Sequence record: PV261925.1
Strand: one strand, 5' to 3'
DNA: 64,000 nucleotides
Shown: positions 1 to 64,000 of the stretch, one piece after another
How the letters are laid out: the number at the start of each line of letters is the position of its first letter
How positions within the stretch are numbered: the stretch's first letter is position 1
The notes under the pieces: generated by a model
Databases searched by the model: none
What the model was told of the DNA's origin: nothing
What the model saw: only the letters and a program-made list of their open reading frames with translations
Made by a program: the position numbers and the translations under genes

Positions 1-3000
1 ATTTGACTATCGAGTGCAGTTACCTCAAACAACGAATAGTTATAATCTTCAGAGTTGTAACCTCTACCAGTAGTATTGAAACCAATTGCAACGTTCTCAA
101 CAATTACCTTCTCACCAACTTTAAATGGCCAATCTTTTACTTCACTAAACTGTTTGGAGAAGGTAAGTCTGACAATCTTGTTGGTCGAGTTATAAGATAC
201 AGAACTTATGCTGAAACCATTTGTATTTTGAGTGGGAATAAATGTTGGTGGAACATTATTCAGTGATTTAGTGTTTTCGATAATATTGACTTCATTGTCA
301 CCAAGTTCATAATCAAGTTCGATATCAGTGATAACTTGATTAGTAAATCCATCAATAACAATAAGATCAGGTGCCTGGCTGTAGTTGACACCACCAGATG
401 AAATACCGATTGATTCAAAAGAACCAAGAGGATCTACTCTCAATACCTGTGGTAAATTACCTACAACATTAAGAGTCTTATCGGATGGATAACCAAAACC
501 AATGTAGTTGAATTTAGTTCCTAGAACACTACCAATGGTGGTAGAGGATGGTTGAATTAGTGCACCTGTACCATTCTTACTCGTAACTGAAGAGAAACCT
601 GGGAGAGACTTATACCCTACGCCTTTGTTGAGTGCATTGATCTTGTTGATTGGCCCATTTGCAGTCAATGATGAAGTATCATACTTCATAGTTGCATTGG
701 TGGTACCATATGAGACTACAGTGTCGTAGTCAAAAGGAATATTATATTCAAAAGTATCTGATGTAACACCAACTACATTATAAATTCCATCAAATTTGTT
801 TTTAGTAAGATTAATACTATTGTTATTGATAACAGTATCATCTTTAAACAATCTCAACTTGACTGGAGGAATAATATCCAAATTGTCGGGACTGAATCCG
901 TAGTAGAGATTATTTGGAATGTTATCACTCATAAACAGAGTGAGATTTGCAGTAGTATCTACACCAACCACACCAGACTTTGTAACCTCAAAGTTTCTAT
1001 CAGTTCTTGTTGTCCAGAACTCATTGACTTCTTGTGAGTCACTATAGATGAACATATCAAATGCAGAATAAGTAATACCCTTATCAACAAATGAAAGTGA
1101 TGTATCAGATAAATCAAACTTGATGTATTGATTCTTTTGTGCCCTTACTCCAGGGTTGATTTTGGAAAGGGTTCCCGTGGTGGCAGAACCAACATTTACA
1201 AAAGTAGGATTCTCACTCGATAGTTCTGAGAGATATTCGACCAGTTTAATCTTATTATTCATATAAGAATAAACATAATACATTCCAGAGGCGGTCAAAT
1301 TCTCTGATGGATCACCAGAGGTATAGATGACTTTATCACCAGTAAAATACTTGTTCTCAGGAACGTGGAATGAATTGTTGTTGGTATTGATACCAGTTGG
1401 TTGAATAGTGTCAGGATCAAATACGATTCTTCTATTGAAGTCATCATACTTGACTTGAATGGTGGTAGTGGTTGTTGGATTGACATCAACAGTAATGATG
1501 TCACCTCTCTTCATACCATGTGTTTGTGCAGTAGATACCGTGACAACGTTTTGTGAAACTCTACCTTTGATTACAGATGTAATGTTAGTATTGAAACTAT
1601 GATAACTTCCAAGACCTACAGCAGATTCGAAGTACAACAATCCACCTTTCTCAGAGTTAATACCAACATATTGACCAACAGAGTTAACACCAACTCTTTG
1701 AGTTGCTATACCAATAATATCTTTGGACAATGGAATCGCAAAAATATTTCTGGTCTCATCAAGATTAAATATAGGTGTACTTGTAATACCACTCCAACAC
1801 GCAATAGATGTTCCACCATTGGTGTAATAGATCATTGGAGTGTTCAATGACAACTTATGATCTGGGAGATAGATCTGTCGTTGATCAACTCTGACCTGTG
1901 TTAAACCAACACCTGGATTTGAGAATGTAATTGTAGTCGCAGTACCTACAGTTGATGTACCTACACCAACTGCCTCGTTTGGAGTAAAGTATAACTGTTT
2001 ATTAATTGTAAGATTTCTCTGAGTATTGATACCTGTTGAGAGGAATCTGAGTTTTCTAGGATCATCTCTAACAATAGTACCTGCAGAGTGGGCAACTGCA
2101 AGTGTTCCATCAACACCTCTAAGAACTCTGACTCTACCAGATTTTTCATCAATGTTGAGAACTTTTAATTTTTCTCTTTCAATTCTGAGAATATCATTTG
2201 CTCTAATCGAATCCTCACCGAAAGGACCATTCATATAAACGTAGGTCACAATACCAGTGACAGTATCAGTTCCTATTCCTAGTGATACATACCATCTTTC
2301 ACTTGATACACCGACCGAATACGACCCAGCGAATCCTTTGTAGTATGAAGATAACCCATCAATGAAAATTGTATCTAATGGTAAGAAGTTGTGTGGAGCT
2401 GAAGTAATACCAACAAACCCATTAGCACTTCCTGTACTTGTAAACTCCACATTTTCATAAGATGTAGTGGCAAGACTTACACTGTTTACATTCTTACCCT
2501 TAAGTTGAGATACTCTAAAGTTTGCATTTCTACCGCCAGTATTAGTTGAATTGAGTTCAACCCTATCACCAATCTTGTATCCATCACCTGGATCCAAAAT
2601 AGCCATACCATCAACACTACCTGATGATGTTGCAGTAATGTCTAAAGACTGATTTCTAAGTTTGTCTGAATTGTAAATGTAATCATATTGACTATTTCCG
2701 CCATTTGTGAAATAGTTCTTAGTATTTCTAAACCACCCATCTCCCACAATATTGTAATGAGTTTGATTAGACGCTGACTTGAAGTTGAATGGAATTGGTA
2801 AGGAATTATAATCGTTTCCAATTACATATGGGAACAATGGTCTTCTGTAGTTATTAAATGGACCAGAAGAATCTACAGTATCAGAGATAGTACAGAAGTA
2901 TGCATATACACCGTTTGGATAATCTGGTGTTACACAGAAACGACCATTGTGTTCATCAAGATCACCGTCACCAGCATAGATATAGTCATCTACAAAGAAT

Positions 3001-6000
3001 CCGTTAGGGAATGCATTGTATGAAGGTCTATTGACAGGAGTATTCTTGAGTTTGTAACTTGTAACCATTCTACGAATGTTACCAGTTCCATCGATATTAT
3101 CGAAACCGTATGGACCATAGATTGGATTACCATCGTACGCCCAACCTACGATTGGTGAGTGATACAAACTATCAATTTCTTCTCCACCAACACTTAAAGT
3201 TAAGTCAAAAATACCATATTTGATATTGTCCTCCCCAAAACCATTTAATGAGTTTAGTGACTCTCTTAATGGTCTAGGTGCATAAACTGCTGCATACTGA
3301 AGTGACTTGTTTGAAATGTTCTCCTCAATAATGCAGTCATCATCTTTAAAGTTGGAAAAGTTTCTTTCAAATAGGTTGATATTCCATCCTCTAATATTTG
3401 CCTGAGTTTTTGCACCAGATCCAGCAGGTATTACATCAATTGTGGTCTTACCAGTAACATATCCTGCACCACCTTTTTGAACATAGACACTTTCTATCTC
3501 ACCATTATTAATGATTGGCACTAAGATTGCAAAATTACCTGTCTCACTTACAATGTTGAGATCAGGTGGTGCATTGTAACCAGAACCACCTGAGTTTACA
3601 ATAACCTCAACAATCTTACCATTGTTGATAATTGGTGTTAGTTTTGCTTTTGAACCAGACTCAAAGGTGATTTCGGGTTGTCTTCTAAAATCAACAATAG
3701 TTGATGCACCATAACCAACACCACCATTGGTCAAGTCAATACTTAAGATCTCTCCTCTAAAGACAGGTTGTAGTTTTGCTTCATAAAGAAGAATATTACC
3801 GATGAATGGATCATCACTAATCAACCAGTTTGCATCAGCACTAACCAAAACATAGTATGGATTTGTGATCTCTGCTTCAGTATCAGTCCATGCAAGTACT
3901 GATACAGGAGTGATAATATTCTCTTCAATTGGTGATTCAATAATATAAAGTTCTTGGAAGTCCTCGACAAAGGTCTTATCGAACGATGCTGCTGCACCTT
4001 CTACTTCAACAGTGATTGGTGGATAGTTAAATGAACCTACGCCCTGTTTTGTGAAGTTAATACAGATTCCTCTATCATAATAATAGTCTCTTTCTACAGA
4101 TCCAGTACCAACTTCTGTCAGTGCAAATGCATCATCATTAATCTTTTTAACAAAATAATCTTTATCTTCACTCAGACCCTCAACTCTTGGAGTTCCTCTT
4201 GTATATCTTACAACTTCTTTCGATTTATAACCGTGATTTAAAATTTCAACTCTATCTGATACTGTATTGATACCAGCTGTTGAAATAGTTCTCTTTTTGT
4301 TTTCGTAACCTACACCAGGATTAGTAACTACAACACTTGATACAACCTGCTTAAGTTCTTTTGCAACAAGATATTGCACACCATCACCATAACCTGCTAA
4401 ATCAACAGTGTTGATACCTGCAAATACATCTCCTTTTGTGGTATGAAGTTGAATACTCTTTTGGCCAGTTACAAATACAAAATACTCACCACCAGTATTC
4501 AGTCCAACAATACCAGATGTATTTCTTGGTTCATAGATTACACTTTCACCATCTAAGAATTTGTGATCGGTCTCAAATGTAATCTCATTTGTTGTGAGAT
4601 TTACATCACTTGGGAAATTGGCGACGAAAGAATTTTCAAGTTTGATTGAAGTCATTCTTGGTTCTGCCTGTGCACCAGAACCATTACCACCCTTGATTGT
4701 AATCGTTGGTGGTGCATAATAACCCATACCAGGGTCAGTAACATCAAGCTTTACAAGTTGACCTTTTACGTTAGCAACACCTGTTGCACCAGTTCCTACC
4801 TCATCGACAATCTTTACTACTGGTGGATTGATAATATCGTATCCAGTTCCACCACTTGTCATAGTGAAGTCAAGAATATCACCATAATAAACACTACTGG
4901 ATGACTTATAGTTTAACAACTCAAGACCATTAACAAAAATACCTGTATATCCTGAAGTTGTTTTCTCTATTCTCTTTCTATTAGTAGGACTTAGAATCTT
5001 TCTGTAGATACCCTGTGGTTGAATCGTTTTACCATAAAAATCAAGGTAACTTAAAGAAGCATTTACTACAGACCCATTAAATGTAATATATGATTCTCTT
5101 GTAAGGTCTGCATTACTTCTTGCAAGTTTGATTTCACTTTCATTTACTCTGTAGACAAAGTAAGAACCAGTGGTAACTCCATCAAAACCATTACCTGCAG
5201 ATTGGAAATATACTGAGTCACCTGTGTAGAAACCGTGATCGGGTAATGATGTTGGGTTAGTTGGTAATGGTAAAATGTCGGTGCTCAGTAATGATGCAGA
5301 GAAAGTTACTTTCTTATCGTAAGTATTTGTCTCAATGTCATTATATTTTGGTAATGAGTTAGATGATATAAGAACATCACCATTAAACTTTGCATATGTA
5401 TTCTGTACATTGGCAACAAAATTCTTGATATAAGAATGACTTGTAGACGAACCCTTGAGTAATTGATTCTCAAGATAGAATGTACCTGAAAGATTGATCT
5501 GTTGTCCGAACCTTACATTAATCTCATTCTCTGATACAATTCTAGTGACTGTTCCGAGGTTTGATACAGTGCCATCTTCGTTTTCATATCTGAGTTCATA
5601 CCCCTCTTGGAAGAAGTGATCATTATAAAGTTTAAAGTTATATACGAATGCATCAGCATCAATTACAGAACTTTCAGCAATTTTAAATTTTGTTTGGACG
5701 TTAAGGACATAGTTATTTGCTTTCTTTCCAGGTGCCTCATATCCAAATGATTTAATCTCAATAGTGTCATTCTTTTTGAAGTAATATGTTGGATCGTTCT
5801 GTACAAAATCCTTCAGGGTAGATGTAAATCTAACCCTGATTTCTTGTGAGGTATCAATACCAACATAGGCATATGAGAAAGAATCTAACTTAACGTCAGA
5901 CTTCTTATTCAATGAATTGGTCAGACCAGATACGTTAAAGAACTGGTTTGTGGTCTTTCCACTATATGCAACACCAATCGCATTACCATCAACATCATTG

Positions 6001-7013
6001 ACGACTAATTTACCATATTCAGGAAAGTCAACGGTTGAATCAACATCAAGAACCGTTGAACCAAAACTTACAGAGGTAAGGAGTTTTGTAAGGGGGTTAG
6101 GTTCAAACTCACCAAAAATAGAACCTGTTACGTCAGTATCTCTTGCAAATCCAGCATCAATACTAATCTGATAGAATTGATAATCATCATAAGGAATCTG
6201 TTGTACATTAGTTACAGATCCTCTTGCATTCGTTCTCTTTTGGAAGATTGTAAGGTTCTGAAGATCTAATGGATCACCCTGAAGTTTCTCAACTACAAAG
6301 TCTTGAGTTACTCTATAGTTTGCATTAGAGGGAGTCAGAAGGAACTGTGATGGTTTGAGAATCTCTACATCTTCACCATACAGTGCTCTAAACAAGATTT
6401 CAAAGGACTGATCAGTGCCCTTTGAAGAATAAAAACTATCTGAGTTGTAGATAAAGTTTTTGGAGTTTAATCCACTATAAAAGTTGCGATCAGCAAAACC
6501 AGGAGTAAACTGTCCCTTAATCTTCTTAAAGAACTGTTTGAGGAAAAGAACGTTCAGGTTGACAACTTCTGTTCCAAGTAAATGAGTATCTGCTTCAGTC
6601 TGAGAGAATGTTAATTCATCTGGTGCACCTGTGGTGACATAGGTGGTGATACCACTGAATCCTCTTCTACAGTTCTGAAACTCAGTGTCAGTCTTTGTTT
6701 CGTAGAATATAATTTCATTATCAATCTGAATGATACCGTTAGTCTCAGAGAAACCTTCTGTCGATACTACAGTAACAAATCTATCATTATAATCTAAAAT
6801 TTCGGCAAGAGTCGTTGATTCGACAATATCGTATAATTCTTCTACCTTTACATACTGGTCAATATTGTTGATGATATCAACAGGACCACTTTGGTATTCT
6901 TGTGATACGTAATACTGCTCTAAAAAATCCGATAGGAGAGGAAAGTCTTCTCTAACGTATCTGGGAAGTTGACTAGCTACAATTTCCTGGAATTTGACTC
7001 TATCTACTGCCAT
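1..7013 (-). CDS. gp7: Baseplate wedge initiator gp7, N-terminal >2300 aa, truncated by the window edge; contains a YHYH-type domain
   Basis: ATG at 7013 (MAVDRVKFQEIVASQLPRYVREDFPLLSDFLEQYY). The frame was open at spot checks at 3001-3060 and 1-60. HSPIVGWAYDGNPIYGPYG and DLDEHNGRFCVTPDYPNGVYAYF motifs are present. Directly downstream of gp6, as in T4-like cyanophages. Absent from the ORF track because it has no stop inside the window. Confidence 0.85.
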   Translation of the reverse strand, partial: MAVDRVKFQEIVASQLPRYVREDFPLLSDFLEQYYVSQEYQSGPVDIINNIDQYVKVEELYDIVESTTLAEILDYNDRFVTVVSTEGFSETNGIIQIDNEIIFYETKTDTEFQNCRRGFSGITTYVTTGAPDELTFSQTEADTHLLGTEVVNLNVLFLKQFFKKIKGQFTPGFADRNFYSGLNSKNFIYNSDSFYSSKGTDQSFEILFRALYGEDVEILKPSQFLLTPSNANYRVTQDFVVEKLQGDPLDLQNLTIFQKRTNARGSVTNVQQIPYDDYQFYQISIDAGFARDTDVTGSIFGEFEPNPLTKLLTSVSFGSTVLDVDSTVDFPEYGKLVVNDVDGNAIGVAYSGKTTNQFFNVSGLTNSLNKKSDVKLDSFSYAYVGIDTSQEIRVRFTSTLKDFVQNDPTYYFKKNDTIEIKSFGYEAPGKKANNYVLNVQTKFKIAESSVIDADAFVYNFKLYNDHFFQEGYELRYENEDGTVSNLGTVTRIVSENEINVRFGQQINLSGTFYLENQLLKGSSTSHSYIKNFVANVQNTYAKFNGDVLISSNSLPKYNDIETNTYDKKVTFSASLLSTDILPLPTNPTSLPDHGFYTGDSVYFQSAGNGFDGVTTGSYFVYRVNESEIKLARSNADLTRESYITFNGSVVNASLSYLDFYGKTIQPQGIYRKILSPTNRKRIEKTTSGYTGIFVNGLELLNYKSSSSVYYGDILDFTMTSGGTGYDIINPPVVKIVDEVGTGATGVANVKGQLVKLDVTDPGMGYYAPPTITIKGGNGSGAQAEPRMTSIKLENSFVANFPSDVNLTTNEITFETDHKFLDGESVIYEPRNTSGIVGLNTGGEYFVFVTGQKSIQLHTTKGDVFAGINTVDLAGYGDGVQYLVAKELKQVVSSVVVTNPGVGYENKKRTISTAGINTVSDRVEILNHGYKSKEVVRYTRGTPRVEGLSEDKDYFVKKINDDAFALTEVGTGSVERDYYYDRGICINFTKQGVGSFNYPPITVEVEGAAASFDKTFVEDFQELYIIESPIEENIITPVSVLAWTDTEAEITNPYYVLVSADANWLISDDPFIGNILLYEAKLQPVFRGEILSIDLTNGGVGYGASTIVDFRRQPEITFESGSKAKLTPIINNGKIVEVIVNSGGSGYNAPPDLNIVSETGNFAILVPIINNGEIESVYVQKGGAGYVTGKTTIDVIPAGSGAKTQANIRGWNINLFERNFSNFKDDDCIIEENISNKSLQYAAVYAPRPLRESLNSLNGFGEDNIKYGIFDLTLSVGGEEIDSLYHSPIVGWAYDGNPIYGPYGFDNIDGTGNIRRMVTSYKLKNTPVNRPSYNAFPNGFFVDDYIYAGDGDLDEHNGRFCVTPDYPNGVYAYFCTISDTVDSSGPFNNYRRPLFPYVIGNDYNSLPIPFNFKSASNQTHYNIVGDGWFRNTKNYFTNGGNSQYDYIYNSDKLRNQSLDITATSSGSVDGMAILDPGDGYKIGDRVELNSTNTGGRNANFRVSQLKGKNVNSVSLATTSYENVEFTSTGSANGFVGITSAPHNFLPLDTIFIDGLSSYYKGFAGSYSVGVSSERWYVSLGIGTDTVTGIVTYVYMNGPFGEDSIRANDILRIEREKLKVLNIDEKSGRVRVLRGVDGTLAVAHSAGTIVRDDPRKLRFLSTGINTQRNLTINKQLYFTPNEAVGVGTSTVGTATTITFSNPGVGLTQVRVDQRQIYLPDHKLSLNTPMIYYTNGGTSIACWSGITSTPIFNLDETRNIFAIPLSKDIIGIATQRVGVNSVGQYVGINSEKGGLLYFESAVGLGSYHSFNTNITSVIKGRVSQNVVTVSTAQTHGMKRGDIITVDVNPTTTTTIQVKYDDFNRRIVFDPDTIQPTGINTNNNSFHVPENKYFTGDKVIYTSGDPSENLTASGMYYVYSYMNNKIKLVEYLSELSSENPTFVNVGSATTGTLSKINPGVRAQKNQYIKFDLSDTSLSFVDKGITYSAFDMFIYSDSQEVNEFWTTRTDRNFEVTKSGVVGVDTTANLTLFMSDNIPNNLYYGFSPDNLDIIPPVKLRLFKDDTVINNNSINLTKNKFDGIYNVVGVTSDTFEYNIPFDYDTVVSYGTTNATMKYDTSSLTANGPINKINALNKGVGYKSLPGFSSVTSKNGTGALIQPSSTTIGSVLGTKFNYIGFGYPSDKTLNVVGNLPQVLRVDPLGSFESIGISSGGVNYSQAPDLIVIDGFTNQVITDIELDYELGDNEVNIIENTKSLNNVPPTFIPTQNTNGFSISSVSYNSTNKIVRLTFSKQFSEVKDWPFKVGEKVIVENVAIGFNTTGRGYNSEDYNYSLFEVTALDSQ

Positions 7014-7024
7014 TTGTTTTTCTA

Positions 7025-9067
7025 TTAGTAGGATGCTCTGCTAACGATTGCGGTACCAAGTGGTTGTCGGGGAGTTGTGGTCAGAAGTGCCTGTTCTTGT
7101 TCAGGGGTTTCGACAGTAGTAATTGGTGTACCTCTTACTAATGCGTTTGATCCATAACTTGATGAAACAATGTAGTTTGTTCCTGATACATCATTTCCAG
7201 AGGAAATGTTGTCAGCAATAACATCGACTGTTGTATTATTTACATCCAATTGTAGATAGAGATCTTGGAGACCAATCACATCATTAGAGTATGGAGTTGC
7301 CGATACCTCTACCAATGGTGTATTTCTATTTACGATGGTAGAAATGATGTTAATTGGGTTGAGTTTGATTTCTCCCTTCTTGTAATCAATAGTACCTACG
7401 TTCTGTTTTACAATAATTGGTTCAGTAGGTGAATTAAGTTTGAAGAGGAATACCGTACCTTTCTCAAGGTCACCTGTGGGTTTATCACCAAGGTAAACCG
7501 TACCACTAATACCACTGACAGTGAAACCAGATGATTTGATATTGTAACCAACTAGGTTTCCATCGAAGACTGCACTATGACCATGATTCTTCACATGGAA
7601 ACGATTGCCGAAGCATAATTCGTACTCAGCAAACTTATTAGGAGAAGCAACCATATCTCTTCTCATATTCACATTTGTGATGTTAGAAGTTACAGACTGA
7701 TGGCTACTATCAATAACCTTTTGGAACTTGGAATATTTGAAACGAGCACCAAACTGATTAAGTTCTGATGAATCAGCGTAAGCAGTCAAGTTCTGTAATA
7801 CTACATTCTGAACGAATGATGCATTAGGTGCAAGGTTTGTATTGTAGTATGTCTCACAATCTGCTTCAACATACAGATACTTCAGGTCAATGATCTCTGC
7901 TCGAATACCAGCAACTGAGTAACTTTTGATTCTCTGTTGAAGGTTTTGTTTGATTCCACTTGATAAGAAGACACCATTATATGGTTTGACACTGATGAAC
8001 ACCTTACCAAATTGTGGTGGGCTCAGATCCTCACCACCAAATGCTGATACTGATTCAGCTTCTGGGTAGATCTGTGGAATTAATGCTTCATAATCAGCAG
8101 CAGTGACTGCTCTGTTCTGTGATGCGTAAATCTGCGGTGCATACTTCTTAATCGATTCAACAGATTCAATTGATTTACCACCTGTTGATTGTAAGACCGT
8201 TTCAATAATCGATACACCAGAACTAATTCCTGCACCGTTATTATCGTTTAGGTTACCAATAAATTGAAAGTTTGCAATGTTGTTTCCACTAGCTCCATTA
8301 CTTGTGATATAACTTGCTTCAATATAATTCTTATCTTCAAGTTTGACACCAAAGACACCATCACCAAATAGTAATTCATATCTTTCTTGTGAAATCTCTT
8401 GAAGGAAATAAGCTCTGGTTGACTTAGTTACATCAAACAGACTTGTAAACAATTCAAACTGTCTTGTTACAGTTGAACTCTGGGTGTCTCTTACAACGAC
8501 ATTCAAGAGATCAGTATCAATACCTGAGTTAGGAAGAATAAACTTCTGAAGTTTATTACTACCATCTACCGTAAAAGTTTGTTTAATGTATGTTCCTTCG
8601 TAGATATTAATATTTCTAAATGATGCAGTACCAGTTGAATCTACTGGAACAGTAATATCATTTGGAATTGAGAATATAAAATTTCGACTCTTATTGACAC
8701 CAGTTGATCTAGATGTCATGACTGCACCAGCCTTAAGTGTGACTGATACTGCGGTTGTATTACTTACGTCTACATCAAAAGATACTTGGGCGGTTGATGC
8801 TTTTCTTGATCTAGGTACATACCCAATATTCCTCGCGAGAGACACCACGTTCTCCCTCAACGTGGCGCTATCGATGAATACCTCATTAGATACCATATTG
8901 GCATTATATGAGGTGATATACGTATTATATGCTAACGTATCGATGATTGTGCTTAGATTCGATCCTTCAAAGTCGTAATCAGTGAAGTTTGAGTTCGAAC
9001 GAAGATAGTCCTTGATAGACTCTTTGATCTGATCAAAATCTAAGTTGCTAAAATTAACTAGAGGCAT
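7025..9067 (-). CDS. gp6: Baseplate wedge subunit gp6
   Basis: 680 aa; NLDFDQIKESIKDYLRS..FTDYDFEGSNLS..LAYNT..NE.FIDSATLRENVVSLARNIGYVPRS and QNRAVTAADY motifs. Confidence 0.95.
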   Translation of the reverse strand: MPLVNFSNLDFDQIKESIKDYLRSNSNFTDYDFEGSNLSTIIDTLAYNTYITSYNANMVSNEVFIDSATLRENVVSLARNIGYVPRSRKASTAQVSFDVDVSNTTAVSVTLKAGAVMTSRSTGVNKSRNFIFSIPNDITVPVDSTGTASFRNINIYEGTYIKQTFTVDGSNKLQKFILPNSGIDTDLLNVVVRDTQSSTVTRQFELFTSLFDVTKSTRAYFLQEISQERYELLFGDGVFGVKLEDKNYIEASYITSNGASGNNIANFQFIGNLNDNNGAGISSGVSIIETVLQSTGGKSIESVESIKKYAPQIYASQNRAVTAADYEALIPQIYPEAESVSAFGGEDLSPPQFGKVFISVKPYNGVFLSSGIKQNLQQRIKSYSVAGIRAEIIDLKYLYVEADCETYYNTNLAPNASFVQNVVLQNLTAYADSSELNQFGARFKYSKFQKVIDSSHQSVTSNITNVNMRRDMVASPNKFAEYELCFGNRFHVKNHGHSAVFDGNLVGYNIKSSGFTVSGISGTVYLGDKPTGDLEKGTVFLFKLNSPTEPIIVKQNVGTIDYKKGEIKLNPINIISTIVNRNTPLVEVSATPYSNDVIGLQDLYLQLDVNNTTVDVIADNISSGNDVSGTNYIVSSSYGSNALVRGTPITTVETPEQEQALLTTTPRQPLGTAIVSRASY

Positions 9068-9469
9068 TTACCTAGTGGGTTGTAATGCAAATGATAATTG
9101 TTGTGGTGCTACGTCAATACCAATGATGTCATACCGAATGACTACATCGAAGGCATTATTGTCAAAGTTAGGGTTAACTTCAACTTCTCTCAATCGAACT
9201 CTTGGTTCAAAGTTATTAATCGTGTTCTCAATCTCAGATCGAATAGAACTTGCTGTCAAGAAGTCTAAGTTTTCAAATAATAAGTTGGTGACATTTGATC
9301 CAATTGTTGGTTCAAATGGTTTCTCACCAGGAATGGTAAAGACTAAATTACGAATTGAACGAGCAATAGCATTCTCGTTTCTCAGGATAATCACATCAGA
9401 ATTGATCGGATTAACCTGAAAAGTAGCACTTACGTCTTTAAAAGCTTTACTTATCCTTTGGACAGGCAC
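9068..9469 (-). CDS. gp25: Baseplate wedge subunit gp25
   Basis: 133 aa; AIARSIRNLVFTIPGEKPFEPTIGS..LLFE..INNFEPRV motif; upstream of gp6. Confidence 0.93.
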   Translation of the reverse strand: MPVQRISKAFKDVSATFQVNPINSDVIILRNENAIARSIRNLVFTIPGEKPFEPTIGSNVTNLLFENLDFLTASSIRSEIENTINNFEPRVRLREVEVNPNFDNNAFDVVIRYDIIGIDVAPQQLSFALQPTR

Positions 9470-9495
9470 TTAATTAATATACAACAATTCTCAGT

Positions 9496-9503
9496 TATTT
9501 ATA
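9496..9503 (-). promoter_or_regulatory. T4-type late promoter TATAAATA for gp25-gp6-gp7
   Basis: Exact TATAAATA on the minus strand 26 nt upstream of the gp25 ATG. Confidence 0.85.
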
Positions 9504-9519
9504 GGGGTATCCCGACAAA

Positions 9520-9675
9520 TCACTCAGTTAAAATTTGACTATTATCTTCATTCTCCCAGAAGTCTTTCCAGTCCACCTCAGATGCTTCATAGAAACCATC
9601 TTGACGGACTTTCTTCTGATTCTTTGGTGTCTTCTGATCGTGATTGATCTCTCTCAAAAAGTTCTTGTTGTCCAT
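9520..9675 (-). CDS. Small hypothetical protein (51 aa)
   Basis: Manual translation MDNKNFLREINHDQKTPKNQKKVRQDGFYEASEVDWKDFWENEDNSQILTE; fills the gap. Confidence 0.7.
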   Translation of the reverse strand: MDNKNFLREINHDQKTPKNQKKVRQDGFYEASEVDWKDFWENEDNSQILTE

Positions 9676-9688
9676 ATAAGTCTTTTAC

Positions 9689-10315
9689 TTATATATCCTT
9701 CACCTCGTACATATAATGATCAGAGGTTTCAATCTTCCTTTTGTTCTCTACACTATAGACTGTAGTATCAATCTCAAATCCAGGATTCTTTTCAATACGA
9801 TTAAATGTCCAGGCATTATCATACCAAATGATTCGATTGTTAGGATAGGCGTAATAGTTACCAGTCTCTACTTTAAACAGGTGTGCACACTTATGTTCAG
9901 GTGTTTCTGAATAGTTGAGATCAGGTACACCTTTATTCTCCCAGGACCAATCTAAGGTGAACATATAATCACCCAATACCTTCTTACCATCAGGACGAAT
10001 CAATTGTGCTTCAAGACCAGCAAGTCGATGTCGTCTTTGTACATCAATATAAGGACTGAAGCAATCCCAATACATGATCTGCTCTAAGGGTTCTATCTCG
10101 GCCTCTGGGTCCCAACAAAATGCATGTAGGGGTCTCCGTGTCCAATTGACACCATTCTCCAGAAACGCTTCAAATAGAGGCACACGTTTCTCAATACTTG
10201 CCACACTATGAACATCGGCCTTAGTGACCTCTCCATGTCCTTTCTTGTGGTTATACAGAAACTCATTACGAATGTAACAAGACCAATCAGGTAAACTGTG
10301 ATTTAAGTAAGCCAA
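9689..10315 (-). CDS. Cyanophage-type hypothetical protein (208 aa)
   Basis: Long ORF with TTG start, overlapping the SET gene stop. Confidence 0.8.
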   Translation of the reverse strand: MAYLNHSLPDWSCYIRNEFLYNHKKGHGEVTKADVHSVASIEKRVPLFEAFLENGVNWTRRPLHAFCWDPEAEIEPLEQIMYWDCFSPYIDVQRRHRLAGLEAQLIRPDGKKVLGDYMFTLDWSWENKGVPDLNYSETPEHKCAHLFKVETGNYYAYPNNRIIWYDNAWTFNRIEKNPGFEIDTTVYSVENKRKIETSDHYMYEVKDI

Positions 10316-10677
10316 TTCCTTTCTCCTGGAAAATAATAATCAGTGAGTTCTTCGTCCTTAAGTATATCACGAACTGCATACAGTTTACCTGTACTTCGTT
10401 CATATGCTACATTCGGTTCATGTGAATGATTGATGTAATACTGTTGACCTAACCGTTGTAGATCATCATCAATCCAATAACCATTACCATCATAATAAGT
10501 CATCTTCTCTAGATACTCTCTTATTTCAGATGATATCTGCCATTCACATATTTGAACACACTTCTTAGGTTCAAAGATAATAGTATCTTTTGGAATATCC
10601 ACTAAAGAAAAAACACCCACCCCGTCACAGACTTTACTGGGAGCGAGATAGGTGTAAACAGTTAGATTATAACTCAA
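10303..10677 (-). CDS. SET-domain protein (putative protein-lysine methyltransferase)
   Basis: GVGVFSLVDIPKDT (GxGvFA..dI), YINHSHEPN (NHSxxPN) and AVRDILKDEELTDYY (RDI..gEELT.dY) SET signatures. Confidence 0.85.
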   Translation of the reverse strand: MSYNLTVYTYLAPSKVCDGVGVFSLVDIPKDTIIFEPKKCVQICEWQISSEIREYLEKMTYYDGNGYWIDDDLQRLGQQYYINHSHEPNVAYERSTGKLYAVRDILKDEELTDYYFPGERNWLT

Positions 10678-10820
10678 CGTCCTTGACCACGATAACGCTT
10701 CTTCTTACCGTTTCGAGAGGAAGCTGACAACTTAGTGTGCTTACCACTACCTTGACGTGATTTCTTTGGAGTTGACTCGATCATTGTTTGACCAGTCAGT
10801 GAACGTTTAAACTTTGCCAT
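10674..10820 (-). CDS. Small basic protein (48 aa)
   Basis: Manual translation MAKFKRSLTGQTMIESTPKKSRQGSGKHTKLSASSRNGKKKRYRGQGR; GGAGG RBS upstream. Confidence 0.8.
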   Translation of the reverse strand: MAKFKRSLTGQTMIESTPKKSRQGSGKHTKLSASSRNGKKKRYRGQGR

Positions 10821-10828
10821 AATACCTC

Positions 10829-11395
10829 CTAATATGGTTCAAAATAATTTAAAACTTCATCAATGTGAAACACATAGCACGGAGCTGTTGTGTATCCATA
10901 GTATAACATCTTTTGTATCCTATGGGAACCATCCATTGATCTATATCTCTTTCCAGTAATCGTAGTAGTACCATCTAATAAGATACCTGGATATGTAATA
11001 TCTGCTTCAATGACTCTACTACCACCACAACATGGACAATATAATGTATCTGAGGTAGCTCCATATTTCTCTTCCTGATACCATTGAATATCAGAAATCG
11101 GAACATCCAGTAGTCTATCTGAATTACGCATCCAATTCAATCTTCTTAATCGAATCCAATACCCTTCACCTACCTCTGGAATATGCCAATTGGTTTCGGA
11201 CTTGAATCCAGACTTATCATAATGTTGAAAACTATCACCCTCAAAGTAATGAGAAAATAATAACTCATCATACCATCCATCATAACCATATAACTTTAAT
11301 TCATTGTCTCGATAATCATCAATACAATAAATGTTACCAGGTATCAGTTCTGGATACTGTGAGAAACCATCATACAATACAAGTAATCCTTTCAT
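10829..11395 (-). CDS. Hypothetical protein with C-terminal ParB/sulfiredoxin-like domain
   Basis: YPGILL...YRSMDGSHRIQKML..GYTTAPCYVF resembles the ParB/Srx DGxHR motif; likely start ATG 11395 just after a terminator. Confidence 0.55.
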   Translation of the reverse strand: MKGLLVLYDGFSQYPELIPGNIYCIDDYRDNELKLYGYDGWYDELLFSHYFEGDSFQHYDKSGFKSETNWHIPEVGEGYWIRLRRLNWMRNSDRLLDVPISDIQWYQEEKYGATSDTLYCPCCGGSRVIEADITYPGILLDGTTTITGKRYRSMDGSHRIQKMLYYGYTTAPCYVFHIDEVLNYFEPY

Positions 11396-11397
11396 AT

Positions 11398-11420
11398 AAA
11401 AAAGGGGGGTCGAAACCCCC
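11398..11420 (-). terminator. Rho-independent terminator after the glycosyltransferase gene
   Basis: GGGGGT-TTCG-ACCCCC followed by a T-tract. Confidence 0.85.
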
Positions 11421-11425
11421 ATACA

Positions 11426-12205
11426 TCAGATCACCCGAGTCTTCTCATGACCCACTCGAATCCGTGGATCACACCAGATATCATATCCAGCTTCAATTGC
11501 ATCAAGACAGAATGAAACGTCTTCACCACACATATCTTGAACTGCACCACTTTCAAACACTTGCATCTTAGGAGCAAACCAAGGATACTTCATCTTCTCA
11601 TTCTCAAAGACACCATTCTGAATCAGAACCCAACCGAATCCAGTATAGTCAACAGTAAATGGCTTCTTACGCTTACTGATACCATCAACCATCTCATGAT
11701 TCATCACACCACCATTATTCCTGAAGTCATCTTCTTCCAACCAATGCGCAACAGAGGTTGTCCGCCCGTCCTCAGTCGAATACCAACCTGCAACGATTTC
11801 CTTCTCCTCACCTTCAGAGTTTAACGCGAGGTCGCACAGCTGCCAGAACTTCTCAGTGTTAAAAATAATATCAGAGTCAATCCACAACTGATAATCATAA
11901 TTCAACTTACCATCCCAAGGAATCTGGTCAGGCCCTCTCAACACATTGGCGCCGAGACACTTACAACGTGCGAAGTTCACCATAGACGAGTAATCCTGAC
12001 TGATCTGAATACTCATCTGGTTCTGTACAAGATCAAAACATAACTGTACAAAATTCTTCATGAATGCATATGAACATCCACGTCCTGGAAGACAAAAAAC
12101 AATTGCCTTCCCTCTCATCCTCTCTTTGATCGCTTCATAGTCCCACTCAGGACCTTTATCTTTCTTCTTTGGTTCTGAAGCTTTTACTGTAAAACCTTTA
12201 GCCAT
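11426..12205 (-). CDS. GT-A-fold glycosyltransferase-like protein
   Basis: VNFARCKCLG, LWIDSDIIF (DxD), VDYTGFGWVLI and GEDVSFC motifs; likely start MAKGF at 12205. Confidence 0.75.
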   Translation of the reverse strand: MAKGFTVKASEPKKKDKGPEWDYEAIKERMRGKAIVFCLPGRGCSYAFMKNFVQLCFDLVQNQMSIQISQDYSSMVNFARCKCLGANVLRGPDQIPWDGKLNYDYQLWIDSDIIFNTEKFWQLCDLALNSEGEEKEIVAGWYSTEDGRTTSVAHWLEEDDFRNNGGVMNHEMVDGISKRKKPFTVDYTGFGWVLIQNGVFENEKMKYPWFAPKMQVFESGAVQDMCGEDVSFCLDAIEAGYDIWCDPRIRVGHEKTRVI

Positions 12206-12234
12206 GAATTTGAAATCACTCCATTTCAATTTTT

Positions 12235-12263
12235 ATTATACCAAGTATGTAGTCCTCTGTCAA
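12235..12263 (-). promoter_or_regulatory. Consensus sigma70-type early promoter
   Basis: TTGACA-N17-TATAAT. Confidence 0.85.
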
Positions 12264-12285
12264 TCACTGAGGGTATCGGTAAACC

Positions 12286-12498
12286 CTACTGTGACGTGTC
12301 TGACAAATTACTGATATCCACTCCTTCTTGTAGTACATTCACTACCTCATATGAGAGATCCTCAGCTTGATAGTCAGTCTTCACTAGGCCCACCAGGTTC
12401 TTTAAAGTCTCCCAACTACTTCGAAAATTCTCTTCTGACAAACTATGTAATACACACTCGTCCTTTAAGTATATGTGGTAGATCTTTGTAGAACTCAT
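12286..12498 (-). CDS. Hypothetical protein (70 aa)
   Basis: ORF track; typical composition. Confidence 0.7.
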   Translation of the reverse strand: MSSTKIYHIYLKDECVLHSLSEENFRSSWETLKNLVGLVKTDYQAEDLSYEVVNVLQEGVDISNLSDTSQ

Positions 12499-12681
12499 AG
12501 ATGCGCCGACCTTATGACAATTTTTTTATATATGGAATTTTTTTTATATGGGCAATATCTTAAGGCCGTTTGGGGACCTTTGTAGGTTAGGAAAGGCGCA
12601 ATTTCTTTTAAGGGGGGGCTCTTTGCGGGATCCCCGCGGTACTCGAAGGCCCTAAAATACTGTCGAATTTGGCATAGTGTC

Positions 12682-12711
12682 ATTATAACATATAAGGCCA
12701 CAGAGTGTCAA
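12682..12711 (-). promoter_or_regulatory. Consensus sigma70-type promoter within an inverted repeat
   Basis: TTGACA-N18-TATAAT with TGn extension; GGCCACAG/CTGTGGCC inverted repeat flanks the -35 box. Confidence 0.8.
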
Positions 12712-12733
12712 GAACTGTGGCCCTGGTATGTTA

Positions 12734-12985
12734 TCACGCGAAGAGATAAGTTCCGCGGTCGATGCGAGTAACTCCGCGTCCTTCTTTCACAGCTTTCAGG
12801 ATAGCCATTTTAGTCATAAAGTTCCCGCAGCATTCAGTCTGCATCCATGTGTCCCATGCACGGTTGTTGTTATACAGTGCACGCAGAGTAGGATACAACT
12901 CCTGCAGTGTATATGCACCGTTGAGTGATGGGATGATGTCGCGGACCCAATTGCGGATCTCTTTGTTAATTGCTTTGGTTTCCAT
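12734..12985 (-). CDS. Hypothetical protein
   Basis: ORF track 12734-13054; likely start METKAINK at 12985 after an AC-rich leader. Confidence 0.65.
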   Translation of the reverse strand: METKAINKEIRNWVRDIIPSLNGAYTLQELYPTLRALYNNNRAWDTWMQTECCGNFMTKMAILKAVKEGRGVTRIDRGTYLFA

Positions 12986-13071
12986 GTGTTGAGTGTGTGG
13001 TGAGTAGTGTATACAAAGGGGGTTCATATAGGCCCCCTTATATAAGCCCTTCATATAGGGCCCTTATGTGA

Positions 13072-13224
13072 TCAGAACTCAAGCGGTTCGAGTGTAGGTT
13101 GGGCCTGGGGGATTTGCACCTGTTCGATGTTATCACTGTTCGTAGCGATAGCCTCAAGGATGTTCAGGATTTGAGCACCATTGTTACCCTTACGAAGCAG
13201 AGAGATCATCAGATTGCGGGACAT
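13072..13224 (-). CDS. Small hypothetical protein (50 aa)
   Basis: Manual translation MSRNLMISLLRKGNNGAQILNILEAIA...; AC-rich leader. Confidence 0.7.
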   Translation of the reverse strand: MSRNLMISLLRKGNNGAQILNILEAIATNSDNIEQVQIPQAQPTLEPLEF

Positions 13225-13295
13225 GTGTTTGTGTGAGTTAGTGTGTGAATTGTGATGAGTTTAATGACATCATCAGGTCATACAGTAAGTGTAAC

Positions 13296-13412
13296 TCAGA
13301 GCAGCGCTTTGCGTTTGCGATTGATCTGAGAGGGCAGTACAGTAACTGTTACTTTCTTGCCATTAGCTTTGAGTTCATCAATGGACTTCAGCAGTTGTTG
13401 ATAGTTGGTCAT
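13296..13412 (-). CDS. Small hypothetical protein (38 aa)
   Basis: MTNYQQLLKSIDELKANGKKVTVTVLPSQINRKRKALL; first gene after repeat copy 1. Confidence 0.6.
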   Translation of the reverse strand: MTNYQQLLKSIDELKANGKKVTVTVLPSQINRKRKALL

Positions 13413-13515
13413 GATGATTGCCGTGGTTACACTATAGCGGACCTTTGGAGGTGAGTAATTTTGAAGTCCTCAGAGTGTTACAGATAAGTGATACTGATTT
13501 GACACGATTGGGGGG

Positions 13516-13544
13516 TTGACAGAATAGGAAAGGCCTGATAGACT
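13516..13544 (+). promoter_or_regulatory. Plus-strand sigma70-type promoter with no downstream ORF
   Basis: TTGACA-N17-TAGACT. Confidence 0.65.
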
Positions 13545-13730
13545 ACGGTCTTAGACGACTATAAGATCAGGCATTTAGCAGGGGGTTTATAGGCACTCAT
13601 GAGATACTAGCGAGACCCTTTGTAGCACATTACAAGACACTTTCGCAAACATTCGCATACATTTATAAAAGGCTTTAATATACAAAAAAAGGCAAATAGC
13701 AGTATTTATTCACCTTTTTGGAGGGTAATT

Positions 13731-13901
13731 TCATTGTAACTTAGTGAAAGGATTACATGTTGTTCTTGTTACTGGATCACCTAATTGTTCTCTTGATGGG
13801 ATGTCATCATGTGGTCTATATGCACTGATGATTGGTGATAACAAGAGAGCTAATCTTTCATCCATTTGTGTATGTCTGAGGTGATAGATGTGATGATTCA
13901 T
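13731..13901 (-). CDS. Small hypothetical protein (56 aa)
   Basis: Manual translation MNHHIYHLRHTQMDERLALLLSPIISAYRPHDDIPSREQLGDP... Confidence 0.5.
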   Translation of the reverse strand: MNHHIYHLRHTQMDERLALLLSPIISAYRPHDDIPSREQLGDPVTRTTCNPFTKLQ

Positions 13902-14215
13902 ACAGTAGTCATCTCCAGATAATCAGCTTCAGTTTGTAACTTCTTACCATTCCAAATATAGATCATTGGATCATCACAAGCACCATAATCTTCAACCTCT
14001 CCATCATCATTAAAAGTTACATAATCACGCAGTGAAACTACAACCATTGCGGTCTGATTACCAAGATGATTGATACATGCTTCGAGAGTGTAATCATCAA
14101 GATCACCACAAGCTGGAGTCCATTGAATATCAAGATCTTCGTTGCGATCTTCCTCTACAATATAACGGTGCTCATCTACAGAAAAGTCAAAGGCTTCGAT
14201 AGTGGCGAATTCCAT
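13898..14215 (-). CDS. Hypothetical acidic protein
   Basis: ORF track; first gene after repeat copy 2. Confidence 0.75.
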   Translation of the reverse strand: MEFATIEAFDFSVDEHRYIVEEDRNEDLDIQWTPACGDLDDYTLEACINHLGNQTAMVVVSLRDYVTFNDDGEVEDYGACDDPMIYIWNGKKLQTEADYLEMTTV

Positions 14216-14270
14216 GTGATTGTGTGTCTTATACTATAGTGGACGTTTGAAGGTGAGTAACTTTGTAGAG

Positions 14271-14429
14271 TTATGATTGACTTACTTTATTGATAACAAC
14301 TCGATGAGCAGGGTATCTCGCTTCAACTAATTGTCTTATAAAGTCTCTATCAGAACGATCAGATTGAAGAGAAAACTCATGCCTTCTCCCCTTGTCATCA
14401 TTCCAATAACCAGTGCAATTGTAGATCAT
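14271..14429 (-). CDS. Small hypothetical protein (52 aa)
   Basis: MIYNCTGYWNDDKGRRHEFSLQSDRSDRDFIRQLVEARYPAHRVVINKVSQS; ATGA overlap with the upstream gene. Confidence 0.7.
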   Translation of the reverse strand: MIYNCTGYWNDDKGRRHEFSLQSDRSDRDFIRQLVEARYPAHRVVINKVSQS

Positions 14430-14680
14430 TTGAAGAAATTAAGACGGTGGAGTTCAGTATAAGCGAAACGACGCATATTGTCATCCTCTGTTGTATGATA
14501 CAAATTGATCATACGCTGACAATAATCAGACCTCTTTGCGATCGGTGTGATACTTTGGCGTGAAGTGTAGCCAAGGTCATTGTTACCATTGGTCCGTACT
14601 TTAGGCCGGCCAAAGTTACCAGTGACATTACCTGTTGTTCTCAGTTTAGGCTTGATCTTTGAGAGATTTGAATCAGTCAT
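14426..14680 (-). CDS. Hypothetical protein
   Basis: ORF track 14426-14701; KLRTTGNVTGNFGRPK. Confidence 0.7.
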   Translation of the reverse strand: MTDSNLSKIKPKLRTTGNVTGNFGRPKVRTNGNNDLGYTSRQSITPIAKRSDYCQRMINLYHTTEDDNMRRFAYTELHRLNFFK

Positions 14681-14810
14681 GAACTTCGGAGTTGTCATCA
14701 ATTACAGTTACAATTTGTCCGTCTTGAGTTAGAATTTCATACTGAGTTTGAAATGATGAAATATCAGCCTTTCCAACAATAATAGCAGTGGTGAGGATAA
14801 ATTCAATCAT
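14673..14810 (-). CDS. Small hypothetical protein with hydrophobic N-terminus (45 aa)
   Basis: MIEFILTTAIIVGKADISSFQTQYEILTQDGQIVTVIDDNSEVHD. Confidence 0.6.
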   Translation of the reverse strand: MIEFILTTAIIVGKADISSFQTQYEILTQDGQIVTVIDDNSEVHD

Positions 14811-14871
14811 TAGTTAAACCTTTATACAAAAAGAGTAATAAAAAAATGAGAAGAATAAAACCTATGATCGA

Positions 14872-15135
14872 TCATAACTCCCATAGCATTTCATTCATCT
14901 CATTCACATCAATGTTAGGATCATCCCAACGAACACCATCACCAGTCTTGCAGAGATGTTTACCAATTTGTCCATCCATCATACAGCGGACAAACTTATC
15001 CCAAGGAGTCTCCAAACCCTCACGGTAGGTTACACATGCCTTGGCTGTGTTGTAAAGAAACTCATCATTGCCGATCCAAAGAGCAGCGTTCCAAGTTTCA
15101 TAATTAGACCAACCGTTGTAGGTAGAATCAGACAT
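14872..15135 (-). CDS. Phage hypothetical protein (YNGWSNYETW family)
   Basis: YNGWSNYETWNAALWIGNDE motif. Confidence 0.8.
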   Translation of the reverse strand: MSDSTYNGWSNYETWNAALWIGNDEFLYNTAKACVTYREGLETPWDKFVRCMMDGQIGKHLCKTGDGVRWDDPNIDVNEMNEMLWEL

Positions 15136-15274
15136 AGTAGAAAAAGAAATAAAGGTGGTGATTAAGTGTGGTTCAGAGAAACAAGTCAGAGAAGCAATCT
15201 AGAAGAGAGAAGTCTGAGCGAGAAGTCTGAACCCTTACACCTATGTGGACATTTCGAGGTGAGTAATTCTGTGG

Positions 15275-15607
15275 TCACACAATCTTCACTTGTTCAATCT
15301 TCTCTGATTGGAAAGATTGATCCTCATACTCAACCTCAGGAGAGAATGCGACTCCAATCATACCAAGAATGATAAGATTGACAAAGTTGATCACAAAAAC
15401 ACTTGGCACACCTAATACAAACCAAGGTGTCCATTTGCCTTGAAGACCACGAAGAACTCCCCAACTTGCAAGAGCTCCAATAGGCCCAGCGGTCAATAAT
15501 CCTGCAGTGGCAGCAACACCTTGTTCAAAACCTGAGGCGGTCTGACGTACAATAACTTGTTGCTGATTGTTGGTGATAGGATCAGGAGTGGTGATAGTCA
15601 TAATCAA
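15275..15607 (-). CDS. Hypothetical membrane protein
   Basis: Hydrophobic segments AATAGLLTAGPIGALASW and FVLGVPSVFVINFVNLIILGMIGVAF. Confidence 0.75.
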   Translation of the reverse strand: MIMTITTPDPITNNQQQVIVRQTASGFEQGVAATAGLLTAGPIGALASWGVLRGLQGKWTPWFVLGVPSVFVINFVNLIILGMIGVAFSPEVEYEDQSFQSEKIEQVKIV

Positions 15608-15638
15608 AAAGTGTTAGTTTAAGAAGAAAAGTTAGAAA

Positions 15639-15980
15639 TCAGAAGTGTTGTGGACAGATACGCTTTGCAGCGTTCAATACATCAAGATCACCCATGCTGA
15701 TGGTCATCACATAGTTTTCACCATTGCGATTGACACCATTGTTTGCCATCAGTGTCAGAGTGTCGCAATGTTTAGATGCCCAATTCTCAATCTCTGAAAC
15801 TTCATATTCAGCCTCAGTTTGATCACCAATAGTTTCAACTGGTGCAGGAACTTGAGCGATTGGTGTATTGTTGGCGACTTCAGATCGCTGGATGTCTTTA
15901 CCCATATCCATAACAATCAGTCCAGAAGTCAATGCCGAGACAACACACATTGCGCCGACTTGAATGTAGTTGAATTTCAT
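15639..15980 (-). CDS. Hypothetical protein with N-terminal membrane anchor
   Basis: ORF track 15639-16076; likely start MKFNYIQ at 15980. Confidence 0.7.
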   Translation of the reverse strand: MKFNYIQVGAMCVVSALTSGLIVMDMGKDIQRSEVANNTPIAQVPAPVETIGDQTEAEYEVSEIENWASKHCDTLTLMANNGVNRNGENYVMTISMGDLDVLNAAKRICPQHF

Positions 15981-15984
15981 AAAA

Positions 15985-16143
15985 TCAGTTACCATTGAGA
16001 AAATCATGTAATGCTTCCAAATACTCTTCTTTGGTCTCAAATGTGCGACCATAGATTGTCTTTGGAAATTCGCCAAGTTCGGCGGGTTTGTTGACAGGAT
16101 CTTTGCCCTGTGACTTGATTTGATCAGTGTAAGTGTTTCTCAT
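15985..16143 (-). CDS. Small hypothetical protein (52 aa)
   Basis: MRNTYTDQIKSQGKDPVNKPAELGEFPKTIYGRTFETKEEYLEALHDFLNGN; ATG immediately follows repeat copy 4. Confidence 0.65.
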   Translation of the reverse strand: MRNTYTDQIKSQGKDPVNKPAELGEFPKTIYGRTFETKEEYLEALHDFLNGN

Positions 16144-16178
16144 ACTATAGTGGACCTTTCGAGGTGAGTAATTCTGTG

Positions 16179-16379
16179 TCAGTCTAATCTCTTGAAATGA
16201 ACTGAATTAAACTGACCTGATTTGTTCTCTAATGTAATCTTAGTGTACCATGGTTGAATGTCAACACTCTCGACAACATAGCGATGACCAACTATCAAAT
16301 GAGATGGATAATCACTCGATGCCCATAACAACTGTTCATGAGTTGCTCCCTTAAATTCTACTATATCACCTGACTGCAT
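16179..16379 (-). CDS. Hypothetical protein
   Basis: ORF track; stop abuts repeat copy 4. Confidence 0.7.
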   Translation of the reverse strand: MQSGDIVEFKGATHEQLLWASSDYPSHLIVGHRYVVESVDIQPWYTKITLENKSGQFNSVHFKRLD

Positions 16380-16575
16380 TTATCATATCCTCCCACACTT
16401 CTTCGCCCATCATATCACTAATCTCCTCTTGCAAGTCAGTTTCATCATAATCTTTCATATTTGTTTCTATTTGTTCTGCTGCCCACTGACATAGAGTCTT
16501 GAGATCCATACCATCAACGATTAGCCAGGCATAGTCATTCTTTAGGTTATCAAGTTGTTCAGGTGTGAGTGTCAT
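16366..16575 (-). CDS. Hypothetical protein
   Basis: Likely start MTLTPEQL at 16575. Confidence 0.7.
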   Translation of the reverse strand: MTLTPEQLDNLKNDYAWLIVDGMDLKTLCQWAAEQIETNMKDYDETDLQEEISDMMGEEVWEDMINAVR

Positions 16576-16605
16576 TGGATCAGTGTAATATGCGACAAAA
16601 GACAT

Positions 16606-16627
16606 AAAAAAAGAGGGTAAAACCCTC
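16606..16627 (-). terminator. Rho-independent terminator
   Basis: GAGGGT-TTT-ACCCTC followed by T7. Confidence 0.75.
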
Positions 16628-16970
16628 AAGCAAAAACATAACCAGAATGGAAATCTTCAACGTTGTAGACTTTACCAGTTACTGAAGATTCGCCAATGAA
16701 CTTGCGAACATACCAGAGAAAGTCTTTCTGGAAAACACCTTCACCAGCGATACAATACTCTTCGCAAAGTGCATTGAGTCGTGATTTAGTGGTGTTAGAT
16801 TGCCAACCACCGTCAAAGATAGTCAGGCTAGTGTCATCAACCAGAGCAATTTTATTGCCGTGGAGATAAACAGTGGAAACACCCATGTTGGTGACAACTT
16901 CAGTGTTTCCAGATTTCCAGTTTTTGTTGCCGTTGATGGCTTCAATCATCTGGGATTCAATCTTACGCAT
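16626..16970 (-). CDS. Hypothetical protein
   Basis: MRKIESQMIEAINGNKNWKSGNTEV...LHGNKIA...TTKSRLNAL; first gene after repeat copy 5. Confidence 0.8.
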   Translation of the reverse strand: MRKIESQMIEAINGNKNWKSGNTEVVTNMGVSTVYLHGNKIALVDDTSLTIFDGGWQSNTTKSRLNALCEEYCIAGEGVFQKDFLWYVRKFIGESSVTGKVYNVEDFHSGYVFA

Positions 16971-17019
16971 GTGGTTTAGTGGTTCTTACACTATAGTGGA
17001 CATTTGGAGGTGAGTAATT

Positions 17020-17487
17020 CTAGTCTCTGGTAATTAACCACCAAAGTATACCACCAACGACAATTAAGGGAATGGTAATATACCAATATGCAATGGCAAC
17101 AAATACTATACCAAGTGCAAGTAGACCTCCTATGTCACCCATTGACATACTACTTCCACCAGAGTTAGTGTTATTGTAATTGACCTGATGTGTCCCACTA
17201 GATGTAATTGGAGTGGGTGTAGATGATGCCTTGATTCTTTCCTCCTGGTCTCTAAATCGTTGGTTTTGTTCTTCTATCTTTCTCTTGCGTTCTTCTTCTC
17301 TTCTATTATGTTCTTCACGTCTTCCAATATCATAATTATCGACCAATATCGCTGATTTAACATTGGCGCCAGGATAACGTGACCGTGCAACATCAAGTGC
17401 AGCATTGCCACTATTCACACCATCAATCAAAATATCTTGGTTGCGGTAGTTACGATCGCCGTAAATGTGAATTTTGTAAGTAGGCAT
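17020..17487 (-). CDS. Hypothetical membrane protein (coiled coil plus C-terminal TM segments)
   Basis: ORF track; TAG directly abuts repeat copy 5. Confidence 0.75.
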   Translation of the reverse strand: MPTYKIHIYGDRNYRNQDILIDGVNSGNAALDVARSRYPGANVKSAILVDNYDIGRREEHNRREEERKRKIEEQNQRFRDQEERIKASSTPTPITSSGTHQVNYNNTNSGGSSMSMGDIGGLLALGIVFVAIAYWYITIPLIVVGGILWWLITRD

Positions 17488-17515
17488 GAGATTGAAGAAT
17501 AAAATACTTTAACAA

Positions 17516-17626
17516 GTGGCCTTACATTGTATCAAGGTAACCACACCAAAACATGATACAAATGCCACACATTATGGGCCTTACATGAGTGTTGTAACCA
17601 CCACAGAAATTACACTCAATGCCCAT
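17516..17626 (-). ncRNA. Tandem pair of structured hairpins (GUAAG internal-loop scaffold), candidate ncRNA
   Basis: Unit B 17574-17626: ATGGGC-AT-TGAGTGT-19nt-ACACTCA-TGTAAG-GCCCAT. Unit A 17516-17568: GTGGC-AT-TTGTATCA-19nt-TGATACAA-TGTAAG-GCCAC. Stem sequences differ but pairing is kept. Confidence 0.65.
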
Positions 17627-17629
17627 CAA

Positions 17630-17812
17630 TCAAAAAGGATTAGTCCATTTGTGGTGTTGTTGTTTCGTAATCCTACCATCATCAAGTAAACTATCAACCA
17701 CATTTAGGAAGACAGCCCACTTCATGTCACGAGTGAAAGTAATACCTTCCTCTTTGCAATGAGTGTTCACAGTATTACGAACAACGCGTTGAACTTCAGT
17801 TTTTGTCATCAT
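17630..17812 (-). CDS. Hypothetical protein
   Basis: ORF track; LLDDGRITKQQH motif. Confidence 0.7.
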   Translation of the reverse strand: MMTKTEVQRVVRNTVNTHCKEEGITFTRDMKWAVFLNVVDSLLDDGRITKQQHHKWTNPF

Positions 17813-17866
17813 TTTTGTCCTTGTTTGGTTTAGTTGGTTTCGTCCAATAATCGCGGTAAATTGACA

Positions 17867-18019
17867 TCAATTAGTGGGAAAGTTACGACAGACGGCATCA
17901 CAAAGCATACGAATTACATCATCTTTATACTCAACTTCACCAAAGTTAGATTCAATAATACAATCAATGTCCTCCATGAGTTGTTCACGAGCGGTCAACA
18001 TTTCGAGTTGGTCCATCAT
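17867..18019 (-). CDS. Small acidic hypothetical protein (50 aa)
   Basis: MMDQLEMLTAREQLMEDIDCIIESNFGEVEYKDDVIRMLCDAVCRNFPTN. Confidence 0.65.
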   Translation of the reverse strand: MMDQLEMLTAREQLMEDIDCIIESNFGEVEYKDDVIRMLCDAVCRNFPTN

Positions 18020-18174
18020 TTAGAAAGAAGAAAACGACGTGCTTCGTAGGCTTGAAATTGTGAATTGAATGTGGCAATCTTGGTCATATCTTCACGCCAA
18101 TATAATGCCCATTTGTGTGACCCTATCACACCTTTAGCGATGATAGGGTTATCAATACCAAGTGGATAAGTCAT
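18016..18174 (-). CDS. Small hypothetical protein (52 aa)
   Basis: MTYPLGIDNPIIAKGVIGSHKWALYWRED...; ATGA overlaps on both sides. Confidence 0.65.
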   Translation of the reverse strand: MTYPLGIDNPIIAKGVIGSHKWALYWREDMTKIATFNSQFQAYEARRFLLSK

Positions 18175-18332
18175 TCTTCAATAACAGATTGGATTACAAA
18201 TTGTGGTTGATTTCGATTACAAGTTGCAATTGCTTCCTCTTTACTAGAAGCAATGTAACCTAGACAATCTCTCATTGTCCAACCATTAGCACGATGATGT
18301 TCACCGTAGATCAGAAACTTAGATTCTTTCAT
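18171..18332 (-). CDS. Hypothetical protein
   Basis: Likely start MKESKF at 18332. Confidence 0.65.
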   Translation of the reverse strand: MKESKFLIYGEHHRANGWTMRDCLGYIASSKEEAIATCNRNQPQFVIQSVIEE

Positions 18333-18336
18333 GTTA

Positions 18337-18564
18337 TCAACCTCCGTAGACTTCTTCAGCCATAGGTGTATCACTCATGCGATCGAGGTGATCCCAAAGT
18401 GTGTTTTTTTCACCAAACATTTCTTGGAAGAGATCAAGATCTTGACGATCATATTGATCTTTAACAATCCAAATCTCTTGTTCAATCCATGCAAGTTCTG
18501 CACGAGCTTTATCTAGTTTCTTACGAAGTTCGTAAAGCTTTTGGTTTCTTTCTGTGAGTGTCAT
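18337..18564 (-). CDS. Hypothetical coiled-coil protein
   Basis: ORF track; first gene after repeat copy 6. Confidence 0.7.
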   Translation of the reverse strand: MTLTERNQKLYELRKKLDKARAELAWIEQEIWIVKDQYDRQDLDLFQEMFGEKNTLWDHLDRMSDTPMAEEVYGG

Positions 18565-18614
18565 AATGATTCAGTGGTTACACTATAGTGGACATTTCGA
18601 GGTGAGTAATTCTG

Positions 18615-19205
18615 TCAGCCCAACAATACCTGAGGAAAGTATGGAGTCAGGTCAGAATCTACAATCTTATGTTCACAACTCACAAATTTCTTTCGTGATA
18701 CATTCTTGACATAGATCAGGTGGTTAATGTCAATATCTTTGTAATCTTGTGGTCCACGTTTACGAATAAGACCAAAGGCTTCGTTCTCTTCGCGAGTGGA
18801 AACAACGACCTTTGAAAGTTTATCAATGTCTGTCAAAAAATGAGTGATAAGATCATAAGAACGATCTTCCACAAACTTATCATAGTGATATGCAAATATG
18901 AACTTTGAACCACTACGAACACCGCCGAAGTGTTCTTTAGTCAAACTGTGTCCACCTTTGACCTTCATATCAATCACACTGGACAAAGTTTTGTCAGGAT
19001 ATTCACTCCACTTAATAAAAGCTTGAGGAGTGAGGAGAGCACCAGTGTCATCAATTTTATGAGAACCTGCCCAACAAATACCACCAGAAAGATCTTCTAC
19101 AACCTTGAACATGGTCTCACGGGTGTAGATATTGACCTGCTCATCTGTCAGAGACATGATGAGTTTGAGTTGATTAGTTAGGTATCTTTTAGTGGTGGCA
19201 GTCAT
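18615..19205 (-). CDS. Hypothetical protein (196 aa), single-gene cassette between repeat copies 7 and 6
   Basis: ORF track. Confidence 0.8.
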   Translation of the reverse strand: MTATTKRYLTNQLKLIMSLTDEQVNIYTRETMFKVVEDLSGGICWAGSHKIDDTGALLTPQAFIKWSEYPDKTLSSVIDMKVKGGHSLTKEHFGGVRSGSKFIFAYHYDKFVEDRSYDLITHFLTDIDKLSKVVVSTREENEAFGLIRKRGPQDYKDIDINHLIYVKNVSRKKFVSCEHKIVDSDLTPYFPQVLLG

Positions 19206-19250
19206 CGGTTTAATGTGGTTACTTAAGTGGACATTTAGAGGTGAGTAATT

Positions 19251-19454
19251 CTATTTGAGCTCAATTCGGTCAATCAAGACCATACCAAGGTCAAAATATA
19301 GATCATCATCAATGTCACCAAGCTTTTCACGGAGAGCATCACCAACCATGTCGGTCATCATCTCCATATAACGCTCATCTTCATAGATTTGATTGATAAT
19401 ATCCTCCTTCAATGCGTCGGCGAGTTTGGATACACATTTTGCAGAAAGTGCCAT
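19251..19454 (-). CDS. Hypothetical acidic protein
   Basis: ORF track; TAG abuts repeat copy 7. Confidence 0.75.
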   Translation of the reverse strand: MALSAKCVSKLADALKEDIINQIYEDERYMEMMTDMVGDALREKLGDIDDDLYFDLGMVLIDRIELK

Positions 19455-19455
19455 G

Positions 19456-19536
19456 TCAGTTGTTAGTGAGAATGTTTATGATTGTGATGAATAATGCACC
19501 ACACATAACGTAGTAGATGAAACGAAAAATAACCAT
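19456..19536 (-). CDS. Putative small membrane peptide (26 aa)
   Basis: MVIFRFIYYVMCGALFITIINILTNN; TAATG coupling with the upstream gene. Confidence 0.45.
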   Translation of the reverse strand: MVIFRFIYYVMCGALFITIINILTNN

Positions 19537-19865
19537 TATCGTAAGTAAAGATAACCACCTGCCCAATCAGCACGTTCATAACATTGTTCGCGTGATTCAA
19601 TCCTCAGAAGATTGTAACGAACACCTTTGGCTGGTGCTTTGAATGATGCAGGTTTGTAAACATCACCAGTCTTCTTATCAACAAAGGCATGAACACTGCG
19701 GGAGTTACCATCAGTCTCCATGATCAGTTTGTGATACTTACGACCAGATTCAATGTAAAACTTGTAACCATCAGACTTGTAATTGTTACGGCGAAGGAAA
19801 TCTTCCATCAACACACCGCAAAGAATGTTAGCGTGTTTCTCAACAATTTGTGTGGGAGTGATCAT
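19536..19865 (-). CDS. Hypothetical protein
   Basis: GRKYHKLI...SVHAFVDKKTGDVYKPASFKAPAKGVRYNL motif. Confidence 0.8.
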   Translation of the reverse strand: MITPTQIVEKHANILCGVLMEDFLRRNNYKSDGYKFYIESGRKYHKLIMETDGNSRSVHAFVDKKTGDVYKPASFKAPAKGVRYNLLRIESREQCYERADWAGGYLYLR

Positions 19866-19882
19866 AGCTTTGTGTGGTTACA

Positions 19883-20026
19883 CTATTGTGGACCTTTGGA
19901 GGTGAGTAATTCTGAAGACCGACGATTGATGGCGGCTACTTCTACACTACTACAAGGAATCAGAACCTTTTGATTTACCCACACAATCTTGCGAGTGTCA
20001 ATATCTGATGCGATGTTGTAAGTCAT
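19883..20026 (-). CDS. Small ORF (47 aa) reading through repeat copy 8
   Basis: MTYNIASDIDTRKIVWVNQKVLIPCSSVEVAAINRRSSELLTSKGPQ; ATGA overlap with the upstream gene. Confidence 0.5.
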   Translation of the reverse strand: MTYNIASDIDTRKIVWVNQKVLIPCSSVEVAAINRRSSELLTSKGPQ

Positions 20027-20343
20027 TCAAGTTCCTCAATAGGGTTGGCGTAAAGATCATTCTCTGTGGTCACATCAGTGAACACATCTTCATCATCATC
20101 AGCAAATAACAGATATAAAATCTCATCATTGTCCTTGACATTCCACTCTTGATAGAGAGAAATAATGTCGCCAGATACTTGTTCTTTCTTTTTATTCTTG
20201 TTTAATGATTTACCTAGTTTCTTAATACGTTTTGCATATGCTTCTTGCTGATCATTGGCAAGATATTCAACTCTATCAAGATTGAAGACAAACTTGTTAC
20301 CTTCAATCTCAAAGGTTTCGGAATTTGCGGTATCAAAATTCAT
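20023..20343 (-). CDS. Hypothetical protein
   Basis: ORF track. Confidence 0.7.
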   Translation of the reverse strand: MNFDTANSETFEIEGNKFVFNLDRVEYLANDQQEAYAKRIKKLGKSLNKNKKKEQVSGDIISLYQEWNVKDNDEILYLLFADDDEDVFTDVTTENDLYANPIEELE

Positions 20344-20388
20344 AATAATAATGTGGTTAATTCAATTGTATCTTATAAACTACCGATG

Positions 20389-20592
20389 TCAATCGGTAGT
20401 GGTTGCCTTACCCACATTAGATGGGCCTTTCCAAACCAAACCATCTTCTTCCCATTTACTGATAAAGGCACGACGAAGCATCATCAGTTCATCATATCGT
20501 GATTGTTGAGATGAAGTATAGTTGAAGTTTTGTACCCTCCAAGTTTTACGAAGTTCTTGAAGTTCACGGATGATTTGAGAAGAATTGTTCAT
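20389..20592 (-). CDS. Hypothetical protein
   Basis: ORF track. Confidence 0.7.
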   Translation of the reverse strand: MNNSSQIIRELQELRKTWRVQNFNYTSSQQSRYDELMMLRRAFISKWEEDGLVWKGPSNVGKATTTD

Positions 20593-20633
20593 GATGTTGT
20601 TCTTAGATTAAGTAAAATAAGTTTAGGTTTATG

Positions 20634-20891
20634 TCATTCAATACGAGTGATTACAACGTAATTAGAATCATCATCAAATTTAGGGGGATGGATCGTCCTC
20701 GTCACTTTGTAGCCCGTTTTCTTCAATGCACTAGGAATATCTGGGCCCCTGTAGTCTTCACAATAATCATCACAGCGAAGAATGAATGACATTCCAATAT
20801 CTAGTTGTTGCCATGGGTGTTTCTGTTTACGACCCTTGCTTGGAGAATGAAATAGTTCTTCAATTTGATGGGGGGTGTAGATTTCGGACAT
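20634..20891 (-). CDS. Hypothetical protein (K-H/Y-P-W/F..L.IG.SF type, possibly DNA-binding)
   Basis: GRKQKHPWQQLDIGMSF motif; first gene after repeat copy 9. Confidence 0.7.
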   Translation of the reverse strand: MSEIYTPHQIEELFHSPSKGRKQKHPWQQLDIGMSFILRCDDYCEDYRGPDIPSALKKTGYKVTRTIHPPKFDDDSNYVVITRIE

Positions 20892-20935
20892 GATTAGACG
20901 TGATTACAATAGAGTGGACGTTTGGAGGTGAGTAA

Positions 20936-21487
20936 TTATGAACCGAGACAGAATTGTCTGAGTTTCCGAGTAATAGAGGGTGCAGTGATGTCTTCCGACA
21001 CAACATATGCCTCTAATTCTTCCAGAATAGTATCTTCATGAAGACCCTTGGCTTTCAGTCGCGAACGTAACTGAGCAAGACGTTCTTCATCATAAGATGG
21101 AGACAAAGACAAGAATTTAGCAAGTTCTTCTTCATTGAACATCGTTGTAGTTTTACCATCAGCAATATAACCACTTGCACAATCTTGGATTACATGATGT
21201 GCCTCATGTCGCAGTGTGTTGTAGTCATTCTCGGTCCATTTGTATTGTTTATTTGAACCTGGAATCATCTTATCTTGACAGATAACTAACATTCCAGAAT
21301 AAGGATAGTAAATACCATCCATTTTCTTTCTGTCATTACAATGATTGAGATGATTGACCAATGTAACTACACCAAGGTCTTGCAAAGTGTTCCACAATTC
21401 ATTATGGTCATCATGAATGTCAGCCTTGGCAATACCAGGAGTGAGAACTGCGGTTGCTGCGAGAAGAGAAAGAAATAGTTTTTTCAT
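20936..21487 (-). CDS. Secreted HExxH zinc-metallopeptidase-like protein
   Basis: Signal peptide MKKLFLSLLAATAVLTPGIAKA; LRHEAHHVIQDC. Confidence 0.6.
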   Translation of the reverse strand: MKKLFLSLLAATAVLTPGIAKADIHDDHNELWNTLQDLGVVTLVNHLNHCNDRKKMDGIYYPYSGMLVICQDKMIPGSNKQYKWTENDYNTLRHEAHHVIQDCASGYIADGKTTTMFNEEELAKFLSLSPSYDEERLAQLRSRLKAKGLHEDTILEELEAYVVSEDITAPSITRKLRQFCLGS

Positions 21488-21492
21488 GTTAA

Positions 21493-21744
21493 TCAGAAGT
21501 CAGGTCCAAGAATTTCCATAAGATCAGCAGGATCAGTACTGCCGAGATAAGTCTCAGTAAAGAGAATTGCTAGTTCTCTACTACCAAACTCAATCTCTAC
21601 ATTATCCCAGATCCTGTCATTATATACTTTGACAGTGATAGGTTGAACACCCGATTCTTCAATTGTTTCAGAAATATTATAATAAATGTCATCACCATCA
21701 CTACAATCAAAGTCATAAGTGACTTTTACAGTTGACATAATCAT
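21493..21744 (-). CDS. Hypothetical acidic protein
   Basis: Likely start MIMSTVKV at 21744. Confidence 0.65.
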   Translation of the reverse strand: MIMSTVKVTYDFDCSDGDDIYYNISETIEESGVQPITVKVYNDRIWDNVEIEFGSRELAILFTETYLGSTDPADLMEILGPDF

Positions 21745-21941
21745 TTTGATTCCTCCAGAGTAATAGTACGATACTGATTGACAATGGTCTCTAGTTCCAT
21801 AACACAATGTTGCATTGTGGCACGAGAGTAACCAGTAGCATAAGGATAACCCTGATCAGGGTTATTCAACGCATCATGTGATACATTCACTCCATCTTGA
21901 AGACTTTCGATGATTGTGATTAGTTTGGTGTCGATGTTCAT
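21741..21941 (-). CDS. Hypothetical protein
   Basis: Likely start MNIDTKL at 21941; GYPYATGYSR motif. Confidence 0.7.
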   Translation of the reverse strand: MNIDTKLITIIESLQDGVNVSHDALNNPDQGYPYATGYSRATMQHCVMELETIVNQYRTITLEESK

Positions 21942-21951
21942 GATAGGTAAT

Positions 21952-21990
21952 AAAAAACCGCTGTAGGGGATCAGAGACACCTTACAGCGG
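21952..21990 (-). terminator. Rho-independent terminator
   Basis: CCGCTGTA...TACAGCGG followed by T6. Confidence 0.75.
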
Positions 21991-21997
21991 AGAATAG

Positions 21998-22207
21998 TCA
22001 GACAGTGGTCTTAGGACCAAACTCACGTTGATAAGAATCTTTCACATACTCAACAGTTTGTTGAATGAAAGGCTTGACATAATCAACGAGTTGTTTTACA
22101 TCTTCAATGAGCTTGTTAGTCTCATACTGATGAATCTCCCAACGTACTTTGATGTCGGCAAGATACTGTTGACGAGTAATAAGAACTTGAGGAGTGGTTT
22201 GAGTCAT
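21998..22207 (-). CDS. Hypothetical protein
   Basis: ORF track; first gene after repeat copy 10. Confidence 0.75.
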   Translation of the reverse strand: MTQTTPQVLITRQQYLADIKVRWEIHQYETNKLIEDVKQLVDYVKPFIQQTVEYVKDSYQREFGPKTTV

Positions 22208-22257
22208 AGAAGTGTGGTCTCTACACTATAGGGGACATTTGGAGGTGAGTAATTCTG

Positions 22258-22461
22258 TCACCTCTTCTTTTTCTTGAGTTTGTTAATCAATGTCATCGCA
22301 GATTGTCTGTTACGACATACTTTAACCACCACACCATTGTGAACAACCACAAGTTTAGTTGTTGAACCAACCAGTGGAATTGCAGCCAGATAACCATCAC
22401 CCACAATGATAGGTAATGTTCCTGGTTTACAATCAAGGATGTGTGAGTTTGTGTAATGCAT
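22258..22461 (-). CDS. Hypothetical protein
   Basis: ORF track; stop abuts repeat copy 10. Confidence 0.7.
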   Translation of the reverse strand: MHYTNSHILDCKPGTLPIIVGDGYLAAIPLVGSTTKLVVVHNGVVVKVCRNRQSAMTLINKLKKKKR

Positions 22462-22915
22462 TTAGATATACTTGGTGGGCTTCTTCAATAGTATCATATA
22501 TCCCCAAATATTCAGTTTTACCTTCATGTGCAATACGAGAGTAATATCTACCACTATGTGCGGTCGATACACCTCTGACACCTAATTCATTATTGTTTCT
22601 TACTTTAGTATTGTAATTATTCTGTGTTTGGTCAACTGCTCGTAAGTTTTCTATTCTGTTATTACTTTTGTTTCTATCAATATGGTCTATTTGTTGTTCC
22701 TGCTCTAAGTCACCATAATGATACTGATACACCAATCTGTGCTTTAAATATATCTTCTTATCCACAGATATTTGATAATATCCAGTGTGATGTTTAGTCC
22801 CTGCAATAGAACCTGCAGGTTGTCTTCCCCTACATTTTTTGTAGATAAGTTCACCATCTTGGTAGGCGAAAAGTTCCTGTAACCTACCCTGTGAAGGGAG
22901 TTGATAATTTCTCAT
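22433..22915 (-). CDS. HNH homing endonuclease with C-terminal AP2 DNA-binding domain
   Basis: YLKHRLVY...IDHIDRNKSNNRIENLR (HNH_3) and GVRGVS..GRYYSRI..YLGIYDTIEEA (AP2). Confidence 0.9.
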   Translation of the reverse strand: MRNYQLPSQGRLQELFAYQDGELIYKKCRGRQPAGSIAGTKHHTGYYQISVDKKIYLKHRLVYQYHYGDLEQEQQIDHIDRNKSNNRIENLRAVDQTQNNYNTKVRNNNELGVRGVSTAHSGRYYSRIAHEGKTEYLGIYDTIEEAHQVYLNALHKLTHP

Positions 22916-23010
22916 GTGTGTCTTGGCGATGACATTACTATTTAGAATTTTATCATAATGTGGGACTTACGTCAATTTACCCGCCAAGACACACTGACTG
23001 CCCACATTAT
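22916..23010 (-). promoter_or_regulatory. Structured leader (GUAAG scaffold hairpin E1 + late promoter + loop-complementary RBS region) of the HNH gene
   Basis: ATAATGTGGG/CCCACATTAT stem; GTCA/TGAC inner stem; loop GTGTGTCTTGGCG (22982-22994) is the exact complement of the 13 nt before the ATG (22916-22928); TAAATA at 22939-22944. Confidence 0.75.
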
Positions 23011-24188
23011 TATTTACGAGTTACACTGTCAAGCATTTCTCCCTTCTCAAACACAATATCAACACAACGCTGGAGAGACTTTTGAGTGGAAAGTCCTACC
23101 TGATTGTAGACAGGGACGCAGAGCATACCGTAGGTTTTAGTAGAAGAACCAACCCTAATGACACGTCCGACAGTTTGAAGAAGCTCAATACTGTCCATGT
23201 TACGAAGGAAGATAACCGCCTCAAGTTCAGACACGTTGATGCCTTCAGACAGAATAGAACGGTGAAGGACAACAAATTTCTTTGACTTGTCACGACCCCA
23301 TGCATTCAGAGTATTGAAAAACTCTTCACGAGATACTTTCTGACCATCGATAACAGCACCAGTCTTGGCGGTGATATACAGATAAGAGTAACCACGTTCT
23401 GTCAACTGATCAGCGAAATCAGTCATGAACAGGTTCTGTAACTGTCGTGTGGTCTTAACACAAACCAGAATCTTCTTGATGTCAATCTGGTCAATAGATG
23501 CGAGGACATTGTTACCCTCAAGATGAGGAGTGAGAGACTTTTTGTCAATCTTATCCATCTCAATCACCTTGACCTTAGGTGGAAGAATGTAACCATTCTG
23601 AACCAGATCAGGTGCAGACACACGTGCAATCACTTGACCATAAGTCTCAGTCCAGTTCATGCCTGGTTTCTTCACAGTCACACTGGTTTTACGAGTTGCA
23701 GTGAAGTAGTAACAACGATCTGCATGCTTACTGAAATACTCAGTGGGACCGTAGAAGTTACGTTGAACAGAGTTATGTGCCTCGTCAAAGTAAATCGTAT
23801 CTACAGCAATACCAGACTCTTGAACACGATGAAGAGAGTGATATGTGGTGAAGATAATAACGTGTTCACGCATAGTGTGACACATATCAACAAATAGTTT
23901 GATACGTTCAGACTTAGTGGTACTGAAATGTTGTGTCTCTCCACTATGAACATGGAGAACATTTGCATTGGTGATATGTTCCAGATACTCTGATGACAGT
24001 TGTTCTGCCAACAGAATACGAGGAGCGACAACAACAATAGTGCGAGGAACTTTTATCTCAAATCGTCTCACTGCGTCCATGATAGCGATAAGAGTCTTGC
24101 CGCCACCAGTAGGAACAATGATTTGACCGATAGAATTATTACGAAGAGCGTAAACAGCGTCCTGTTGATGAGGGCGGAGTTTGATCAT
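23010..24188 (-). CDS. Superfamily 2 (DEAH-type) helicase
   Basis: LRPHQ, PTGGGKT (motif I), DEAH (II), TAT (III), LSEGINV (V), QTVGRVIR (VI). Confidence 0.92.
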   Translation of the reverse strand: MIKLRPHQQDAVYALRNNSIGQIIVPTGGGKTLIAIMDAVRRFEIKVPRTIVVVAPRILLAEQLSSEYLEHITNANVLHVHSGETQHFSTTKSERIKLFVDMCHTMREHVIIFTTYHSLHRVQESGIAVDTIYFDEAHNSVQRNFYGPTEYFSKHADRCYYFTATRKTSVTVKKPGMNWTETYGQVIARVSAPDLVQNGYILPPKVKVIEMDKIDKKSLTPHLEGNNVLASIDQIDIKKILVCVKTTRQLQNLFMTDFADQLTERGYSYLYITAKTGAVIDGQKVSREEFFNTLNAWGRDKSKKFVVLHRSILSEGINVSELEAVIFLRNMDSIELLQTVGRVIRVGSSTKTYGMLCVPVYNQVGLSTQKSLQRCVDIVFEKGEMLDSVTRK

Positions 24189-24231
24189 TTATGTGGTGTA
24201 TGTAATAGTGTGGACGTTTGGAGGTGAGTAA

Positions 24232-25113
24232 TTATGAACCGTATCCATTATGGAAGTTAGCATATGCAAACTCGGTACGATCTACCAGTTTAACACATCC
24301 ATAGGTGTTAGAGTGGAAAACATATCCTTCACCACTACATTTCTTACCATTAGGAAGATAAGATTGTGGTGCGTCGGTGACAATCAGACTGTCCATAATA
24401 TCCAGTTTGATTTCCATCACAAACTGATACAGATTAGTGAGATGTTGACAACCAAGAATGTCAGTCAGGGTTGCGTCATCAATATACTGACCAGATTTGA
24501 TGAGTGCGTTGATAGCAGTCTTAGCCTTAGCAGCTTCCTTATCAGTCAGAAACTTGATACCCTTAGGGTTAATCTTAGGGACAGATCCTTGGGGAGGAAT
24601 ACGATCAACAGAAGGTTGCACCCACTTGACCATAGTGGTGTCTTCAAATGTTTCCATCAAAGGTGAACACACATTCTTCCACATTTCCTCGTGAACGTCA
24701 ACAGCTGTGTGAGGAGCGATGACAAGTTTCTGGTCAATTGCTTCGTCAAAGACATACGTCAGAGTGTTCTGAGTAAACACATCAGTACGACCGAAACCAA
24801 GCCAATCACCCCAGTAAATCTTCTCGGTACGAGGAAGATACTTGAAACAATGAGACAGAATATCTACAACTTCGATTTGATGACCAAAATGAGTGAAGAT
24901 GTCGTCAATAGAGTAACAAAGACGAACTTTCTTCTTGTTAAATGCAGCTTTTGTACACACAAAAAACTTACCATTGGCAGGGTTAGTACCCCAAACCAAC
25001 GACATTCCATCCATCTTCATAGAGATGTGTGCGTGATCATAAAGAAGATCAAACACTGACATATCTCCAGTCAAAATGCAGTCTTCGGGATGTTCCAGGT
25101 GAGTTTGTGTCAT
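24232..25113 (-). CDS. Hypothetical protein with ligase-like covalent nucleotidyltransferase motifs
   Basis: SMKMDG (KxDG), EGYVF and VKLVDR in the expected order; THLEHPED N-terminus. Confidence 0.6.
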   Translation of the reverse strand: MTQTHLEHPEDCILTGDMSVFDLLYDHAHISMKMDGMSLVWGTNPANGKFFVCTKAAFNKKKVRLCYSIDDIFTHFGHQIEVVDILSHCFKYLPRTEKIYWGDWLGFGRTDVFTQNTLTYVFDEAIDQKLVIAPHTAVDVHEEMWKNVCSPLMETFEDTTMVKWVQPSVDRIPPQGSVPKINPKGIKFLTDKEAAKAKTAINALIKSGQYIDDATLTDILGCQHLTNLYQFVMEIKLDIMDSLIVTDAPQSYLPNGKKCSGEGYVFHSNTYGCVKLVDRTEFAYANFHNGYGS

Positions 25114-25164
25114 AATATGGTGTGGTCTCGTACTATAGATGACCTTTCAAGGTGAGTAATTCTG

Positions 25165-25617
25165 TCAGATCACATGTATGCTCTCTATATGTGACACTGG
25201 TGAAGATTTACAGTAGAACTGTATATTTTTGTTGTATTTGGTTCTTCTTACAATTCTCTTCAATGCGTTGTAGTCGGTGTCATTATCTCTGGCCCATTTA
25301 GATAATTGATGACATTCAACCACATCACCGTTTCTAAACCTAATTCTATATGTCTTTGCATTAGGGTTGTTATTCAACCCTTGTTCTACAAACTGTTTCT
25401 TATCTGTAAAAACATTGATACGTCCTAACACCCAACCGTCAGGTATTTCGTCTTCAAATACCATCTTATGTTCAAGTCCGTTATTTACCCATACAGACCC
25501 ACGAACATACGACACACGGGCGTCATACACAGGTGTTAGTTCTTCTTCAGTCAGTGTAATTACTGACGGTCCATCACATTCAAACGCGCGATTAAGACCT
25601 TCACAGTTCCAGTCCAT
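25165..25617 (-). CDS. Homing-endonuclease-derived DNA-binding protein, no evident catalytic domain
   Basis: WVNNG..HK..IPDGWVLGR and NPNAKTYRI..LSKWARDN resemble endonuclease C-terminal DNA-binding modules; no GIY-YIG or HNH motif seen. Confidence 0.6.
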   Translation of the reverse strand: MDWNCEGLNRAFECDGPSVITLTEEELTPVYDARVSYVRGSVWVNNGLEHKMVFEDEIPDGWVLGRINVFTDKKQFVEQGLNNNPNAKTYRIRFRNGDVVECHQLSKWARDNDTDYNALKRIVRRTKYNKNIQFYCKSSPVSHIESIHVI

Positions 25618-25625
25618 TCTTCTAT

Positions 25626-25705
25626 TGACAGGGGTAATTATATTTATACCATAAAATGGGTCTTACGTCAACCTAACACCCCTGCCATGTTGACCGCCCA
25701 ATATT
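25626..25705 (-). promoter_or_regulatory. Structured leader (GUAAG scaffold hairpin E2 + late promoter TATAAATA)
   Basis: TGGG-CG-GTCAAC-16nt-GTTGAC-GTAAGA-CCCA; loop TGGCAGGGGT pairs with ACCCCTGTCA (25626-25635); TATAAATA at 25641-25648. Confidence 0.75.
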
Positions 25706-25865
25706 ATTGAACAGGAGTTTGTCTTGAAACTCGTTTGATTACATCTTTGGTAATCTCCTGTTTCATTTCTTCCTTTTCTCTTTCCTGTTCTTTCTTGTCT
25801 CTTTCAGCATCGATCTTAGCCTGAGCCTGTTGTGCCTTTGACTGAAATTGATTGTAGTTATTCAT
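25704..25865 (-). CDS. Small coiled-coil protein (53 aa)
   Basis: MNNYNQFQSKAQQAQAKIDAERDKKEQEREKEEMKQEITKDVIKRVSRQTPVQ. Confidence 0.65.
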   Translation of the reverse strand: MNNYNQFQSKAQQAQAKIDAERDKKEQEREKEEMKQEITKDVIKRVSRQTPVQ

Positions 25866-26017
25866 GGCAATACTACCCAGACTTTGTTACCATTTTTCAT
25901 TGTAGTATGGTTATCAACATATTGTTTTGCTCTCACAATTGTCATACCATGGTTAGTTCTCAGATAAGATCTTGCTTCTGTGACTGTATTAAACAGTCGC
26001 ATCATCTTCTGTGTCAT
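25862..26017 (-). CDS. Small hypothetical protein (51 aa)
   Basis: MTQKMMRLFNTVTEARSYL...KVWVVLP; ATGA overlaps. Confidence 0.65.
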   Translation of the reverse strand: MTQKMMRLFNTVTEARSYLRTNHGMTIVRAKQYVDNHTTMKNGNKVWVVLP

Positions 26018-26676
26018 TTTAGAGCCTTTGCAGCAGCATGTGCTTTTGCGGTCAGTTGAATTGCCTCTTTCTTGTTTGGTTTTCTACCATGTTTCTTCTC
26101 AAAGTCAGCACGAAGTTGTGACTTTACATCTTTTCTACTCTTACCTGTCTCTTTATTACGAGCAGCATCTCTTTCTTTTCTTGTCATACCACCACCATCG
26201 TCAGTCTTCCAACTACGACGTGCTTTTGCTGGTTCAGTCTTCTTAGGTTCTGCCTTCTTAGTCTTCAACATCTGAGTTGCTTTCTTTTCAGCATCTTTAG
26301 TTGATGTGGTGTCTTTCTTAACTTCAGTACCTGCCTTTCTTGCAGCAATACGTGCTCTTGCTGCTGCCTTTCTTTCTGCCTTTGCCTTATCCGCATAAGT
26401 TTGTTTGACTTCTGCAGAACCACGTTCTTTTTCAGGTTGTTGTTCTCTTTCAGAACGTGCCTTAGTTGTACCTACGTCTTTACGAGTCTTATATTCACCA
26501 ACAGGTGCCATCTTACCACCACCAACTGCCTTCATTCGTGGTGATTGACCAGCCTTTCTTCTTGTTTCAGTTTCTCTCTTAGGTTGTTTCCTACCACCTT
26601 CACCAGTTCTACGAATCTGTGCACCTTTGAGGTCAGGATCGTATGCTTCTGATAGGAAATCTCTTAATGTTTTCAT
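26014..26676 (-). CDS. Highly basic protein, possible internal head protein
   Basis: MKTLRDFLSEA N-terminus, K/R/A-rich body, downstream of a late promoter. Confidence 0.7.
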   Translation of the reverse strand: MKTLRDFLSEAYDPDLKGAQIRRTGEGGRKQPKRETETRRKAGQSPRMKAVGGGKMAPVGEYKTRKDVGTTKARSEREQQPEKERGSAEVKQTYADKAKAERKAAARARIAARKAGTEVKKDTTSTKDAEKKATQMLKTKKAEPKKTEPAKARRSWKTDDGGGMTRKERDAARNKETGKSRKDVKSQLRADFEKKHGRKPNKKEAIQLTAKAHAAAKALK

Positions 26677-26864
26677 TCTTCTACGACCGTAGCATTTTTG
26701 AACCCACCAGTCTTACCATCAACGTTGGCAACCTTTGCATCTAAACCCTCACGGGTTGCATAAGTTACTTTTTCTGATGATTGATCAGACCATCTATTAC
26801 CACCAGCATAATATACTGTAATACTAGGATCAATCAATGATGGTTTAGTTGCGTAAAAGGCCAT
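26673..26864 (-). CDS. Hypothetical late protein
   Basis: ORF track; TAAATA at 26887-26892. Confidence 0.75.
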   Translation of the reverse strand: MAFYATKPSLIDPSITVYYAGGNRWSDQSSEKVTYATREGLDAKVANVDGKTGGFKNATVVEE

Positions 26865-26907
26865 GATTGGAGGGTGATAATATGATTATTTATCACCCTT
26901 GGTATTA

Positions 26908-27084
26908 TCAGGAGAAGAAACAGTCAGGTACCGACAAGTCTTCCACATAAGCCTCGATAGATTCATTACCCTGAACATCAAGAACTTTTTCCCAATCGAT
27001 ATTATGAGGATTGAAATCGTCCATTACATCTAACTCGAGCGTGACACGATACTTGGTCTTTTGAGGAAGATAAGTGGCAGACAT
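26908..27084 (-). CDS. Small acidic hypothetical protein (58 aa)
   Basis: MSATYLPQKTKYRVTLELDVMDDFNPHNIDWEKVLDV...; downstream of the promoter at 27111-27139. Confidence 0.7.
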   Translation of the reverse strand: MSATYLPQKTKYRVTLELDVMDDFNPHNIDWEKVLDVQGNESIEAYVEDLSVPDCFFS

Positions 27085-27110
27085 GAGAACTCCTGATTGA
27101 CTACCTTAAA

Positions 27111-27139
27111 ACTATAGTCTATTTAGGAGCAGGTGTCAA
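27111..27139 (-). promoter_or_regulatory. Sigma70-type early promoter
   Basis: TTGACA-N17-TATAGT. Confidence 0.8.
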
Positions 27140-27322
27140 GGGAATCGTGCCAGTGTTACAACTGTCTACTGAGTTCCAGTGACGTGCGACACCAGCGACA
27201 ATAAAACAGTTTGTGATGAAATAAGTAACAAAAACCACAGTCCTAATGACAGCGATATAATCAGCTTCCCGATCCGTTCGTCCATCTTTTCTACCTAATG
27301 CAAGTGACCATATTCTCCACAT
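27119..27322 (-). CDS. Small membrane protein
   Basis: MWRIWSLALGRK..ADYIAVIRT..NCFIVAGV. Confidence 0.7.
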   Translation of the reverse strand: MWRIWSLALGRKDGRTDREADYIAVIRTVVFVTYFITNCFIVAGVARHWNSVDSCNTGTIPLTPAPK

Positions 27323-27549
27323 TACCAGCCAGGAGGAACGACGACAATATCTTTATAGTAATCCATATTATACCAATAACAATCTAAAAGACGAAGTTCA
27401 TCTGTGGGATTAAGAATATCGTATGGATTTAACTGAGTAAATTCACTACAATGTTGAATAATTTCTTGTGGAACTTCAATCTCTCTCCAAGTAATTGGTT
27501 CTTGAATATAAATTGGAATCATTTGATGTAACCATTTTCTAACAACCAC
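27322..27549 (-). CDS. Hypothetical protein
   Basis: ORF track. Confidence 0.55.
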   Translation of the reverse strand: MVVRKWLHQMIPIYIQEPITWREIEVPQEIIQHCSEFTQLNPYDILNPTDELRLLDCYWYNMDYYKDIVVVPPGW

Positions 27550-28193
27550 TCTTTAGTCTTTGGTGTTGGTGTATATGTTTCCCACATATTACCTTTGGCA
27601 CAAGCAGTCAATGCTTTTTGTGTCATTCCTTCAGTACGTCCTGCCCATTGTGCTTCTGCCTCCCAGGGCACTGCGGATGCGGGATAGGTACGTTCAACCA
27701 TCACACGCCACAACATAGGAACATCTTCCTCTGGCAAAATAATGGCGATCAAACTATTCTTGATTGTTCCAGCCATACAATCCTGTGCAGCATGCCATCC
27801 TTCATGTCTCATCAACTGCATCAAGACACTTGGATCACCCATGTAATCTTTATTCAGGTAGAAATTATTAGTTACAGTGTGATATACACCACGATGATTC
27901 TTTGGAAAATATTTTTGATCTGCTAGATATACATTGACACCAATTTGATTCAGTGTCATCAACAGAGTATTAAACTCAAGAGAAACTGATGAAAATTCTT
28001 CAGTGTTAGGGTACTGACTTGAAATATCGAGAAGACTAAAGACTTCATTCACGTCTTTTGTACACTCTCTTACAATCATACAACCCATGGCATCCATGGT
28101 ATTGTACCCTTTAGTAATCTTTGTCTCATTAGCCATTGCTGGAGGGACGATCAACAGTGATAGTCCTAATAAAACATTGCGAATTTTCATCAT
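27519..28193 (-). CDS. Secreted HExxH zinc-metallopeptidase-like protein
   Basis: Signal peptide ..LLGLSLLIVPPAMA; MRHEGWHAAQDCMAG; downstream WEAEA. Confidence 0.65.
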   Translation of the reverse strand: MMKIRNVLLGLSLLIVPPAMANETKITKGYNTMDAMGCMIVRECTKDVNEVFSLLDISSQYPNTEEFSSVSLEFNTLLMTLNQIGVNVYLADQKYFPKNHRGVYHTVTNNFYLNKDYMGDPSVLMQLMRHEGWHAAQDCMAGTIKNSLIAIILPEEDVPMLWRVMVERTYPASAVPWEAEAQWAGRTEGMTQKALTACAKGNMWETYTPTPKTKEWLLENGYIK

Positions 28194-28449
28194 TAGATTC
28201 TCTCGTTTTAATATATTCTAATTCATCCCAAAATTGTGATTGACAGACGACTAGAATGTGATCATTACAGTGTAACTTATTTTTGACAATATTACAATAG
28301 GGTTTAGGTTTGACACCAACTTCAATGGTAATATAGTCATCACACTTGAAATATACCCAACCCTCATCACACAAATTATTGTGATGCCACTTCACATAAT
28401 CATTAACCTGAACATCAAATGTTTTCATTGTGGATATTTGGTGCTCCAA
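28129..28449 (-). CDS. Hypothetical protein
   Basis: EGWVYFKCDDYITIEVGVK motif. Confidence 0.7.
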   Translation of the reverse strand: MEHQISTMKTFDVQVNDYVKWHHNNLCDEGWVYFKCDDYITIEVGVKPKPYCNIVKNKLHCNDHILVVCQSQFWDELEYIKTRESNDENSQCFIRTITVDRPSSNG

Positions 28450-28618
28450 TAAGAGAAATTGTTTCTTGTTGTTTGAAGTACAGTTTAACGTAACAACGAA
28501 GAGCTTCTTTTAACACTACTACATCACTACATTCATCAATATCACGTGAAATCTTCTCGTATGCAAACGATTTAGATGGTGATTCTAATGTGATTTGTGA
28601 TGGGTCTAAGTCTTTCAT
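28415..28618 (-). CDS. Hypothetical protein
   Basis: ORF track. Confidence 0.7.
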   Translation of the reverse strand: MKDLDPSQITLESPSKSFAYEKISRDIDECSDVVVLKEALRCYVKLYFKQQETISLIGAPNIHNENI

Positions 28619-28908
28619 TGAAATGCTGACATGAGTGGATTGAGGTTCAACTGCATGGCAGAATACGGTGTTGTGTCTTCTGGTTTTACAATTTTACCTA
28701 TTTTGTCTTTGTGAATAGGAGCTTTAAATTGTTTAGTCTTTTGACAGAAAAAACCCCATACTGATTTAGGATGTGGATCTGAACATCCTACGAATTCATA
28801 TTTACAATTACGAATCCAAATGCGAATTACAGTTTTCGAAAATTGATCGGTCTCGTATTTGAAACCTTCAGGACACTTGTGAGGAAATTTCATAATCACG
28901 TTCTTCAT
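28615..28908 (-). CDS. Hypothetical protein
   Basis: FPHKCPEG...SVWGF...TTPYSAMQLNLNPL. Confidence 0.75.
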   Translation of the reverse strand: MKNVIMKFPHKCPEGFKYETDQFSKTVIRIWIRNCKYEFVGCSDPHPKSVWGFFCQKTKQFKAPIHKDKIGKIVKPEDTTPYSAMQLNLNPLMSAFQ

Positions 28909-29101
28909 TTTGATAAGAGTACAGAAGATCTAACATCTTCCGACGCCATTCCATCAATTCTTCGAAACATTCCTGATTGTGAGCACAACCACGAAGTTTA
29001 CTGTCTGGTTTGAGGACACTCTCAATCATAAGACCAAGAGCTCTTTTTTCAGGATCAGTCATCGAAAACTTTACATTGTGGAGCTGAGGGGTGGGTATCA
29101 C
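28868..29101 (-). CDS. Hypothetical protein
   Basis: ALGLMIESVLKPDSKLRGCAHNQECF. Confidence 0.7.
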   Translation of the reverse strand: MIPTPQLHNVKFSMTDPEKRALGLMIESVLKPDSKLRGCAHNQECFEELMEWRRKMLDLLYSYQNEERDYEISSQVS

Positions 29102-29255
29102 AAAAACTATCTAATTGTTTGTCTTTGTGACGTTCATGCCAATCATCAATCTTCCCTGAATTTGGGTCTACCTCATCTTCTGAATGAGGTTCATTTGCGT
29201 GAAAATCAACTTCGTACTCTGCGTACTTATCGTTGGGATCGTTTTCTTTTGTCAT
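29055..29255 (-). CDS. CP12-like protein (C-terminal Cys-pair motif)
   Basis: C-terminus LDSFCDTHPSAPQCKVFDD matches the CP12 C-x8-C..(Y/F)DD pattern; N-terminus is atypical. Confidence 0.55.
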   Translation of the reverse strand: MTKENDPNDKYAEYEVDFHANEPHSEDEVDPNSGKIDDWHERHKDKQLDSFCDTHPSAPQCKVFDD

Positions 29256-29485
29256 GTTAGGAAACTCTCTACAACTTCAGATGGTGCATCACCAACCAAT
29301 TCATATTTATTTGAATGACTGATGTTCTCCCTGAGTTTACCATAAAATTCAGGATATAACTCATTATCTGCTGATGTAATCAAATCAAAACATTCCTCAT
29401 CATCAGATGCTCTGACTACCCACAAACCACCATATTCTGATTGTGGAAAGGGTACATAATGATCCACAGTGTAGAGGTACTTCAT
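29252..29485 (-). CDS. Hypothetical protein
   Basis: YVPFPQSEYGGLWVV motif. Confidence 0.75.
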   Translation of the reverse strand: MKYLYTVDHYVPFPQSEYGGLWVVRASDDEECFDLITSADNELYPEFYGKLRENISHSNKYELVGDAPSEVVESFLT

Positions 29486-29519
29486 TTACTCCTGTAATTT
29501 TTCGTAAACTATAGTTGAT

Positions 29520-29684
29520 TTATACAGAAATGTCAAGACATTTCATTTGACGTTCAAATTCATATTTGAGTTTATACAATTTACTTTGAATATAACTTTC
29601 ATACTCCATCTCCTCGGTTAATGCAAGAAGATTTTCCACTTGAGCATGTGCAATCACAAGTTTTTGTTTCGGGTCGAGTTTCAT
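29520..29684 (-). CDS. Hypothetical protein
   Basis: Likely start MKLDPKQK at 29684. Confidence 0.6.
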   Translation of the reverse strand: MKLDPKQKLVIAHAQVENLLALTEEMEYESYIQSKLYKLKYEFERQMKCLDISV

Positions 29685-29826
29685 TATTTTGAAGTTTTTG
29701 AACAAGGTAATCTGCGAATGCCTCCATCCGATCAGGATGAATGGCGGTGATACTTGCCTCTTTGACAGCAATTTCCATTGAATCAATCTCTTTCTTTGAG
29801 AGATCATTTCCCTTAGGCATTGTCAT
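29599..29826 (-). CDS. Hypothetical protein
   Basis: AIHPDRMEAFADYLV motif. Confidence 0.6.
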   Translation of the reverse strand: MTMPKGNDLSKKEIDSMEIAVKEASITAIHPDRMEAFADYLVQKLQNNETRPETKTCDCTCSSGKSSCINRGDGV

Positions 29827-29837
29827 GGAATCAACAC

Positions 29838-29981
29838 TCAGTTGTTGAAATATTTACATATTTCAGAGTATAGGTCTACCTTTTTGTAAGTCTTCTTTAC
29901 ATTGTGGTAGGGATGAAATCTTTTCTTCCATCCTTCCTCCTCTGAAGTCTCTAATTCCTTACGAATCTCTTCGTAATTCAT
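29838..29981 (-). CDS. Small hypothetical protein (47 aa)
   Basis: MNYEEIRKELETSEEEGWKKRFHPYHNVKKTYKKVDLYSEICKYFNN. Confidence 0.5.
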   Translation of the reverse strand: MNYEEIRKELETSEEEGWKKRFHPYHNVKKTYKKVDLYSEICKYFNN

Positions 29982-30172
29982 TTGATCACCATCCAGTTAG
30001 GGTCATTTTGTTTTTGAAACCAGAAACTGTAATTTCCAGTAATAGAACTCAGGAACATACTGTCCTCTTTCTCTTGTTCTACACGACAACTGTGTAGTTC
30101 ATTCATTAGATTTGCAAATCGGTTCTTTGCTTTATTTGATTTTGGTTGTACACAAATGAACTTGGTCTTCAT
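29978..30172 (-). CDS. Hypothetical protein
   Basis: VQPKSNKAKNRFANLM motif. Confidence 0.75.
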   Translation of the reverse strand: MKTKFICVQPKSNKAKNRFANLMNELHSCRVEQEKEDSMFLSSITGNYSFWFQKQNDPNWMVIK

Positions 30173-30218
30173 GGTCTTAATAACTTAAAGGATCCTCATC
30201 TTCCAGGACAAGCCTATT

Positions 30219-30557
30219 CTAGTCCTGATTGTTGTACTTGTCAAGTAACAAGTTTTCTGATAGATTAGCACATATCTCACATCGTGGAATACCCATCAAA
30301 TGTTGGTACATGTGATAACACTCATGGAGTAATGTCTTAGTGTGTTCATCACCCCTTAGATTTTCATCGATTTGAATGACAAACTCATTGTCTTGTTCTC
30401 TCATACACCAACCATCAACACCTTCATCAGATAGGTCCATATAGACCACTGTAAGGTCTACACCATGGTCAGACAGATATTCTGTCATGAACCACTCTAG
30501 AAGGGGTTTACAAGACGGTACAGGTGTAAATGACGGGACAACTTCAATAGAATGCAT
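30219..30557 (-). CDS. HExxH metallopeptidase-like protein
   Basis: GWCMRE..EFVIQID..TLLHECYHMYQH. Confidence 0.65.
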   Translation of the reverse strand: MHSIEVVPSFTPVPSCKPLLEWFMTEYLSDHGVDLTVVYMDLSDEGVDGWCMREQDNEFVIQIDENLRGDEHTKTLLHECYHMYQHLMGIPRCEICANLSENLLLDKYNNQD

Positions 30558-30645
30558 GTGACAATCCTTGATAGACAACTCTGGTACCCCAATTCATCAT
30601 CCACATAAAGGATGCGATGAATATTAGTTTGTGTGTGGTGGTCAT
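30544..30645 (-). CDS. Small membrane peptide (33 aa)
   Basis: MTTTHKLIFIASFMWMMNWGTRVVYQGLSHAFY. Confidence 0.55.
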   Translation of the reverse strand: MTTTHKLIFIASFMWMMNWGTRVVYQGLSHAFY

Positions 30646-30666
30646 CTCCCTTAGGTAACTGAGCAT

Positions 30667-30722
30667 ACTATAAGACCTCCAGAGGTCATCTGGAGGTCAG
30701 GTGTGACAGTTTGTCAAGTGGT
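30667..30722 (-). promoter_or_regulatory. Early promoter with embedded stem-loop at the late/early boundary
   Basis: TATAGT at 30667-30672; 10-bp hairpin GACCTCCAGA/TCTGGAGGTC at 30674-30698; CCACTTGACAAACTGTCACAC upstream. Confidence 0.65.
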
Positions 30723-30806
30723 TTCGGATAATCCAGAGGATAAAACAGGTTTAGACATAGTTTTTAGCCGTTGCGGGATAGATTTTAAGATAATCCGTTT
30801 GTAATT

Positions 30807-31754
30807 TTATTCGGTATAATACTCGATCTGCGTGCGTAATTGAGTATTAGTTGAGCTAGTTAAATGCTGGTAATCTAGTTGGTCGTAGCCTGTATCGTTA
30901 AGGTCACAACCAAAAAAAGCAATAGTAGTATTGCTATCTATGTAAGAAATAAGAAAATCTCTTGTCATGCTAACAAAACGCAAAAACACAGGACCAACAT
31001 TTTGCTGTGAATAGCTTGCCCTAGCAAACGGTAGCCCGCCAATTGTGACACCATCAGTACTGGTAATGTTGCTGAATTGATAAAAAATACCGCTAATACT
31101 TACTTTATTTCCAATTTTTATGTAACGACATTGAGCGTTGTTTGTGTTTAAAGTTCCTTGTGTTACCGTTGGCGTCCAAGTGCCTTCCTCATAGTCATCG
31201 AGTACTTCACTGGTCGTAGTTCCACTGCCATCAGCAGTCGCAGAGAAGTCAATACCACCACCACTAGGGAATTTTAAGTCTCCACCAGTTGTAAATCTGG
31301 CTATTTCAGAACCACCAGTACCAGCATCATTTCTGGTTCTGAAGACCATTTCTGCATCATTTGAAGGGTTTCCACCTACTACAATTTCCCATGATGTATT
31401 ATCTACATTTGCATTTCTAGCCTGAAGTCTGATTGCAACGTCAGAATTTTGTGATATATGTAAAGCTTTTGTTGGTTCTTCAGTACCAATACCTACGTTG
31501 CCACTTGAATCTACACGAACTCTCTCAGTTCCATTAGTATTAAATGCGAGTTCATTATCAGCAGGGTTAGTAACAGTTGCTCCAGTACCGACTCCAAGTG
31601 ATTGTAATGATGTAATCTGATTCACAGTAATATTACTATTCGAATCAATATCAGCATTTATTGTTGCAATTCCACTGATGACTGCACCATTAGGAAATGT
31701 AGGAGCTCCAGTACCAGCACCATTGACAATGTTATTGGCTCTTATTCTAGACAT
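30807..31754 (-). CDS. Tail fibre / RBP (LDDYEEGT family)
   Basis: GNVGIGT repeats; VLDDYEEGTWTP; YIKIGNKV. Confidence 0.8.
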   Translation of the reverse strand: MSRIRANNIVNGAGTGAPTFPNGAVISGIATINADIDSNSNITVNQITSLQSLGVGTGATVTNPADNELAFNTNGTERVRVDSSGNVGIGTEEPTKALHISQNSDVAIRLQARNANVDNTSWEIVVGGNPSNDAEMVFRTRNDAGTGGSEIARFTTGGDLKFPSGGGIDFSATADGSGTTTSEVLDDYEEGTWTPTVTQGTLNTNNAQCRYIKIGNKVSISGIFYQFSNITSTDGVTIGGLPFARASYSQQNVGPVFLRFVSMTRDFLISYIDSNTTIAFFGCDLNDTGYDQLDYQHLTSSTNTQLRTQIEYYTE

Positions 31755-31773
31755 CTGAAGACTTTTTAGTTAT

Positions 31774-32142
31774 TTAGAGAGAAGAATTGTACTTATCAAC
31801 TTCTTCTTGAACCCAATCAGGAATTGGACCAATAGAAGTTCCACCAGTGATGGTCTTTGGATACTTATCTTTAATTCCTTGAATAGTATCTTTCCAAGTA
31901 GTGGTCCCATTTACTTGATCATGGAACTGCATATCTAATTGATCCTCACGAGATGGATATTCTTGTCGTCTAAGTTCGGAATAAGAAGGTTCAATAACAT
32001 CAGGACCTTCAACTATACCTAATCCATCATTCGATATATCTTCAAGAAATTTGTTGAAATAACGATTATCTCCCACTTTAAAAAATACGTTTTTGGAGAT
32101 AAGTTGAATTACCTTTAAATTTTGTTCTATAATTTTATACAT
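31774..32142 (-). CDS. Putative tail-fibre chaperone
   Basis: YSELRRQEYPSREDQLDM..WKDTIQGIKDKYPK; follows an RBP gene. Confidence 0.7.
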   Translation of the reverse strand: MYKIIEQNLKVIQLISKNVFFKVGDNRYFNKFLEDISNDGLGIVEGPDVIEPSYSELRRQEYPSREDQLDMQFHDQVNGTTTWKDTIQGIKDKYPKTITGGTSIGPIPDWVQEEVDKYNSSL

Positions 32143-32143
32143 T

Positions 32144-33445
32144 TTAGTAATCGGCGTCGAAGGCTACAAAGGAAGTGTCGTCAGAAAATCTCACATAATA
32201 TGGAACGTTAGCAACTAATCCAGAGGCTACATTTGCCTCCATTCCTATCATCCAACCATCTGATTGGGTTGTATAAGTATAAAACTTTGTCATAACAGCT
32301 GATCCAGTCAAATCAAGTTCTTCAAGTCTCATATTATTAAAAGTTGTTGTAGGATCAATTCTCATGGTGGGTAATGCAATTCCACCAAATGCTCTTGTAG
32401 AAGTAAAACCACCCATGATAAATGTTCTTGCTACTCCGTTTGAAAGATTTCTAATCTTTACAAAATATCGCTGACATTTTAATAATTCCTCTGAATATGT
32501 CCTATGCTCAAAAGGTGTTGCCCTTGTGCCTCTTTCTAGTTGGACACCAGTCAATAACCAAGTTGCCCCTGCAGTTTCTAAAACTTTTACACCACCCGTC
32601 AATCCCAGTTGACCCCCAGGAGCAGTTGTACTATATCCAGTTGATAAACTTCTATTTGCCCCTTCTCCCAAATCCCATGATATTAATAACCCACGACTAG
32701 TGGTATTTCCATATGTTCCACTTGTAAATGTTCCTGCAGGTACTGTGACTGTATGACGTTCCCAAGTATTTGTTGCACTTACAGTGTAGGAAAATGTGTA
32801 GGTTGCACTAGGTGCACCCTCGTCTTTAATAGTACCACCAAATGTTCCACTTAGTGATGATTTAACATAAAAAGATAATGTAAATGCTTCAACCTCTGCT
32901 GTGCCTAAGTTCAGACAGTTAACATCATATCCTTCAATACTATAATATATTCTACCAAAATCATCTGCTCCAGGAGAACTCCCACTTCCTACTTCTAGTC
33001 TTAATGAGTGACCAAATCCATCAGGAGCATCATTACTTTGAATTGTAGTATGTCCAGTACCAACATTGGCTTGAATTGTAAACCTGTCAATACAATATTC
33101 GGCACTGGCTGATGCTGTACTAGTAATACCATTATTTCTCTGATCAACCTGCATCCCGCCGTTAATAATAATATTACGGTTACTTAAAGGTCCATTGGTA
33201 GGATATTGTAAGTCATTAATGTATTCAGTGGTAATATTGGTACTACCAATCGTAACTGAACCCTGACCAACTGTCAGAACTCCAGTGATTCTTGCATCTC
33301 CATTTACTGTCAGAGCAGTCTGACCAACTCCAGTCACAGTCGTAATACCGAGACTGGAGATACCAACAACATTCACACCCTCAGAGAATGTGGGTGATCC
33401 AGTTCCTGCCCTATCAGTATATCTGTCAGCTCTTACTCTAGACAT
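32144..33445 (-). CDS. Tail fibre / RBP (NRNxIING...CQRY family, copy 1)
   Basis: GPLSNRNIIINGGM...GVQLERGTRATPFEHRTYSEELLKCQRY. Confidence 0.8.
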   Translation of the reverse strand: MSRVRADRYTDRAGTGSPTFSEGVNVVGISSLGITTVTGVGQTALTVNGDARITGVLTVGQGSVTIGSTNITTEYINDLQYPTNGPLSNRNIIINGGMQVDQRNNGITSTASASAEYCIDRFTIQANVGTGHTTIQSNDAPDGFGHSLRLEVGSGSSPGADDFGRIYYSIEGYDVNCLNLGTAEVEAFTLSFYVKSSLSGTFGGTIKDEGAPSATYTFSYTVSATNTWERHTVTVPAGTFTSGTYGNTTSRGLLISWDLGEGANRSLSTGYSTTAPGGQLGLTGGVKVLETAGATWLLTGVQLERGTRATPFEHRTYSEELLKCQRYFVKIRNLSNGVARTFIMGGFTSTRAFGGIALPTMRIDPTTTFNNMRLEELDLTGSAVMTKFYTYTTQSDGWMIGMEANVASGLVANVPYYVRFSDDTSFVAFDADY

Positions 33446-33464
33446 TGTGAAACTTTTTAGTTAT

Positions 33465-33629
33465 TTATTCAGGGTCAGCAGGTAGTGGTGTGTTGCCTTC
33501 GGCTAGCCATTCTAGATATCTCTGGTATTCGGAGTTGTTCTCATCATTCGGAACGTAAAATTTAAAATTGTTTCTTTGATAAACAACTCCAATTTGCTCC
33601 CCTTGATTGTTATTGTGAATTTTATACAT
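33465..33629 (-). CDS. Small tail-fibre-associated protein (YLEW.AEGNTP family, 54 aa)
   Basis: Manual translation ending VPNDENNSEYQRYLEWLAEGNTPLPADPE. Confidence 0.8.
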   Translation of the reverse strand: MYKIHNNNQGEQIGVVYQRNNFKFYVPNDENNSEYQRYLEWLAEGNTPLPADPE

Positions 33630-33671
33630 TAATTGGACTCCTTAAATTGTCAATGTAAATTTTGTACATGA

Positions 33672-34883
33672 TCATAATTCTGCATCAAAATCCATTCTTA
33701 AGTCATCATTGAATACTTCGAGCCATCCTGCATCTCCTGCAGTATATGTAACAACACTACCTCCAGTGCCATTTGAATTGCTATAAAAATCCGACAAGTA
33801 AACTATAGAGCAATTTGTTCCGCATCTTTGTGTACCAAAAGTAGAACCAGTTTGGTTCCAACTAGCCACTCCAGCAGCAAACATACGGATAAATCCAGGT
33901 GTTGATGCAGATATATTATTACTAAAGACGGGTGTTGATCTCATCGTTACTGGATGATGAATGGCAACATATATCTGGTTACTTTGCCAAACTGCTCCAG
34001 CTCCGATTCCGTCAGCAGTAGAGTCAGTACCCAAATGGGTATAAAAATACCTCTGACAGCTGGCCAGTTCATCACCATAAGAACGATGTTCGAATGGCGT
34101 GGCTCTTTCGCCGACTTCTAATTGAATACCAGTAATTGACCACTCGTTGTCAGTGCTATCTGCTAAATTTGTTTGTCCAGCAAAACGATTTGCGGTAGTT
34201 GTTTGCCATGTATTTGATTGAAATGTTCCACTTGAAAGGGTTGGTCCAGCAGCAAGACACCATTGGACATATAGACCTACACCATTGTCGTTATTAATAG
34301 CGTTTGAAGTGTCTCCAACATAAGTTAAAGTTTTATATTCCCAGGTGTTTGCTGAATTAATTGTATATTTAATGCCATTAAAAGTAGCAGCATCTCCATG
34401 ATCTAGTTCAACCACATAATCACCAGTTTTATTTGATTTAACCCAGAATGAGAGTGTAATTTGTTTTGCGGTAGAACTACCATAGTCAAGATGTACTAAA
34501 TTTTGAGCTTCAACATATTGACTAAGGAAGCAATTATCTGTACCTGTTAAAGATGCTTTTGCAGTAGTACAATCAACTTTAATACTATTTGAAAATCCAG
34601 AAGGCAAATTTGATGTAGTATTTGCTGTTGTCCAAGTACCACAGGTATTTACGTTTAACCTAAACCTATCAGCTGCCCAAGACGGACCAGCAGTCACTCC
34701 AGTGTCTCCTGTGCCCCGTTGAGCCACCTGCATCGCGCCATTGATAATCAGGTTGCGATTACTTAATGGACCAGCAGTAGGATATTGAAGACCACCAACA
34801 GTCACTGAACCATCAGTTGCAATACCAATACCACCTGCTGCGGTGGAAGGGTTTTCTATATTGTAAACTCTTAAGGTGCTCAT
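33672..34883 (-). CDS. Tail fibre / RBP (NRN family, copy 2)
   Basis: Same conserved boxes as copy 1. Confidence 0.8.
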   Translation of the reverse strand: MSTLRVYNIENPSTAAGGIGIATDGSVTVGGLQYPTAGPLSNRNLIINGAMQVAQRGTGDTGVTAGPSWAADRFRLNVNTCGTWTTANTTSNLPSGFSNSIKVDCTTAKASLTGTDNCFLSQYVEAQNLVHLDYGSSTAKQITLSFWVKSNKTGDYVVELDHGDAATFNGIKYTINSANTWEYKTLTYVGDTSNAINNDNGVGLYVQWCLAAGPTLSSGTFQSNTWQTTTANRFAGQTNLADSTDNEWSITGIQLEVGERATPFEHRSYGDELASCQRYFYTHLGTDSTADGIGAGAVWQSNQIYVAIHHPVTMRSTPVFSNNISASTPGFIRMFAAGVASWNQTGSTFGTQRCGTNCSIVYLSDFYSNSNGTGGSVVTYTAGDAGWLEVFNDDLRMDFDAEL

Positions 34884-34885
34884 GG

Positions 34886-35206
34886 TTAGCTTCCTGGTTT
34901 AGTAGGCCATGTTGGATTGGCTGGATCTGATGTATTTGATGGAAGATCTCTCAATGCCTGACGATAAGTTGTCATTTCGGCACTCAGTGTCAAATCCGAC
35001 AATGCCAAGTAGTCAGTTTCAGCCAGAAGACGATTACGTTCTTGGCGTAATTCTTTCCATTGACCCTCAACTTGAATTTCAGCTGCTGCTGTGTCTACTA
35101 ATGATTGATCAATAGTGATTTGATTACCATCGGCGTCAAATGCACCTTTACTATCACTCACATAGACTGCTTCTGGATAGACTCTTCTTATTGCTCTATG
35201 ATTCAT
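34886..35206 (-). CDS. Tail-fibre assembly chaperone
   Basis: LRQERNRLLAETDY..YRQALRDLP..WPTKP. Confidence 0.8.
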   Translation of the reverse strand: MNHRAIRRVYPEAVYVSDSKGAFDADGNQITIDQSLVDTAAAEIQVEGQWKELRQERNRLLAETDYLALSDLTLSAEMTTYRQALRDLPSNTSDPANPTWPTKPGS

Positions 35207-35790
35207 CCTGCTACCTCCATTAATGTAAAATGAGACATGGGACGACCTATCTTGACAGCATCGGTATCATTTTCAAACATGTTCACAAAAACTGTTTGAG
35301 AAGCGGAACTCATGTGTCTAATCTTTACTCCGTATGTAAACGTACCCGCACTACCTGGAGTGTCTAGAAACATAATATTGAGGGGTTGACTTGAATCTTG
35401 TCGGTCAGGGTCAGAATAACCAACAGACGAATACCTAAATCTATTTCCAGCTGCGTCAGCAATACCAATGTTTGTACCATCTCTATTCAATACAAATCCG
35501 TATGACGGAGTGGTTGCCATCATATGCATGGTACACATGATTAAAACTTTACTATTTTCTGATACTGTAATGGACTGTTCAATAATATTACTACTGACTG
35601 TCAGAGTTGCAATGTTATAACTCTCAGCATCAGATTTAACTGACTGAACAACCTGCAAAATATTTCCAGAACGCTCAAGGCGATCAAGAGTTCCACTTGC
35701 AGTGGGCATCGTCATTGTAGTGATACCAGCAACAGCTGGTGCACTCAACTCTGTATATCCAGATGTGGCACCATTTAACCTAACTGGCAT
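35203..35790 (-). CDS. Tail fibre / RBP
   Basis: MPVRLNGATSG..GNILQVVQ..FTLMEVAG. Confidence 0.75.
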   Translation of the reverse strand: MPVRLNGATSGYTELSAPAVAGITTMTMPTASGTLDRLERSGNILQVVQSVKSDAESYNIATLTVSSNIIEQSITVSENSKVLIMCTMHMMATTPSYGFVLNRDGTNIGIADAAGNRFRYSSVGYSDPDRQDSSQPLNIMFLDTPGSAGTFTYGVKIRHMSSASQTVFVNMFENDTDAVKIGRPMSHFTLMEVAG

Positions 35791-35843
35791 TTTAATGAAC
35801 CTCCATTCTTATTATATATTTATTATCTCTATAAACTGGTTTA

Positions 35844-36467
35844 TTATTGAATCATGTACCAACCAGCAACTATGACACCATCACCACTACCAAAGGTAAA
35901 AGTGTTTCCTAGTGCCGCTACTTGTCCAGAATTGTCATAATTATAAATTATTCTTAATTGATCGTTGGATGCTAGATATCCATAAAATTGAAACGCAGTA
36001 GCATCAAAATTAACTCCGCTAGTGGTGACATTAAATCTTGATGTTCCTGTGCTTTGGAATGGAAGTTGACCCATTCTAAAAATGCTGCTACCACCAGTGT
36101 TTGTTACGGTATCAACGGTTATATTAAACCGTATATAAACCATGTTGCCAATTTTTGTGTAAAATCCTTGTTGAGTGGTGTATGTAAATTCAGAACCAGC
36201 AGTTTCAATAATTGGTGTAAATGTGCCCTCCTCATAATCATCAAGAATAGAGGAAGTACTACTACCCTGAGAATCAGATGCGGCAGAGAAGTCAATACCT
36301 TGAGTATCTGGAAATACTAAATTACCACTACTATTAAACGTTGCAGCTACACTACCACCAGTTACAAATTCAATTTCATTTGTACCAGGTCTGATACCTG
36401 TATCTGAATCACCACCTTGAAAACCAGGTGCTGCTGTAGTATTTGTTCCGCTAATTCTTACAGTCAT
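35844..36467 (-). CDS. Tail fibre / RBP (LDDYEEGT family)
   Basis: ILDDYEEGTFTP, YTKIGNMV; start at 36467 by TAATG coupling. Confidence 0.8.
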   Translation of the reverse strand: MTVRISGTNTTAAPGFQGGDSDTGIRPGTNEIEFVTGGSVAATFNSSGNLVFPDTQGIDFSAASDSQGSSTSSILDDYEEGTFTPIIETAGSEFTYTTQQGFYTKIGNMVYIRFNITVDTVTNTGGSSIFRMGQLPFQSTGTSRFNVTTSGVNFDATAFQFYGYLASNDQLRIIYNYDNSGQVAALGNTFTFGSGDGVIVAGWYMIQ

Positions 36468-36772
36468 TATACTACACTCCAAACTGAACCTGAATTGACT
36501 GTGACAGTGGCACCAGATGCAACATTGATAGGACCAGCTGTCATGGCATTACGCCCTGTGGTGATACTATAACTGGTAGTCACTGTCAAATCATTCTCAT
36601 AAAAAATTCTATCAGTACCAGCACCAACTGCACCGACTAAATCACGACCATCATACTTAAATGCTGTAGCAGTTACAACACCAGAGACATTGATACCTCC
36701 CCCAATCCCAAGAGTGATATTAGGGGAGGAAGCATCTAAATGCTCTAGGTTATTAGTCTTTAGAATACTCAT
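36467..36772 (-). CDS. Short virion/fibre module protein
   Basis: C-terminal FYENDLTVTTSYSIT..NAMTAGPI..TV..GSVWSVV motif. Confidence 0.75.
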   Translation of the reverse strand: MSILKTNNLEHLDASSPNITLGIGGGINVSGVVTATAFKYDGRDLVGAVGAGTDRIFYENDLTVTTSYSITTGRNAMTAGPINVASGATVTVNSGSVWSVV

Positions 36773-36795
36773 CTCAATATCTTTTTAGGTATTTA

Positions 36796-37083
36796 TCAGA
36801 CTGCGTCTCTGGTAGCGATCAGGTGTGCCTTATATGCATCCTTGACTGCTTGTGTCCATGCAGCGTTACAAATTGCTTGAACGTCTGCATCTTCACCACT
36901 GATGTCTGTATCTACCCAGTTGTCGTCTGCATCAACTGTACCAGGCATCAGACAATGACGATGGAAAGTACGTGCAATCTCTGTACCATCTCTCTCAACA
37001 ATATCAGCTCTACGTACTTGAACTGCTTTAAATCTACCGACAACTTCAATCTTGTCGTTTTCGCTTCTTTCAGAAAGTGCCAT
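36796..37083 (-). CDS. Putative tail-fibre chaperone
   Basis: MALSERSENDKIEVV..FHRH..VQAICNAAWT; follows an LDDYE fibre gene. Confidence 0.75.
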   Translation of the reverse strand: MALSERSENDKIEVVGRFKAVQVRRADIVERDGTEIARTFHRHCLMPGTVDADDNWVDTDISGEDADVQAICNAAWTQAVKDAYKAHLIATRDAV

Positions 37084-37127
37084 TAGGATAATCCTCCGAA
37101 TTAAACAGGGTTAGGCGTAAGTATTTA

Positions 37128-38072
37128 TTATGCTTCTGTATAATAATTAAGTGTAAAAATGATAGAGCCACTAGCAGTCATCTCTGTTCCTTGCAATGGA
37201 TCCCAACCCACATTGTCCCCACACTGATAAAATGTCATGTCATTACCGCCAACATAAGTTACAAGATACGTCTTACTTGCTCCATTATCAAGATTTACAT
37301 TATTAATCATCGCGGTACCCACAGCTTCAGGAGTGTCACCAACTCCTTGAGATGCTGCAAATGGAAGTCTAATAGTTACATTGGCTGCAGCTGGGGTGTC
37401 TAATCCAGAAATTCTTCCCCATACAGTAACTTTTCTTCCGAGTTTTACATATCTAGTGCTACCACTATTAACGCCATTACCACCCGTAGCGAGTGTAGCA
37501 GTCCAAGTACCTTGCTCATAATCATCTAAAAGGTGTGCAGATGCTGTATCAGAACTACCAGCACCAGTATTCTGAAAATCAATACCTTGATGGTTAATAG
37601 TCAGATACTGTGTTGCATCTGTAGAGTCTTGTACTCTGATTGTACCACCAACAGCAACATTAACACCTGCAGAAACTGTGGTGGTATTGACACCTACACC
37701 ACCAGTTGAAGTTATACGAAGTCTTTCTGCGTCTGCAGTTTCATCATAAACATTTAAAATTGTACCACTATTTCCTATAGTAAAGGAACGAGCATTAGCA
37801 CCAGTTTTATCCAATCCTAATCTGGATATCGTTCCATCACTTACTTTGAGGTTTGTTCCATTAGCAGGAAAAGTTATCGTATTGATACCAACATTACCAC
37901 TACTATCCTCAACCATTGAGGAATGAGTTACAATACCAGCTGTGGTACTGTTCTTATAGAACTGATTGGCACTACCATTCCCATCAGGTAGTGTGATAGT
38001 ATTATCACCAGCTACAGCTGGAGCGTTGATATCAACGGCTCCAGAAGTTTGTCCTCGTAAACTCAGTCCCAT
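37128..38072 (-). CDS. Tail fibre / RBP (LDDYE family)
   Basis: LLDDYEQGTWT, YVKLGRKV. Confidence 0.8.
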   Translation of the reverse strand: MGLSLRGQTSGAVDINAPAVAGDNTITLPDGNGSANQFYKNSTTAGIVTHSSMVEDSSGNVGINTITFPANGTNLKVSDGTISRLGLDKTGANARSFTIGNSGTILNVYDETADAERLRITSTGGVGVNTTTVSAGVNVAVGGTIRVQDSTDATQYLTINHQGIDFQNTGAGSSDTASAHLLDDYEQGTWTATLATGGNGVNSGSTRYVKLGRKVTVWGRISGLDTPAAANVTIRLPFAASQGVGDTPEAVGTAMINNVNLDNGASKTYLVTYVGGNDMTFYQCGDNVGWDPLQGTEMTASGSIIFTLNYYTEA

Positions 38073-38097
38073 GGGATTATACTTTTTTAGTTATTTA

Positions 38098-39447
38098 TCA
38101 GGCAGTGGATGAAGCGGTCATTGAGTGCTGTGAACCTGGTACTGCATTTTGAATAATGACTTCATAGAAGAATGACACACCATCATCAGCTGTTGGATTA
38201 GAAATATCAATACTATATCCATTTCCGCCAGAATTATTAAATGCATAGTGACTTGCTGCTGAGTAAGTATATGCAAAAGGTGTGGTTACTGTTGCACTAT
38301 CAGAGGATGTACCACTGGAGTTTGTAAATACTCTACACATAAACTGTGCAGCAGGGTGATTGTTTGATGTATTAGATGCTGTCCAAGAACCTGTAGCATT
38401 GATTGTAATCATTGCACTAGTTCTATCAGTTCCTACAAAAGTAAATCTAGTCAGTTGTCCAGAATTCAATGTATCACTGACATAATACTTTTTGATTGCA
38501 CCACCAGCAATCTCCTCATATCTATAGACTTGGTTTTGTGTAATAGAACTATCGCCTAACTGTAAAGTGGAACCAGTTGATACATTGATGTTACCACCAT
38601 TAGTGATGCTTAGTCTTTCATTATTTCCATTTGTATAGAATTTGATTTCTCCTGAAGGTGAGCCTGAATAAGCACCTGCTATATTTAAATGATCATCACC
38701 CCAAATGTAATGAATTCTATCATCAGCAAGTTTTTTTAATTCAATCTGTCCACCACTAATATTGGCAAGAGAAAGATTTGCGTAACCAGCTGATGAAACT
38801 GGTATGTCAGTTCCAATACCAATATTGCCGGCTGTAGTAACTCTGAGTGCCTCAGTTCCACCAGCAGATATTGCAACTTGACCAGCAGCAGGGAAGAATA
38901 CGCCAGTCGTTGTATCAACACCAACTAAACCAGGTGTTGCTTCTGTACCATAACCAACTGATACTGCTGCACCAACAGGAACTGCAAGACCATAAGGGAA
39001 CTTAGGTGCCTTTACACCACTCTTATCTGTAATATTATCTACTCTTACTTTACCTTCACCACTAGCAAGAATACCAGGAGTATCTACATCTGTACCAATA
39101 CCTAAAATGTCAGGAATAAAGTCATCACCATCGGCTACAATCAGGTCTGCATCACCTTGTAGGACAATGTTGGTATATTGTGTATATGCTGCTGAAGCAG
39201 ATGCTGGTGGGTCTACAGTGATGGTAGAACCAATGGTCAGGTTTGCATCAGTATAATATATCTTATTCAACGGACTGTTTAGGTCATCTGGTAACAATGA
39301 AGTACCAAGGCCACCAGGAGTACCAGTCAGGTTTGAGCCGTCACCATAGTATTCAATTGCAGTTACTACCCCCAACCTGACATTAACAGGATTTTGAGGG
39401 TTAGTAACCGCAGAACCAAAACCAGCAAGATTACGAGCTCTTGACAT
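38098..39447 (-). CDS. Tail fibre-like virion protein
   Basis: GNIGIGT repeats, T/G-rich. Confidence 0.75.
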   Translation of the reverse strand: MSRARNLAGFGSAVTNPQNPVNVRLGVVTAIEYYGDGSNLTGTPGGLGTSLLPDDLNSPLNKIYYTDANLTIGSTITVDPPASASAAYTQYTNIVLQGDADLIVADGDDFIPDILGIGTDVDTPGILASGEGKVRVDNITDKSGVKAPKFPYGLAVPVGAAVSVGYGTEATPGLVGVDTTTGVFFPAAGQVAISAGGTEALRVTTAGNIGIGTDIPVSSAGYANLSLANISGGQIELKKLADDRIHYIWGDDHLNIAGAYSGSPSGEIKFYTNGNNERLSITNGGNINVSTGSTLQLGDSSITQNQVYRYEEIAGGAIKKYYVSDTLNSGQLTRFTFVGTDRTSAMITINATGSWTASNTSNNHPAAQFMCRVFTNSSGTSSDSATVTTPFAYTYSAASHYAFNNSGGNGYSIDISNPTADDGVSFFYEVIIQNAVPGSQHSMTASSTA

Positions 39448-39478
39448 TTTTTATACTTTTTAGTTATTTATAGGTATA

Positions 39479-40804
39479 TTATAATTCTACAGACACTTGT
39501 AGCCATGCTCCTGCGTAAGCATAAAGAACCGATGTCTGTCCTATACTACCAATACTAGTGAATCCATTTCCATAGATATGTACCGATTCTGGGGAATTAC
39601 CTAAACCAGTAAGTGTTCCTACTGTGGTGGGATTTGCGGTGTTTGGTTGTAAAAATGTCAAATTTCCAGCCGAAGTACCTGTTCCAGAAAATGTCACATC
39701 GACCGCAACAGCTGTGGTTCTCATCGAAACGGGATAATGGATAACTGCCCCACGAGGAGAGGCGGAGCTTTGTAAACTTCCTAGAGCAGCATAAGTAGAG
39801 TCTGGGTAATTAAATCTGACACAATATCTTTGACACCTAGCAAGCTCATCACCATAAGAACGATGTTCAAAAGGTGTGGCTCTTTCGCCGACTTCTAATT
39901 GAACACCTGTAATGTTCCAGTTTGCTCCAGCATCGTCATGTAAATTGACTGATTGACCAGCGGCTCTATTTACGTTTGACTCAGCAGCCCAATTCGCAGG
40001 AAGTGTTCCAGTGGTAAAGTTTGTACCCGCCTGTAACCACCACTTGATTCTGAAGCCTTCACTATTACTGTCTGTAATTGAATTCGTAGTGTCGCCAGGG
40101 AATGTAATGGTCTTATATTCCCAAGTATCGGCAGTGTCAATCGTATAAGTCTTTGCGATATGTCTGCTTTCATTCGGTCTGGATATTTCTAAAACATACG
40201 TCCCAGTTCTGTTGCCTTTTACATAAAAAGACATTGTTAAAGTTTTTGCACTGGCTGCACCATAACCTAGGCTTTGTAGGTTAAGACCTTCTATCCTTTG
40301 GTTGAGGTATACGTTTGAAGCAGTAGCAATACTAGAATCGACGCTATCTACATTCCATTTGAAAAAAGTAGGAAACCCGCTTGGTCCGCCTGATGTTTCT
40401 TGAGTGAATGTGGCTTGAGAAGCATTATCTAGCTGCACTCGCCACCGATCACAAATAGGATAGTTCGAGTATTGGCTTTGAGTTTCAGTGGTACCCCTCT
40501 GCGCCACTTGCATAGCGCCATTAATAATCAGGTTACGATTACTTAATGGACCAGCAGAAGGATAATTTAGGTCATTAATACTACTAATATATGCCGTTGT
40601 TACACCGATCGTAGCACCAACACCAGCAATATGAACATTACCTCCTGTAACTTCAATACCATTACGTGCAGTAATAACACCAACAGAATCTACATTGGTA
40701 ACATCTTCATATGTGACTGTACCACCTACAGATACACTCTGGTCAAAGGAATAACTTGTAGTTGCGCCAGTAATTGCACCGTCGCCTGAAATTGAAATTG
40801 GCAT
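39479..40804 (-). CDS. Tail fibre / RBP (NRN family, copy 3)
   Basis: Same conserved boxes as copy 1. Confidence 0.8.
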   Translation of the reverse strand: MPISISGDGAITGATTSYSFDQSVSVGGTVTYEDVTNVDSVGVITARNGIEVTGGNVHIAGVGATIGVTTAYISSINDLNYPSAGPLSNRNLIINGAMQVAQRGTTETQSQYSNYPICDRWRVQLDNASQATFTQETSGGPSGFPTFFKWNVDSVDSSIATASNVYLNQRIEGLNLQSLGYGAASAKTLTMSFYVKGNRTGTYVLEISRPNESRHIAKTYTIDTADTWEYKTITFPGDTTNSITDSNSEGFRIKWWLQAGTNFTTGTLPANWAAESNVNRAAGQSVNLHDDAGANWNITGVQLEVGERATPFEHRSYGDELARCQRYCVRFNYPDSTYAALGSLQSSASPRGAVIHYPVSMRTTAVAVDVTFSGTGTSAGNLTFLQPNTANPTTVGTLTGLGNSPESVHIYGNGFTSIGSIGQTSVLYAYAGAWLQVSVEL

Positions 40805-40815
40805 TTAATTACTCC

Positions 40816-41445
40816 TTACAGAATGACCCATCTTTCAGAACCAGGGATAGTCACTGTAACCCCAGCTGATACTGAAACAGGACCAACACTGACCGCACTG
40901 TATCCTGATGTTAATTGATAATTGGTTGTCACAACTCTCTGGTTCTCTTGGAAGACTTTATCAGGTCCACCACCTCTTGCACCACCAGAGATTGCAATAT
41001 CAATAGAACCATCACCCTTCAATGTGACTGTATTACCAGCACCAGTGAAGTTCAGTGTGGATGTAATACCAATGGTTGTACCACCTGATTGAATACCAAC
41101 TTCACCAATACCATCAACACTTGCATAAAGTGTTCCAGTGACTACCAGGTCACCACTGATAGTCTGTGATGATGCTGAACCTACAATGGCATCAGGAACA
41201 GCAAAGGTATCAAGAACCTCAATCGAGATTTCATCACCTGCTTGACAAGCATCATTCAGTGTGACAGTAGAACCATCAGCTGCTGTGTAGTCAGTGGAAT
41301 TCGTCAGACGAACACCATTTCTAAACAGAGACAGCTTGCCGAGGGTATAACCATCAGTGACTGTAAATAAAGTCTGTCCTGCGGTTGCGGAAAACCTTAA
41401 TACTCTATAATTATTTTGACTGGATATAGGATTTCCAATGGCCAT
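40816..41445 (-). CDS. Virion/fibre module protein
   Basis: FSATAGQT..NGVRL..DYTA..VTL; C-terminal VFQEN...WVIL motif. Confidence 0.75.
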   Translation of the reverse strand: MAIGNPISSQNNYRVLRFSATAGQTLFTVTDGYTLGKLSLFRNGVRLTNSTDYTAADGSTVTLNDACQAGDEISIEVLDTFAVPDAIVGSASSQTISGDLVVTGTLYASVDGIGEVGIQSGGTTIGITSTLNFTGAGNTVTLKGDGSIDIAISGGARGGGPDKVFQENQRVVTTNYQLTSGYSAVSVGPVSVSAGVTVTIPGSERWVIL

Positions 41446-41468
41446 TGTAAAACCTTTTTAGTTATTTA

Positions 41469-44400
41469 TTATTTAGCGTTGGCAGTCTTGAATGGTGATT
41501 CAGCGAAGGCAGCGAAGATGTAAGTTGCTCCACTATTATTTCCACCAAATCCCGATGCTTGTCTTACCTTAAAACCATTGGATAAGAAATCTACATCATG
41601 AGCATTATCAGTTTCCCTATCATTGGTATTTGGGAATAATACTGCAGTGATTGGGTTTATTGTTTTTCTTGAATTATCAAAAATATACCAATTTGTTGCA
41701 ACTGTTGAGGACTTAATCATCACCCAAGCAGGTTTGAATCCACAATACACAAAAGGACCATCAGCACTTCCATTACCTACATAGCTTCCAAACTTACTGA
41801 AACCTTCTATTTCTGCCCAACTATAAGTTACAAAATCATAAGCACCTGTTAAATCGCCAGCAAGGTTAATAACGCTACTTGTTGGTAAAGCACTATATGC
41901 TGGTTGACTTTGTTGTGCTCCTGTATTAAAAAATAAAGTATAGTCGTATGCGGTTAATGATTTATGCCATATTCTCCAATGAGTAGCAAGATTTCTATGT
42001 TTTGTTATCACAAATGATGGAGTTTTTCCGAGTCCGTGTCCTATACTTCCTGTGCTTCCAGTCGCCGTATATGTAGCAATACTAAACCCAGCAGTCTGGT
42101 TCGCAGAAACCTGAGAGGTTATTGAACCATCTGTGTTTGATACTGCGGCACCATTTGCTTTCCAACACCAGGCAACCATATTTTGACCATTAACATTCCA
42201 TCCATAATAACCAGAACCATCATCAACATTAAGTGAAAATCCATCATTATCAAAAGAGTTCAATACTCTTTCTGTAGAAAATGCTTCATTATCAGTAGTA
42301 TTTGAACTTAAAGTGTTATCAACTCCTCTTACACTATCAGTCAAGAGATGATACAAATTAGCAGTTCTTGATTTAATCCAAACAAGATCTGGTTTGAATC
42401 CAACACCAGTAATTGCTTTACTACCACCACTACCAGTATAAAGCACCGTCTTAAAGTAATCACCAGGATCAGCAATCGCAGGAGTTGGTAAGTTGTCCTC
42501 ACATAATGCTAGGAAACCAGTTGGAGGTTGATATCTAAATTCACCTTTTCCATTGGAATCAGCATTTCTTTGTGTTGATGCTGCTGAAACTTGACCAGAG
42601 AATGTTGGGTTTTGACCAAAGTTCCAATTGACCGTGGTTTGAGTACCACCTGACTCTCTGTAAGAAAATCTATAATCTCTCTCTGGAGTAGTGGAGATAC
42701 CAGTAGCCATTGCGGTTCCACTAGTATCAACTGCTTCATTTTTTGCAATCCAAACACTTCCAATGTCTGCGTCATATGCAATAGCAAGAATGTCACCAGT
42801 ACTAAATGCACTTAAATTACCATTGTCTGTACCACTGGTAGCAACTGTACCATCCCACATTTGAACACTTACATTGTTAGTTCCAACTGTCGCCGCGTCG
42901 TGGTCTGCATCACTTACAAGTATATTGCCTCTGGCTTGTTGGTCAACATCTCTTACCTCAACATACCATTTTCCAGAGGTAAATCCAAATGTTGAGAACA
43001 CATGTTTATCATTGGCGGTAGTTCCTGATACCTGTAAATTTCCTCTTGTCAGGGTTCCAGCTACAGCATTAGCTAATGGATTTAAAGTCGCAAAGTTATT
43101 TGCAGTACAATCAGATACTGCTCTCCAACTCTCAATACCTACTGGGGTGTAAGGTTTGGGAACATCAAAACCACCTTTGTATTTTGCTACACCTTTGTAG
43201 ACACGAACGTCTTGTATATATCCTTGAAAACCATATCCTACTCCACCATAAGCATTTTCACCAATTTGCCCCACTCTAAACTTATTAGTGCTATCTCCAA
43301 CAGTATTATTTACAATACTGGTAACTATTCCTGCTGCAACACCATTAATATAAGTAGTCCATACTAAATTTTTCCTGGAAATAGCAACGTGATTCCATTG
43401 GTTTCCTTGAATACTTGCTGATGTTAATTGATATGCACCACCCATCATCCAAAGTTGTCCAGAAGAACTTGACCCATCTATATAAACATCCCAAGCATTA
43501 TTAGTATTTGTATTTTGACCAAATAACCTAGCATTTCCACCATTTGCTATTGGATAAAACCATCCCTCTACCGTAAAGTCACCTGTTCCCATATTGAAGT
43601 CACCAGAAGTTCCTGGAGTATCTACATATGAGTTTGCATTTTGATAATTTACAGAAGTTCCATAATATGATGGAATCTCATAACCCACACCAGCATTTCC
43701 ATTTGCCGTAAGAGTCTTATTGGTTCCACTACCTTTGATGTCGGCAGAGTAATCTCTTGGTGCATCATCAACTTGTCTTACCTTGACATTATCAATGGTT
43801 AAGGTTCCACTAGTGGAACTATTTCTCATTGAAATAGTAGTAGTGGTTGATGTTGCTGTAAATGTATATCTCTTAATTCCAGTGTCAGTTGTTGACGCAA
43901 ATACATTTATTGCACCACCAACATCAAGAACAAATCCACCAGTTGTTCTTGCAACTAAATCAAGTACCAGATGATATACTTTACCATTTACTGTGGTTAA
44001 ATCTTGGCTAAATTTTGCAGTAGATCCTGTTCCATCACCATTTCTATTATATACTAATTGACCATCACTATTGACCGAATAAGTTGCTGTTGAACCAGTA
44101 GTATACCAACCAGTAGGAGGGGTAGTTCCACTGGCACCAGTCCACTCATATCCATTACTAACTATATCTGCTCCTATTGCAGTACCAATACCAGGAACAG
44201 CAAGAACCAAATTAGCAGCATAAGGGTCACTTCTCAACTGACTGACATAAGCATCAGTAGTATCAGGAGCACCGTTGCGTGGTTGTGGTAGGTCTTCTCC
44301 TTTCAGAGTGATAATACTGTTAGGAGTGGTGTGGAAGTCAGCACCCAAGTTGGAACTATCATTCATAGGAAGATAGAAACCATTGACTCCAAATCCACCA

Positions 44401-45056
44401 CTATTGTTGATAGAATTCTTAATTACTGATGGTTTCTTTGGAACCCATTGTCCTGGTCTGAAATCAGTGGATTGTGTAGAACCAGCAGAGACATATCCAT
44501 TACCATCTTTATAGAAACCAAACACATCTGGTGTGAGTGCTTGACCGTCTACAAAAAACCAATCAAAATATTCTTGTGATGGACCAGATGGAGCATATGG
44601 AACACCACCAGCTATAACAGTACCAATGGTATGCATCACTTGTGTATTTACAGCACCATCATAGTTCAGACTAGGATAACTACCAGTTAGACTATCTTGT
44701 AATGTACCATTTACATATAATTTTAATCTTTCTTGAGCAACACTTTTGGTAACATCCCATTTAAGTAATATATGCATCCAACTTCCAACATCCCTAAACA
44801 CATTTGTAGTGCTTAATTCATGATCTCCACCACCTTGATTTCTACCAAGTTGTATTGTTCCATCACCATTAAAATTTGCAACAGACTGATATGGTGATGA
44901 AGATTGTGTTGTGTAAAAATTGAAAAAAGCACCAGAAGTATTCTCTGGATTTTGATTTGCTGCTACAGCGTTCCTCTTTACCCAAAAAGATAAGGTCCAA
45001 CTATGTATGTTACCAGTGCTTGTAGGAGTTCTATGAAGGTATTCTTTTACAGCCAT
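41469..45056 (-). CDS. Large lectin-like (LamG/ConA, SPRY-like) tail fibre protein
   Basis: FTVEGWFYP..WNHVAISR..GYIQDVRVYKG (LamG-like); GKWYVE (SPRY-like); GFKPDLVWIKSR and GFKPAWVMIK repeats. Confidence 0.8.
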   Translation of the reverse strand: MAVKEYLHRTPTSTGNIHSWTLSFWVKRNAVAANQNPENTSGAFFNFYTTQSSSPYQSVANFNGDGTIQLGRNQGGGDHELSTTNVFRDVGSWMHILLKWDVTKSVAQERLKLYVNGTLQDSLTGSYPSLNYDGAVNTQVMHTIGTVIAGGVPYAPSGPSQEYFDWFFVDGQALTPDVFGFYKDGNGYVSAGSTQSTDFRPGQWVPKKPSVIKNSINNSGGFGVNGFYLPMNDSSNLGADFHTTPNSIITLKGEDLPQPRNGAPDTTDAYVSQLRSDPYAANLVLAVPGIGTAIGADIVSNGYEWTGASGTTPPTGWYTTGSTATYSVNSDGQLVYNRNGDGTGSTAKFSQDLTTVNGKVYHLVLDLVARTTGGFVLDVGGAINVFASTTDTGIKRYTFTATSTTTTISMRNSSTSGTLTIDNVKVRQVDDAPRDYSADIKGSGTNKTLTANGNAGVGYEIPSYYGTSVNYQNANSYVDTPGTSGDFNMGTGDFTVEGWFYPIANGGNARLFGQNTNTNNAWDVYIDGSSSSGQLWMMGGAYQLTSASIQGNQWNHVAISRKNLVWTTYINGVAAGIVTSIVNNTVGDSTNKFRVGQIGENAYGGVGYGFQGYIQDVRVYKGVAKYKGGFDVPKPYTPVGIESWRAVSDCTANNFATLNPLANAVAGTLTRGNLQVSGTTANDKHVFSTFGFTSGKWYVEVRDVDQQARGNILVSDADHDAATVGTNNVSVQMWDGTVATSGTDNGNLSAFSTGDILAIAYDADIGSVWIAKNEAVDTSGTAMATGISTTPERDYRFSYRESGGTQTTVNWNFGQNPTFSGQVSAASTQRNADSNGKGEFRYQPPTGFLALCEDNLPTPAIADPGDYFKTVLYTGSGGSKAITGVGFKPDLVWIKSRTANLYHLLTDSVRGVDNTLSSNTTDNEAFSTERVLNSFDNDGFSLNVDDGSGYYGWNVNGQNMVAWCWKANGAAVSNTDGSITSQVSANQTAGFSIATYTATGSTGSIGHGLGKTPSFVITKHRNLATHWRIWHKSLTAYDYTLFFNTGAQQSQPAYSALPTSSVINLAGDLTGAYDFVTYSWAEIEGFSKFGSYVGNGSADGPFVYCGFKPAWVMIKSSTVATNWYIFDNSRKTINPITAVLFPNTNDRETDNAHDVDFLSNGFKVRQASGFGGNNSGATYIFAAFAESPFKTANAK

Positions 45057-45067
45057 TATACTTTACC

Positions 45068-45676
45068 TCAACCTAAGATTACTGAACCTGATGGGAAGTA
45101 ATCAGTGATGATTTCTACCCAGTTTGTACCGTCGTATATCTCTAACGCCTTACTTGTACTGTTGAATCTAATGAAACCCTCCACACCTGTGGGTCTCTGT
45201 GCTGTTGTACCCTTTGGAAGTCCAATAGCATCAGTGTTCTGTGAAACATCAAGACTGACTTCAGGTCCAGTGCTTCCAATACCTACCGAACTACCTGCAC
45301 CAGTGACATGAATACCACCACGCGTGGTGATGATACCAAGAGAATCAACGTTGGTGACATCCTCATATGTCAGTGTGCCAGCAACTGATACATTACCTAA
45401 AAGAGTTCTGGTGTCTACACTGAGGAATGTACCAACACCAAGTGGACTATGAATACCACTTGAACTGATAGTAGTAACACCGACTAATGTGGAACCAATA
45501 CTTACAGTGTCGCTGAATGTTGCGATACCAGTAATACTTAAGTTGTTGAATTCATAAGTATTTGATGCTGTGATGTTATCAGCGTCAATACGAGTTGCGG
45601 TAACCACACCAACATTCAGGTCGGTAGGTTGCCCTATAGCAGTTGAAAAACCTGATAATGTACTTGCTCTAGACAT
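45068..45676 (-). CDS. Tail fibre-like protein
   Basis: LTYEDVTNVDSLG module; C-terminal PKGTTAQRP..IRFN..EIYDGTNW. Confidence 0.75.
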   Translation of the reverse strand: MSRASTLSGFSTAIGQPTDLNVGVVTATRIDADNITASNTYEFNNLSITGIATFSDTVSIGSTLVGVTTISSSGIHSPLGVGTFLSVDTRTLLGNVSVAGTLTYEDVTNVDSLGIITTRGGIHVTGAGSSVGIGSTGPEVSLDVSQNTDAIGLPKGTTAQRPTGVEGFIRFNSTSKALEIYDGTNWVEIITDYFPSGSVILG

Positions 45677-45696
45677 CTTGGTGTGTTTTTAGTTAT

Positions 45697-45758
45697 TTAT
45701 TCAGAGTCAACAGGTATGGTTAGTTGCTTTCAACTGCCAGTTTGGAGTTGCCTCCAGA
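45697..45758 (-). pseudogene. Degenerate remnant of a YLEW.EEGNTP chaperone gene
   Basis: ACCATACCTGTTGACTCTGAATAA vs ACACCATTACCTACTGACTCTGAATAA at the end of the intact paralog (47245); no start codon, in-frame stop. Confidence 0.55.
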
Positions 45759-47222
45759 TCAAAGTTCGGCATCGAGTTGTAGGCTAGTGAATGTCAACCA
45801 ATAAACCGCATTATCATTTACTGAAACGTTACTTACTGTGTAATCCAATGTTGGCTTAAGTTCCGAAAAATTGCCGACGGAAAATGTGGCGCTACCAAAA
45901 CTTATGTTCGTTGCGTCATACTTATATATCTGAGAAATAGTATTGTTCCTAAACACGGGAGTGCCCCTCATCGAAGATGCTAGTGAAAGAGGAAACACTA
46001 AAGTTGTTGGTGAAGATGCGGCACCGATAAGTCTTCCCAGCGGCCCAATCTGTTGAAAATAACGTTGGCATCTCTGAAGCTCATCACCATAGCTCCGATG
46101 TTCAAAAAGTGTGGCTCTGGTGCCTAATTCTAACTGAACACCAGTAAGATGAAACTCTTGGTCAGTAACACTACCAAGTCCAAAATTGGTTGGGTTGCGT
46201 TGGTTATCGTTTAAGGTTGCCCAATTTGTATTTGCAGACCCACCAGTAAAGGTGGATCCACTATTAAGCCACCATTCAATCCAAAAACCTACTCCATTGT
46301 CACCCTCACTTGATTCAGAAAGTCCATTTGCTGGGAAGGTAAGTGATTTATGTTCCCAAGTATTTAAAGCATTAATGGTGTATGTTTTTGTCATACCACG
46401 CAGGTTGCCGTCGGAATACAAAATAGTCAAAGAAGCGGTCCCTGTCCTGTTGGATTTCACCCAAAAAGATAGAGTAAATTCTTTTGCTCCAGTAGTTACC
46501 CACGCCAATCTCTGCATGTCTTGCTTTTCTACGCCATAACGGATGAAAGCGTAAGAGCCAGCAGCTGGTGACGCATTTCCACTGGTACATGTAGCGCGAT
46601 AGCTGTAATCAAATCCTGGAGGTCCGCTTGCATGTCTTTCAACGGTCCAAGTACCTAACGTGTTGATAAATTGCCTGTAACGATCAACAGTCAAATAAGC
46701 ATCTGTTGAAGTTATATTGTTGACACTGATATTCCTCTGTGCAAATTGCATCGACCCATTAATAATCATATTGCGATTACTAAGAGCACCAGCAGTTGGG
46801 AAACCTAAGTCATTAATACTATCAACACCATAGACAGAACCAATACCTGCTGTGGTTACCCCAGTAATACTTGAACTACCTGATGTTCCGTCAATCGTAA
46901 CTGAACCAGTACCAATTGTTAGAATACCAGTGATTCTAGCATCTCCATTTACTGTCAGAGCAGTCTGACCAACTCCAGTCACAGTCGTGATACCGAGACT
47001 GGAGATACCAATAACATTCAATCCACCTCTTGCAGTAACAACACCAACAGAATCAATATTAGTTACGTCTTCATAAGTCAGTGTACCACCAATTGATACA
47101 TCACCACTAAAGGATGCACCACCAGTATAAGTAGTGAAACCAGTGACAGTCAGACCCTTGGGACAATCAGGTGCACCAGTATCAAAATGATTTACAATCT
47201 CATTTACTTGGATCTTAGACAT
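45759..47222 (-). CDS. Tail fibre / RBP (NRN family, copy 4; mosaic N-terminus)
   Basis: Same conserved boxes; N-terminal blocks shared with copies 1 and 5. Confidence 0.8.
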   Translation of the reverse strand: MSKIQVNEIVNHFDTGAPDCPKGLTVTGFTTYTGGASFSGDVSIGGTLTYEDVTNIDSVGVVTARGGLNVIGISSLGITTVTGVGQTALTVNGDARITGILTIGTGSVTIDGTSGSSSITGVTTAGIGSVYGVDSINDLGFPTAGALSNRNMIINGSMQFAQRNISVNNITSTDAYLTVDRYRQFINTLGTWTVERHASGPPGFDYSYRATCTSGNASPAAGSYAFIRYGVEKQDMQRLAWVTTGAKEFTLSFWVKSNRTGTASLTILYSDGNLRGMTKTYTINALNTWEHKSLTFPANGLSESSEGDNGVGFWIEWWLNSGSTFTGGSANTNWATLNDNQRNPTNFGLGSVTDQEFHLTGVQLELGTRATLFEHRSYGDELQRCQRYFQQIGPLGRLIGAASSPTTLVFPLSLASSMRGTPVFRNNTISQIYKYDATNISFGSATFSVGNFSELKPTLDYTVSNVSVNDNAVYWLTFTSLQLDAEL

Positions 47223-47244
47223 ATCACGTAAACTTTTTAGTTAT

Positions 47245-47406
47245 TTATTCAGAGTCAGTAGGTAATGGTGTGTTACCTTCTTCAACCCATTCAAGGTATT
47301 TTTGGTAGTCAGTATTGGCAGTATCAAGTGGAATAGTTCCGATACCTTGTCCATCGATTGCAATCAACTTTTTTGTAAAAAAATCGTAAATTCCAGTGTA
47401 AATCAT
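47245..47406 (-). CDS. Small tail-fibre-associated protein (YLEW.EEGNTP family, 53 aa)
   Basis: Manual translation ending IPLDTANTDYQKYLEWVEEGNTPLPTDSE. Confidence 0.8.
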   Translation of the reverse strand: MIYTGIYDFFTKKLIAIDGQGIGTIPLDTANTDYQKYLEWVEEGNTPLPTDSE

Positions 47407-47408
47407 AG

Positions 47409-48806
47409 TCATAACTCCGCAGAAATGTAGATGTCTTCTGTTGTGAAACCAAACAAAAACGCCGTTCCTAGGTTATTGTTTGCATTGTTCGTATTTTTGT
47501 AGTTTGGATTTAAAATGTGGGTAGAGGAGCCGCTAGTAACAATAAAATTAAGTTCTGCGTTTGTTTCACCTCCATAATTTACATTTAGCATACCTGTTGA
47601 GATTGTAGCTGATCCATCACTAGCTTTTGTTGTAGGTGCAGCCCTCATTCTTGGAATAACTATAGATCCTTCTAACCGTGCATCTGAGTATGCTACACCA
47701 TTTGCACTTCTCGTGACCGATACGCCATTAGGCAGCATTTGGAAATAGCGCATACACTTTTGAAGATCATCCCCATAGCTCCGACGTTCAAATGGTGTAC
47801 TTTTAGTTCCTACTTCTACCTGCAATCCAGTAACATAAAAGTCATTATTAAGCGTATCTGACCAAGTATTAGTCATGCCAGGTGTTCCAAATAAGTTTGA
47901 ATTATGCCAAGTGTTTGCTGTACCATGAAAAGTAGTACCAACATCAATACCCATCAGTATTTCTAGACCTTTCCCGTTTGTACTTTCAAAAGTTCCTGAA
48001 TCTGCCCCAGGGATTGTAAAAGTTTTATACTCCCAAGTATTTGCAGCTTGAATTGAATACTCTCCAGTGTAGTTTTTAGTGGCTGTGTTGTTTCTAAAAC
48101 AAAAACCATAAGTGCCAGCAACACTAGATTTTACCCAAAAAGAAACGGCTACTGTTTTACAATTTGCGTTTCCATATTCAAGCTGATTTATATCATATCC
48201 TTCAAAAGAATATCCAAGAAGCACGTAGCCAAAAGCAGGTGTTCCTGCAGCGTTAGCGCTGACTCTCAATTTATATGAATATTGAAATCCTTGGCCTGCA
48301 GGTACATCCGTGTCTTGTGATTGATCAACGCTAAAAGTATTAAAAGTGCTGGAGTACGTTTTAAATCTGTCAATTAAGTATTCCCCGTCAACGGTTACAG
48401 TTACTGGTCCTGCTCCTCTTTGTGCTATTGCCATCGCACCGTTGTGGACCAAATTACGATTACTTAATGGACCAGTAGTAGGAAAACCTAAGTCATTAAT
48501 ACTATCAACACCATAGACAGAACCAATACCTGCTGTGGATACACCAGTGATACTTGAACTACCTGATGTTCCATCAATAGTAACTGAACCAGTACCAATT
48601 GTTAGAATACCAGTGATTCTTGCATCACCACCAACGACCAACTCTGTTGTGGCACCACCAACTACTGTATTACTAAATGTTGATACCCCAGTTACAGATA
48701 AACCACTACCAACATGTAAGTCACTTGAAATGGTAGTCACACCCGTCAGCACTGGTCCGTGAGAACCAGTCCTACCTGTAATAGAATTTACATTAATTGC
48801 TGACAT
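47409..48806 (-). CDS. Tail fibre / RBP (NRN family, copy 5)
   Basis: Same conserved boxes as copy 1. Confidence 0.8.
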   Translation of the reverse strand: MSAINVNSITGRTGSHGPVLTGVTTISSDLHVGSGLSVTGVSTFSNTVVGGATTELVVGGDARITGILTIGTGSVTIDGTSGSSSITGVSTAGIGSVYGVDSINDLGFPTTGPLSNRNLVHNGAMAIAQRGAGPVTVTVDGEYLIDRFKTYSSTFNTFSVDQSQDTDVPAGQGFQYSYKLRVSANAAGTPAFGYVLLGYSFEGYDINQLEYGNANCKTVAVSFWVKSSVAGTYGFCFRNNTATKNYTGEYSIQAANTWEYKTFTIPGADSGTFESTNGKGLEILMGIDVGTTFHGTANTWHNSNLFGTPGMTNTWSDTLNNDFYVTGLQVEVGTKSTPFERRSYGDDLQKCMRYFQMLPNGVSVTRSANGVAYSDARLEGSIVIPRMRAAPTTKASDGSATISTGMLNVNYGGETNAELNFIVTSGSSTHILNPNYKNTNNANNNLGTAFLFGFTTEDIYISAEL

Positions 48807-48831
48807 TGTTTATATCTTTTAAAGGTATTTA

Positions 48832-49464
48832 TCAGAGGTCACCCAACTGATATAAATCAGTCACGAGTGTTTTACCAAGACCAACAGTAATTGTAGCACC
48901 AGTGCTGACAATCATTCTTGGTTCCTGGACTACAACATATGTATTATCTGCACCTGCATTTGTCGTATTCAGGTCAATTGTCTCATTGACATAGACAGTT
49001 GCATTGATGTAACTAAATGGACTTTCTGTGTTACTAGGATAACGAATAGCAGTACCAACACCACCACCAGCACCACTGACTTCTACGTTAATGGTGTCAC
49101 CAGATTGTGAGAATGTAGTTGCAGTGCCAACAAAGTTAAGTGTATTTGCTTCACCTACAGATACACCATTGGAGTGAATACCAATGGTGGCTTGTGCTGC
49201 ATTGAATGCTTTATATGTAACAGCCTCGATAATGTCACCAGGCTGTGGATGTGTAATGAATGAGAAGTTATTACCATCACCAGCAGTGAAGTCAATACCT
49301 CTAATCTGTTTTGCACCGTTCAGATAGACATCAAAATACTGAAGATCGTATCCTGATGCAAAGTTATAGGTAGTTTGAATACCTGTGGGTTGATAGACCT
49401 GACGTGAAACAGTTACCGCTGAGTCACTAGGAGATCTTCCGATGTAACCGTTATTTCCAATCAT
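48832..49464 (-). CDS. Virion structural protein
   Basis: MIGNNGYIGRSP..DVYLNG..DFTAGDG. Confidence 0.75.
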   Translation of the reverse strand: MIGNNGYIGRSPSDSAVTVSRQVYQPTGIQTTYNFASGYDLQYFDVYLNGAKQIRGIDFTAGDGNNFSFITHPQPGDIIEAVTYKAFNAAQATIGIHSNGVSVGEANTLNFVGTATTFSQSGDTINVEVSGAGGGVGTAIRYPSNTESPFSYINATVYVNETIDLNTTNAGADNTYVVVQEPRMIVSTGATITVGLGKTLVTDLYQLGDL

Positions 49465-49991
49465 CAGGCAACTCCTGCAAGGACACTCAGATTGACATCA
49501 ACAGCTGTTGCAGTATTACAATATACCCTGACTTCTTCGTTCTGTCTCAGGATTGTCTTACCTGCATCACTGATAACAAATGAACTACCCTGTGGAACAG
49601 GAATGTTATTTGCAATATTAACAAAAGTATTTCCAACACCAACTTCTACAAAGATGTTGATATTGTTATCGGACAGGTTACAGAAAGTACCCCCGACCAG
49701 AATTGACTTGGTTGTTGCAGTGTATGCAGTGGTGACACCCAAGAAACTTACGGACTGATTAGTCGCAGAAGAAGTGTTGGTTGAAGTCTTGTCAAGTCTG
49801 ACCTGACCAGCATCAATATAAGCAACTTTTGCACCACCTCTGAAGTGAGTGGTTCTAACCATGTCACCAACAGCAACACCAGCAGTGGAGATACCAGTAA
49901 TGATGGTAACACCAGCTCCAATACTTCCGCTTGAACTAGTGGTCACAATACCAGCAGCTCTTGTCAGTGAATTTGTAAATGACTCCGCCAT
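49464..49991 (-). CDS. Virion structural protein
   Basis: IANNIPVPQGSSFVISDAGK..VNLSVLAGV. Confidence 0.75.
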   Translation of the reverse strand: MAESFTNSLTRAAGIVTTSSSGSIGAGVTIITGISTAGVAVGDMVRTTHFRGGAKVAYIDAGQVRLDKTSTNTSSATNQSVSFLGVTTAYTATTKSILVGGTFCNLSDNNINIFVEVGVGNTFVNIANNIPVPQGSSFVISDAGKTILRQNEEVRVYCNTATAVDVNLSVLAGVA

Positions 49992-50016
49992 TGTATTAAT
50001 ACTTTTTAGTTATTTA

Positions 50017-51435
50017 TCAAAGTCCACCAAGAGCAATGACCATTGCTAATGAAGGAACAGAGTTATTATTGACAGTCAGTTCACCATCAATATTAGTGTC
50101 TCCTCTGACATCTAGAGTATATAAGGGGTTTGTAGTCCCGATGCCCACCATTGTAGTGGTGGCTGTTGATACAACAGTGAATGAAGAGTTAGCAAGACCT
50201 ACCTGAAGAGCATTCAGTGGATCATCCGTACCAATACCAAGAGTTGTAATGTGTGCTGTTGGTGCAGTGACAACACCAGCAAATGATGCATTACCTGATG
50301 GTAGGAGTGTGATACCAATACCAGTACCACCACTATAATCATAACCGACGTGAATACCTTTTCTTGCAGTAACAAAACCGAGAGAGTCAATGCTCTCTAC
50401 ATCTTCATAAATCAGGGTGCCACCAATGGTGACATTACCTGTGAATGTTGCAGATGCACCTACAATATCAGTGACATATGCAGTAACAACACCGATTGAC
50501 TCAAGACCAGTGACGATTCCGAGAGTAGATATACCAGTAACAACTAATGAATCTGCAACAACATTTGCTGTATTGGCAAGACCAGTAATTGTGACATTAC
50601 CTGTTGAGCTGTCAACAGAAATATTATCACCCGCTGTAATTGAGGTGACAATACCTGATAATTCGGTGCCTCTACCATAGTAAGTTACTACACCAGCAGA
50701 ACCACCAACAGTTGCACCGACACCCGATGATGTAATCTTAAAGTCTGCGAATGAAGATATACCTACATCAACATTCAGTTGAGTGACTGATGCAATACCA
50801 CCAATTACATTGGTTGCAATTCCAGCTTGTGCTACATAAGTCTGTTGTGAGACTGTAATTGTAGCAATACCACCGTTATTATTACCAGTTGCTACTACAT
50901 CTAAACCTCTAAAATCAAGACCACTAAATGTGGTACCAAGACCTACTGAACTTCCTTCATCGAATATTAAAATACCTTCAATAGCACCTGCAGGTGCAAC
51001 AGGTAACCATTGGGGAGGTTGTCCTACTCCTCTCGAATAGAGTCCATATCCAGTTATTCCATTCTCAAATGCAGAAGTGATACCAGGTTGTGCCTGATAT
51101 AATATCTGTCCTGCAGTACCACCGTAAATATTCGTTGCATTGGTGGCACTTGTGATTCCAGTCAGTCCCAGACCAGAACCATAATATTCGTTGGCTGTAA
51201 CGACACCAACGTTAATTACTGTCGTATTATTTACATCTACCGCATCAGTCGGTGTTGAAGTACCGATGCCGATACTTCCTGAAATATAAACATTCCCTCT
51301 TACATCCAGATCCTGCATTGCAGCATCTGTATTCAAGCCGATACGTCCGACTACTTCTAGTGATGTCTTTTCCTCACTAAAAGAACTGACACCAACTTTT
51401 AAATTAAGACGGTCGTTACTTCCGTATCTTGCCAT
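50017..51435 (-). CDS. Tail fibre-like protein
   Basis: GIGT repeats; C-terminal LAMVIALGG motif. Confidence 0.75.
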   Translation of the reverse strand: MARYGSNDRLNLKVGVSSFSEEKTSLEVVGRIGLNTDAAMQDLDVRGNVYISGSIGIGTSTPTDAVDVNNTTVINVGVVTANEYYGSGLGLTGITSATNATNIYGGTAGQILYQAQPGITSAFENGITGYGLYSRGVGQPPQWLPVAPAGAIEGILIFDEGSSVGLGTTFSGLDFRGLDVVATGNNNGGIATITVSQQTYVAQAGIATNVIGGIASVTQLNVDVGISSFADFKITSSGVGATVGGSAGVVTYYGRGTELSGIVTSITAGDNISVDSSTGNVTITGLANTANVVADSLVVTGISTLGIVTGLESIGVVTAYVTDIVGASATFTGNVTIGGTLIYEDVESIDSLGFVTARKGIHVGYDYSGGTGIGITLLPSGNASFAGVVTAPTAHITTLGIGTDDPLNALQVGLANSSFTVVSTATTTMVGIGTTNPLYTLDVRGDTNIDGELTVNNNSVPSLAMVIALGGL

Positions 51436-51440
51436 TGTTA

Positions 51441-51785
51441 TTACTGATTAAGTGTCTCTAAAACAGATGAGATGAACTTCACGTCAGTATTGCTACTGGA
51501 TGATATAACCATAGAATCACCAGATTCCAGAACAAGTTTGCCAGCCAAAAGATTGGCGGCATCATTAGCAGGAACTGGGAACCCTTTCAACATTTCAGTA
51601 GTAACTGCGATACCTGAAGTGGTTCTTTCGTGTGAAAAATTGATAGTTTGTGTGTCACTACCAACGTTGGTTGCTTGTGCTAAAAGGACAATAGCACTAT
51701 AACCAGTAGGTGCGGTATAGATACCGACCGTATTGAGTCCGACAACACCTGTGATTGTCTGATAATTGTTAAGGGCTAATGCCAT
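51441..51785 (-). CDS. Virion structural protein
   Basis: IYTAPTGYSAIVLLAQATN..GKLVLESGD. Confidence 0.75.
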   Translation of the reverse strand: MALALNNYQTITGVVGLNTVGIYTAPTGYSAIVLLAQATNVGSDTQTINFSHERTTSGIAVTTEMLKGFPVPANDAANLLAGKLVLESGDSMVISSSSNTDVKFISSVLETLNQ

Positions 51786-51788
51786 CTT

Positions 51789-54700
51789 TTAGTCTCCTCC
51801 TCCTAATGCGAGAATATAAGGTGTAATGTTTGCAAACAGAGATCTTTGATATGCGTCACCTGTGATAGAACCTTCCAATTGATTAATAATAACACCATCA
51901 CCAATCTTAAAGTTACCTGCCTGGTCAGTTGATGTGTAAATGACCAGACCACCATTCTTACTTGTAACTTCATTTTCTGGTTTTGCTACACCACCTCTTT
52001 GTGGGAGTGCGGAAAGAGCAGTATTTCCAGAACCGATGTATTCAAATGCGTGGCTTGAAGCAAGTACTCTACTCTGTTTGAAGAATGGAACTGTTGTTCC
52101 TACACCAACCGCGTAAGGTACATTTTCAGTAAAGGTGACTGTAGAGATACCCCCAACTACAGGAGTAGCACTACTAACCACATAGTATGTAGGTAAGATA
52201 ACAGGGGTGCCAGTAGCAGCACCATCAATATTAACAGTAGGAGTTCCTGTATAACCTCTACCATTTGAAATCATGTCAATTGATGTTACAACACCATCAG
52301 TGAGTCTTGCGACACCTGTTGCAGTTATACCCCAGGATTCAGATGGTGCAGAGAATGTGACAACTGGTGGAGTTGCATATCCTGAACCACCATTAGTAAT
52401 TGTGACGCCACTGATAGAACTATACAATTCATCCAGATATACAACCTGACCATCATAAGGTCTAGTAACAAAGGTTTCTACCTCACCACCACTAACATAT
52501 GTGTGTGCTAATGTAGAGACACCAACATAAGCTCTGAATTGTGTGTTAGATGGTACAGAATCCACCGTAAAGATATTTCCATAAGCACCACTTGGGAATG
52601 GAGCAAATGTACTGATACTTACATTTCCACCTTCCTGATAATTGTGTGTAATAGTTGATGGACCAACGTTGACTGTGAACTCTGTGGAAGTTCCAACTGT
52701 GATAACATCAAATACATGATTTGGAGCACCATTATTGTCACCAGGAGCAGGTGGGAAGTATGCAGTGGAAACACCACCACCAGAATCACAACTGAATACT
52801 AATTGGGCGAAAGTAACACTTGCACCAACGTAGAAGTTATTATCGACTGATGTCTGAACAGTCATAATACCACTTACTCTGTCATAATTTGCGGTCGAAA
52901 TACCGAATGATGTGACAGGAAGTTGTGAATCACATGTGAAGGTCATATCCTTCATTGTGACTGACATACCAACATTGAAACCGTGGTTAGTTGATGTTGT
53001 AATTGTGGTCAGACCAGTTACATTATCATATTCAGCATTAGTAATAGTAAGTGTGTCAACACCAATGTCAAGTGGGAAGATATTTGTACCTGCTGCTTTT
53101 GCTTCTGTGACTGTACCGATGAAACCTTGTGGTCCAATACCATCAGCAACGAGACCCAATCTACCGAAGGAAGAGTTGGAGTTAGTTAGGTCACATTGAC
53201 CACCAGAAGTACAAACAATACTCTGGTCATTGTAGATTGTGAAGATTGAAACTAACTGTGCATAACCTTCATTGGAGATTGAAACACCAATACCACCCTG
53301 ATTAAGTTGAGTATAGGAGTCAACATTCATTGCTCTGGTATCACCAATGACGTGTCTACCGTCAATCTTCATACCAATACTATTTGAGATGAAGTTGGTG
53401 CAGTTACGGATGTAAGGACCCTGTGTTACATATGATGGCTTATCAGGGTTGAATGCGATAATTGCCTTACCTTCATTCAATGAACCAGTGAATGAAAGAT
53501 TTTCTACATAACTACCATTTGCAACATAGATGAGGTCTTCATCTGGGTTTTGTGGGATGATTGAAACTTCTCTCAGACTGTCACCAAGAAGTGTGACCTG
53601 TTCTGGAAGAATGATTGGGTTGTTTTCTGAATAATTACCAGCAGAAATCTTAATGACTGTAGAAGCTTCAGCAACAGTCAGTGCAGAACCAACAGTTCTC
53701 TTCGCGGATGATACCAGATAACCATCATTTTCATCATTACCATCAGGGGTAACAAACAGGATGTTGGTGACAGATACAAGACCAACAACACCAGTCAGGT
53801 TTGAACCATCACCATAGAATGCTGTTGCACTGACAATACCAGTCTGACCATACATCGTGATGGCTGCACCGACTGATGCAATACCAGAGACATACAGACT
53901 ATCAGTGACTGTTGTGAAACCAAGTGTGGTTACCCCAGTGATATTCAGTGTTGTTGCTGTAATACCAGTACCAGCAACAGTCAGTCCAGTTCCAGCAGTT
54001 ACATAACCACCCAGGGTTGAGACACCAGTTACCTCTAGTGCATGAGTTGTGGTGATACCAGTAACACCAAGATTTTGTACTGTAGTGACACCAGTCAGAT
54101 TTGAATTTTCAAAATCTCCATTAAATACGGTAACACCAGCACCCAGAGTTACATCACCTTGGAATGTAGAAACACCAGTGACTTGCAAGAACTGAGTTGT
54201 GGTGACTCCACTGACACCCAGTGTTGCAATCGTTGATACGCCAGTGACTTCAAGGAACTGTGCAGTTGCAACTCCAGTGACACCCAGAGTTTGAACTGTA
54301 CCAACACCAGTGACATCTAAGAACTGTGTGGTGGTGATACCTGTAACACCTAACTGTCCAGTGATAGTAGTCAGACCAGACAGTGATGTGAGACCAGAAA
54401 CTACCAGGTTGTTTGGTACAGTAACGTTAGTATCCAGACCAACTGTGACTGTATTACCAAGACCGATTGTATAAATCTCGTTTGTAGTACCTTTGATTGT
54501 GAAGGTCTCTTCATCAAGGTCAATAGTGCCACCACCAGTGTCGGCATCGAAGGTCATTCCGATACCAGTTCTAGTCGCGTCTACATAAGCACGAATAGAT
54601 TGTTGTGTCGCCAGAGCATCAGCTCTGTTTGACACCATATCATCCTCATCGAGAATAGTGGTGATACCAACTAATGCACCCTCTTCACCAATCTGTAATT

Positions 54701-55613
54701 GACTGATTGTAGCAACACCAGTTACTCTTAAGTCGTGAGTAGTGGTGATACCAGTAACATTTAATGTCTTTGCAGTGGCAACACCCAGTGTGGTGACACC
54801 AATAACTTCCAATGAAGTTGCGGATGAGATGTAACCACTTTGAAGATTGGTTGCAATACCAGCAAATCTTGCTCTTCTTACATCAAGTTGAGCCTTAGGG
54901 TCAATATAAATTGGAGTTGATGTACCCTGAGCAAGAATAATATTACCTGTAACACCGACAGGCATAAATGTGGTGGAGTTTAATCCATCCTGAACTGGAA
55001 TTCTACCAGCAGAACCACCTTTTAAGTTGGTTGAGATACCAGCACTATCGGCATATGCTACGTTAATTGCAGCAAGAGATGTCCAAGTTGGTGCTAAAGC
55101 ACCGTTTGACTGAAGAATTTCGCCTGCAGAACCAGCTGCAGTGAATCCAGTATCATTTGGTCCAATCTGATACAGAACTGCACCAGCAACACCACCTTTG
55201 ACATCAGTTGCAAGACCAGCGTTAGTTGCGTATCCAGCAACCGCCACACCAGTTGCAGAAATTGTAACTCTACCTTGACCAGATAAAGGACTGATTTGAA
55301 CACCAGCACCAGGAACAACTGATGTAACTACACCACTTAAATTAACACCGTCACCGTAATAAGTCGCACCAGTGACGATACCGGCAGTTGTGATACCAGT
55401 GAGATTTGAATTGAAAAGACTTGCACCGTTAGTAGCGGTGATGTAGTTGGCAGTCAGTGCATTACCAACTAAAACACTATTTGTAACACCAAGGCCAAGG
55501 ACAGTTGCAATACCAGTGACTGTAAAATGTCCACTAACAGTCGATGGACCTACAATAATAGGACCAGTATTATTAAACCTATTGGCAATCTTGTCGGCCC
55601 TAAGTAATGACAT
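51789..55613 (-). CDS. Long tail-fibre-like protein (1274 aa)
   Basis: Tandem ~15-aa LGVTGITTT/LEVTGVST repeats; FVTPDGNDENDG..GDSLREV..QGPYIRNCT domain. Confidence 0.8.
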   Translation of the reverse strand: MSLLRADKIANRFNNTGPIIVGPSTVSGHFTVTGIATVLGLGVTNSVLVGNALTANYITATNGASLFNSNLTGITTAGIVTGATYYGDGVNLSGVVTSVVPGAGVQISPLSGQGRVTISATGVAVAGYATNAGLATDVKGGVAGAVLYQIGPNDTGFTAAGSAGEILQSNGALAPTWTSLAAINVAYADSAGISTNLKGGSAGRIPVQDGLNSTTFMPVGVTGNIILAQGTSTPIYIDPKAQLDVRRARFAGIATNLQSGYISSATSLEVIGVTTLGVATAKTLNVTGITTTHDLRVTGVATISQLQIGEEGALVGITTILDEDDMVSNRADALATQQSIRAYVDATRTGIGMTFDADTGGGTIDLDEETFTIKGTTNEIYTIGLGNTVTVGLDTNVTVPNNLVVSGLTSLSGLTTITGQLGVTGITTTQFLDVTGVGTVQTLGVTGVATAQFLEVTGVSTIATLGVSGVTTTQFLQVTGVSTFQGDVTLGAGVTVFNGDFENSNLTGVTTVQNLGVTGITTTHALEVTGVSTLGGYVTAGTGLTVAGTGITATTLNITGVTTLGFTTVTDSLYVSGIASVGAAITMYGQTGIVSATAFYGDGSNLTGVVGLVSVTNILFVTPDGNDENDGYLVSSAKRTVGSALTVAEASTVIKISAGNYSENNPIILPEQVTLLGDSLREVSIIPQNPDEDLIYVANGSYVENLSFTGSLNEGKAIIAFNPDKPSYVTQGPYIRNCTNFISNSIGMKIDGRHVIGDTRAMNVDSYTQLNQGGIGVSISNEGYAQLVSIFTIYNDQSIVCTSGGQCDLTNSNSSFGRLGLVADGIGPQGFIGTVTEAKAAGTNIFPLDIGVDTLTITNAEYDNVTGLTTITTSTNHGFNVGMSVTMKDMTFTCDSQLPVTSFGISTANYDRVSGIMTVQTSVDNNFYVGASVTFAQLVFSCDSGGGVSTAYFPPAPGDNNGAPNHVFDVITVGTSTEFTVNVGPSTITHNYQEGGNVSISTFAPFPSGAYGNIFTVDSVPSNTQFRAYVGVSTLAHTYVSGGEVETFVTRPYDGQVVYLDELYSSISGVTITNGGSGYATPPVVTFSAPSESWGITATGVARLTDGVVTSIDMISNGRGYTGTPTVNIDGAATGTPVILPTYYVVSSATPVVGGISTVTFTENVPYAVGVGTTVPFFKQSRVLASSHAFEYIGSGNTALSALPQRGGVAKPENEVTSKNGGLVIYTSTDQAGNFKIGDGVIINQLEGSITGDAYQRSLFANITPYILALGGGD

Positions 55614-55692
55614 TACCTATAATACTTCTTCCGTTAGTTGTATTTATAATATGTCAAGATAAATATTTTCAATCAATTCAGTATTTAACAAG

Positions 55693-56022
55693 ATGAAAAA
55701 AGGTGAATTTTGTCCCCTAATTCAGAAAAAGTGTGTAGAAAATAAATGTGCTTGGTATACTCAAGTTAGAGGTACAAATCCAAATACTGGTCAAGAAATA
55801 GATGAATGGAAATGTGCGGTTTCATGGATGCCTATGATGGCTGTAGAAATTGCACAAAAGTCAAATCAAACTGGTGCAGCTGTAGAAAGTTTTAGAAACG
55901 AAGTGGTGAATGCAAATCACCAAAATCAAAAGTTGTATGCTCATGCATTACAGCAGGGGATTGTTCAAGCTCAAGTAACTCCGTATCCCCCTATTGATAC
56001 ATTACCTCCAGGTCAAGGATAG
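55693..56022 (+). CDS. Cys-rich tail-fibre-associated protein; only confident plus-strand gene
   Basis: CPLIQKKCVENKCAWY..EWKCAVSW..AAVESFRNE; TAAATA at 55660-55665 on the plus strand. Confidence 0.8.
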   Translation: MKKGEFCPLIQKKCVENKCAWYTQVRGTNPNTGQEIDEWKCAVSWMPMMAVEIAQKSNQTGAAVESFRNEVVNANHQNQKLYAHALQQGIVQAQVTPYPPIDTLPPGQG

Positions 56023-58355
56023 GCATCCTTAGATGCAATGATTACGTCAATATATTGAACTCTGAAGTCCATTGAAGCTCCAGAGGTACCTTCATTGTCA
56101 ACGGTAATACCGTGAGTGTGGTTTGCATTATTAATACCTACACTGGTTCCATGATTATGACTTCCACCACTGTTAATTGAGATTCCAGTTAGTCTATTGC
56201 CACTAACAAAATTAGCACGGGTAGATGCTGCAGCATTAGCACTTCTATTACCAAACTCCTTATTTCCACTAGGTGCGGAATAATCGTGGTTGTGGCCAGG
56301 ATCAGAAATACCGTGAGTGTGTGAACCACCACTTTCAACTGTAACACCATGGCTGTGATTAGCACTCTGATTACCAGATGAAGCAGTGTGATTGTGTCTC
56401 AGTAGTGGAACACTTCTTGTTGCAAAAGTTGAGGTAAACGTATTGTTACCACCCGTACCACCACCACTACCAGACACAACTCTAAGTGCCTTATTATTCT
56501 GAGTTGTTAGTTTAGTCCAACCTGATGGTGCAGATGCCTGATAGAACAACATAGTCGTTCCTGCAGGTATCACTGCAGTTCTTACTTCATCATAAACATC
56601 GGTGACAAGATTTGCTGTTGCTGCTCTGGTAGTTGATGAACTGTTAGGTGGGAAAGTATCATAAAGTTGTACTACACCCTGAGCGGTTGTTGATGCATCA
56701 GGAATTCTATCTGCATTGATAGTACCTTGTGAAATGTTTGAACCATCAAGGTTTGTAAGATTATCACCAGCACCAGTAATATTTGCTGCAGTCAGAGTGT
56801 TAGTAGATGGATTATATGTGAATTGACCTGATTGAGAGTCAATATAAGGTCTTTGATAACCAGCTCCTTGATTGTCACTGAATAATACCTGATAAGTTGT
56901 ATTATTAGATTTTTTATCTACATTAATATTGTCTGCATTGGTTGCAGTACCAGCCAAACCAGCAGTAACCGTTGTGGCTGTGATATTGGTTGATGACAGT
57001 GTATTTGTAGAAGGATTATAAGTTAATCTATCACTATCACTATCAATCAATTGTCTCTGATAGTCTGCACTTCCTGGGTTACTAAATGTAACTTGGAATT
57101 TAGTATTTGCACTGCTTGAGTCAATATTAATATTGTCAGCACCTGTTGCGATACCAGACAAGTTACCAATAACTCTATTGACAGTCAGTCGATTGGTTGA
57201 TGGGTTGTAGGACATCTGTCCATCTTCACTATCAACATACAAGTTTTGATAGTTTGAACCAATACCTAAAGTATCACTAAATGGAACTTGATATGCTACA
57301 TTATCACTCTTCTCTTGAAGACTGACTCTATCAGCACCAGTTGAAACTCCAATCAGAGCAGTCTGGTCTTGTCTGACAGTCAGAATACCAGAACTGACAC
57401 TGAAGTCTGGACCTTTCAGATTATTGATAGTACCAATACCTGAAACATAAATCTGTTCAAAGTCAGCTTGAGTATCACTGTCTAAGAACTGAGAAACTGT
57501 CAGAACACCAACAGTATAGGTTTTATTGTCATTATCAACATAAATCGTACCACCCATACCAGCAACGTTTGATGCTTGATAGTACAGGATGTTAGGTGAA
57601 TTGAATGGAACCTTGAAGGTAACAACACCAACCTGAGCACCATTGTTAGTGACACCATCTGAATACTGATTATTCAGGTCAGCAGTTGGTTGTGTCTTGA
57701 GGTAGAATGGGAAACCACCAGAGTCAAGGTGGAACTCATATTTCTGACCTCTTGAAACATAAATTTCTGGATTGTCAGTGTTCTGAGTGAAACCAATACC
57801 AGGTGGGTCACCCGCAACTAAGAATCTAAAGGTATCACTAGTGACTTCTTCAATATTAAACTTAGTATATACCTCTGCATTATTTGCATCAAGTACATTA
57901 TCTACAGTGACATTAGTAAAGCCAACTGTACCACCAGCAGAAATCTGACCTTCGAGTCGATTACCCTTAATCGTACCAGTGACTTCTACATCACCAAAAA
58001 TATATGCTGCTGTTGTACCAGTGGATACGGGACCATAAAGGTCTAAAGTATAAACTGGTGAGGTTGAACCGATACCAATCTTAGCGTCGAGTTTGTCAAT
58101 CGATACAAAAGTACCACCTACACCAACATCAATACCGTCATTGGCAGTAATGATACCAGTAAAGGCACCTCTTTGAGCTGTAATTGTGGTACCTACTGCA
58201 AGGTCTGAACTTACCTCAGCGTTACCAATTACAACTAATTTTCTATTGGGGGTGGTAGTACCTAGACCAACTTTATCATTGTCAGAATCAGCAAAAATTA
58301 AATTTTCGTTGACCTGTAAACCATTTTTAACGACAAAATCCTTATCTATCGCCAT
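56013..58355 (-). CDS. Tail fibre with C-terminal tail-collar-like domain
   Basis: MAIDKDFVVKNGL; IPAGTTMLFYQASAPSGWTK; H-x-H repeats. Confidence 0.82.
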   Translation of the reverse strand: MAIDKDFVVKNGLQVNENLIFADSDNDKVGLGTTTPNRKLVVIGNAEVSSDLAVGTTITAQRGAFTGIITANDGIDVGVGGTFVSIDKLDAKIGIGSTSPVYTLDLYGPVSTGTTAAYIFGDVEVTGTIKGNRLEGQISAGGTVGFTNVTVDNVLDANNAEVYTKFNIEEVTSDTFRFLVAGDPPGIGFTQNTDNPEIYVSRGQKYEFHLDSGGFPFYLKTQPTADLNNQYSDGVTNNGAQVGVVTFKVPFNSPNILYYQASNVAGMGGTIYVDNDNKTYTVGVLTVSQFLDSDTQADFEQIYVSGIGTINNLKGPDFSVSSGILTVRQDQTALIGVSTGADRVSLQEKSDNVAYQVPFSDTLGIGSNYQNLYVDSEDGQMSYNPSTNRLTVNRVIGNLSGIATGADNINIDSSSANTKFQVTFSNPGSADYQRQLIDSDSDRLTYNPSTNTLSSTNITATTVTAGLAGTATNADNINVDKKSNNTTYQVLFSDNQGAGYQRPYIDSQSGQFTYNPSTNTLTAANITGAGDNLTNLDGSNISQGTINADRIPDASTTAQGVVQLYDTFPPNSSSTTRAATANLVTDVYDEVRTAVIPAGTTMLFYQASAPSGWTKLTTQNNKALRVVSGSGGGTGGNNTFTSTFATRSVPLLRHNHTASSGNQSANHSHGVTVESGGSHTHGISDPGHNHDYSAPSGNKEFGNRSANAAASTRANFVSGNRLTGISINSGGSHNHGTSVGINNANHTHGITVDNEGTSGASMDFRVQYIDVIIASKDAYP

Positions 58356-58392
58356 TTGGGTTCACTCTCCCCCACTATTTTTTTATTATTTA

Positions 58393-61300
58393 TCAACTAC
58401 TGATAGTACCAAATGTCTTCCACTCATTGTTAGTTGTGTAGACCCAACCAACTGTTCCACCACTTGCTGGGTTTGCATTGTAAACGATATCACCAGGGTT
58501 ACCAGCATCAGATGGAGTGGCAATACCGACAGTGATTTTTCTAGACACCTGGGCATTACCTTGAATGAAGATGTTATTGGCTTCAATACCTTCAGATGAA
58601 GTACTGACTACCTTTTTGGTGAATTGAACAGGACCATTGAACTCTGAGAGAATGTTGGACTTGTCACCACCATCAACAACAACGTTTCTTTCAATCTTAA
58701 CCACAGAACTATCAACAAAGTTGAAATCGGAAACATCGTTTGTAGAACCAACCGTATATGGGTCTTCTCCACATATCGTTTGAACTGGCGTATCATAAAC
58801 TTGTTCTCTACCAGTATTAGATGCGATTCTCTTATTACCAATAAAGAAGTCACCTCTATCATTCATACCAGTGTAGTTGACAACACCACCACTAGTGGAC
58901 TGTGATTGAGCAGTAATTTGTTGATCAAGTGTAAGTTGTTTTGTTTGCTTATCAGGGAATGCGGTTGAGTAGTTACCTGGACCATAACCAAGATATTCAA
59001 ATGTGTGTGCAGATGCTCTGATCAGTGAGTTTCTTCTAAATTCGATAGGATAGAAAAGAATTCTCTGAACTACTGAACCAGATACATGGGTATCTGCGAT
59101 AGAACCATAAACACCTCTGAATACCTTCAATTGTGTTACACCAGAAGTTCTACTTACAGTGGTCTTGATTCTCATGATTTCATCATTGACTTGAATGTAA
59201 TCACCAATCAAGAAACCAAAGTCTGTCATATTTGATACGTTAATTGTATCAGTGGTTTTACTTGTAATAGCCGCAGACAATGTAGTTGTGATACCAGCAT
59301 AAATTGGTGTCTCTCTACCATGAAGTCTACCATTACCAACTACCAAATCACCAAAGTTATTTCTAATACCACCACTGTGAAGTCTGATAGTTCCACCAGT
59401 CACAGGAGTGACGGTATTGACACCAACTTGAAGAACAACAGTTGTCAGACCAATCTTATCAACACAAACAAATGAACCATTGTAGAATGTCTGCGCAGCA
59501 CCACTGATGACTACACTGTTATTAACTCTAAAGTTGTTTGCATAGTCTGTAGTTACTGTTGCAAGTCCAACATCCTTATTATAAACAAAATTGCTCGTAT
59601 CATATGCAGGACCGATGACAGAGAATGCAGCTGGGGCACATATATTGTTTCCAAGACCAACTGTTGTGATACCTGGTGATACTGGTGCCAATGGTTCTAC
59701 TTCAATCTCTTTAATTCCAGGAATTGAAGTCACTCTATAAAGTGAATTGTATGCTCTTCCATCATAATCATTGATACCAGCAATTCTAATGGTGTCGTTT
59801 CTGTTATCATAAATCTTGTTGACAGAACCTGTTGCTGCACTAAATCCAGTGGTTGTTGCAATACCAACAACTCTGAAAGTATCACCCTCGACGAATGCAG
59901 TACCACCATCCATGACAGCAATGTCAATAATTTCACCTGTCGATGTTCCATCTACAGTAACCAATGCTGTTGCATTTCTACCAAGTGAACCAGCACCAAG
60001 GTTTTCAAGTGTTGCATTATAATAGTATTGAATGGTTGATGAACCATCACCATATCCAGCCCCTGGGTTATCAATAACTGCTCTGGTAATTCTGTTACAA
60101 CCATGGTCAGTATCAGTAAAGATTGTATATGCAGTACCAACGTTATTTGATACAATATCTGTAATACCAGCACCAACTCCACTATCACTAAAGAGTTCTT
60201 CTAAAGTCTCTCCAGTGATACTATTGGTGGGATTATTAATAACCGTCTCACCGATATTACTTGGAATAGCATAACATGCTGCAGATGTTGCAGTTGATTT
60301 TGGATTGTCTCTATCTAACTGTGGATAAAGATTTCCGACAGGTTGTGAGAATGCATATTCTTCAACATTGAATGGTGCAACAGATGGTTTTACATCAGCA
60401 TTAAGAACACTCAGGTAATAGATACCATCTTGCTCTCCATTCTTATAGTCATTAATAGTTTCTACATTATAAACGTAAAAGTCCTTAGAGAATTTCTTTC
60501 TCTTGACTGTTGGAAGTGCAGTGGTTCTCTGTGAAGTATTGTTAGTAAAGGTACCAGGACTTGATCGAATCTGATTTACCGAGAATGTTCTTGCACTACT
60601 GATACCAGTGACCTCGTATGTACCGTTGAAACCAGAATTACCAACACCTACAGTTGGGAAGAGTGTACTTGTAACATTATTAATCTCAACGGTTGAACCA
60701 ATAGAAAGACCATGTGGTTTTTCAGTGGTATAGAATGCAAGTCCTGACCTGTAATCAACATTAGCAATAAAACTAAAGTTTCTCATTTGAGCATCATTGC
60801 TCATCGTAACAGAACCAGGGTTGAAATCAAGTGCAATCTCTGTATTTGATGTACTAGTTACATCGCTAGACTGTTGAATCACATAACCATCCAGAGGTGG
60901 TCTTGCTGAATCAGAACCTGTAGATGATGGAATGACGAATCTTACTTTATGAATTCTATCTGCAGATTGTCTGGTATCTTTCAGTCTTGTGATGTAAGAC
61001 CTTGGGGTTGCATCACCTAATCCACCACCAACAACTTTTGTGTACAGATTATTTTCAGTAGAAGCAGATGAGACATTAACATACCATTGACGTTCTGTCG
61101 TATCATATTGAACTGGGTGACCTACATCACCAGCATCCTTATCACCAACTCTACTCTCTACAATCAGAGTATCACCAAGATTGTTGATAGAAATCTTGTT
61201 TCCTGACAGTGAGTCGTTAAATGATTGTGCAAGTTGTAATTGATTACCACCCAGACCATCAACGATAGAGAAGTATACTTTATTACTCTCTAAACCATCA

Positions 61301-63294
61301 GGAAGTCTACCGTCATTTGAAATGACTCTAATCGATTCACCTTGAATGAACTGGTGGTCCTCTGTAAAGGTAAATGTAGAGTTTGTGATACTATTGCCAG
61401 TTGATACATTTCTACCAACCCTGGCCATTTTTGATCCTGTTGCCTTCTTGGTAGCATATGCAGTGTTGTCCATGACAACTCTTGCTCTGAATACTTCAGG
61501 TGTACCACTTACAGGAATGACAACATTAATATTTTCTGTTTTCTTTGAACCAAATCTATAACCCTGAATGGTCGTATTAGGTGCCTCATCAGGATTGGTG
61601 AAGTTATAAAGATAAAGTCTTGAAGTATCTCCAACAGATGTTGTCTTTGTTACATCGATAGATGAGAACTCTACTGTTGCAATTTCTGGCTTAAGTGCCT
61701 TTGGTGGGATAATTTGAGTAATGTAACCAACATCATCCTGTGAGAATACATTATTCTTATATCCTCTTGAAGTCAGAGCAATCTGACCAAAGTTGGAGTT
61801 TGAGTTTGTGACAGAAAAATCACCACCAGACTCAGCTAAGAATTGATTTGAATATCCAATTGCGAAAATGGATACCAATTGCATGAATCCATTATTGGAT
61901 ACCTTAATGTGATAGTTTGAATACTCTGGTTTATATACAGCATCAATGTCAGTGTGTAAATTAGGAATAGTGGTTGAATCATCAAACGAGCCACTATTTT
62001 GATTATACTTGACAAATGCGTTGTCATCAACTTGAAGACCTACACCAGTATATTGTGCAGCAACCATGGATTTGAAACCCGTTGCCTTACTACCATCGGC
62101 ATGCATACCACACATACCAAAAATAGATCTCAATGACACATTGAAGATATAGGGAGATGCAGAAGTAACAGTATCAGTAGAAAGAACTACACTTGTACCA
62201 GTTGGGTTAGGAAGTGCGTCACCTGGAGCTACAGGAACTTCATACTTAAATCCTGTAACACCAATTTCATTAGTAGAGGTGATTTCTGTGACAAGATAAG
62301 TACCGTTATATCTCTTATCGGTTACATCATTAATGATAACGTTAGTATCAACATTAAGACCAATGATCGCATTTGACAATTTAACATCAATGACAGAAGT
62401 TGGTGTGATACCATCACCTGCCTTGATACTGTTGATACCTACTTCACCAGAGACAGGTCCAACAATTCTATATTCATCAATTCTTGGTTCAATATCTACA
62501 TTCGCACTTGGATAATCAGGTTCAATCTCTCTTCCACTTGCTGGACCATATACAATACCAATCTTCTCATAATACATATCCAAATCAGTACGGTCTGTTG
62601 AATATGAAATAAAGTCGTCATAGATATTGACTTTATTATTACCGTCCGCATATTCAAAAACAGTCAGTTTGTGGTGTGAAAATGTTGGTTTGAATTTGTT
62701 TGTCGTATAATCTTTATATGCTGGTTTTTGTGGATCAGCATCTTTGATAGTACAACTGTTCAGATAACAACCACCAGTTACTCTTAAGATTGCTGAGGGT
62801 TCAATTGCATTATTTTCAGGGTTTGGAACATAAATCGGACGAATCACACATTTTCTAAGATCCTGTCCAACAACAGATACACCACGAGGCATAATAACAC
62901 CACCATGGATACTATTCAGTTTATAGAGAATATTGTTGGTATCAAAGATATCGAAGTTTGATGTGTTACTAAAAGCAGTAAAATCAGAAGAAGTTATACC
63001 ATTCCTCTGTAGAAACGTATTTCCTCCAGTCGGAATCCAACCAGGTCTATTATCAATGTGGTGGACACCTGGTGACAAATAAATTGTAGTCTTTTCAAAC
63101 CTATCATTATCTTTACCTTTCTGATAGGAGAACCTTGATGCCTCTACCAGAGCTCTTTGAATGGTTTTGAATGGACGTGCAAGAGAATTACCTTGGTTCT
63201 CTACCCCATCAGTTGCATCCAAATTGTTTGGATCAACATACAGAATATTTCCCTTAACGTTCTTCAGAAAATTATCTAAGCGAGATAATGGCAT
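58393..63294 (-). CDS. Large virion structural / fibre protein (1633 aa)
   Basis: MPLSRLDNFLKN..YVDPN..PFKTIQRAL; SPYIFNVSLRS..GMCGMHADGSK. Confidence 0.85.
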   Translation of the reverse strand: MPLSRLDNFLKNVKGNILYVDPNNLDATDGVENQGNSLARPFKTIQRALVEASRFSYQKGKDNDRFEKTTIYLSPGVHHIDNRPGWIPTGGNTFLQRNGITSSDFTAFSNTSNFDIFDTNNILYKLNSIHGGVIMPRGVSVVGQDLRKCVIRPIYVPNPENNAIEPSAILRVTGGCYLNSCTIKDADPQKPAYKDYTTNKFKPTFSHHKLTVFEYADGNNKVNIYDDFISYSTDRTDLDMYYEKIGIVYGPASGREIEPDYPSANVDIEPRIDEYRIVGPVSGEVGINSIKAGDGITPTSVIDVKLSNAIIGLNVDTNVIINDVTDKRYNGTYLVTEITSTNEIGVTGFKYEVPVAPGDALPNPTGTSVVLSTDTVTSASPYIFNVSLRSIFGMCGMHADGSKATGFKSMVAAQYTGVGLQVDDNAFVKYNQNSGSFDDSTTIPNLHTDIDAVYKPEYSNYHIKVSNNGFMQLVSIFAIGYSNQFLAESGGDFSVTNSNSNFGQIALTSRGYKNNVFSQDDVGYITQIIPPKALKPEIATVEFSSIDVTKTTSVGDTSRLYLYNFTNPDEAPNTTIQGYRFGSKKTENINVVIPVSGTPEVFRARVVMDNTAYATKKATGSKMARVGRNVSTGNSITNSTFTFTEDHQFIQGESIRVISNDGRLPDGLESNKVYFSIVDGLGGNQLQLAQSFNDSLSGNKISINNLGDTLIVESRVGDKDAGDVGHPVQYDTTERQWYVNVSSASTENNLYTKVVGGGLGDATPRSYITRLKDTRQSADRIHKVRFVIPSSTGSDSARPPLDGYVIQQSSDVTSTSNTEIALDFNPGSVTMSNDAQMRNFSFIANVDYRSGLAFYTTEKPHGLSIGSTVEINNVTSTLFPTVGVGNSGFNGTYEVTGISSARTFSVNQIRSSPGTFTNNTSQRTTALPTVKRKKFSKDFYVYNVETINDYKNGEQDGIYYLSVLNADVKPSVAPFNVEEYAFSQPVGNLYPQLDRDNPKSTATSAACYAIPSNIGETVINNPTNSITGETLEELFSDSGVGAGITDIVSNNVGTAYTIFTDTDHGCNRITRAVIDNPGAGYGDGSSTIQYYYNATLENLGAGSLGRNATALVTVDGTSTGEIIDIAVMDGGTAFVEGDTFRVVGIATTTGFSAATGSVNKIYDNRNDTIRIAGINDYDGRAYNSLYRVTSIPGIKEIEVEPLAPVSPGITTVGLGNNICAPAAFSVIGPAYDTSNFVYNKDVGLATVTTDYANNFRVNNSVVISGAAQTFYNGSFVCVDKIGLTTVVLQVGVNTVTPVTGGTIRLHSGGIRNNFGDLVVGNGRLHGRETPIYAGITTTLSAAITSKTTDTINVSNMTDFGFLIGDYIQVNDEIMRIKTTVSRTSGVTQLKVFRGVYGSIADTHVSGSVVQRILFYPIEFRRNSLIRASAHTFEYLGYGPGNYSTAFPDKQTKQLTLDQQITAQSQSTSGGVVNYTGMNDRGDFFIGNKRIASNTGREQVYDTPVQTICGEDPYTVGSTNDVSDFNFVDSSVVKIERNVVVDGGDKSNILSEFNGPVQFTKKVVSTSSEGIEANNIFIQGNAQVSRKITVGIATPSDAGNPGDIVYNANPASGGTVGWVYTTNNEWKTFGTISS

Positions 63295-63335
63295 CTGTCT
63301 TGCACACGATATCTATTATTAGATATTTATTACAT

Positions 63336-63359
63336 AAAAAAACCACCCAGAGGGTGGTT
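63336..63359 (-). terminator. Rho-independent terminator
   Basis: AACCACCC-TCT-GGGTGGTT followed by a T-tract; late promoter TAAATA just downstream at ~63324-63329. Confidence 0.8.
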
Positions 63360-63405
63360 GATTAGCAACAGAGTGCTTCCTTCACACGGCTCTAATATTA
63401 TAACA

Positions 63406-63720
63406 CTAGATCATATCATTGTCAAGTAGATACTCTACTGTGTTAGCAACATCATTCATCGCATCACGAAGTTCTTCTCGATTTCCACTCTCCATAATCT
63501 TGAGATTTTCGTCAGAAGTGAGTGTCCATCTCCATTCCTCCATATCGTTGGAATACCAGAAATTGACTTTCATGTGTTTTGTGTAGTGACTACTTTCACA
63601 CCGAAAATACAATCTAAGTTGTATTTCCTTCTCATCATTATATATCTCAGGTTCAGGGGTCTTGTAAGGATTTCTGGATTTGACATATATTTTGTCGTAT
63701 TTGGTTGGTGTAAGTGGCAT
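63406..63720 (-). CDS. Hypothetical protein (probable start MKVNFWYS at 63573)
   Basis: WRWTLT..MESGN..LRDAMNDVANTVEY. Confidence 0.7.
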   Translation of the reverse strand: MPLTPTKYDKIYVKSRNPYKTPEPEIYNDEKEIQLRLYFRCESSHYTKHMKVNFWYSNDMEEWRWTLTSDENLKIMESGNREELRDAMNDVANTVEYLLDNDMI

Positions 63721-63777
63721 GTATGTTTCGTATTAGGTAGTATTCTAACAACGAATAATAAAACACTCAATTCATAA

Positions 63778-63862
63778 TAGGAACGGGGAGACTTGAACTC
63801 CCACGGACATAATGCCCAACTGATTTTAAGTCAGGTGCGTCTACCGATTCCGCCACGCTCCC
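63778..63862 (-). tRNA. trnL: tRNA-Leu, anticodon UAA
   Basis: GGGAGCG/CGTTCCT acceptor stem, TGGCGGAATCGGTAGACG D-arm, CTTAAAA anticodon loop, long variable arm, GTTCAAGTC T-loop; CCA not encoded. Confidence 0.95.
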
Positions 63863-63868
63863 AAAAAA

Positions 63869-64000
63869 TCAGGTAATAGGATTACCCAGTTTATCGTAGG
63901 TTGGTGGATTTAGACGACAATACTCATTAAATGTGATTTTCATCTCTTTGTACGTCAGACCACAATTATTTGCTGCTTCTGGTAAATTCCATTTTGCGGA
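63869..64000 (-). CDS. C-terminal part of a hypothetical protein
   Basis: AKWNLPEAANNCGLTYKEMKITFNEYCRLNPPTYDKLGNPIT*. Confidence 0.65.
   Translation of the reverse strand, partial: SAKWNLPEAANNCGLTYKEMKITFNEYCRLNPPTYDKLGNPIT

Follow-up and report, generated by a model that had tools for sequence, protein, structure and literature searches.

Tandem early-region hairpins of Synechococcus phage RB11-B: a marine-phage RNA family with exchangeable loops and a candidate antisense function

The early region of Synechococcus phage RB11-B contains two tandem hairpins on the minus strand, which belong to a family of covarying RNA structures and whose loops are complementary to a motif found between the early promoters and the start codons of the early cassettes. 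Loop and motif vary together in two related lineages. We tentatively read the hairpins as a trans-acting antisense RNA that would dampen or shut off the early cassettes, a proposal built on sequence comparison that we place a little short of probable.

The hairpin locus in RB11-B

The stretch of DNA analyzed here (the window) comprises the last 64 kb of RB11-B (PV261925.1; 100% identical over positions 17000-18000), a 210-kb T4-like cyanomyovirus with RN05-S and S-B05 as close relatives. Genes in this part of the window are nearly all on the minus strand and encode small hypothetical proteins. Both hairpins are located in a 142-nt intergenic stretch on that strand, between genes of 60 and 155 aa, and the features of the locus are as follows:

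17630 to 17812, minus strand: upstream gene of 60 aa (phrog_336, function unknown), with its stop codon a few bases before unit B
17574 to 17626, minus strand: hairpin unit B; fold -16.5 kcal/mol; covariance model R1 60.0 bits, E 4e-12; base stem AUGGGC/GCCCAU, CAU/AUG, bulged U, upper stem GAGUGU/ACACUC, 19-nt loop AAUUUCUGUGGUGGUUACA, 3' bulge UAAGG
17592 to 17610, minus strand: loop of unit B, its 3' half GGUGGUUACA complementary to (U)GUAACCACC
17516 to 17568, minus strand: hairpin unit A; fold -15.2 kcal/mol; R1 58.8 bits, E 8e-12; base stem GUGG/CCAC, CAU/AUG, bulged U, upper stem UGUAUCA/UGAUACA, loop UGUUUUGGUGUGGUUACCU, 3' bulge UAAGG
17535 to 17553, minus strand: loop of unit A, GGUGUGGUUAC complementary to GUAACCACACC
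17511 to 17516, minus strand: homology breakpoint against RN05-S and S-B05, immediately past unit A on its 3' side (after GGCCACUUGU)
17020 to 17487, minus strand: downstream gene of 155 aa, no family match, without an early promoter of its own

An earlier reading made from the sequence alone had recognized tandem hairpins, and the present analysis confirmed them on the minus strand with a slightly wider extent (17626 to 17574 and 17568 to 17516). The two loops have GUGGUUAC in common, the complement of which, GUAACCAC, is the motif found after the -10 box of the repeated early promoters. Both also contain the octamer GTGGTTAC (17594-17601 and 17537-17544). Folding z-scores were modest, at -1.7 for each hairpin.

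The window hairpins have neither a promoter nor a terminator of their own. In the sequence, no U-tract follows either of them, their loops are 19 nt long, and the terminator scan called neither one; its one clear case within 13000-23000 was a canonical terminator at 16613-16627. A sigma70 consensus scan returned matches at chance level, two of them inside the hairpins, and these were given no weight. The whole 210-kb genome contains two copies of the hairpin as against at least 12 promoters, which points to one particular locus instead of a terminator common to the cassettes.

Identity among RB11-B, RN05-S and S-B05 is 100% for the hairpins and 98-99% for the flanking genes. Homologues of the 60-aa gene precede the hairpin in contigs L099 and L015 and do not in L142 and L143. 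An obligate partnership between this gene and the hairpin was rejected, since the L142 and L143 homologues occur without it.

A conserved scaffold with exchangeable loops

The hairpins share a frame that consists of a 4-6-bp base stem ending in GG, C-A-U, one bulged U, an upper stem of 6-11 bp and the loop, followed on the 3' side by the second strand of the upper stem, (A)UG, UAAGR as a bulge of 5 nt, and CC with the closing strand of the base stem. The U bulge and UAAGR are invariant unpaired bases. Pattern scans of IMG/VR and the JGI metagenomes, followed by filtering, gave at least 38 distinct sequences with this frame, and the covariance model R1, built from 14 members, retrieved 38 copies in the loci searched. 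A tandem arrangement was seen in several lineages.

In the R1 alignment of 38 members, 97.4% of the cells were paired and double compensatory changes were present at nine of the 13 pairs. The covariation score was 0.512, against 0.150 in shuffles (0 of 500 reached the observed value) and at most 0.105 with slid partners. This alignment was fitted to the model and thus favours the structure; the raw sequences still show at least 12 distinct, perfectly pairing upper stems. Deviations from Watson-Crick pairing were G.U pairs on the gene strand only (e.g., L016, L010, L121 and L139), and the structure is therefore read as an RNA in sense orientation.

A first structure, with a GGC/GCC stem and an AUU/AUGUAA internal loop, was dropped, since many members have GACC and since Bellamy and L015_B keep CAU/AUG. 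A structure with CAU/AUG paired and UAAGR bulged is favoured by the GACC-for-GGCC variants, by the GUG of Bellamy and by the paired deletion that L015_B shows. A kink-turn was rejected, as the bulge, 5 nt long and located in the 3' strand, has Watson-Crick pairs on either side, and no G.A pairs are possible in unit A or in most other members. No supporting features were found for a loop E, a tetraloop-receptor or a start-stop (AUG-UAA) mini-ORF, and the NUG variants are explained by base pairing.

The window, the type-2 locus and five further loci were searched against Rfam 15, with manA, wcaG, 6S, YrlA and abiF among its families; no family matched the hairpin at the gathering threshold, and no relevant match appeared at E<=10. 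Among GenBank phages, BLAST with the hairpin region returned only the group of RB11-B, RN05-S and S-B05, and Bellamy for type 2. A host origin gained no support, as a type-2-specific pattern, run against 185,579 species genomes, had one true match, on a 578-nt phage-like contig in a metagenome-assembled genome. Literature searches for an equivalent in cyanophages brought up only PeSL, manA, wcaG, abiF and CfrI. On these searches, the hairpins form a phage-only family that is absent from Rfam 15, with no description in the literature searched. Independent of function, this is a structured RNA family of marine phages with strong covariation, invariant bulges and swappable loops. The wide distribution of the scaffold with other loops had been overlooked in the sequence-only reading, as had the cassette-exchange boundary described below. 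The loops fall into four classes:

Class 1, early region (including the window): loops containing UGUGGUGGUUAC or GGUGUGGUUACC; after a stop codon, single or tandem
Class 2, ACC-repeat: loop ACCACCACC(ACC)UCC; in the spacer between tRNA-Arg(TCT) and tRNA-Gly(TCC), including phage Bellamy
Class 3, U-rich loops: after a gene in AT-rich marine phage contigs; AGGGG/CCCCU base stem plus U-tract, terminator-like
Class 4: assorted other loops

The ACC-repeat hairpin is directly preceded by a promoter (TTGACA-17-TATGAT) in L193, L194 and L259, and in L345, L264 and L231 it is combined with both a promoter and a U-tract. The unit in these last three contigs looks like a free-standing RNA gene of ~55 nt, and the scaffold can thus, as far as these elements indicate, be a free-standing small RNA. 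ACC-repeat members in the tRNA-Arg/tRNA-Gly spacer would presumably be released by tRNA processing. In L068 and L231, the ACC-repeat hairpin precedes protein genes, and members of the family were also found in the 5' UTRs of sugar-modification genes. A U-tract stands right after the base stem in L198, L205 and L241 (U-rich loops) and in L345, where the features of an intrinsic terminator are present.

Early promoters and the leader motif

What the sequence-only reading had called repeats is a family of ~40-nt early promoters on the minus strand, with the consensus TTACTCACCTCCAAATGTCCAC-TATAGT and an ATG 15-19 nt after each copy. The early leaders are short and AC-rich and have no Shine-Dalgarno sequence. 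The promoter features are:

13458 to 25159, minus strand: early region with 12 copies of the ~40-nt promoter repeat
25159, 24231, 22252, 20935, 19909, 19248, 18609, 17017, 16171, 15266, 14260 and 13458, minus strand: starts of the 28-nt promoter core
19874 to 19909, minus strand: early promoter copy TTACTCACCTCCAAAGGTCCACAATAGT, then GTAACCAC, a 16-nt leader and ATG at 19865; duplex with loop A -20.1 kcal/mol
19215 to 19248, minus strand: early promoter copy with -10 box TTAAGT overlapping GTAACCAC
18574 to 18609, minus strand: early promoter copy, then GTAACCAC
16982 to 17017, minus strand: early promoter copy, then GTAAGAACCAC; downstream boundary of the swapped cassette
13423 to 13458, minus strand: early promoter copy, then GTAACCAC

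The loops had been said to carry the complement of a motif that follows the -10 box in promoter copies 1, 6, 7 and 8. This proved correct, as GTAACCAC was found exactly after the -10 box in four copies (plus-strand positions 13423, 18574, 19215 and 19874). Most of the remaining copies have GTAA or ATAA, followed by ..ACCAC... The density of AACCAC was 5.9 per kb in leaders versus 0.43 per kb genome-wide, a ~14-fold enrichment. AACCACA(C) also precedes internal promoterless genes with starts at 15135, 18174 and 20343, and because these genes lack a promoter, the AACCAC there must be transcribed.

The canonical +1 is predicted to be the A of CCAC, from the -35 box TTACTC, a 16-nt spacer and the -10 box TATAGT. 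With this start site, GUAACC, comprising six of the eight complementary bases, would be absent from promoter-initiated mRNA, and such mRNAs may carry only ACCAC plus the following bases. Given 12 co-oriented promoters that span 12 kb, the full motif would certainly be present in read-through RNA.

Complementarity between loops and leaders

The octamer occurred 13 times in the window, with 2.4 occurrences expected, and 0 of 100 shuffles reached 13; seven of these 13 sites lie inside large coding genes and are unrelated. Duplex energies were compared for the loops and the promoters. Over the full promoter 3' flank, 0 of 300 shuffled loops reached the observed value, and when counted from the canonical +1, 2% of them did. 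From +1, median duplex energies of -9.4 and -11.05 kcal/mol compare with -8.1 and -8.6 as the means of the background. Random windows on the same strand formed far weaker duplexes with both window loops than the promoter 3' flanks did. The top 5% of the background duplex energy was reached by 58-67% of the window promoters and by 70-100% of the promoter 3' flanks in L009-type contigs.

A generic AC-rich leader composition had been named as a possible reason to reject the antisense relation. Composition-preserving shuffles of 33 annotated early leaders reached the observed counts in 0-4% of trials, so generic AC-richness does not explain the match. The proposal that the loops are antisense to the early-cassette leaders is thus supported by the shuffled-loop, random-window and leader-shuffle controls, as well as by the co-variation described below. 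The leaders are paralogous copies of one repeat, and each genome therefore contributes one motif matching one loop; the chance of a perfect 8-mer anywhere in the repeat is ~1% as a rough estimate.

In a family-wide test against each hairpin's own local leaders, enrichment was found for the early-region loop class only. The remaining loop classes of the scaffold showed no complementarity to local leaders, and antisense action is therefore not a property of the whole family. For the ACC-repeat loop, GGUGGUGG strings were found only inside coding sequence, and the early leaders of Bellamy were not complementary to it.

More extended pairings proposed earlier did not hold up equally well. An ungapped match of unit A to the leader and start codon of promoter copy 8 (21 nt, 81%) was equalled by many inverted pairs in the same 10 kb and includes stem bases. 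The likeness of unit B to the repeat's upstream flank was found for the copy at 15261-15275 and was inconsistent across contigs carrying the same loop: when compared with the complement of loop B's 5' half (ACAGAAAUU), upstream flanks ranked in the top 5% for 50% of the window promoters, 44% of those in L435 and 0-20% of those in four related contigs. An RNA bridging both ends of a cassette was not supported, the matches being either not above chance or not conserved. The pairing suggested between GGCAT in the hairpin arms and ATGCC of the gene starting at 17487 comprises 5 nt only, and this gene is replaced (ATGGCT...) in the closest relatives, in which the hairpins are identical.

Co-variation in related lineages

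Co-evolution of loop and leader, put forward earlier as a check, is suggested by L054 and L426, the two lineages on which the co-variation rests; the other lineages showed no variation in either partner. L054 contains a clear family member (46 bits) with the loop UUUUGUGGUAUUU, which reads GUGGUAUUU. In this lineage, AAAUACCAC(A) stands 2-12 nt before the ATG of four consecutive adjoining genes, with perfect matches of 10, 9 and 8 nt, and one motif copy lies well inside the 5' UTR, 15 nt past the -10 box. The number of 9-nt matches was reached by 0.4% of random-window sets and by 1.8% of shuffled loops, and for the L054 matches overall, the observed values were equalled by random windows in no more than 0.4% of trials and by shuffled loops in 1.8-5%.

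Among the three hairpins of L426, one has a loop with GGUUAU instead of GGUUAC, and ATAACCAC, not GTAACCAC, follows six of the seven promoters in this contig. Four leaders had perfect matches of at least 9 nt, a count reached by 0.05% of shuffled loops. The change in the loop is from C to U, and U also tolerates G by wobble. The loop was also kept while the stems differ, with window unit B, L009 and L015 sharing the same loop on different stems. The co-variation in L054 and L426 and the conservation of the loop over changing stems argue, as comparative evidence, for selection on the loop sequence to pair with the motif of the leaders.

Proposed mechanism

We propose that the two hairpins represent a small structured RNA module, present in two copies, that would be transcribed from the minus strand together with the early genes and whose scaffold would hold out a single-stranded loop of 13-19 nt. 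In the early region, this loop would act as antisense to (U)(G/A)UAACCAC(A/C)(C), located before most early cassettes and some internal early genes. As early transcripts build up, the hairpin RNA, either within the long transcript or after processing, would pair in trans, loop to linear RNA, with the leaders that lack a Shine-Dalgarno sequence. These target leaders would be found in read-through polycistronic RNA and partly in promoter-initiated RNA. Pairing 5-15 nt from the start codon could block initiation or provide a double-stranded cleavage site, and the outcome would be feedback on, or shut-off of, early gene expression. Trans action, pairing in vivo and the direction of the effect are what we infer here from the structure and the complementarity.

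Timing of early genes in T4-like cyanophages is, to our knowledge, poorly understood, and cyanomyoviruses of the S-B05/RB11-B type are, as far as we know, without the AsiA and MotA switch of T4. If the proposal is true, a small RNA reading the motif of a dozen early cassettes would constitute a compact post-transcriptional switch.

Bellamy-type phages have the scaffold with a sense ACC-repeat version of the motif at the head of the tRNA operon. That the ACC-repeat class shows the sense version of ACCAC suggests a possible common regulatory theme. Extended to the family, this would amount to a programmable phage small RNA, in which a marine-phage scaffold carries exchangeable seed loops that could shut off early genes in S-B05/RB11-B-type phages, with the Bellamy-type ACC-repeat loop as a possible decoy for a reader of ACCAC leaders. 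We regard this extension as rather unlikely in its entirety.

Cassette-exchange boundary and alternative explanations

RB11-B and the pair RN05-S and S-B05 are identical through both hairpins and then diverge. The promoterless 155-aa gene of RB11-B is replaced in RN05-S and S-B05 by an early promoter and a 205-aa gene (ATGGCT...), and the sequences become homologous again precisely at the following promoter, near 17022. The 3' edge of the hairpin is thus a cassette-swap boundary, and its position links a regulatory RNA, if the hairpin is one, to modular genome shuffling.

Such a boundary would also be expected of a PeSL-type element (promoter-early stem-loop), i.e., a 3'-end, processing or stabilizing structure or a weak attenuator that, with the adjacent promoter, serves as a linker for modular recombination. 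The complementarity between loop and promoter would then be a by-product of origin from an inverted promoter fragment. The swapped cassette, bounded exactly by the hairpin 3' end and the next promoter, is consistent with this, and so is the arrangement in RN05-S, S-B05, L009, L015, L099, L328, L422 and L426, where a stop codon precedes the hairpin and an early promoter comes 15-25 nt after the hairpin. Further support comes from the U-tracts after the base stem in L198, L205, L241 and L345, which resemble those of intrinsic terminators, and from the GGGG/CCCC stems described for PeSLs and the inverted repeats GGGC/GCCC described at the end points of T4 deletions (PMC2839356). However, the two copies per genome do not match the number of promoters, and the window hairpins, with their 19-nt loops, lack a U-tract and are separate from the canonical terminator. 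The same scaffold also separates two tRNA genes, a site at which a terminator would be counter-productive. An origin as a by-product would moreover need independent captures inside the same scaffold, given that the loop is kept over changing stems and co-varies with its leaders in L054. We consider a PeSL-type boundary element rather unlikely as the explanation of the hairpins.

Pairing could instead take place in cis, with the loop in read-through RNA pairing to the leader of the next gene ~70-80 nt downstream, such that translation depends on the source promoter. T4 genes e, soc and 49 are precedents for such control. The motif straddles the start site, so that only read-through RNA would hold all of it, and a perfect GTAACCAC or ATAACCAC is present at the very next promoter after the hairpin in L009, L015 and L426. 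Against this, the window has no promoter after unit A and no complementary leader downstream of the hairpins, the adjacent promoter in RN05-S and S-B05 is followed by ACAACCAAC, which allows only ~5 pairs, and the best matches in L054 are to upstream genes. Cis pairing as the main function is improbable on these grounds, and pairing in trans with several leaders remains the reading that we prefer.

A decoy for a protein or for RNA polymerase is about equally improbable. The loop is identical in sequence to the template strand of the early promoters from about -7 to +5, and would here act by titration of RNA polymerase or of a promoter-specific factor, or by modification of the polymerase in cis. 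Both modes have counterparts, as 6S RNA titrates RNA polymerase and the put RNA of HK022, with tandem hairpins in early transcripts, modifies the polymerase in cis. Complementarity is centred on promoter positions -7 to +2 and not on the transcribed leader, the invariant unpaired U bulge and UAAGR are typical of protein or tertiary contacts, and tandem copies recur among the lineages. The hairpins have, however, no -10-like element, no internal bubble and no 6S match in Rfam, the L054 motif lies deep within the 5' UTR, 15 nt past the -10 box, and the leaders of promoterless internal genes carry the motif as well.

Chance complementarity between a loop and a promoter +1 motif that are each conserved separately is very improbable: one independent motif per genome, the post hoc nature of the original search and the lack of leader complementarity in other loop classes would allow it, but the matches in L054 and L426 are independent and differ in sequence, and every control was exceeded.

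Comparison with known systems

PeSL cassettes of T4-type phages (Arbiol et al. 2010, PMC2839356; Comeau et al. 2014, PMC4122927) are similar to the RB11-B locus in several respects. Both have a stem-loop upstream of a strong repeated early promoter (here in the relatives), lie in a hyperplastic region whose small genes are uncharacterized, and show breakpoints of mosaicism at the element and a hairpin base stem of GGG(C)/(G)CCC, and the cassette swap in RB11-B resembles the PeSL-mediated modular shuffling in T4-type coliphages (PMC2839356). PeSL stem-loops accompany most cassettes and terminate transcription (PMC2839356). Unlike these, the hairpins described here are present twice per genome, without a U-tract, and combine a large loop with an asymmetric bulge, both of them conserved; their scaffold also occurs within tRNA operons, among other types of phage and in the form of free-standing units. 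By sequence, they thus share with PeSLs the breakpoint at the element and differ in copy number and terminator form. PeSLs were judged to be sparse in cyanophage S-PM2 (PMC4503421).

Cyanophage RNAs in Rfam include manA, wcaG, PhotoRC-II and glnA, and an abiF match is present in S-CREM1 (PMC2864571, PMC9964418). These are likewise conserved noncoding structures in T4-like cyanophages, some of them beside tRNA genes. Indeed, the tRNA-Arg spacer of RB11-B holds a manA RNA where other phages have the ACC-loop hairpin. In contrast to them, the present RNA has no match in Rfam 15, is much smaller (45-55 nt) and consists of a single hairpin whose loop is exchangeable. Intrinsic terminators and small RNAs from 3' UTRs or tRNA spacers are comparable to the members in L198, L205 and L345, in which a hairpin with a U-tract follows a gene or its own promoter, whereas the window copies have no U-tract and a 19-nt loop, far above the loops of terminators (3-8 nt criterion).

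The C4 RNA of P1 and P7 is a phage antisense RNA that is cut from the same transcript that carries its own target. Other phage antisense RNAs are sar of P22 and OOP of lambda (PMC12197685). By analogy, the hairpins of RB11-B would resemble C4, sar and OOP as small phage hairpin RNAs with exposed sequences that pair with the leader or initiation region of a phage mRNA. Those RNAs belong to temperate phages and each act on a single gene in the control of immunity or of an antirepressor. The RB11-B hairpins have no sequence or structural similarity to them; they are found in a lytic T4-like phage and would be directed at a motif common to a dozen or more early cassettes.

Early-gene leaders and the promoter repeat

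Leaders of the early genes in the window are ~10-17 nt long and AC-rich; they have no Shine-Dalgarno sequence but share an (A)ACCAC motif, as exemplified by the genes starting at 13224, 15135, 18174 and 20343. The motif occurs at a density of 5.9 per kb in the early leaders vs 0.43 per kb genome-wide. Together, the AC-richness, the missing Shine-Dalgarno sequence and the motif suggest an unusual translation-initiation signal.

Within the early promoter repeat (13458-25159, minus strand), the spacer is itself highly conserved and contains both CACCTCC, known from 16S rRNA as the anti-Shine-Dalgarno sequence, and CACTATAG, an exact match to the T7-type promoter core. In a read-through RNA, the spacer would place an anti-Shine-Dalgarno-like string ahead of genes without a Shine-Dalgarno sequence. 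Two terminators were also observed:

16613-16627, minus strand: canonical intrinsic terminator inside the early region, GAGGGTTTTACCCTC followed by seven T
ahead of the gene with start 11395: second terminator of this kind

Loop octamers and their complements elsewhere in the window

The remaining GTGGTTAC/GTAACCAC octamers, i.e., further copies of the loop octamer of the hairpins and its complement, were located as follows:

38282, 46852, 53926, plus strand: octamers
23388, 40033, 45600, 54831, minus strand: octamers

All seven lie within coding sequence, six of them in large genes. Three share a ..actggGTAACCACa.. pattern, which may reflect a peptide motif that recurs within a structural protein.

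Transcription and copy number of hairpin family members

Some members of the hairpin family have a promoter of their own. In the metagenome contig CETH01159708.1 (L345), a hairpin on the minus strand with an ACC-repeat loop has a TTGACA-17-TATAAT promoter to itself, and a U7 tail comes immediately past the base stem; this arrangement looks like a complete stand-alone small-RNA gene of ~55 nt. Two further loci (L264 and L231) resemble it in having a hairpin with its own promoter and a U-tract. At four others (L193, L194, L259 and L313), an inserted promoter of the sigma70 type, TTGACA-17-TATGAT, separates tRNA-Arg from the hairpin; the hairpin and tRNA-Gly therefore begin a new transcription unit within the tRNA cluster. 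An 8.1-kb metagenome contig (L426) holds three family hairpins within 3 kb, namely a tandem pair of unit A and a degenerate unit B, plus a separate copy like that of locus L009. Hairpin copy number and arrangement thus differ among lineages.

tRNA genes and a manA RNA in RB11-B

Two observations concern the tRNA genes of RB11-B:

window 63777-63863, minus strand: lone tRNA-Leu(TAA), distant from the genome's main tRNA cluster (record 62-64 kb)
record 64012-64222 (L125, a segment outside the window, 14012-14222), minus strand: 213-nt spacer between tRNA-Arg(TCT) and tRNA-Thr

This spacer is a manA RNA (RF01745, 82.5 bits, E 7e-21), 100% conserved in S-B43, S-H68 and S-B05 and 76% conserved in about 45 ACG-2014f genomes. 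It occupies the position taken in other cyanomyoviruses by the ACC-loop hairpin.

Follow-up and report, generated by a model that had tools for sequence, protein, structure and literature searches.

The HNH homing-endonuclease gene of Synechococcus phage RB11-B, a T4-like cyanomyovirus with a 210-kb genome, is preceded by a compact regulatory module in which the tip of a conserved hairpin is complementary to the leader immediately upstream of the start codon, with two predicted promoters lying between the complementary arms. We analyzed a 64-kb stretch of this genome (the window; 100% identical to RB11-B), in which the module before the HNH gene (copy 1) spans 22907..23017 and scores 93.1 bits (E=1e-20) with a covariance model, R1; the module and the genes described below lie on the minus strand. 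The arrangement suggests, with a probability of roughly 60%, that the start region is masked on transcripts that read through into the gene and unmasked on transcripts that start at the promoters of the cassette itself.

The HNH gene (22433..22915) encodes a protein of 160 amino acids that contains an HNH catalytic domain (Pfam HNH_3, E=4e-17, 61.9 bits against a cut-off of 24.8) and matches phrog_99 (E=1e-54) and I-HmuI (E=0.005). The initial annotation called it an HNH-AP2 endonuclease. The HNH part of that name stands, but the AP2 label for the C-terminal region is weakly supported, because its sole basis is a marginal match of the WRI1 AP2 domain to residues 113-150 (E=0.057); Pfam AP2 gave no match to the protein at E<=1. 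On the 5' side of the HNH gene is a helicase-like gene with ResIII/DEAD/Helicase_C domains (23010..24188, assigned from Pfam-type domains and genome comparison), and it is from this gene that read-through transcripts would enter the HNH gene.

Together with its 95-nt leader, the HNH gene forms a free-standing homing-endonuclease cassette that is polymorphic at this site. The site is occupied in RB11-B, in phage S-B05 and in the IMG/VR contigs L005-L010 and empty in phages RN05-S and S-B43, where the helicase stop codon overlaps the ATG of the next ORF (TAATG) and neither the HNH gene nor the module is found. Comparison with these empty-site phages shows that the codons flanking the insertion have been recoded. 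The 3' end of the HNH gene runs into the start of the downstream ORF (67 amino acids, 22258..22461), which now begins inside the HNH gene and has a recoded N-terminus, MHYTNSH versus MFTNSH. Contig L096 carries a GIY-YIG gene, preceded by the same module, at this helicase site. A metagenome scan with the HNH protein alignment added just three close relatives; the other 77 loci that it returned are distant HNH genes in other contexts, and we left them out of the analysis.

The two arms of the long-range complementarity match at 13 of 13 positions and are 53 nt apart, as the initial annotation had claimed from the inverted repeat. The 5' arm (GUGUGUCUUGGCG, 22982..22994) lies in the hairpin, and the 3' arm (CGCCAAGACACAC, 22916..22928) is the HNH leader from -13 to -1, abutting the ATG (22915-22913). 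The claimed extension over the AUG with one bulged A likewise holds up: it is legible in the sequence and in the minimum free energy (MFE) fold, with pairs A22995-U22914, C22996-G22913, and U22997-A22912. This is the sole perfect inverted repeat of at least 13 nt with a loop of at most 100 nt in the window. Dinucleotide shuffles contain a mean of 0.2 such repeats per window, and because at least one occurs in 14 of 100 shuffles, the inverted repeat alone is only mildly unusual; its significance rests on its position directly against the ATG and on its conservation in alignments. Both the MFE and the centroid fold of the long RNA contain a predicted helix of 13-14 bp ending at the AUG, such that an upstream segment of longer transcripts is predicted to pair with the translation initiation region. 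Although the pairing reaches the AUG, the idea that it covers a classical ribosome-binding site does not hold. The HNH leader lacks a Shine-Dalgarno sequence, and the masked element would therefore be the start-proximal leader and the AUG.

The local hairpin that presents the 5' arm is present as described (22961..23004), but the arm does not sit in an open loop; it is instead the 5' strand of a third, apical stem together with the tetraloop. Folded alone, the hairpin segment forms S1 (UGGG 23004-23001 with CCCA 22964-22961), S2 (GUCAGU 22998-22993 with AUUGAC 22976-22971), and S3 (UGUCU 22991-22987 with GGGUA 22982-22978), capped by a UGGC tetraloop (22986-22983), with a conserved internal loop, GUAAGU, on the 3' side (22970-22965). 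The 5' arm thus comprises one base of S2, the 5' strand of S3, the tetraloop, and the first base of the S3 3' strand. The same S1-S2-S3-tetraloop architecture was found in 23 of 23 variants folded in this way, with the sixth pair of S2 varying between G-C, C-G, U-A, and U.G. A K-turn at the GUAAG internal loop was rejected by inspection, there being no tandem G.A/A.G arrangement.

All five S3 pairs covary in alignment A6, and the 5' columns involved are those that also covary with the leader. Since one set of bases covaries with either partner, S3 and the leader helix are mutually exclusive, and we favor a two-state switch. Of the two forms initially proposed, a switch or a loop-to-leader pseudoknot, the first is kept; an H-type pseudoknot at the apex is incompatible with the shared bases. 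The leader-paired conformer is predicted to be about 5.5 kcal/mol more stable than the conformer in which the hairpin is enforced.

The scaffold carrying the antisense arm is indeed conserved, with a second copy in the window and about 30 related sequences elsewhere. The repeated unit of about 105 nt consists of the three-stem hairpin with its tetraloop, two promoter motifs, and a predicted leader of 14-21 nt; its consensus is TTGAC[G/A], 17 nt, and TGnTAtAAt in the 3' half of the hairpin, followed by a late-type (N)TAAATA box. Pattern scans of IMG/VR contigs yielded about 30 distinct variants, which stand before HNH, GIY-YIG, and endonuclease-remnant ORFs, and copy 1 recurs in identical or near-identical form in L005-L011, L015, and L016. 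When either module was compared by blastn with 50,697 phage records, only RB11-B and S-B05 matched; these are the two isolates with the module, and all other variants come from IMG/VR contigs. Many scan hits were chance pattern matches in unrelated sequence (L100, L102-L104, L118, L120, L122, L124, L126, L128, L133, L136, L138, L139, L142-L145, and most of the loci from a later scan, L146-L168); they lack any other feature of the module and were treated as negatives.

Within RB11-B, the R1 model found two copies in the window and no further copies in the other 146 kb of the genome. Rfam gave no match on the module at E<=10 (positions 22300-23300) and, at gathering scores over the whole window, a single tRNA and nothing on the module. 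We inspected three other endonuclease genes of RB11-B: one, after gp23, has a classical terminator and TATAAATA instead of the module, the second a plain sigma70-like site, and the third a small hairpin adjoining the AUG. The window also contains hairpin/promoter units of different sequence, for example at 12690-12735, and scaffold-like hairpins without a promoter at 17520-17625.

The second copy of the module (25609..25713; R1 score 95.3 bits, E=3e-21) has its hairpin at 25700-25657, its 5' arm UGGCAGGGGUG at 25687-25677, a -35 element TTGACG at 25671-25666, TATAAATA at 25648-25641, its 3' arm UACCCCUGUCA at 25636-25626, and its ATG at 25617. The predicted energy of its loop-leader duplex is -19.7 kcal/mol. 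In the GGGG-class variants, to which this copy belongs, the 3' arm spans roughly -22 to -12 and leaves the AUG uncovered, and the predicted gain in accessibility for copy 2 is small (0.48 versus 0.53). The ORF behind it (150 amino acids, 25165..25617) is weakly similar to an HNH-endonuclease family over the C-terminal part of that family (phrog_10820, E=9e-7). In alignment A7, copy 2 and this ORF are jointly missing from RN05-S, and S-B05 carries the copy 2 module with a different ORF behind it. Both modules of the window are insertions relative to RN05-S.

Complementarity between the hairpin tip and the leader is retained in two unrelated classes of arm sequence and in nearly every variant; in L151 the leader lacks it, although the hairpin and TATAAATA are retained. 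The duplex between each loop and its own leader has a mean energy of -22.5 kcal/mol, compared to about -9 kcal/mol with shuffled leaders, and in 25 of 28 variants none of 200 shuffled leaders reached the observed energy; these controls overstate the significance, because the covarying sequences stem from a few related lineages. The loop-leader helix is paired at 96% in alignment A5 and 88% in A6, with two and five pairs, respectively, changed on both sides, and pairing falls to 30-50% when the partner is slid out of register.

These data bear on whether the complementarity has a regulatory role at all. PeSLs are promoter-early stem-loop cassettes of T4-like phages (Arbiol et al, 2010; Comeau et al, 2014; PMC2839356, PMC4122927), and the module might be kept purely as such a promoter and recombination linker, with the complementarity a non-regulatory by-product, for example of duplication of the S3 3' strand. 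Different ORFs have been joined to the same module, with the junction at the ATG or close to it, as this would predict, and the promoter elements account for part of the conservation. We nevertheless consider it very unlikely. The tetraloop bases that pair only with the leader have undergone independent compensatory change (UUGGCGG/CCGCCAA in L130 versus UUGCCGG/CCGGCAA in L135), the complementarity survives in both arm classes, and wobble-compatible changes indicate pairing of RNA.

The same wobbles make a signal at the level of DNA exceedingly improbable, be it a cruciform or a binding site for the endonuclease that acts as an operator or homing-site mimic. I-TevI does bind an operator overlapping its own late promoter (PMC2988022), and the helicase-stop junction (23016-23004) and the promoter region (22944-22932) share a direct repeat that matches at 12 of 13 positions. 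However, the G.U pairs of the loop-leader helix in L111 and copy 2 occur in the sense orientation only and would leave A.C mismatches on the opposite strand, 45-55 bp separate the arms, and the arm sequences differ wholly between the two classes despite the related ORFs behind them.

Consistent with masking of the start region by RNA pairing, the region from -18 to +12 is predicted to be less accessible in the long RNA. In the HNH copy its mean unpaired probability rises from 0.35 in the long RNA to 0.82 in RNA from the cassette's own promoter; over 24 variants the means are 0.38 and 0.65, with lower accessibility in the long RNA in 22 of the 24. The gain is absent in L127 (0.57 versus 0.55).

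Two promoter motifs lie between the arms, and their transcripts would lack the 5' arm. The first is a sigma70-like promoter (22947..22975) with the -35 element TTGACG (22975-22970), a 17-nt spacer, and a TG-extended (TGa) -10 element, TAAAAT (22952-22947); its -35 hexamer doubles as the 3' strand of S2, and the ATG follows about 30-35 nt beyond the -10. Hexamers, spacing, and TG are kept across variants, often with a perfect TATAAT or TTGACA. The second, the late-type motif to which the initial annotation had drawn attention, is a CTAAATA box at 22945-22939, 24 nt 5' of the ATG. There are only four occurrences of CTAAATA in the window, where 11 would be expected by chance, and all four are on the coding strand 17-36 nt upstream of starts. 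For TAAATA, the counts are 38 on the coding strand versus 8 on the other, and 23 lie 17-49 nt upstream of starts, mostly those of tail-fibre genes. In variants with TATAAATA, the sigma70-like and late signals coincide. Cyanomyoviruses have late promoters of the form NATAAATA as well as overlapping early and late promoters (PMC2984593).

The initial annotation envisaged silencing on early mRNA and release on late transcripts, as for I-TevI. In its strict form this temporal switch would keep the gene silent on early read-through RNA and translate it only from late CTAAATA transcripts, with the sigma70-like site unused or shut off. We regard this as unlikely, even though the late-type box has the same geometry as the late promoters of the window, long RNA is predicted to have a masked translation initiation region, and I-TevI, gene e, and mobE provide precedents. 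The late box is no better conserved than the -35, the 17-nt spacer, and the TG-extended -10, which are near consensus in many variants (TTGACA, TATAAT), and the coincident signals of the TATAAATA variants resemble the overlapping early and late promoters of cyanomyoviruses (PMC2984593). With a conserved early-type promoter also placed between the arms, there is no ground for assuming that expression is confined to late times, and the contrast is between read-through and own-promoter transcripts, not necessarily between early and late. If the sigma70-like promoter is active early, the gene would be expressed early anyway, and masking of read-through RNA would bring only a benefit of dosage or insulation.

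The hairpin might instead serve mainly as a terminator or as the 3' end of the upstream mRNA. The released hairpin RNA could then act in trans as an antisense RNA, its tetraloop pairing with endonuclease mRNAs from the cassette promoters, or the stacked helices of the read-through duplex might be a processing site at which upstream and downstream mRNA are parted. Several features are compatible with this: the hairpin is rod-like, is capped by a tetraloop, and in several variants is followed by a U-rich stretch (CCCAUUUUAU in copy 2), PeSL stem-loops have been shown to terminate transcription (PMC2839356), promoterless scaffold-like hairpins exist at 17520-17625, and the GUAAG internal loop and the G-rich tetraloop appear to resemble the recognition loops of antisense RNAs. 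As a plain terminator the hairpin was rejected, because a simple consensus scan flagged neither window copy and the U tract is variable, being weak or absent in the HNH copy (CCCACAUUAUGA), L130, and L135; it survives as part of this broader explanation, which we judge distinctly unlikely. A 13-bp duplex is short for RNase III, and pairing in cis is kinetically favored over pairing in trans.

A bolder version, which we also hold to be quite unlikely, treats the hairpin as a natural programmable riboregulator whose tetraloop, a toehold for exchanging strands with the leader, acts in cis on read-through RNA and, as antisense RNA, in trans. Upstream transcripts ending after the hairpin would then titrate endonuclease mRNAs made from the cassette promoters, endonuclease output would be inversely coupled to transcription of the invaded operon, and the invariant GUAAG internal loop could be a site for a protein or a tertiary contact.

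Taken together, these observations lead us to prefer masking on read-through RNA with release by the cassette's own promoters. The sequence elements, their conservation, the dual covariation, the presence/absence polymorphism, the swapping of ORFs, and the predicted energies and accessibilities are established; from them we infer promoter use, start sites, the order of folding, the translational effect, and any termination at the hairpin. The HNH gene probably arrived within a free-standing homing-endonuclease cassette whose 5' 105 nt or so would be a portable PeSL-type regulatory module of promoter and stem-loop. As RNA enters from the helicase gene, the rod-like hairpin of S1, S2, S3, and tetraloop would form first. 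The leader, emerging about 50 nt later, would pair with the tetraloop and oust the 3' strand of the weak S3, and the resulting helix of 8-14 bp would bury the leader and, in the HNH copy, extend up to and over the AUG. With its leader buried, the endonuclease would therefore be poorly translated from read-through mRNA. Transcripts from the cassette promoters would start 14-21 nt before the AUG, without a 5' arm and with an open start region. Expression of the endonuclease would then hang on the cassette's own promoters, whichever operon hosts it.

Free-standing homing endonucleases need to be expressed without harm to the operon that they invade. T4 meets this need with hairpins that mask the start region, case by case. 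Our analysis suggests that in a marine cyanophage clade masking has become a portable module, with unrelated endonuclease genes (HNH, GIY-YIG, and remnants) using one fixed scaffold whose arm pair co-evolves. If confirmed, this would link PeSL-type mobile promoter cassettes with translational masking and would add a compact natural switch, whose three-way covariation is unusually clean, as a candidate for a new family of cis-regulatory RNAs. It would also make it easier to annotate cyanophage genomes and viromes for expression signals and mobile cassettes and offer a simple design for context-independent expression.

The protein itself resembles known enzymes: like I-HmuI-type endonucleases, it has an HNH_3 catalytic core within 160 amino acids, and like HNH-AP2 homing endonucleases it is encoded by a free-standing gene that is polymorphic at a fixed intergenic site. 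Its C-terminal region has the RGV...G.Y.ARI...YLG.Y.T.EEA..AY pattern of AP2 domains, for which the match is marginal (E=0.057). For the RNA, there is a partial analogy among synthetic cis-repressed and toehold riboregulators, in which a helix contains the start region, a short single-stranded loop nucleates strand exchange, and the arms can be programmed on a fixed scaffold. The module shares these three properties, by analogy only; unlike the synthetic devices, it would be de-repressed by promoter choice, through truncation of the 5' arm, and not by a trigger RNA.

In its architecture the module fits the PeSL concept, and part of the conservation of the scaffold would thus reflect promoter and perhaps terminator function. 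Like a PeSL, it is a conserved intergenic unit of about 100 bp with its own expression signals, in which a stem-loop overlaps or adjoins a sigma70-like promoter (the -35 is the 3' strand of S2, followed by the TG-extended -10) and which ends at the start codon. It likewise sits at indels and ORF replacements between close relatives, as in the insertions relative to RN05-S, the ORF swap in S-B05, and the HNH or GIY-YIG gene at the helicase site. Unlike PeSLs, which number dozens and form dense arrays in RB49, the module is present in two copies per genome, without such clustering in hyperplastic regions; it further includes a late box and mostly precedes homing endonuclease genes instead of ORFans. 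Loop-leader complementarity also falls outside the description of PeSLs, and the words 'complementary', 'sequester', and 'translation' are absent from PMC2839356. A study of phage S-PM2 that sought PeSLs judged PeSL-mediated acquisition unlikely for the region studied (PMC4503421).

The closest mechanistic parallels are the T4 genes e, soc, 49, I-TevI/II/III, and segB and the Aeh1 mobE gene, in which the start region is sequestered (PMC2988022, PMC3014915). The analogy to I-TevI drawn in the initial annotation is apt: in both cases the translation initiation region of long transcripts is paired with a segment further 5', predicted here from folds, and a promoter lies between or within the arms and yields transcripts without the 5' arm. 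Homing endonucleases of T4-like phages, free-standing as well as intron-encoded, use this arrangement. The module differs in that its 5' arm is formed by the apical stem, with its tetraloop, of a conserved hairpin of three stems, and for this reason it has two covarying alternative pairings; in having a sigma70-like promoter besides the late box between its arms; and in lacking a Shine-Dalgarno sequence, in the genome of a phage with a cyanobacterial host. Moreover, a single sequence-conserved module, known here from sequence, serves at least three endonuclease families, with arm pairs that co-evolve. The module thus appears to combine the mechanism of T4 I-TevI and gene e with a PeSL-like mobile cassette of promoter and stem-loop, a known principle in what would be a new modular form.

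Positions 21500-24500 match Synechococcus phage RB11-B (PV261925.1) at 100% identity. RB11-B, a 210-kb T4-like cyanomyovirus with Synechococcus sp. MW02 as its isolation host, has S-B05, S-B43 and RN05-S as close relatives. Coordinates are record coordinates minus 146127, and nearly all genes of the window lie on the minus strand. At its end, the record annotates a 223-nt tRNA-Leu up to the genome end (63778-64000); Rfam backs just an 85-nt tRNA (63778-63862), and the annotation appears over-extended.

A helicase-like gene on the minus strand (23010-24188; ResIII, DEAD and Helicase_C) ends in a TAA stop at 23012-23010, followed on the same strand by a 94-nt spacer and the ATG (22915) of a 160-aa ORF. 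The initial annotation called its product an HNH-AP2 endonuclease. The HNH assignment is strong (Pfam HNH_3, E=4e-17; phrog_99, E=1e-54; I-HmuI, E=0.005), but the AP2 assignment is marginal: the C-terminal 50 residues are AP2-like, the sole formal match is to WRI1 (E=0.057), and Pfam AP2 does not match the protein.

In RN05-S and S-B43, which lack both the HNH gene and the spacer, the stop codon of the helicase gene and the ATG of the small ORF after it overlap as TAATG. RB11-B, S-B05 and six IMG/VR contigs carry the HNH gene and its leader at exactly that junction; in this occupied allele, the final helicase codons are recoded and the start of the small ORF is re-created within the HNH 3' end. 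Judged from sequence, this is the pattern by which a free-standing homing endonuclease is usually recognized. The HNH 3' end (22433-22461) overlaps the downstream 67-aa ORF, supplying its start and altering its N-terminus, and the terminal ~60 nt of the helicase gene (23010-23070) differ from the empty allele mainly by synonymous recoding, e.g. AGT GTA vs TCA GTT; such flank recoding would fit target-site co-conversion or self-immunity. The IMG/VR contig L096 shares 83% identity with RB11-B along 9 kb. Its version of this junction (L096:7897-8664) holds a gene for a 221-aa GIY-YIG endonuclease, accompanied by a variant of the same leader module, so that this one site occurs empty, with HNH or with GIY-YIG, three states in all.

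The module before the HNH gene comprises a hairpin, promoters and a leader. As the initial annotation had noticed, its hairpin apex matches the leader: a repeat search recovers a 13/13 inverted repeat between 22982-22994 (5' arm) and 22916-22928 (3' arm), extended past one bulged A by three further pairs across the AUG, and a late-type box, CTAAATA (22945-22939), does lie between the arms as a motif. The search also found a second, local inverted repeat of 13 nt and 92% identity (22952-22964/23001-23013). Beyond the 13-mer, the window has no perfect inverted repeat of that length with a loop of at most 100 nt; shuffled windows contain 0.2 on average, and because 14 of 100 contain at least one, length alone is not decisive. 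A 12/13 direct repeat on the minus strand, TAAATAATAATGT (22932-22944) and TAAATAGTAATGT (23004-23016), ties the helicase-stop/insert junction to the late-promoter region; several variants have a (C)TAAATA-like or stop-codon-plus-ATAATAT motif immediately 5' of the hairpin. Possible readings are a second late box (5' of the hairpin), an I-TevI-like operator/homing-site mimic, or a trace of recombination.

A 16-mer taken from the hairpin's 3' half recurs in the window as a near-copy (25656-25671) and in 21 IMG/VR contigs as exact copies, and two looser pattern scans brought the total to about 30 distinct true instances. Other scan matches were rejected as chance; they lie in unrelated DNA and have none of the module's other features. 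A covariance model built on 25 instances detects two full-length modules in the window, copy 1 at 22907-23017 (93 bits) and copy 2 at 25609-25713 (95 bits), and none in the remaining RB11-B genome. Copy 2 has a different arm pair from copy 1 (UGGCAGGGGUG/UACCCCUGUCA) and a perfect TATAAATA box. It precedes a 150-aa ORF (25165-25617, minus strand) whose match to an HNH-endonuclease family is confined to the C-terminal part; module and ORF are both missing in RN05-S, and in S-B05 the copy-2 module is fused to another, unrelated 163-aa ORF. Genes following modules encode HNH-AP2, GIY-YIG (phrog_314) and other HNH types (phrog_3106), or are small ORFs matching just the C-terminal parts of endonuclease families. 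Three other RB11-B endonuclease genes that we inspected have different upstream arrangements (L169:25112-25197, L169:36882-36927 and L171:7384-7474, all outside the window): in one there is just a sigma70-like site, a second has TATAAATA plus a small hairpin adjoining the AUG, and the third, downstream of the major capsid gene, has a classical GC-rich terminator and then TATAAATA. The module is thus one of several solutions in this genome.

Folded alone, the hairpin takes an identical shape in 23/23 variants. A basal stem, S1, (U)GGG/CCC(A), is followed by a 2 x 6 internal loop whose 3' side is conserved as (G/A)UAAG plus one variable base, a middle stem, S2, GUCAAN/NUUGAC, a weak apical stem, S3, of 4-5 pairs, and a UGGC or GGGG tetraloop. 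Two tandem hairpins elsewhere on the minus strand (17520-17625) are shaped like this scaffold: their basal stem is of the GGGC/GCCC type, the internal loop on the 3' side reads UGUAAG, and a 7-9-bp stem of wholly different sequence follows. They show no -35 box and no obvious complementarity with the leader downstream. These hairpins may be terminators, or they may be related to the scaffold and lack its promoter; they suggest that the GUAAG loop is important in its own right.

By motif, the module carries two promoters. The 3' strand of S2 is itself a -35 hexamer, TTGAC(G/A), placed 17 nt (18 in one lineage) from a TG-extended -10 that reads TAAAAT in copy 1 and TATAAT in many variants; this sigma70-like promoter resembles the phage's best sigma70-type sites, 12263 and 12711. 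Those two consensus sites lie in 870 bp without an annotated gene (12205-13072, minus strand), one of them within a GGCCACAG/CUGUGGCC hairpin that makes a PeSL-like unit but differs in sequence; this region also has GC-rich hairpin repeats near 13040-13075 and apparently two unannotated small ORFs. The second promoter is a late-type box, CTAAATA, or TATAAATA when fused with the -10; the published cyanomyovirus late consensus is NATAAATA, and a 'middle' class is thought to arise from overlapping early and late promoters (PMC2984593). TAAATA occurs 38 times on the coding strand of the window and 8 times on the other; 23 copies precede annotated starts by 17-49 nt, and most of these starts belong to tail-fibre and baseplate genes. 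CTAAATA occurs four times (11 expected by chance), in each case on the coding strand and 17-36 nt ahead of a start. Late genes on the minus strand show a stereotyped (A/C)TAAATA then ACTAAA 17-20 nt before the start, as before many tail-fibre genes (e.g. 33467, 36795, 38097, 39470, 45699 and 47247). From the predicted late start, the module's leader would be just 14-21 nt, most of it the 3' arm.

Complementarity of 7-14 bp between hairpin apex and leader is present in all true modules except L151:14723-14785, a half module with an intact hairpin and TATAAATA; no complementary leader follows and no ORF starts within 70 nt, and recombination probably left it behind as a remnant. By sequence, the arms form two unrelated classes, ...GUCUUGGCG.../...CGCCAAGAC... 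and ...GC(A/G)GGGG.../...CCCC(U/C)GC.... Each loop pairs with its own leader at a mean duplex energy of -22.5 kcal/mol, compared with about -9 for shuffled leaders, and in 25/28 variants 0/200 shuffles match the observed energy; these statistics overstate significance because the sequences are related, coming from a narrow clade and unannotated virome contigs. When each class is aligned separately, pairing in the helix reaches 96% and 88%, and 2 and 5 pairs have changed on both sides; sliding the partner by 1-3 columns lowers pairing to 30-50%. Double changes include GUGUC/GACAC vs GAGUC/GACUC, UUGGCGG/CCGCCAA (L130) vs UUGCCGG/CCGGCAA (L135), CAGGGG/CCCCUG vs CGGGGG/CCCCCG, and UGCGGGGG/CCCCCGCA vs UGUGGGGG/CCCCCACA (L123). 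On comparative grounds, several independent double changes and pairing kept in two arm classes are a stronger argument than the shuffles. An A-to-G change yields a U.G pair in L111, and two G.U pairs occur in copy 2; read on the other strand, all of them would become A.C mismatches, indicating that the constraint acts on the sense RNA. These wobble pairs make it unlikely that the arms act as DNA. We conclude that the RNA pairing is very probably real and selected.

The 5' arm consists of the 5' strand of S3 and the tetraloop, with one or two bases beside them. Within the GGGG class, each of the five S3 pairs is changed on both sides (for example, A-U in 8 vs G-C in 6, and C-G in 12 vs U-A in 2), 88% of cells are paired, and the 5' columns that covary within S3 also covary with the leader; in the other class, column 31 changes from U to A with both partners altered in step. 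That the same 5' bases covary with both partners argues that two mutually exclusive pairings are both under selection. The initial annotation had offered a pseudoknot or a switch; this sharing of bases favors the switch, and the apical pseudoknot is not supported. Pairing with the leader is predicted to give a more stable conformer than enforcing the hairpin, both in copy 1 (-31.5 vs -25.8 kcal/mol) and copy 2 (-29.9 vs -24.4), and the minimum free energy fold of a 151-nt read-through RNA, entering from the helicase gene, includes the long-range helix (z = -2.6). We infer that the hairpin would form first, the leader would then nucleate at the four tetraloop bases, and it would next displace the 3' strand of S3 and, in copy 1, part of S2.

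In modeled RNAs of 24 variants, the mean unpaired probability from -18 to +12 is 0.38 when the RNA begins upstream of the hairpin and 0.65 when it begins at the predicted late start (0.35 vs 0.82 for the HNH copy). Start codons are ambiguous in a few variants (L130, L166). The start region is more open from the predicted late start in 22/24; copy 2 gains little and L127 nothing. In the 55-nt RNA from the module's own promoter, the start region is also predicted to be open. We put the probability at roughly 60% that the pairing serves to mask translation of read-through transcripts, with both cassette promoters yielding unmasked mRNA. The strictly late expression proposed initially also fits the late box but is less likely, given the high conservation of an early-type promoter in the inter-arm segment. 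A terminator, a processing site or an antisense acting in trans are candidate alternative roles for the hairpin. If the masking reading is true, the module would be an expression insulator travelling with the endonuclease gene.

We did not find the module described in the literature searched, and Rfam has no model for it. A study of cyanophage S-PM2 looked for PeSLs and judged them an unlikely explanation for its region (PMC4503421). In T4-like phages, these conserved stem-loop and sigma70-promoter cassettes flank variable ORFs and mediate their exchange (PMC2839356, PMC4122927). The packaging of our module, a stem-loop with a sigma70-like promoter, is the same, and we rate it as a variant of an already known kind of system rather than one new in kind.

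Follow-up and report, generated by a model that had tools for sequence, protein, structure and literature searches.

A hairpin leader whose loop is complementary to the start region of mobile endonuclease cassettes in a T4-like cyanophage: a putative cis-acting translational insulator

A short leader, built from a sequence-conserved hairpin, a late-type promoter motif and a segment complementary to the hairpin loop, precedes two inserted genes in a 64,000-nt stretch of phage DNA (record PV261925.1, the whole of which is referred to as the window). We consider it probable that this element, as the 5′ leader of a mobile cassette with an endonuclease gene, is a cis-acting translational insulator, by which RNA reading through from upstream would stay silent and RNA started at the promoter within the cassette would be active. 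The anatomy of the element, the covariation of its paired segments, its association with endonuclease genes and its position at cassette boundaries have been observed directly. The window aligns colinearly, at 100% identity, with Synechococcus phage RB11-B, which is a T4-like cyanomyovirus and has S-B05, RN05-S and S-B43 as near relatives.

The minus strand carries every gene in the region around the two elements. The hairpin, TGGGCRGTCA-(20 nt)-TGACGTAAGWCCCA, has been found in two copies in the window, both on the minus strand, as element A before an HNH gene and as element B before an ORF of 150 aa; the 14-mer TGACGTAAGWCCCA of the 3′ arm has two perfect matches in the window, one at each of these elements. 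A first-pass annotation made from the sequence had described the scaffold as common to both genes, with 36 nt between the outer arms, and had placed both copies right after the AATAA of an upstream stop codon; inspection of the sequence has confirmed the scaffold, the separation from TGGG to CCCA and the position after the AATAA of the stop codon. The parts of element B and its cassette are as follows.

25657..25700, minus strand: scaffold hairpin B (sequence; covariance model, E 1e-14; stem covariation over 41 copies)
25700..25691, minus strand: 5′ arm of hairpin B, TGGGCGGTCA
25690..25671, minus strand: 20-nt loop of hairpin B, ACATGGCAGGGGTGTTAGGT
25678..25687, minus strand: antisense segment in loop B, TGGCAGGGGT (duplex with the leader, −19.7 kcal/mol)
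25670..25657, minus strand: 3′ arm of hairpin B, TGACGTAAGACCCA
25641..25648, minus strand: T4-type late-promoter motif TATAAATA, between hairpin B and the target
25626..25635, minus strand: 5′ leader segment targeted by loop B, ACCCCTGTCA, with a spacer of 8 nt up to the ATG
25165..25617, minus strand: 150-aa ORF, identified from homologs and alignments as the DNA-binding half of a GIY-YIG (Seg-like) homing endonuclease
25131..25159, minus strand: early-promoter-like repeat, 3′ boundary of cassette B (empty-site comparison, RN05-S and S-B05)

Within leader B, the 3′ arm is separated by ttttatgg from TATAAATA, which is followed by taatt, the target and the spacer atagaaga up to the ATG (25617) of the 150-aa ORF. 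Loop segment TGGCAGGGGT and target ACCCCTGTCA pair over an ungapped 10 bp including one G-U, exactly as had been read earlier, and the motif noted between loop and target is indeed present there; what had been overlooked is that TATAAATA is a putative late promoter, which would give the whole arrangement its logic. A Lys/Glu-rich ORF of 53 aa (25704-25865, minus strand) sits between a 51-aa ORF and leader B, its start overlapping the upstream stop (ATGA) and its stop preceding hairpin B. It has been seen in RB11-B and is absent from S-B05, RN05-S and a contig termed L028, in all of which the leader or promoter directly follows the 51-aa ORF. Element A shows the same layout.

22961..23004, minus strand: scaffold hairpin A, upstream of the HNH gene (sequence; covariance model, E 3e-16)
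23004..22995, minus strand: 5′ arm of hairpin A, TGGGCAGTCA
22994..22982, minus strand: antisense segment in loop A, GTGTGTCTTGGCG
22974..22961, minus strand: 3′ arm of hairpin A, TGACGTAAGTCCCA
22945..22939, minus strand: late-type motif CTAAATA of leader A, between hairpin A and the target
22928..22916, minus strand: target A, CGCCAAGACACAC, abutting the ATG at 22915
22435..22915, minus strand: HNH_3 homing endonuclease gene, 160 aa (Pfam HNH_3, 4e-17; PHROG 99, 1e-54)

The loop of hairpin A reads GTGTGTCTTGGCGGGTAAAT, and its segment GTGTGTCTTGGCG is fully complementary to the 13 nt adjoining the ATG at 22915, which gives a helix of 13 perfect bp. The minimum-free-energy fold of leader A has a z-score of −4.0, and leader B alone has not folded better than its shuffles (z = −1.25). 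A reading of the hairpins as intrinsic terminators has been tried and rejected, no terminator having been called at 22961-23004 or 25657-25700, where the tails are CCCACATTAT and CCCATTTTAT. At its 3′ end, the HNH gene donates a new ATG (22462..22460, minus strand) to the downstream gene, whose N-terminus after the insertion is MHYTNSH.. in place of MFTNSH.. (22440-22470, minus strand).

A scan of the window at 20-30 kb against Rfam 15, at E up to 10, has given no match at either element, and BLAST of both leaders against cultured phages has matched solely RB11-B and S-B05, the element being too short for BLAST to retrieve further copies. An exact-pattern scan of IMG/VR has yielded 31 contigs, and a motif-blind, protein-based retrieval with GIY-YIG homologs has brought up a variant scaffold, for which a follow-up scan was carried out; scans and protein retrieval combined have provided 41 distinct scaffold sequences from viral metagenome contigs. 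All 41 share one order of upstream stop codon, hairpin, NTAAATA, loop-complementary target and ATG, with 0-10 nt (median 3) from the promoter motif to the start of the target. The pairing of loop and leader, on which the earlier proposal depended, has been found in 41/41 leaders.

The loops recur as two classes, class I with ..GTCTTGGCGG.. and class II with ..GCAGGGG.. or ..GCGGGGG.., i.e., ..G(C/T)(A/G)GGGG..; the target ends at the ATG in class I and 6-9 nt before it in class II, to which leader B belongs. The loop of element B had been described as entirely unlike that of element A, and the two sequences do differ, but they represent two recurrent classes and are not unique to each copy. 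On the window, a covariance model derived from the 41 copies has recovered elements A and B with the E values given above, the next match following at E 0.03, and every match of the model has been located ~90 nt upstream of an ORF. Applied to 260 kb of GIY-YIG loci, it has given seven matches, all ~90 nt before the ATG of an endonuclease gene and none elsewhere. A pattern scan with the 5′ outer arm freed has returned ~75 chance matches and one true new copy, the full anatomy has been seen in none among the 120 matches listed from a pattern scan of bacterial and archaeal genomes, and the scaffold sequence has not been found in the searchable literature.

The stems of the scaffold show two-sided changes at 5 of the 10 pairs in the 41 copies. 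Its inner stem has changed from GUCA/UGAC to GCAA/UUGC in 17 copies, a variant first met in the motif-blind retrieval, and its outer pairs are U-A, G-C or C-G, with GGAGG/CCUCC once. Altogether, 95.9% of the scaffold cells are paired, compared with 27-51% when the partner is slid; parts of both arms were fixed by the search patterns, and the invariance of the arms at these places is not evidence. Between loop and target, 24 distinct helices of 7-16 bp have been counted, which comprise 270 positions with four non-Watson-Crick combinations, three of these being G-U. Compensated differences have been found within both loop classes (GTCTTGGCGG/CCGCCAAGAC vs GTCTTGCCGG/CCGGCAAGAC in class I, GCAGGGG/CCCCTGC vs GCGGGGG/CCCCCGC in class II), so that the earlier suggestion of a joint change of loop and target holds in each of them. 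Cognate duplexes of loop and leader have a mean energy of −22.7 kcal/mol; with shuffled loops the value is −9.6 ± 3.0, and with loops taken from the other class it is −9.4. Judged from these sequence comparisons, the base pairing of the scaffold and that of loop and target are both under selection.

Complementarity of this kind might also arise at the level of DNA, if the inverted repeat of loop and target were an operator flanking the promoter and bound by the DNA-binding domain of the endonuclease. Such autorepression is known from I-TevI, which represses its own late promoter via an operator resembling its homing site (PMC2988022), and the 150-aa ORF, which keeps the DNA-binding module alone, would suit it. 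However, the two loop classes precede unrelated proteins (HNH, GIY-YIG and others), their sequence is free to vary as long as complementarity holds, and G-U, a combination that pairs in RNA and not in DNA, accounts for three of the four imperfect positions; we regard an operator as very improbable. At the RNA level, hairpin and loop/target helix together constitute a pseudoknot with 13-16 bp formed in a loop of 20-24 nt, and the inner stem may have to open for a helix of this length. When folding is restricted to nested structures, the long-range helix has been predicted in place of the scaffold.

An additional feature of the scaffold is its internal loop, C-R opposite GUAAG-N, which is invariant in the 41 copies, partly as a product of the search patterns used for collecting them, and which is flanked on both sides by stems that vary with compensation. 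This internal loop has no role in the insulator model. It has been met again (GGC-A ... UGUAAG-G-CC) with different, longer inner stems in two tandem hairpins at 17517-17567 and 17576-17624 (minus strand), the loops of which are similar to one another, GTGGTTAC. Homology to RN05-S and S-B05 stops directly after the second of these hairpins, beyond which RB11-B has an ORF of 155 aa, whereas in RN05-S the early-promoter repeat follows directly; the gene downstream is not an endonuclease. A generic search of the window for hairpins with a GUAAG internal loop has remained at chance level apart from elements A and B and this tandem pair.

With an invariant internal loop in mind, the scaffold could be taken for a site of protein recognition or processing, i.e., a cut of the RNase III/E type or the binding of a phage or host RNA-binding protein, in which the internal loop is recognised and the loop/target helix extends the duplex or positions a cut between the upstream mRNA and that of the endonuclease. 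Constancy of this loop between compensated stems, its recurrence with other stems in both hairpins at 17517-17624 and the reported effect of RNase E processing on the expression of T4 seg genes (PMC2988022) all agree with a processing site; it is nevertheless quite unlikely, as the helices are short (4-6 bp each), Rfam offers no match, no candidate protein has been identified and the constancy itself comes in part from the search patterns. A related reading sees the scaffold as a structured RNA module that is recognised by a phage or host factor and acts as a natural, reprogrammable 'presenter', bringing an antisense loop of variable sequence to a start region of choice. This reading is conceivable because the internal loop is kept while the stems co-vary and because it recurs with other stems at another cassette boundary, and we rate it as unlikely. 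If true, it would provide mobile genes with context-independent, possibly factor-gated expression, and the module might also define the recombination boundary of the cassette.

The insulator reading draws further on the genes that follow the leader. An ORF lies immediately downstream in 41/41 copies, and the endonucleases of the GIY-YIG or HNH kind among these ORFs number at least 30, ~21 being GIY-YIG proteins (YYTYAYLREDGTPYYIGKG.., often with NUMOD3) and nine HNH-type. Two others have weak, sub-threshold matches of the I-HmuI type of DNA-binding module, with one NUMOD-like motif, and ~6 belong to nuclease-less families related to the 150-aa ORF. The three ORFs without a family match come from S-B05 and from loci L019 and L248; the L248 product is GIY-YIG-like by eye, and that of S-B05 has the N-terminal motif of the nuclease-less families. 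Most downstream ORFs that are neither GIY-YIG nor HNH are members of nuclease-less families having a short N-terminal motif in common with the 150-aa ORF, and two could be assigned to no family. The first-pass annotation had proposed a portable module travelling with selfish endonuclease genes, and this is borne out by the 41 copies and the genes behind them, among which GIY-YIG, HNH and NUMOD3 have all been encountered downstream of the model matches. In several of the nuclease-less leader ORFs, a short acidic N-terminal motif (MDWNCEGLNxxFxCDG / MDPFESLKxFVCxDD / MEDVFASLREMEWDD) has been seen joined to varied C-terminal modules, its carriers being L002:4372-4863 (S-B05), P0009, P0015, L005:8986-9429, L222:3606-4013 and L196:3567-3872.

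Mobility of the whole unit is visible in the relatives. RN05-S is devoid of both cassettes; at its empty site A, the stop codon of the helicase gene overlaps the ATG of the next gene, which is the original ATG of the gene now behind the HNH insertion, and at its empty site B, the 51-aa ORF is directly followed by the early-promoter-like repeat of the DUF6267 gene. Each insert in the window starts at the hairpin, a few bases from the upstream stop, and cassette B spans from the upstream stop codon to the early-promoter-like repeat at 25131..25159. The comparison with empty sites that had been suggested for the relatives is clean in RN05-S, with the cassettes beginning at the hairpin. S-B05 carries an identical leader B at the same site before a different ORF of 163 aa, the divergence setting in after codon 2, and contig L028 has a class II leader (GCGGGGG loop variant) at this very site before an intact 215-aa GIY-YIG gene.

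These boundaries bring up a composite of the PeSL type, known from T4-like phages (PMC2839356, PMC4122927), in which a terminator or 3′-end hairpin of the upstream gene would be combined with a promoter, the conserved sequence would supply homology for cassette exchange and the pairing of loop and leader would be secondary. Such a composite would be in line with the exact position of the hairpin at the 5′ boundary, with the occurrence of closely similar leaders before different ORFs (the loop sequences agree fully between the window and S-B05, as they do between L028 and L032), with the tandem hairpins at 17517-17624 lying likewise at a cassette boundary and with a true terminator hairpin at the equivalent position in most homologous genes. 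It is also favoured by a sigma-70-like TTGACG-N17-TAnAAT with a TG extended −10 in 21 of the 23 GTCA-type copies, the −35 being inside the stem. Yet in the variant scaffold the −35-like hexamer has become TTGCGT with the pairing preserved, a terminator scan has been blank at both hairpins, the 3′ tail in class I is weakly T-rich, two occurrences in 64 kb are not dense, and 24 compensated loop/target helices would be left unexplained. We therefore hold the PeSL-type reading to be doubtful.

The protein behind leader B deserves separate consideration. A Pfam search of the 150-aa ORF has given no match; among the PHROGs, one carrying the annotation HNH endonuclease is matched at its C-terminus by residues 36-71. 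Over residues ~30-150 (~117 aa aligned), the ORF shares 60-74% identity with the C-terminal half of GIY-YIG proteins of 215-223 aa (P0010-P0014), the ~95-aa GIY-YIG domain of which is absent from the 150-aa ORF in the alignment, its place being taken by an N-terminal peptide of ~25 aa, MDWNCEGLNRAFECDG... The same C-terminal module has also been found fused to HNH domains (P0034, P0121), and larger proteins contain its WxNNG..IPxGWxxGR unit in 3-11 repeats. There are many nuclease-less homologs of 140-165 aa; for the three with DNA sequence, a dN/dS of 0.14-0.21 has been obtained, which speaks for purifying selection and therefore for a protein in use, and for nothing beyond that. An AlphaFold (AF2) model of the ORF is locally confident (pLDDT 80, pTM 0.45), and a fold search with it against the PDB has given no significant match, so that of the structural check proposed earlier the model stood and a fold assignment did not follow. 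I-HmuI, considered as a structural match at E 0.38, has not been accepted as evidence.

Accordingly, the earlier description as an apparently nuclease-less endonuclease derivative agrees with the alignments, and homology supports a nuclease-less, DNA-binding-only descendant of a GIY-YIG endonuclease that is under purifying selection. Its suggested domestication as a regulator is one possibility; the protein might also shield its target site from related enzymes of co-infecting phages, or be the partner of a nuclease supplied in trans. A nuclease-less descendant selected at the place where L028 has an intact enzyme offers a tractable case for the fate of endonuclease DNA-binding domains after loss of the nuclease.

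As to the transcription of the cassettes, a 29-nt repeat, TTACTCACCTyNAAAkGTCCrCTATAGTr, has been found in eight copies at 13-25 kb on the minus strand (0 expected by chance), each located after a stop codon (..TGACAGAA) and ~15-20 nt before a small ORF.

13430-13458, 14232-14260, 16143-16171 and 16989-17017, minus strand: copies of the 29-nt repeat
18581-18609, 19881-19909, 22224-22252 and 25131-25159, minus strand: further copies of the 29-nt repeat

With its T4-like form ATTACT-N17-TATAGT, the repeat is probably the early promoter of RB11-B, and because of this form the cassettes probably reside in early transcription units. Late promoters have been described as NATAAATA in the cyanomyovirus S-PM2, as TATAAATA in T4 and as CTAAATA in Aeh1 (PMC2984593, PMC1524935); in the window, 19 of the 20 occurrences of ATAAATA and 4/4 of CTAAATA fall on the coding strand. 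In leader B, TATAAATA doubles as the −10 of a possible sigma-70-like promoter, TTGACG-N17-TATAAA, the −35 of which lies at 25671..25666 in the 3′ arm. This sigma-70-like form differs in sequence from the phage's own early-promoter-like repeat. If active, a promoter in the 3′ arm would add early expression, and the cassette would not be late-only, which recalls the idea of 'overlapping early and late promoters' in cyanomyoviruses (PMC2984593).

In the mechanism that we propose for the insulator, the cassette would lie inside an early transcription unit and be read through from the upstream gene. On this read-through RNA, the conserved hairpin would fold first and present the antisense segment in its loop, with which the leader ~45 nt further on would pair over 7-16 bp once transcribed. 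The helix, reaching the AUG or stopping 6-9 nt short of it, would close the ribosome landing site, and consequently the gene would be silent. RNA started from within, at the late-type promoter (NATAAATA) between hairpin and target and, in many copies, also at the sigma-70-like promoter over the 3′ arm, would contain the target and lack the antisense, and would therefore be translated. In this way, the cassette would carry its own timing and expression level to any landing site. Transcription start sites, the repression itself and its timing are what we infer from the arrangement. The sequestered segment contains no Shine-Dalgarno sequence, and the helix in leader B leaves 8 nt between itself and the AUG, so that in class II the start region would be blocked less directly than in T4.

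The order of antisense, promoter and start region extends beyond the scaffold leaders. Among 74 GIY-YIG upstream regions in the motif-blind set, 47 have a strong duplex of antisense and start region spanning a TAAATA motif, so that this logic is general in the GIY-YIG gene family. Seven of the 47 are of the scaffold type with the antisense in the loop, and 40 have the antisense 5′ of a terminator hairpin; the first-pass annotation had overlooked that most homologous GIY-YIG genes have this other leader type with the same logic. In the second type (loci L111-L182; e.g., L111:1376-1500, L117, L123, L130), the order is (A/C)TAAATA-n4-antisense, a G+C-rich terminator hairpin, TATAAATA-n4-target and ATG. 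A late-promoter-like motif thus also precedes the antisense there, and for this reason a short, terminated antisense RNA made late is a possibility.

Homing endonuclease genes have to be expressed without harming the genome they have invaded. The leader would meet this demand as a self-contained expression controller of one marine phage element lineage, working at any insertion site. With a scaffold that stays constant, an antisense loop that varies and a target matched to this loop, it may be viewed as a natural analogue of engineered cis-repressed riboregulators. Being well supported by covariation, the module is a candidate for RNA family databases and could serve to flag mobile cassettes in cyanophage genomes.

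Among the closest known systems are the endonuclease genes of T4-type phages. I-TevI, I-TevII, I-TevIII, segB and the Aeh1 mobE have a hairpin with an embedded late promoter that hides the ribosome-binding site on long transcripts; late transcription begins within this structure, and its RNA is translated (PMC2988022). Our leaders share with them the order of antisense, promoter motif, start region and endonuclease gene, a late-promoter motif (TATAAATA/CTAAATA) between the complementary segments, an upstream sequence complementary to the start region and a homing endonuclease as the regulated gene; an RNA structure including the initiation region is present as the 7-16 bp loop/leader helix with its compensatory changes. 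By this analogy, which had been overlooked in the earlier reading, the arrangement is a structural variant of the T4-type mechanism. Unlike the simple hairpins over a Shine-Dalgarno sequence in T4-type systems, the putatively inhibitory segment here resides in the loop of a separate conserved hairpin, with formation of a pseudoknot and without a Shine-Dalgarno sequence. Moreover, one scaffold serves endonuclease families that are unrelated to each other, and its 3′ arm may form part of a sigma-70-like promoter.

In the 'fractured genes' of marine metagenomes, Dassa et al. (2009) have reported a hairpin upstream of the start of free-standing endonuclease genes in 15/16 loci, ten of them with TATAAATA, and two conserved motifs complementary to each other on marine phage-like contigs (PMC2677866). 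By their description, those hairpins are nested, like the terminator-type leaders in 40/74 homologs, and are set apart from the scaffold leaders in this respect. PeSLs comprise a stem-loop and a sigma-70-like promoter (TTGACA-N17-TATAAT) before a small ORF, at insertion or replacement boundaries between close relatives (PMC2839356, PMC4122927). The scaffold leaders resemble such cassettes as a unit of stem-loop and putative promoter at indel boundaries (PMC4122927), given that RN05-S is without the cassettes and S-B05 has another ORF behind leader B. In contrast, a genome contains many PeSLs, in which the stem-loop precedes the −35 and a Shine-Dalgarno sequence stands at the end, and pairing of loop and leader has not been reported for them; here, the covariance model finds two copies in 64 kb plus one weak relative, the −35-like hexamer falls within the stem, and there is in addition a late-promoter motif together with an antisense loop.

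At the protein level, the C-terminal ~120 aa of the 150-aa ORF are homologous to the DNA-binding half of Seg-type GIY-YIG enzymes, one of which (in L028) occupies the same site behind a leader of the same class; unlike these enzymes, the ORF has the ~25-aa N-terminal peptide instead of a GIY-YIG domain. The regulatory logic is already known. New are a scaffold of conserved sequence that serves endonuclease families unrelated to each other, the location of the antisense segment within a hairpin loop, the two interchangeable loop/target classes and a hairpin that coincides exactly with the boundary of the cassette.
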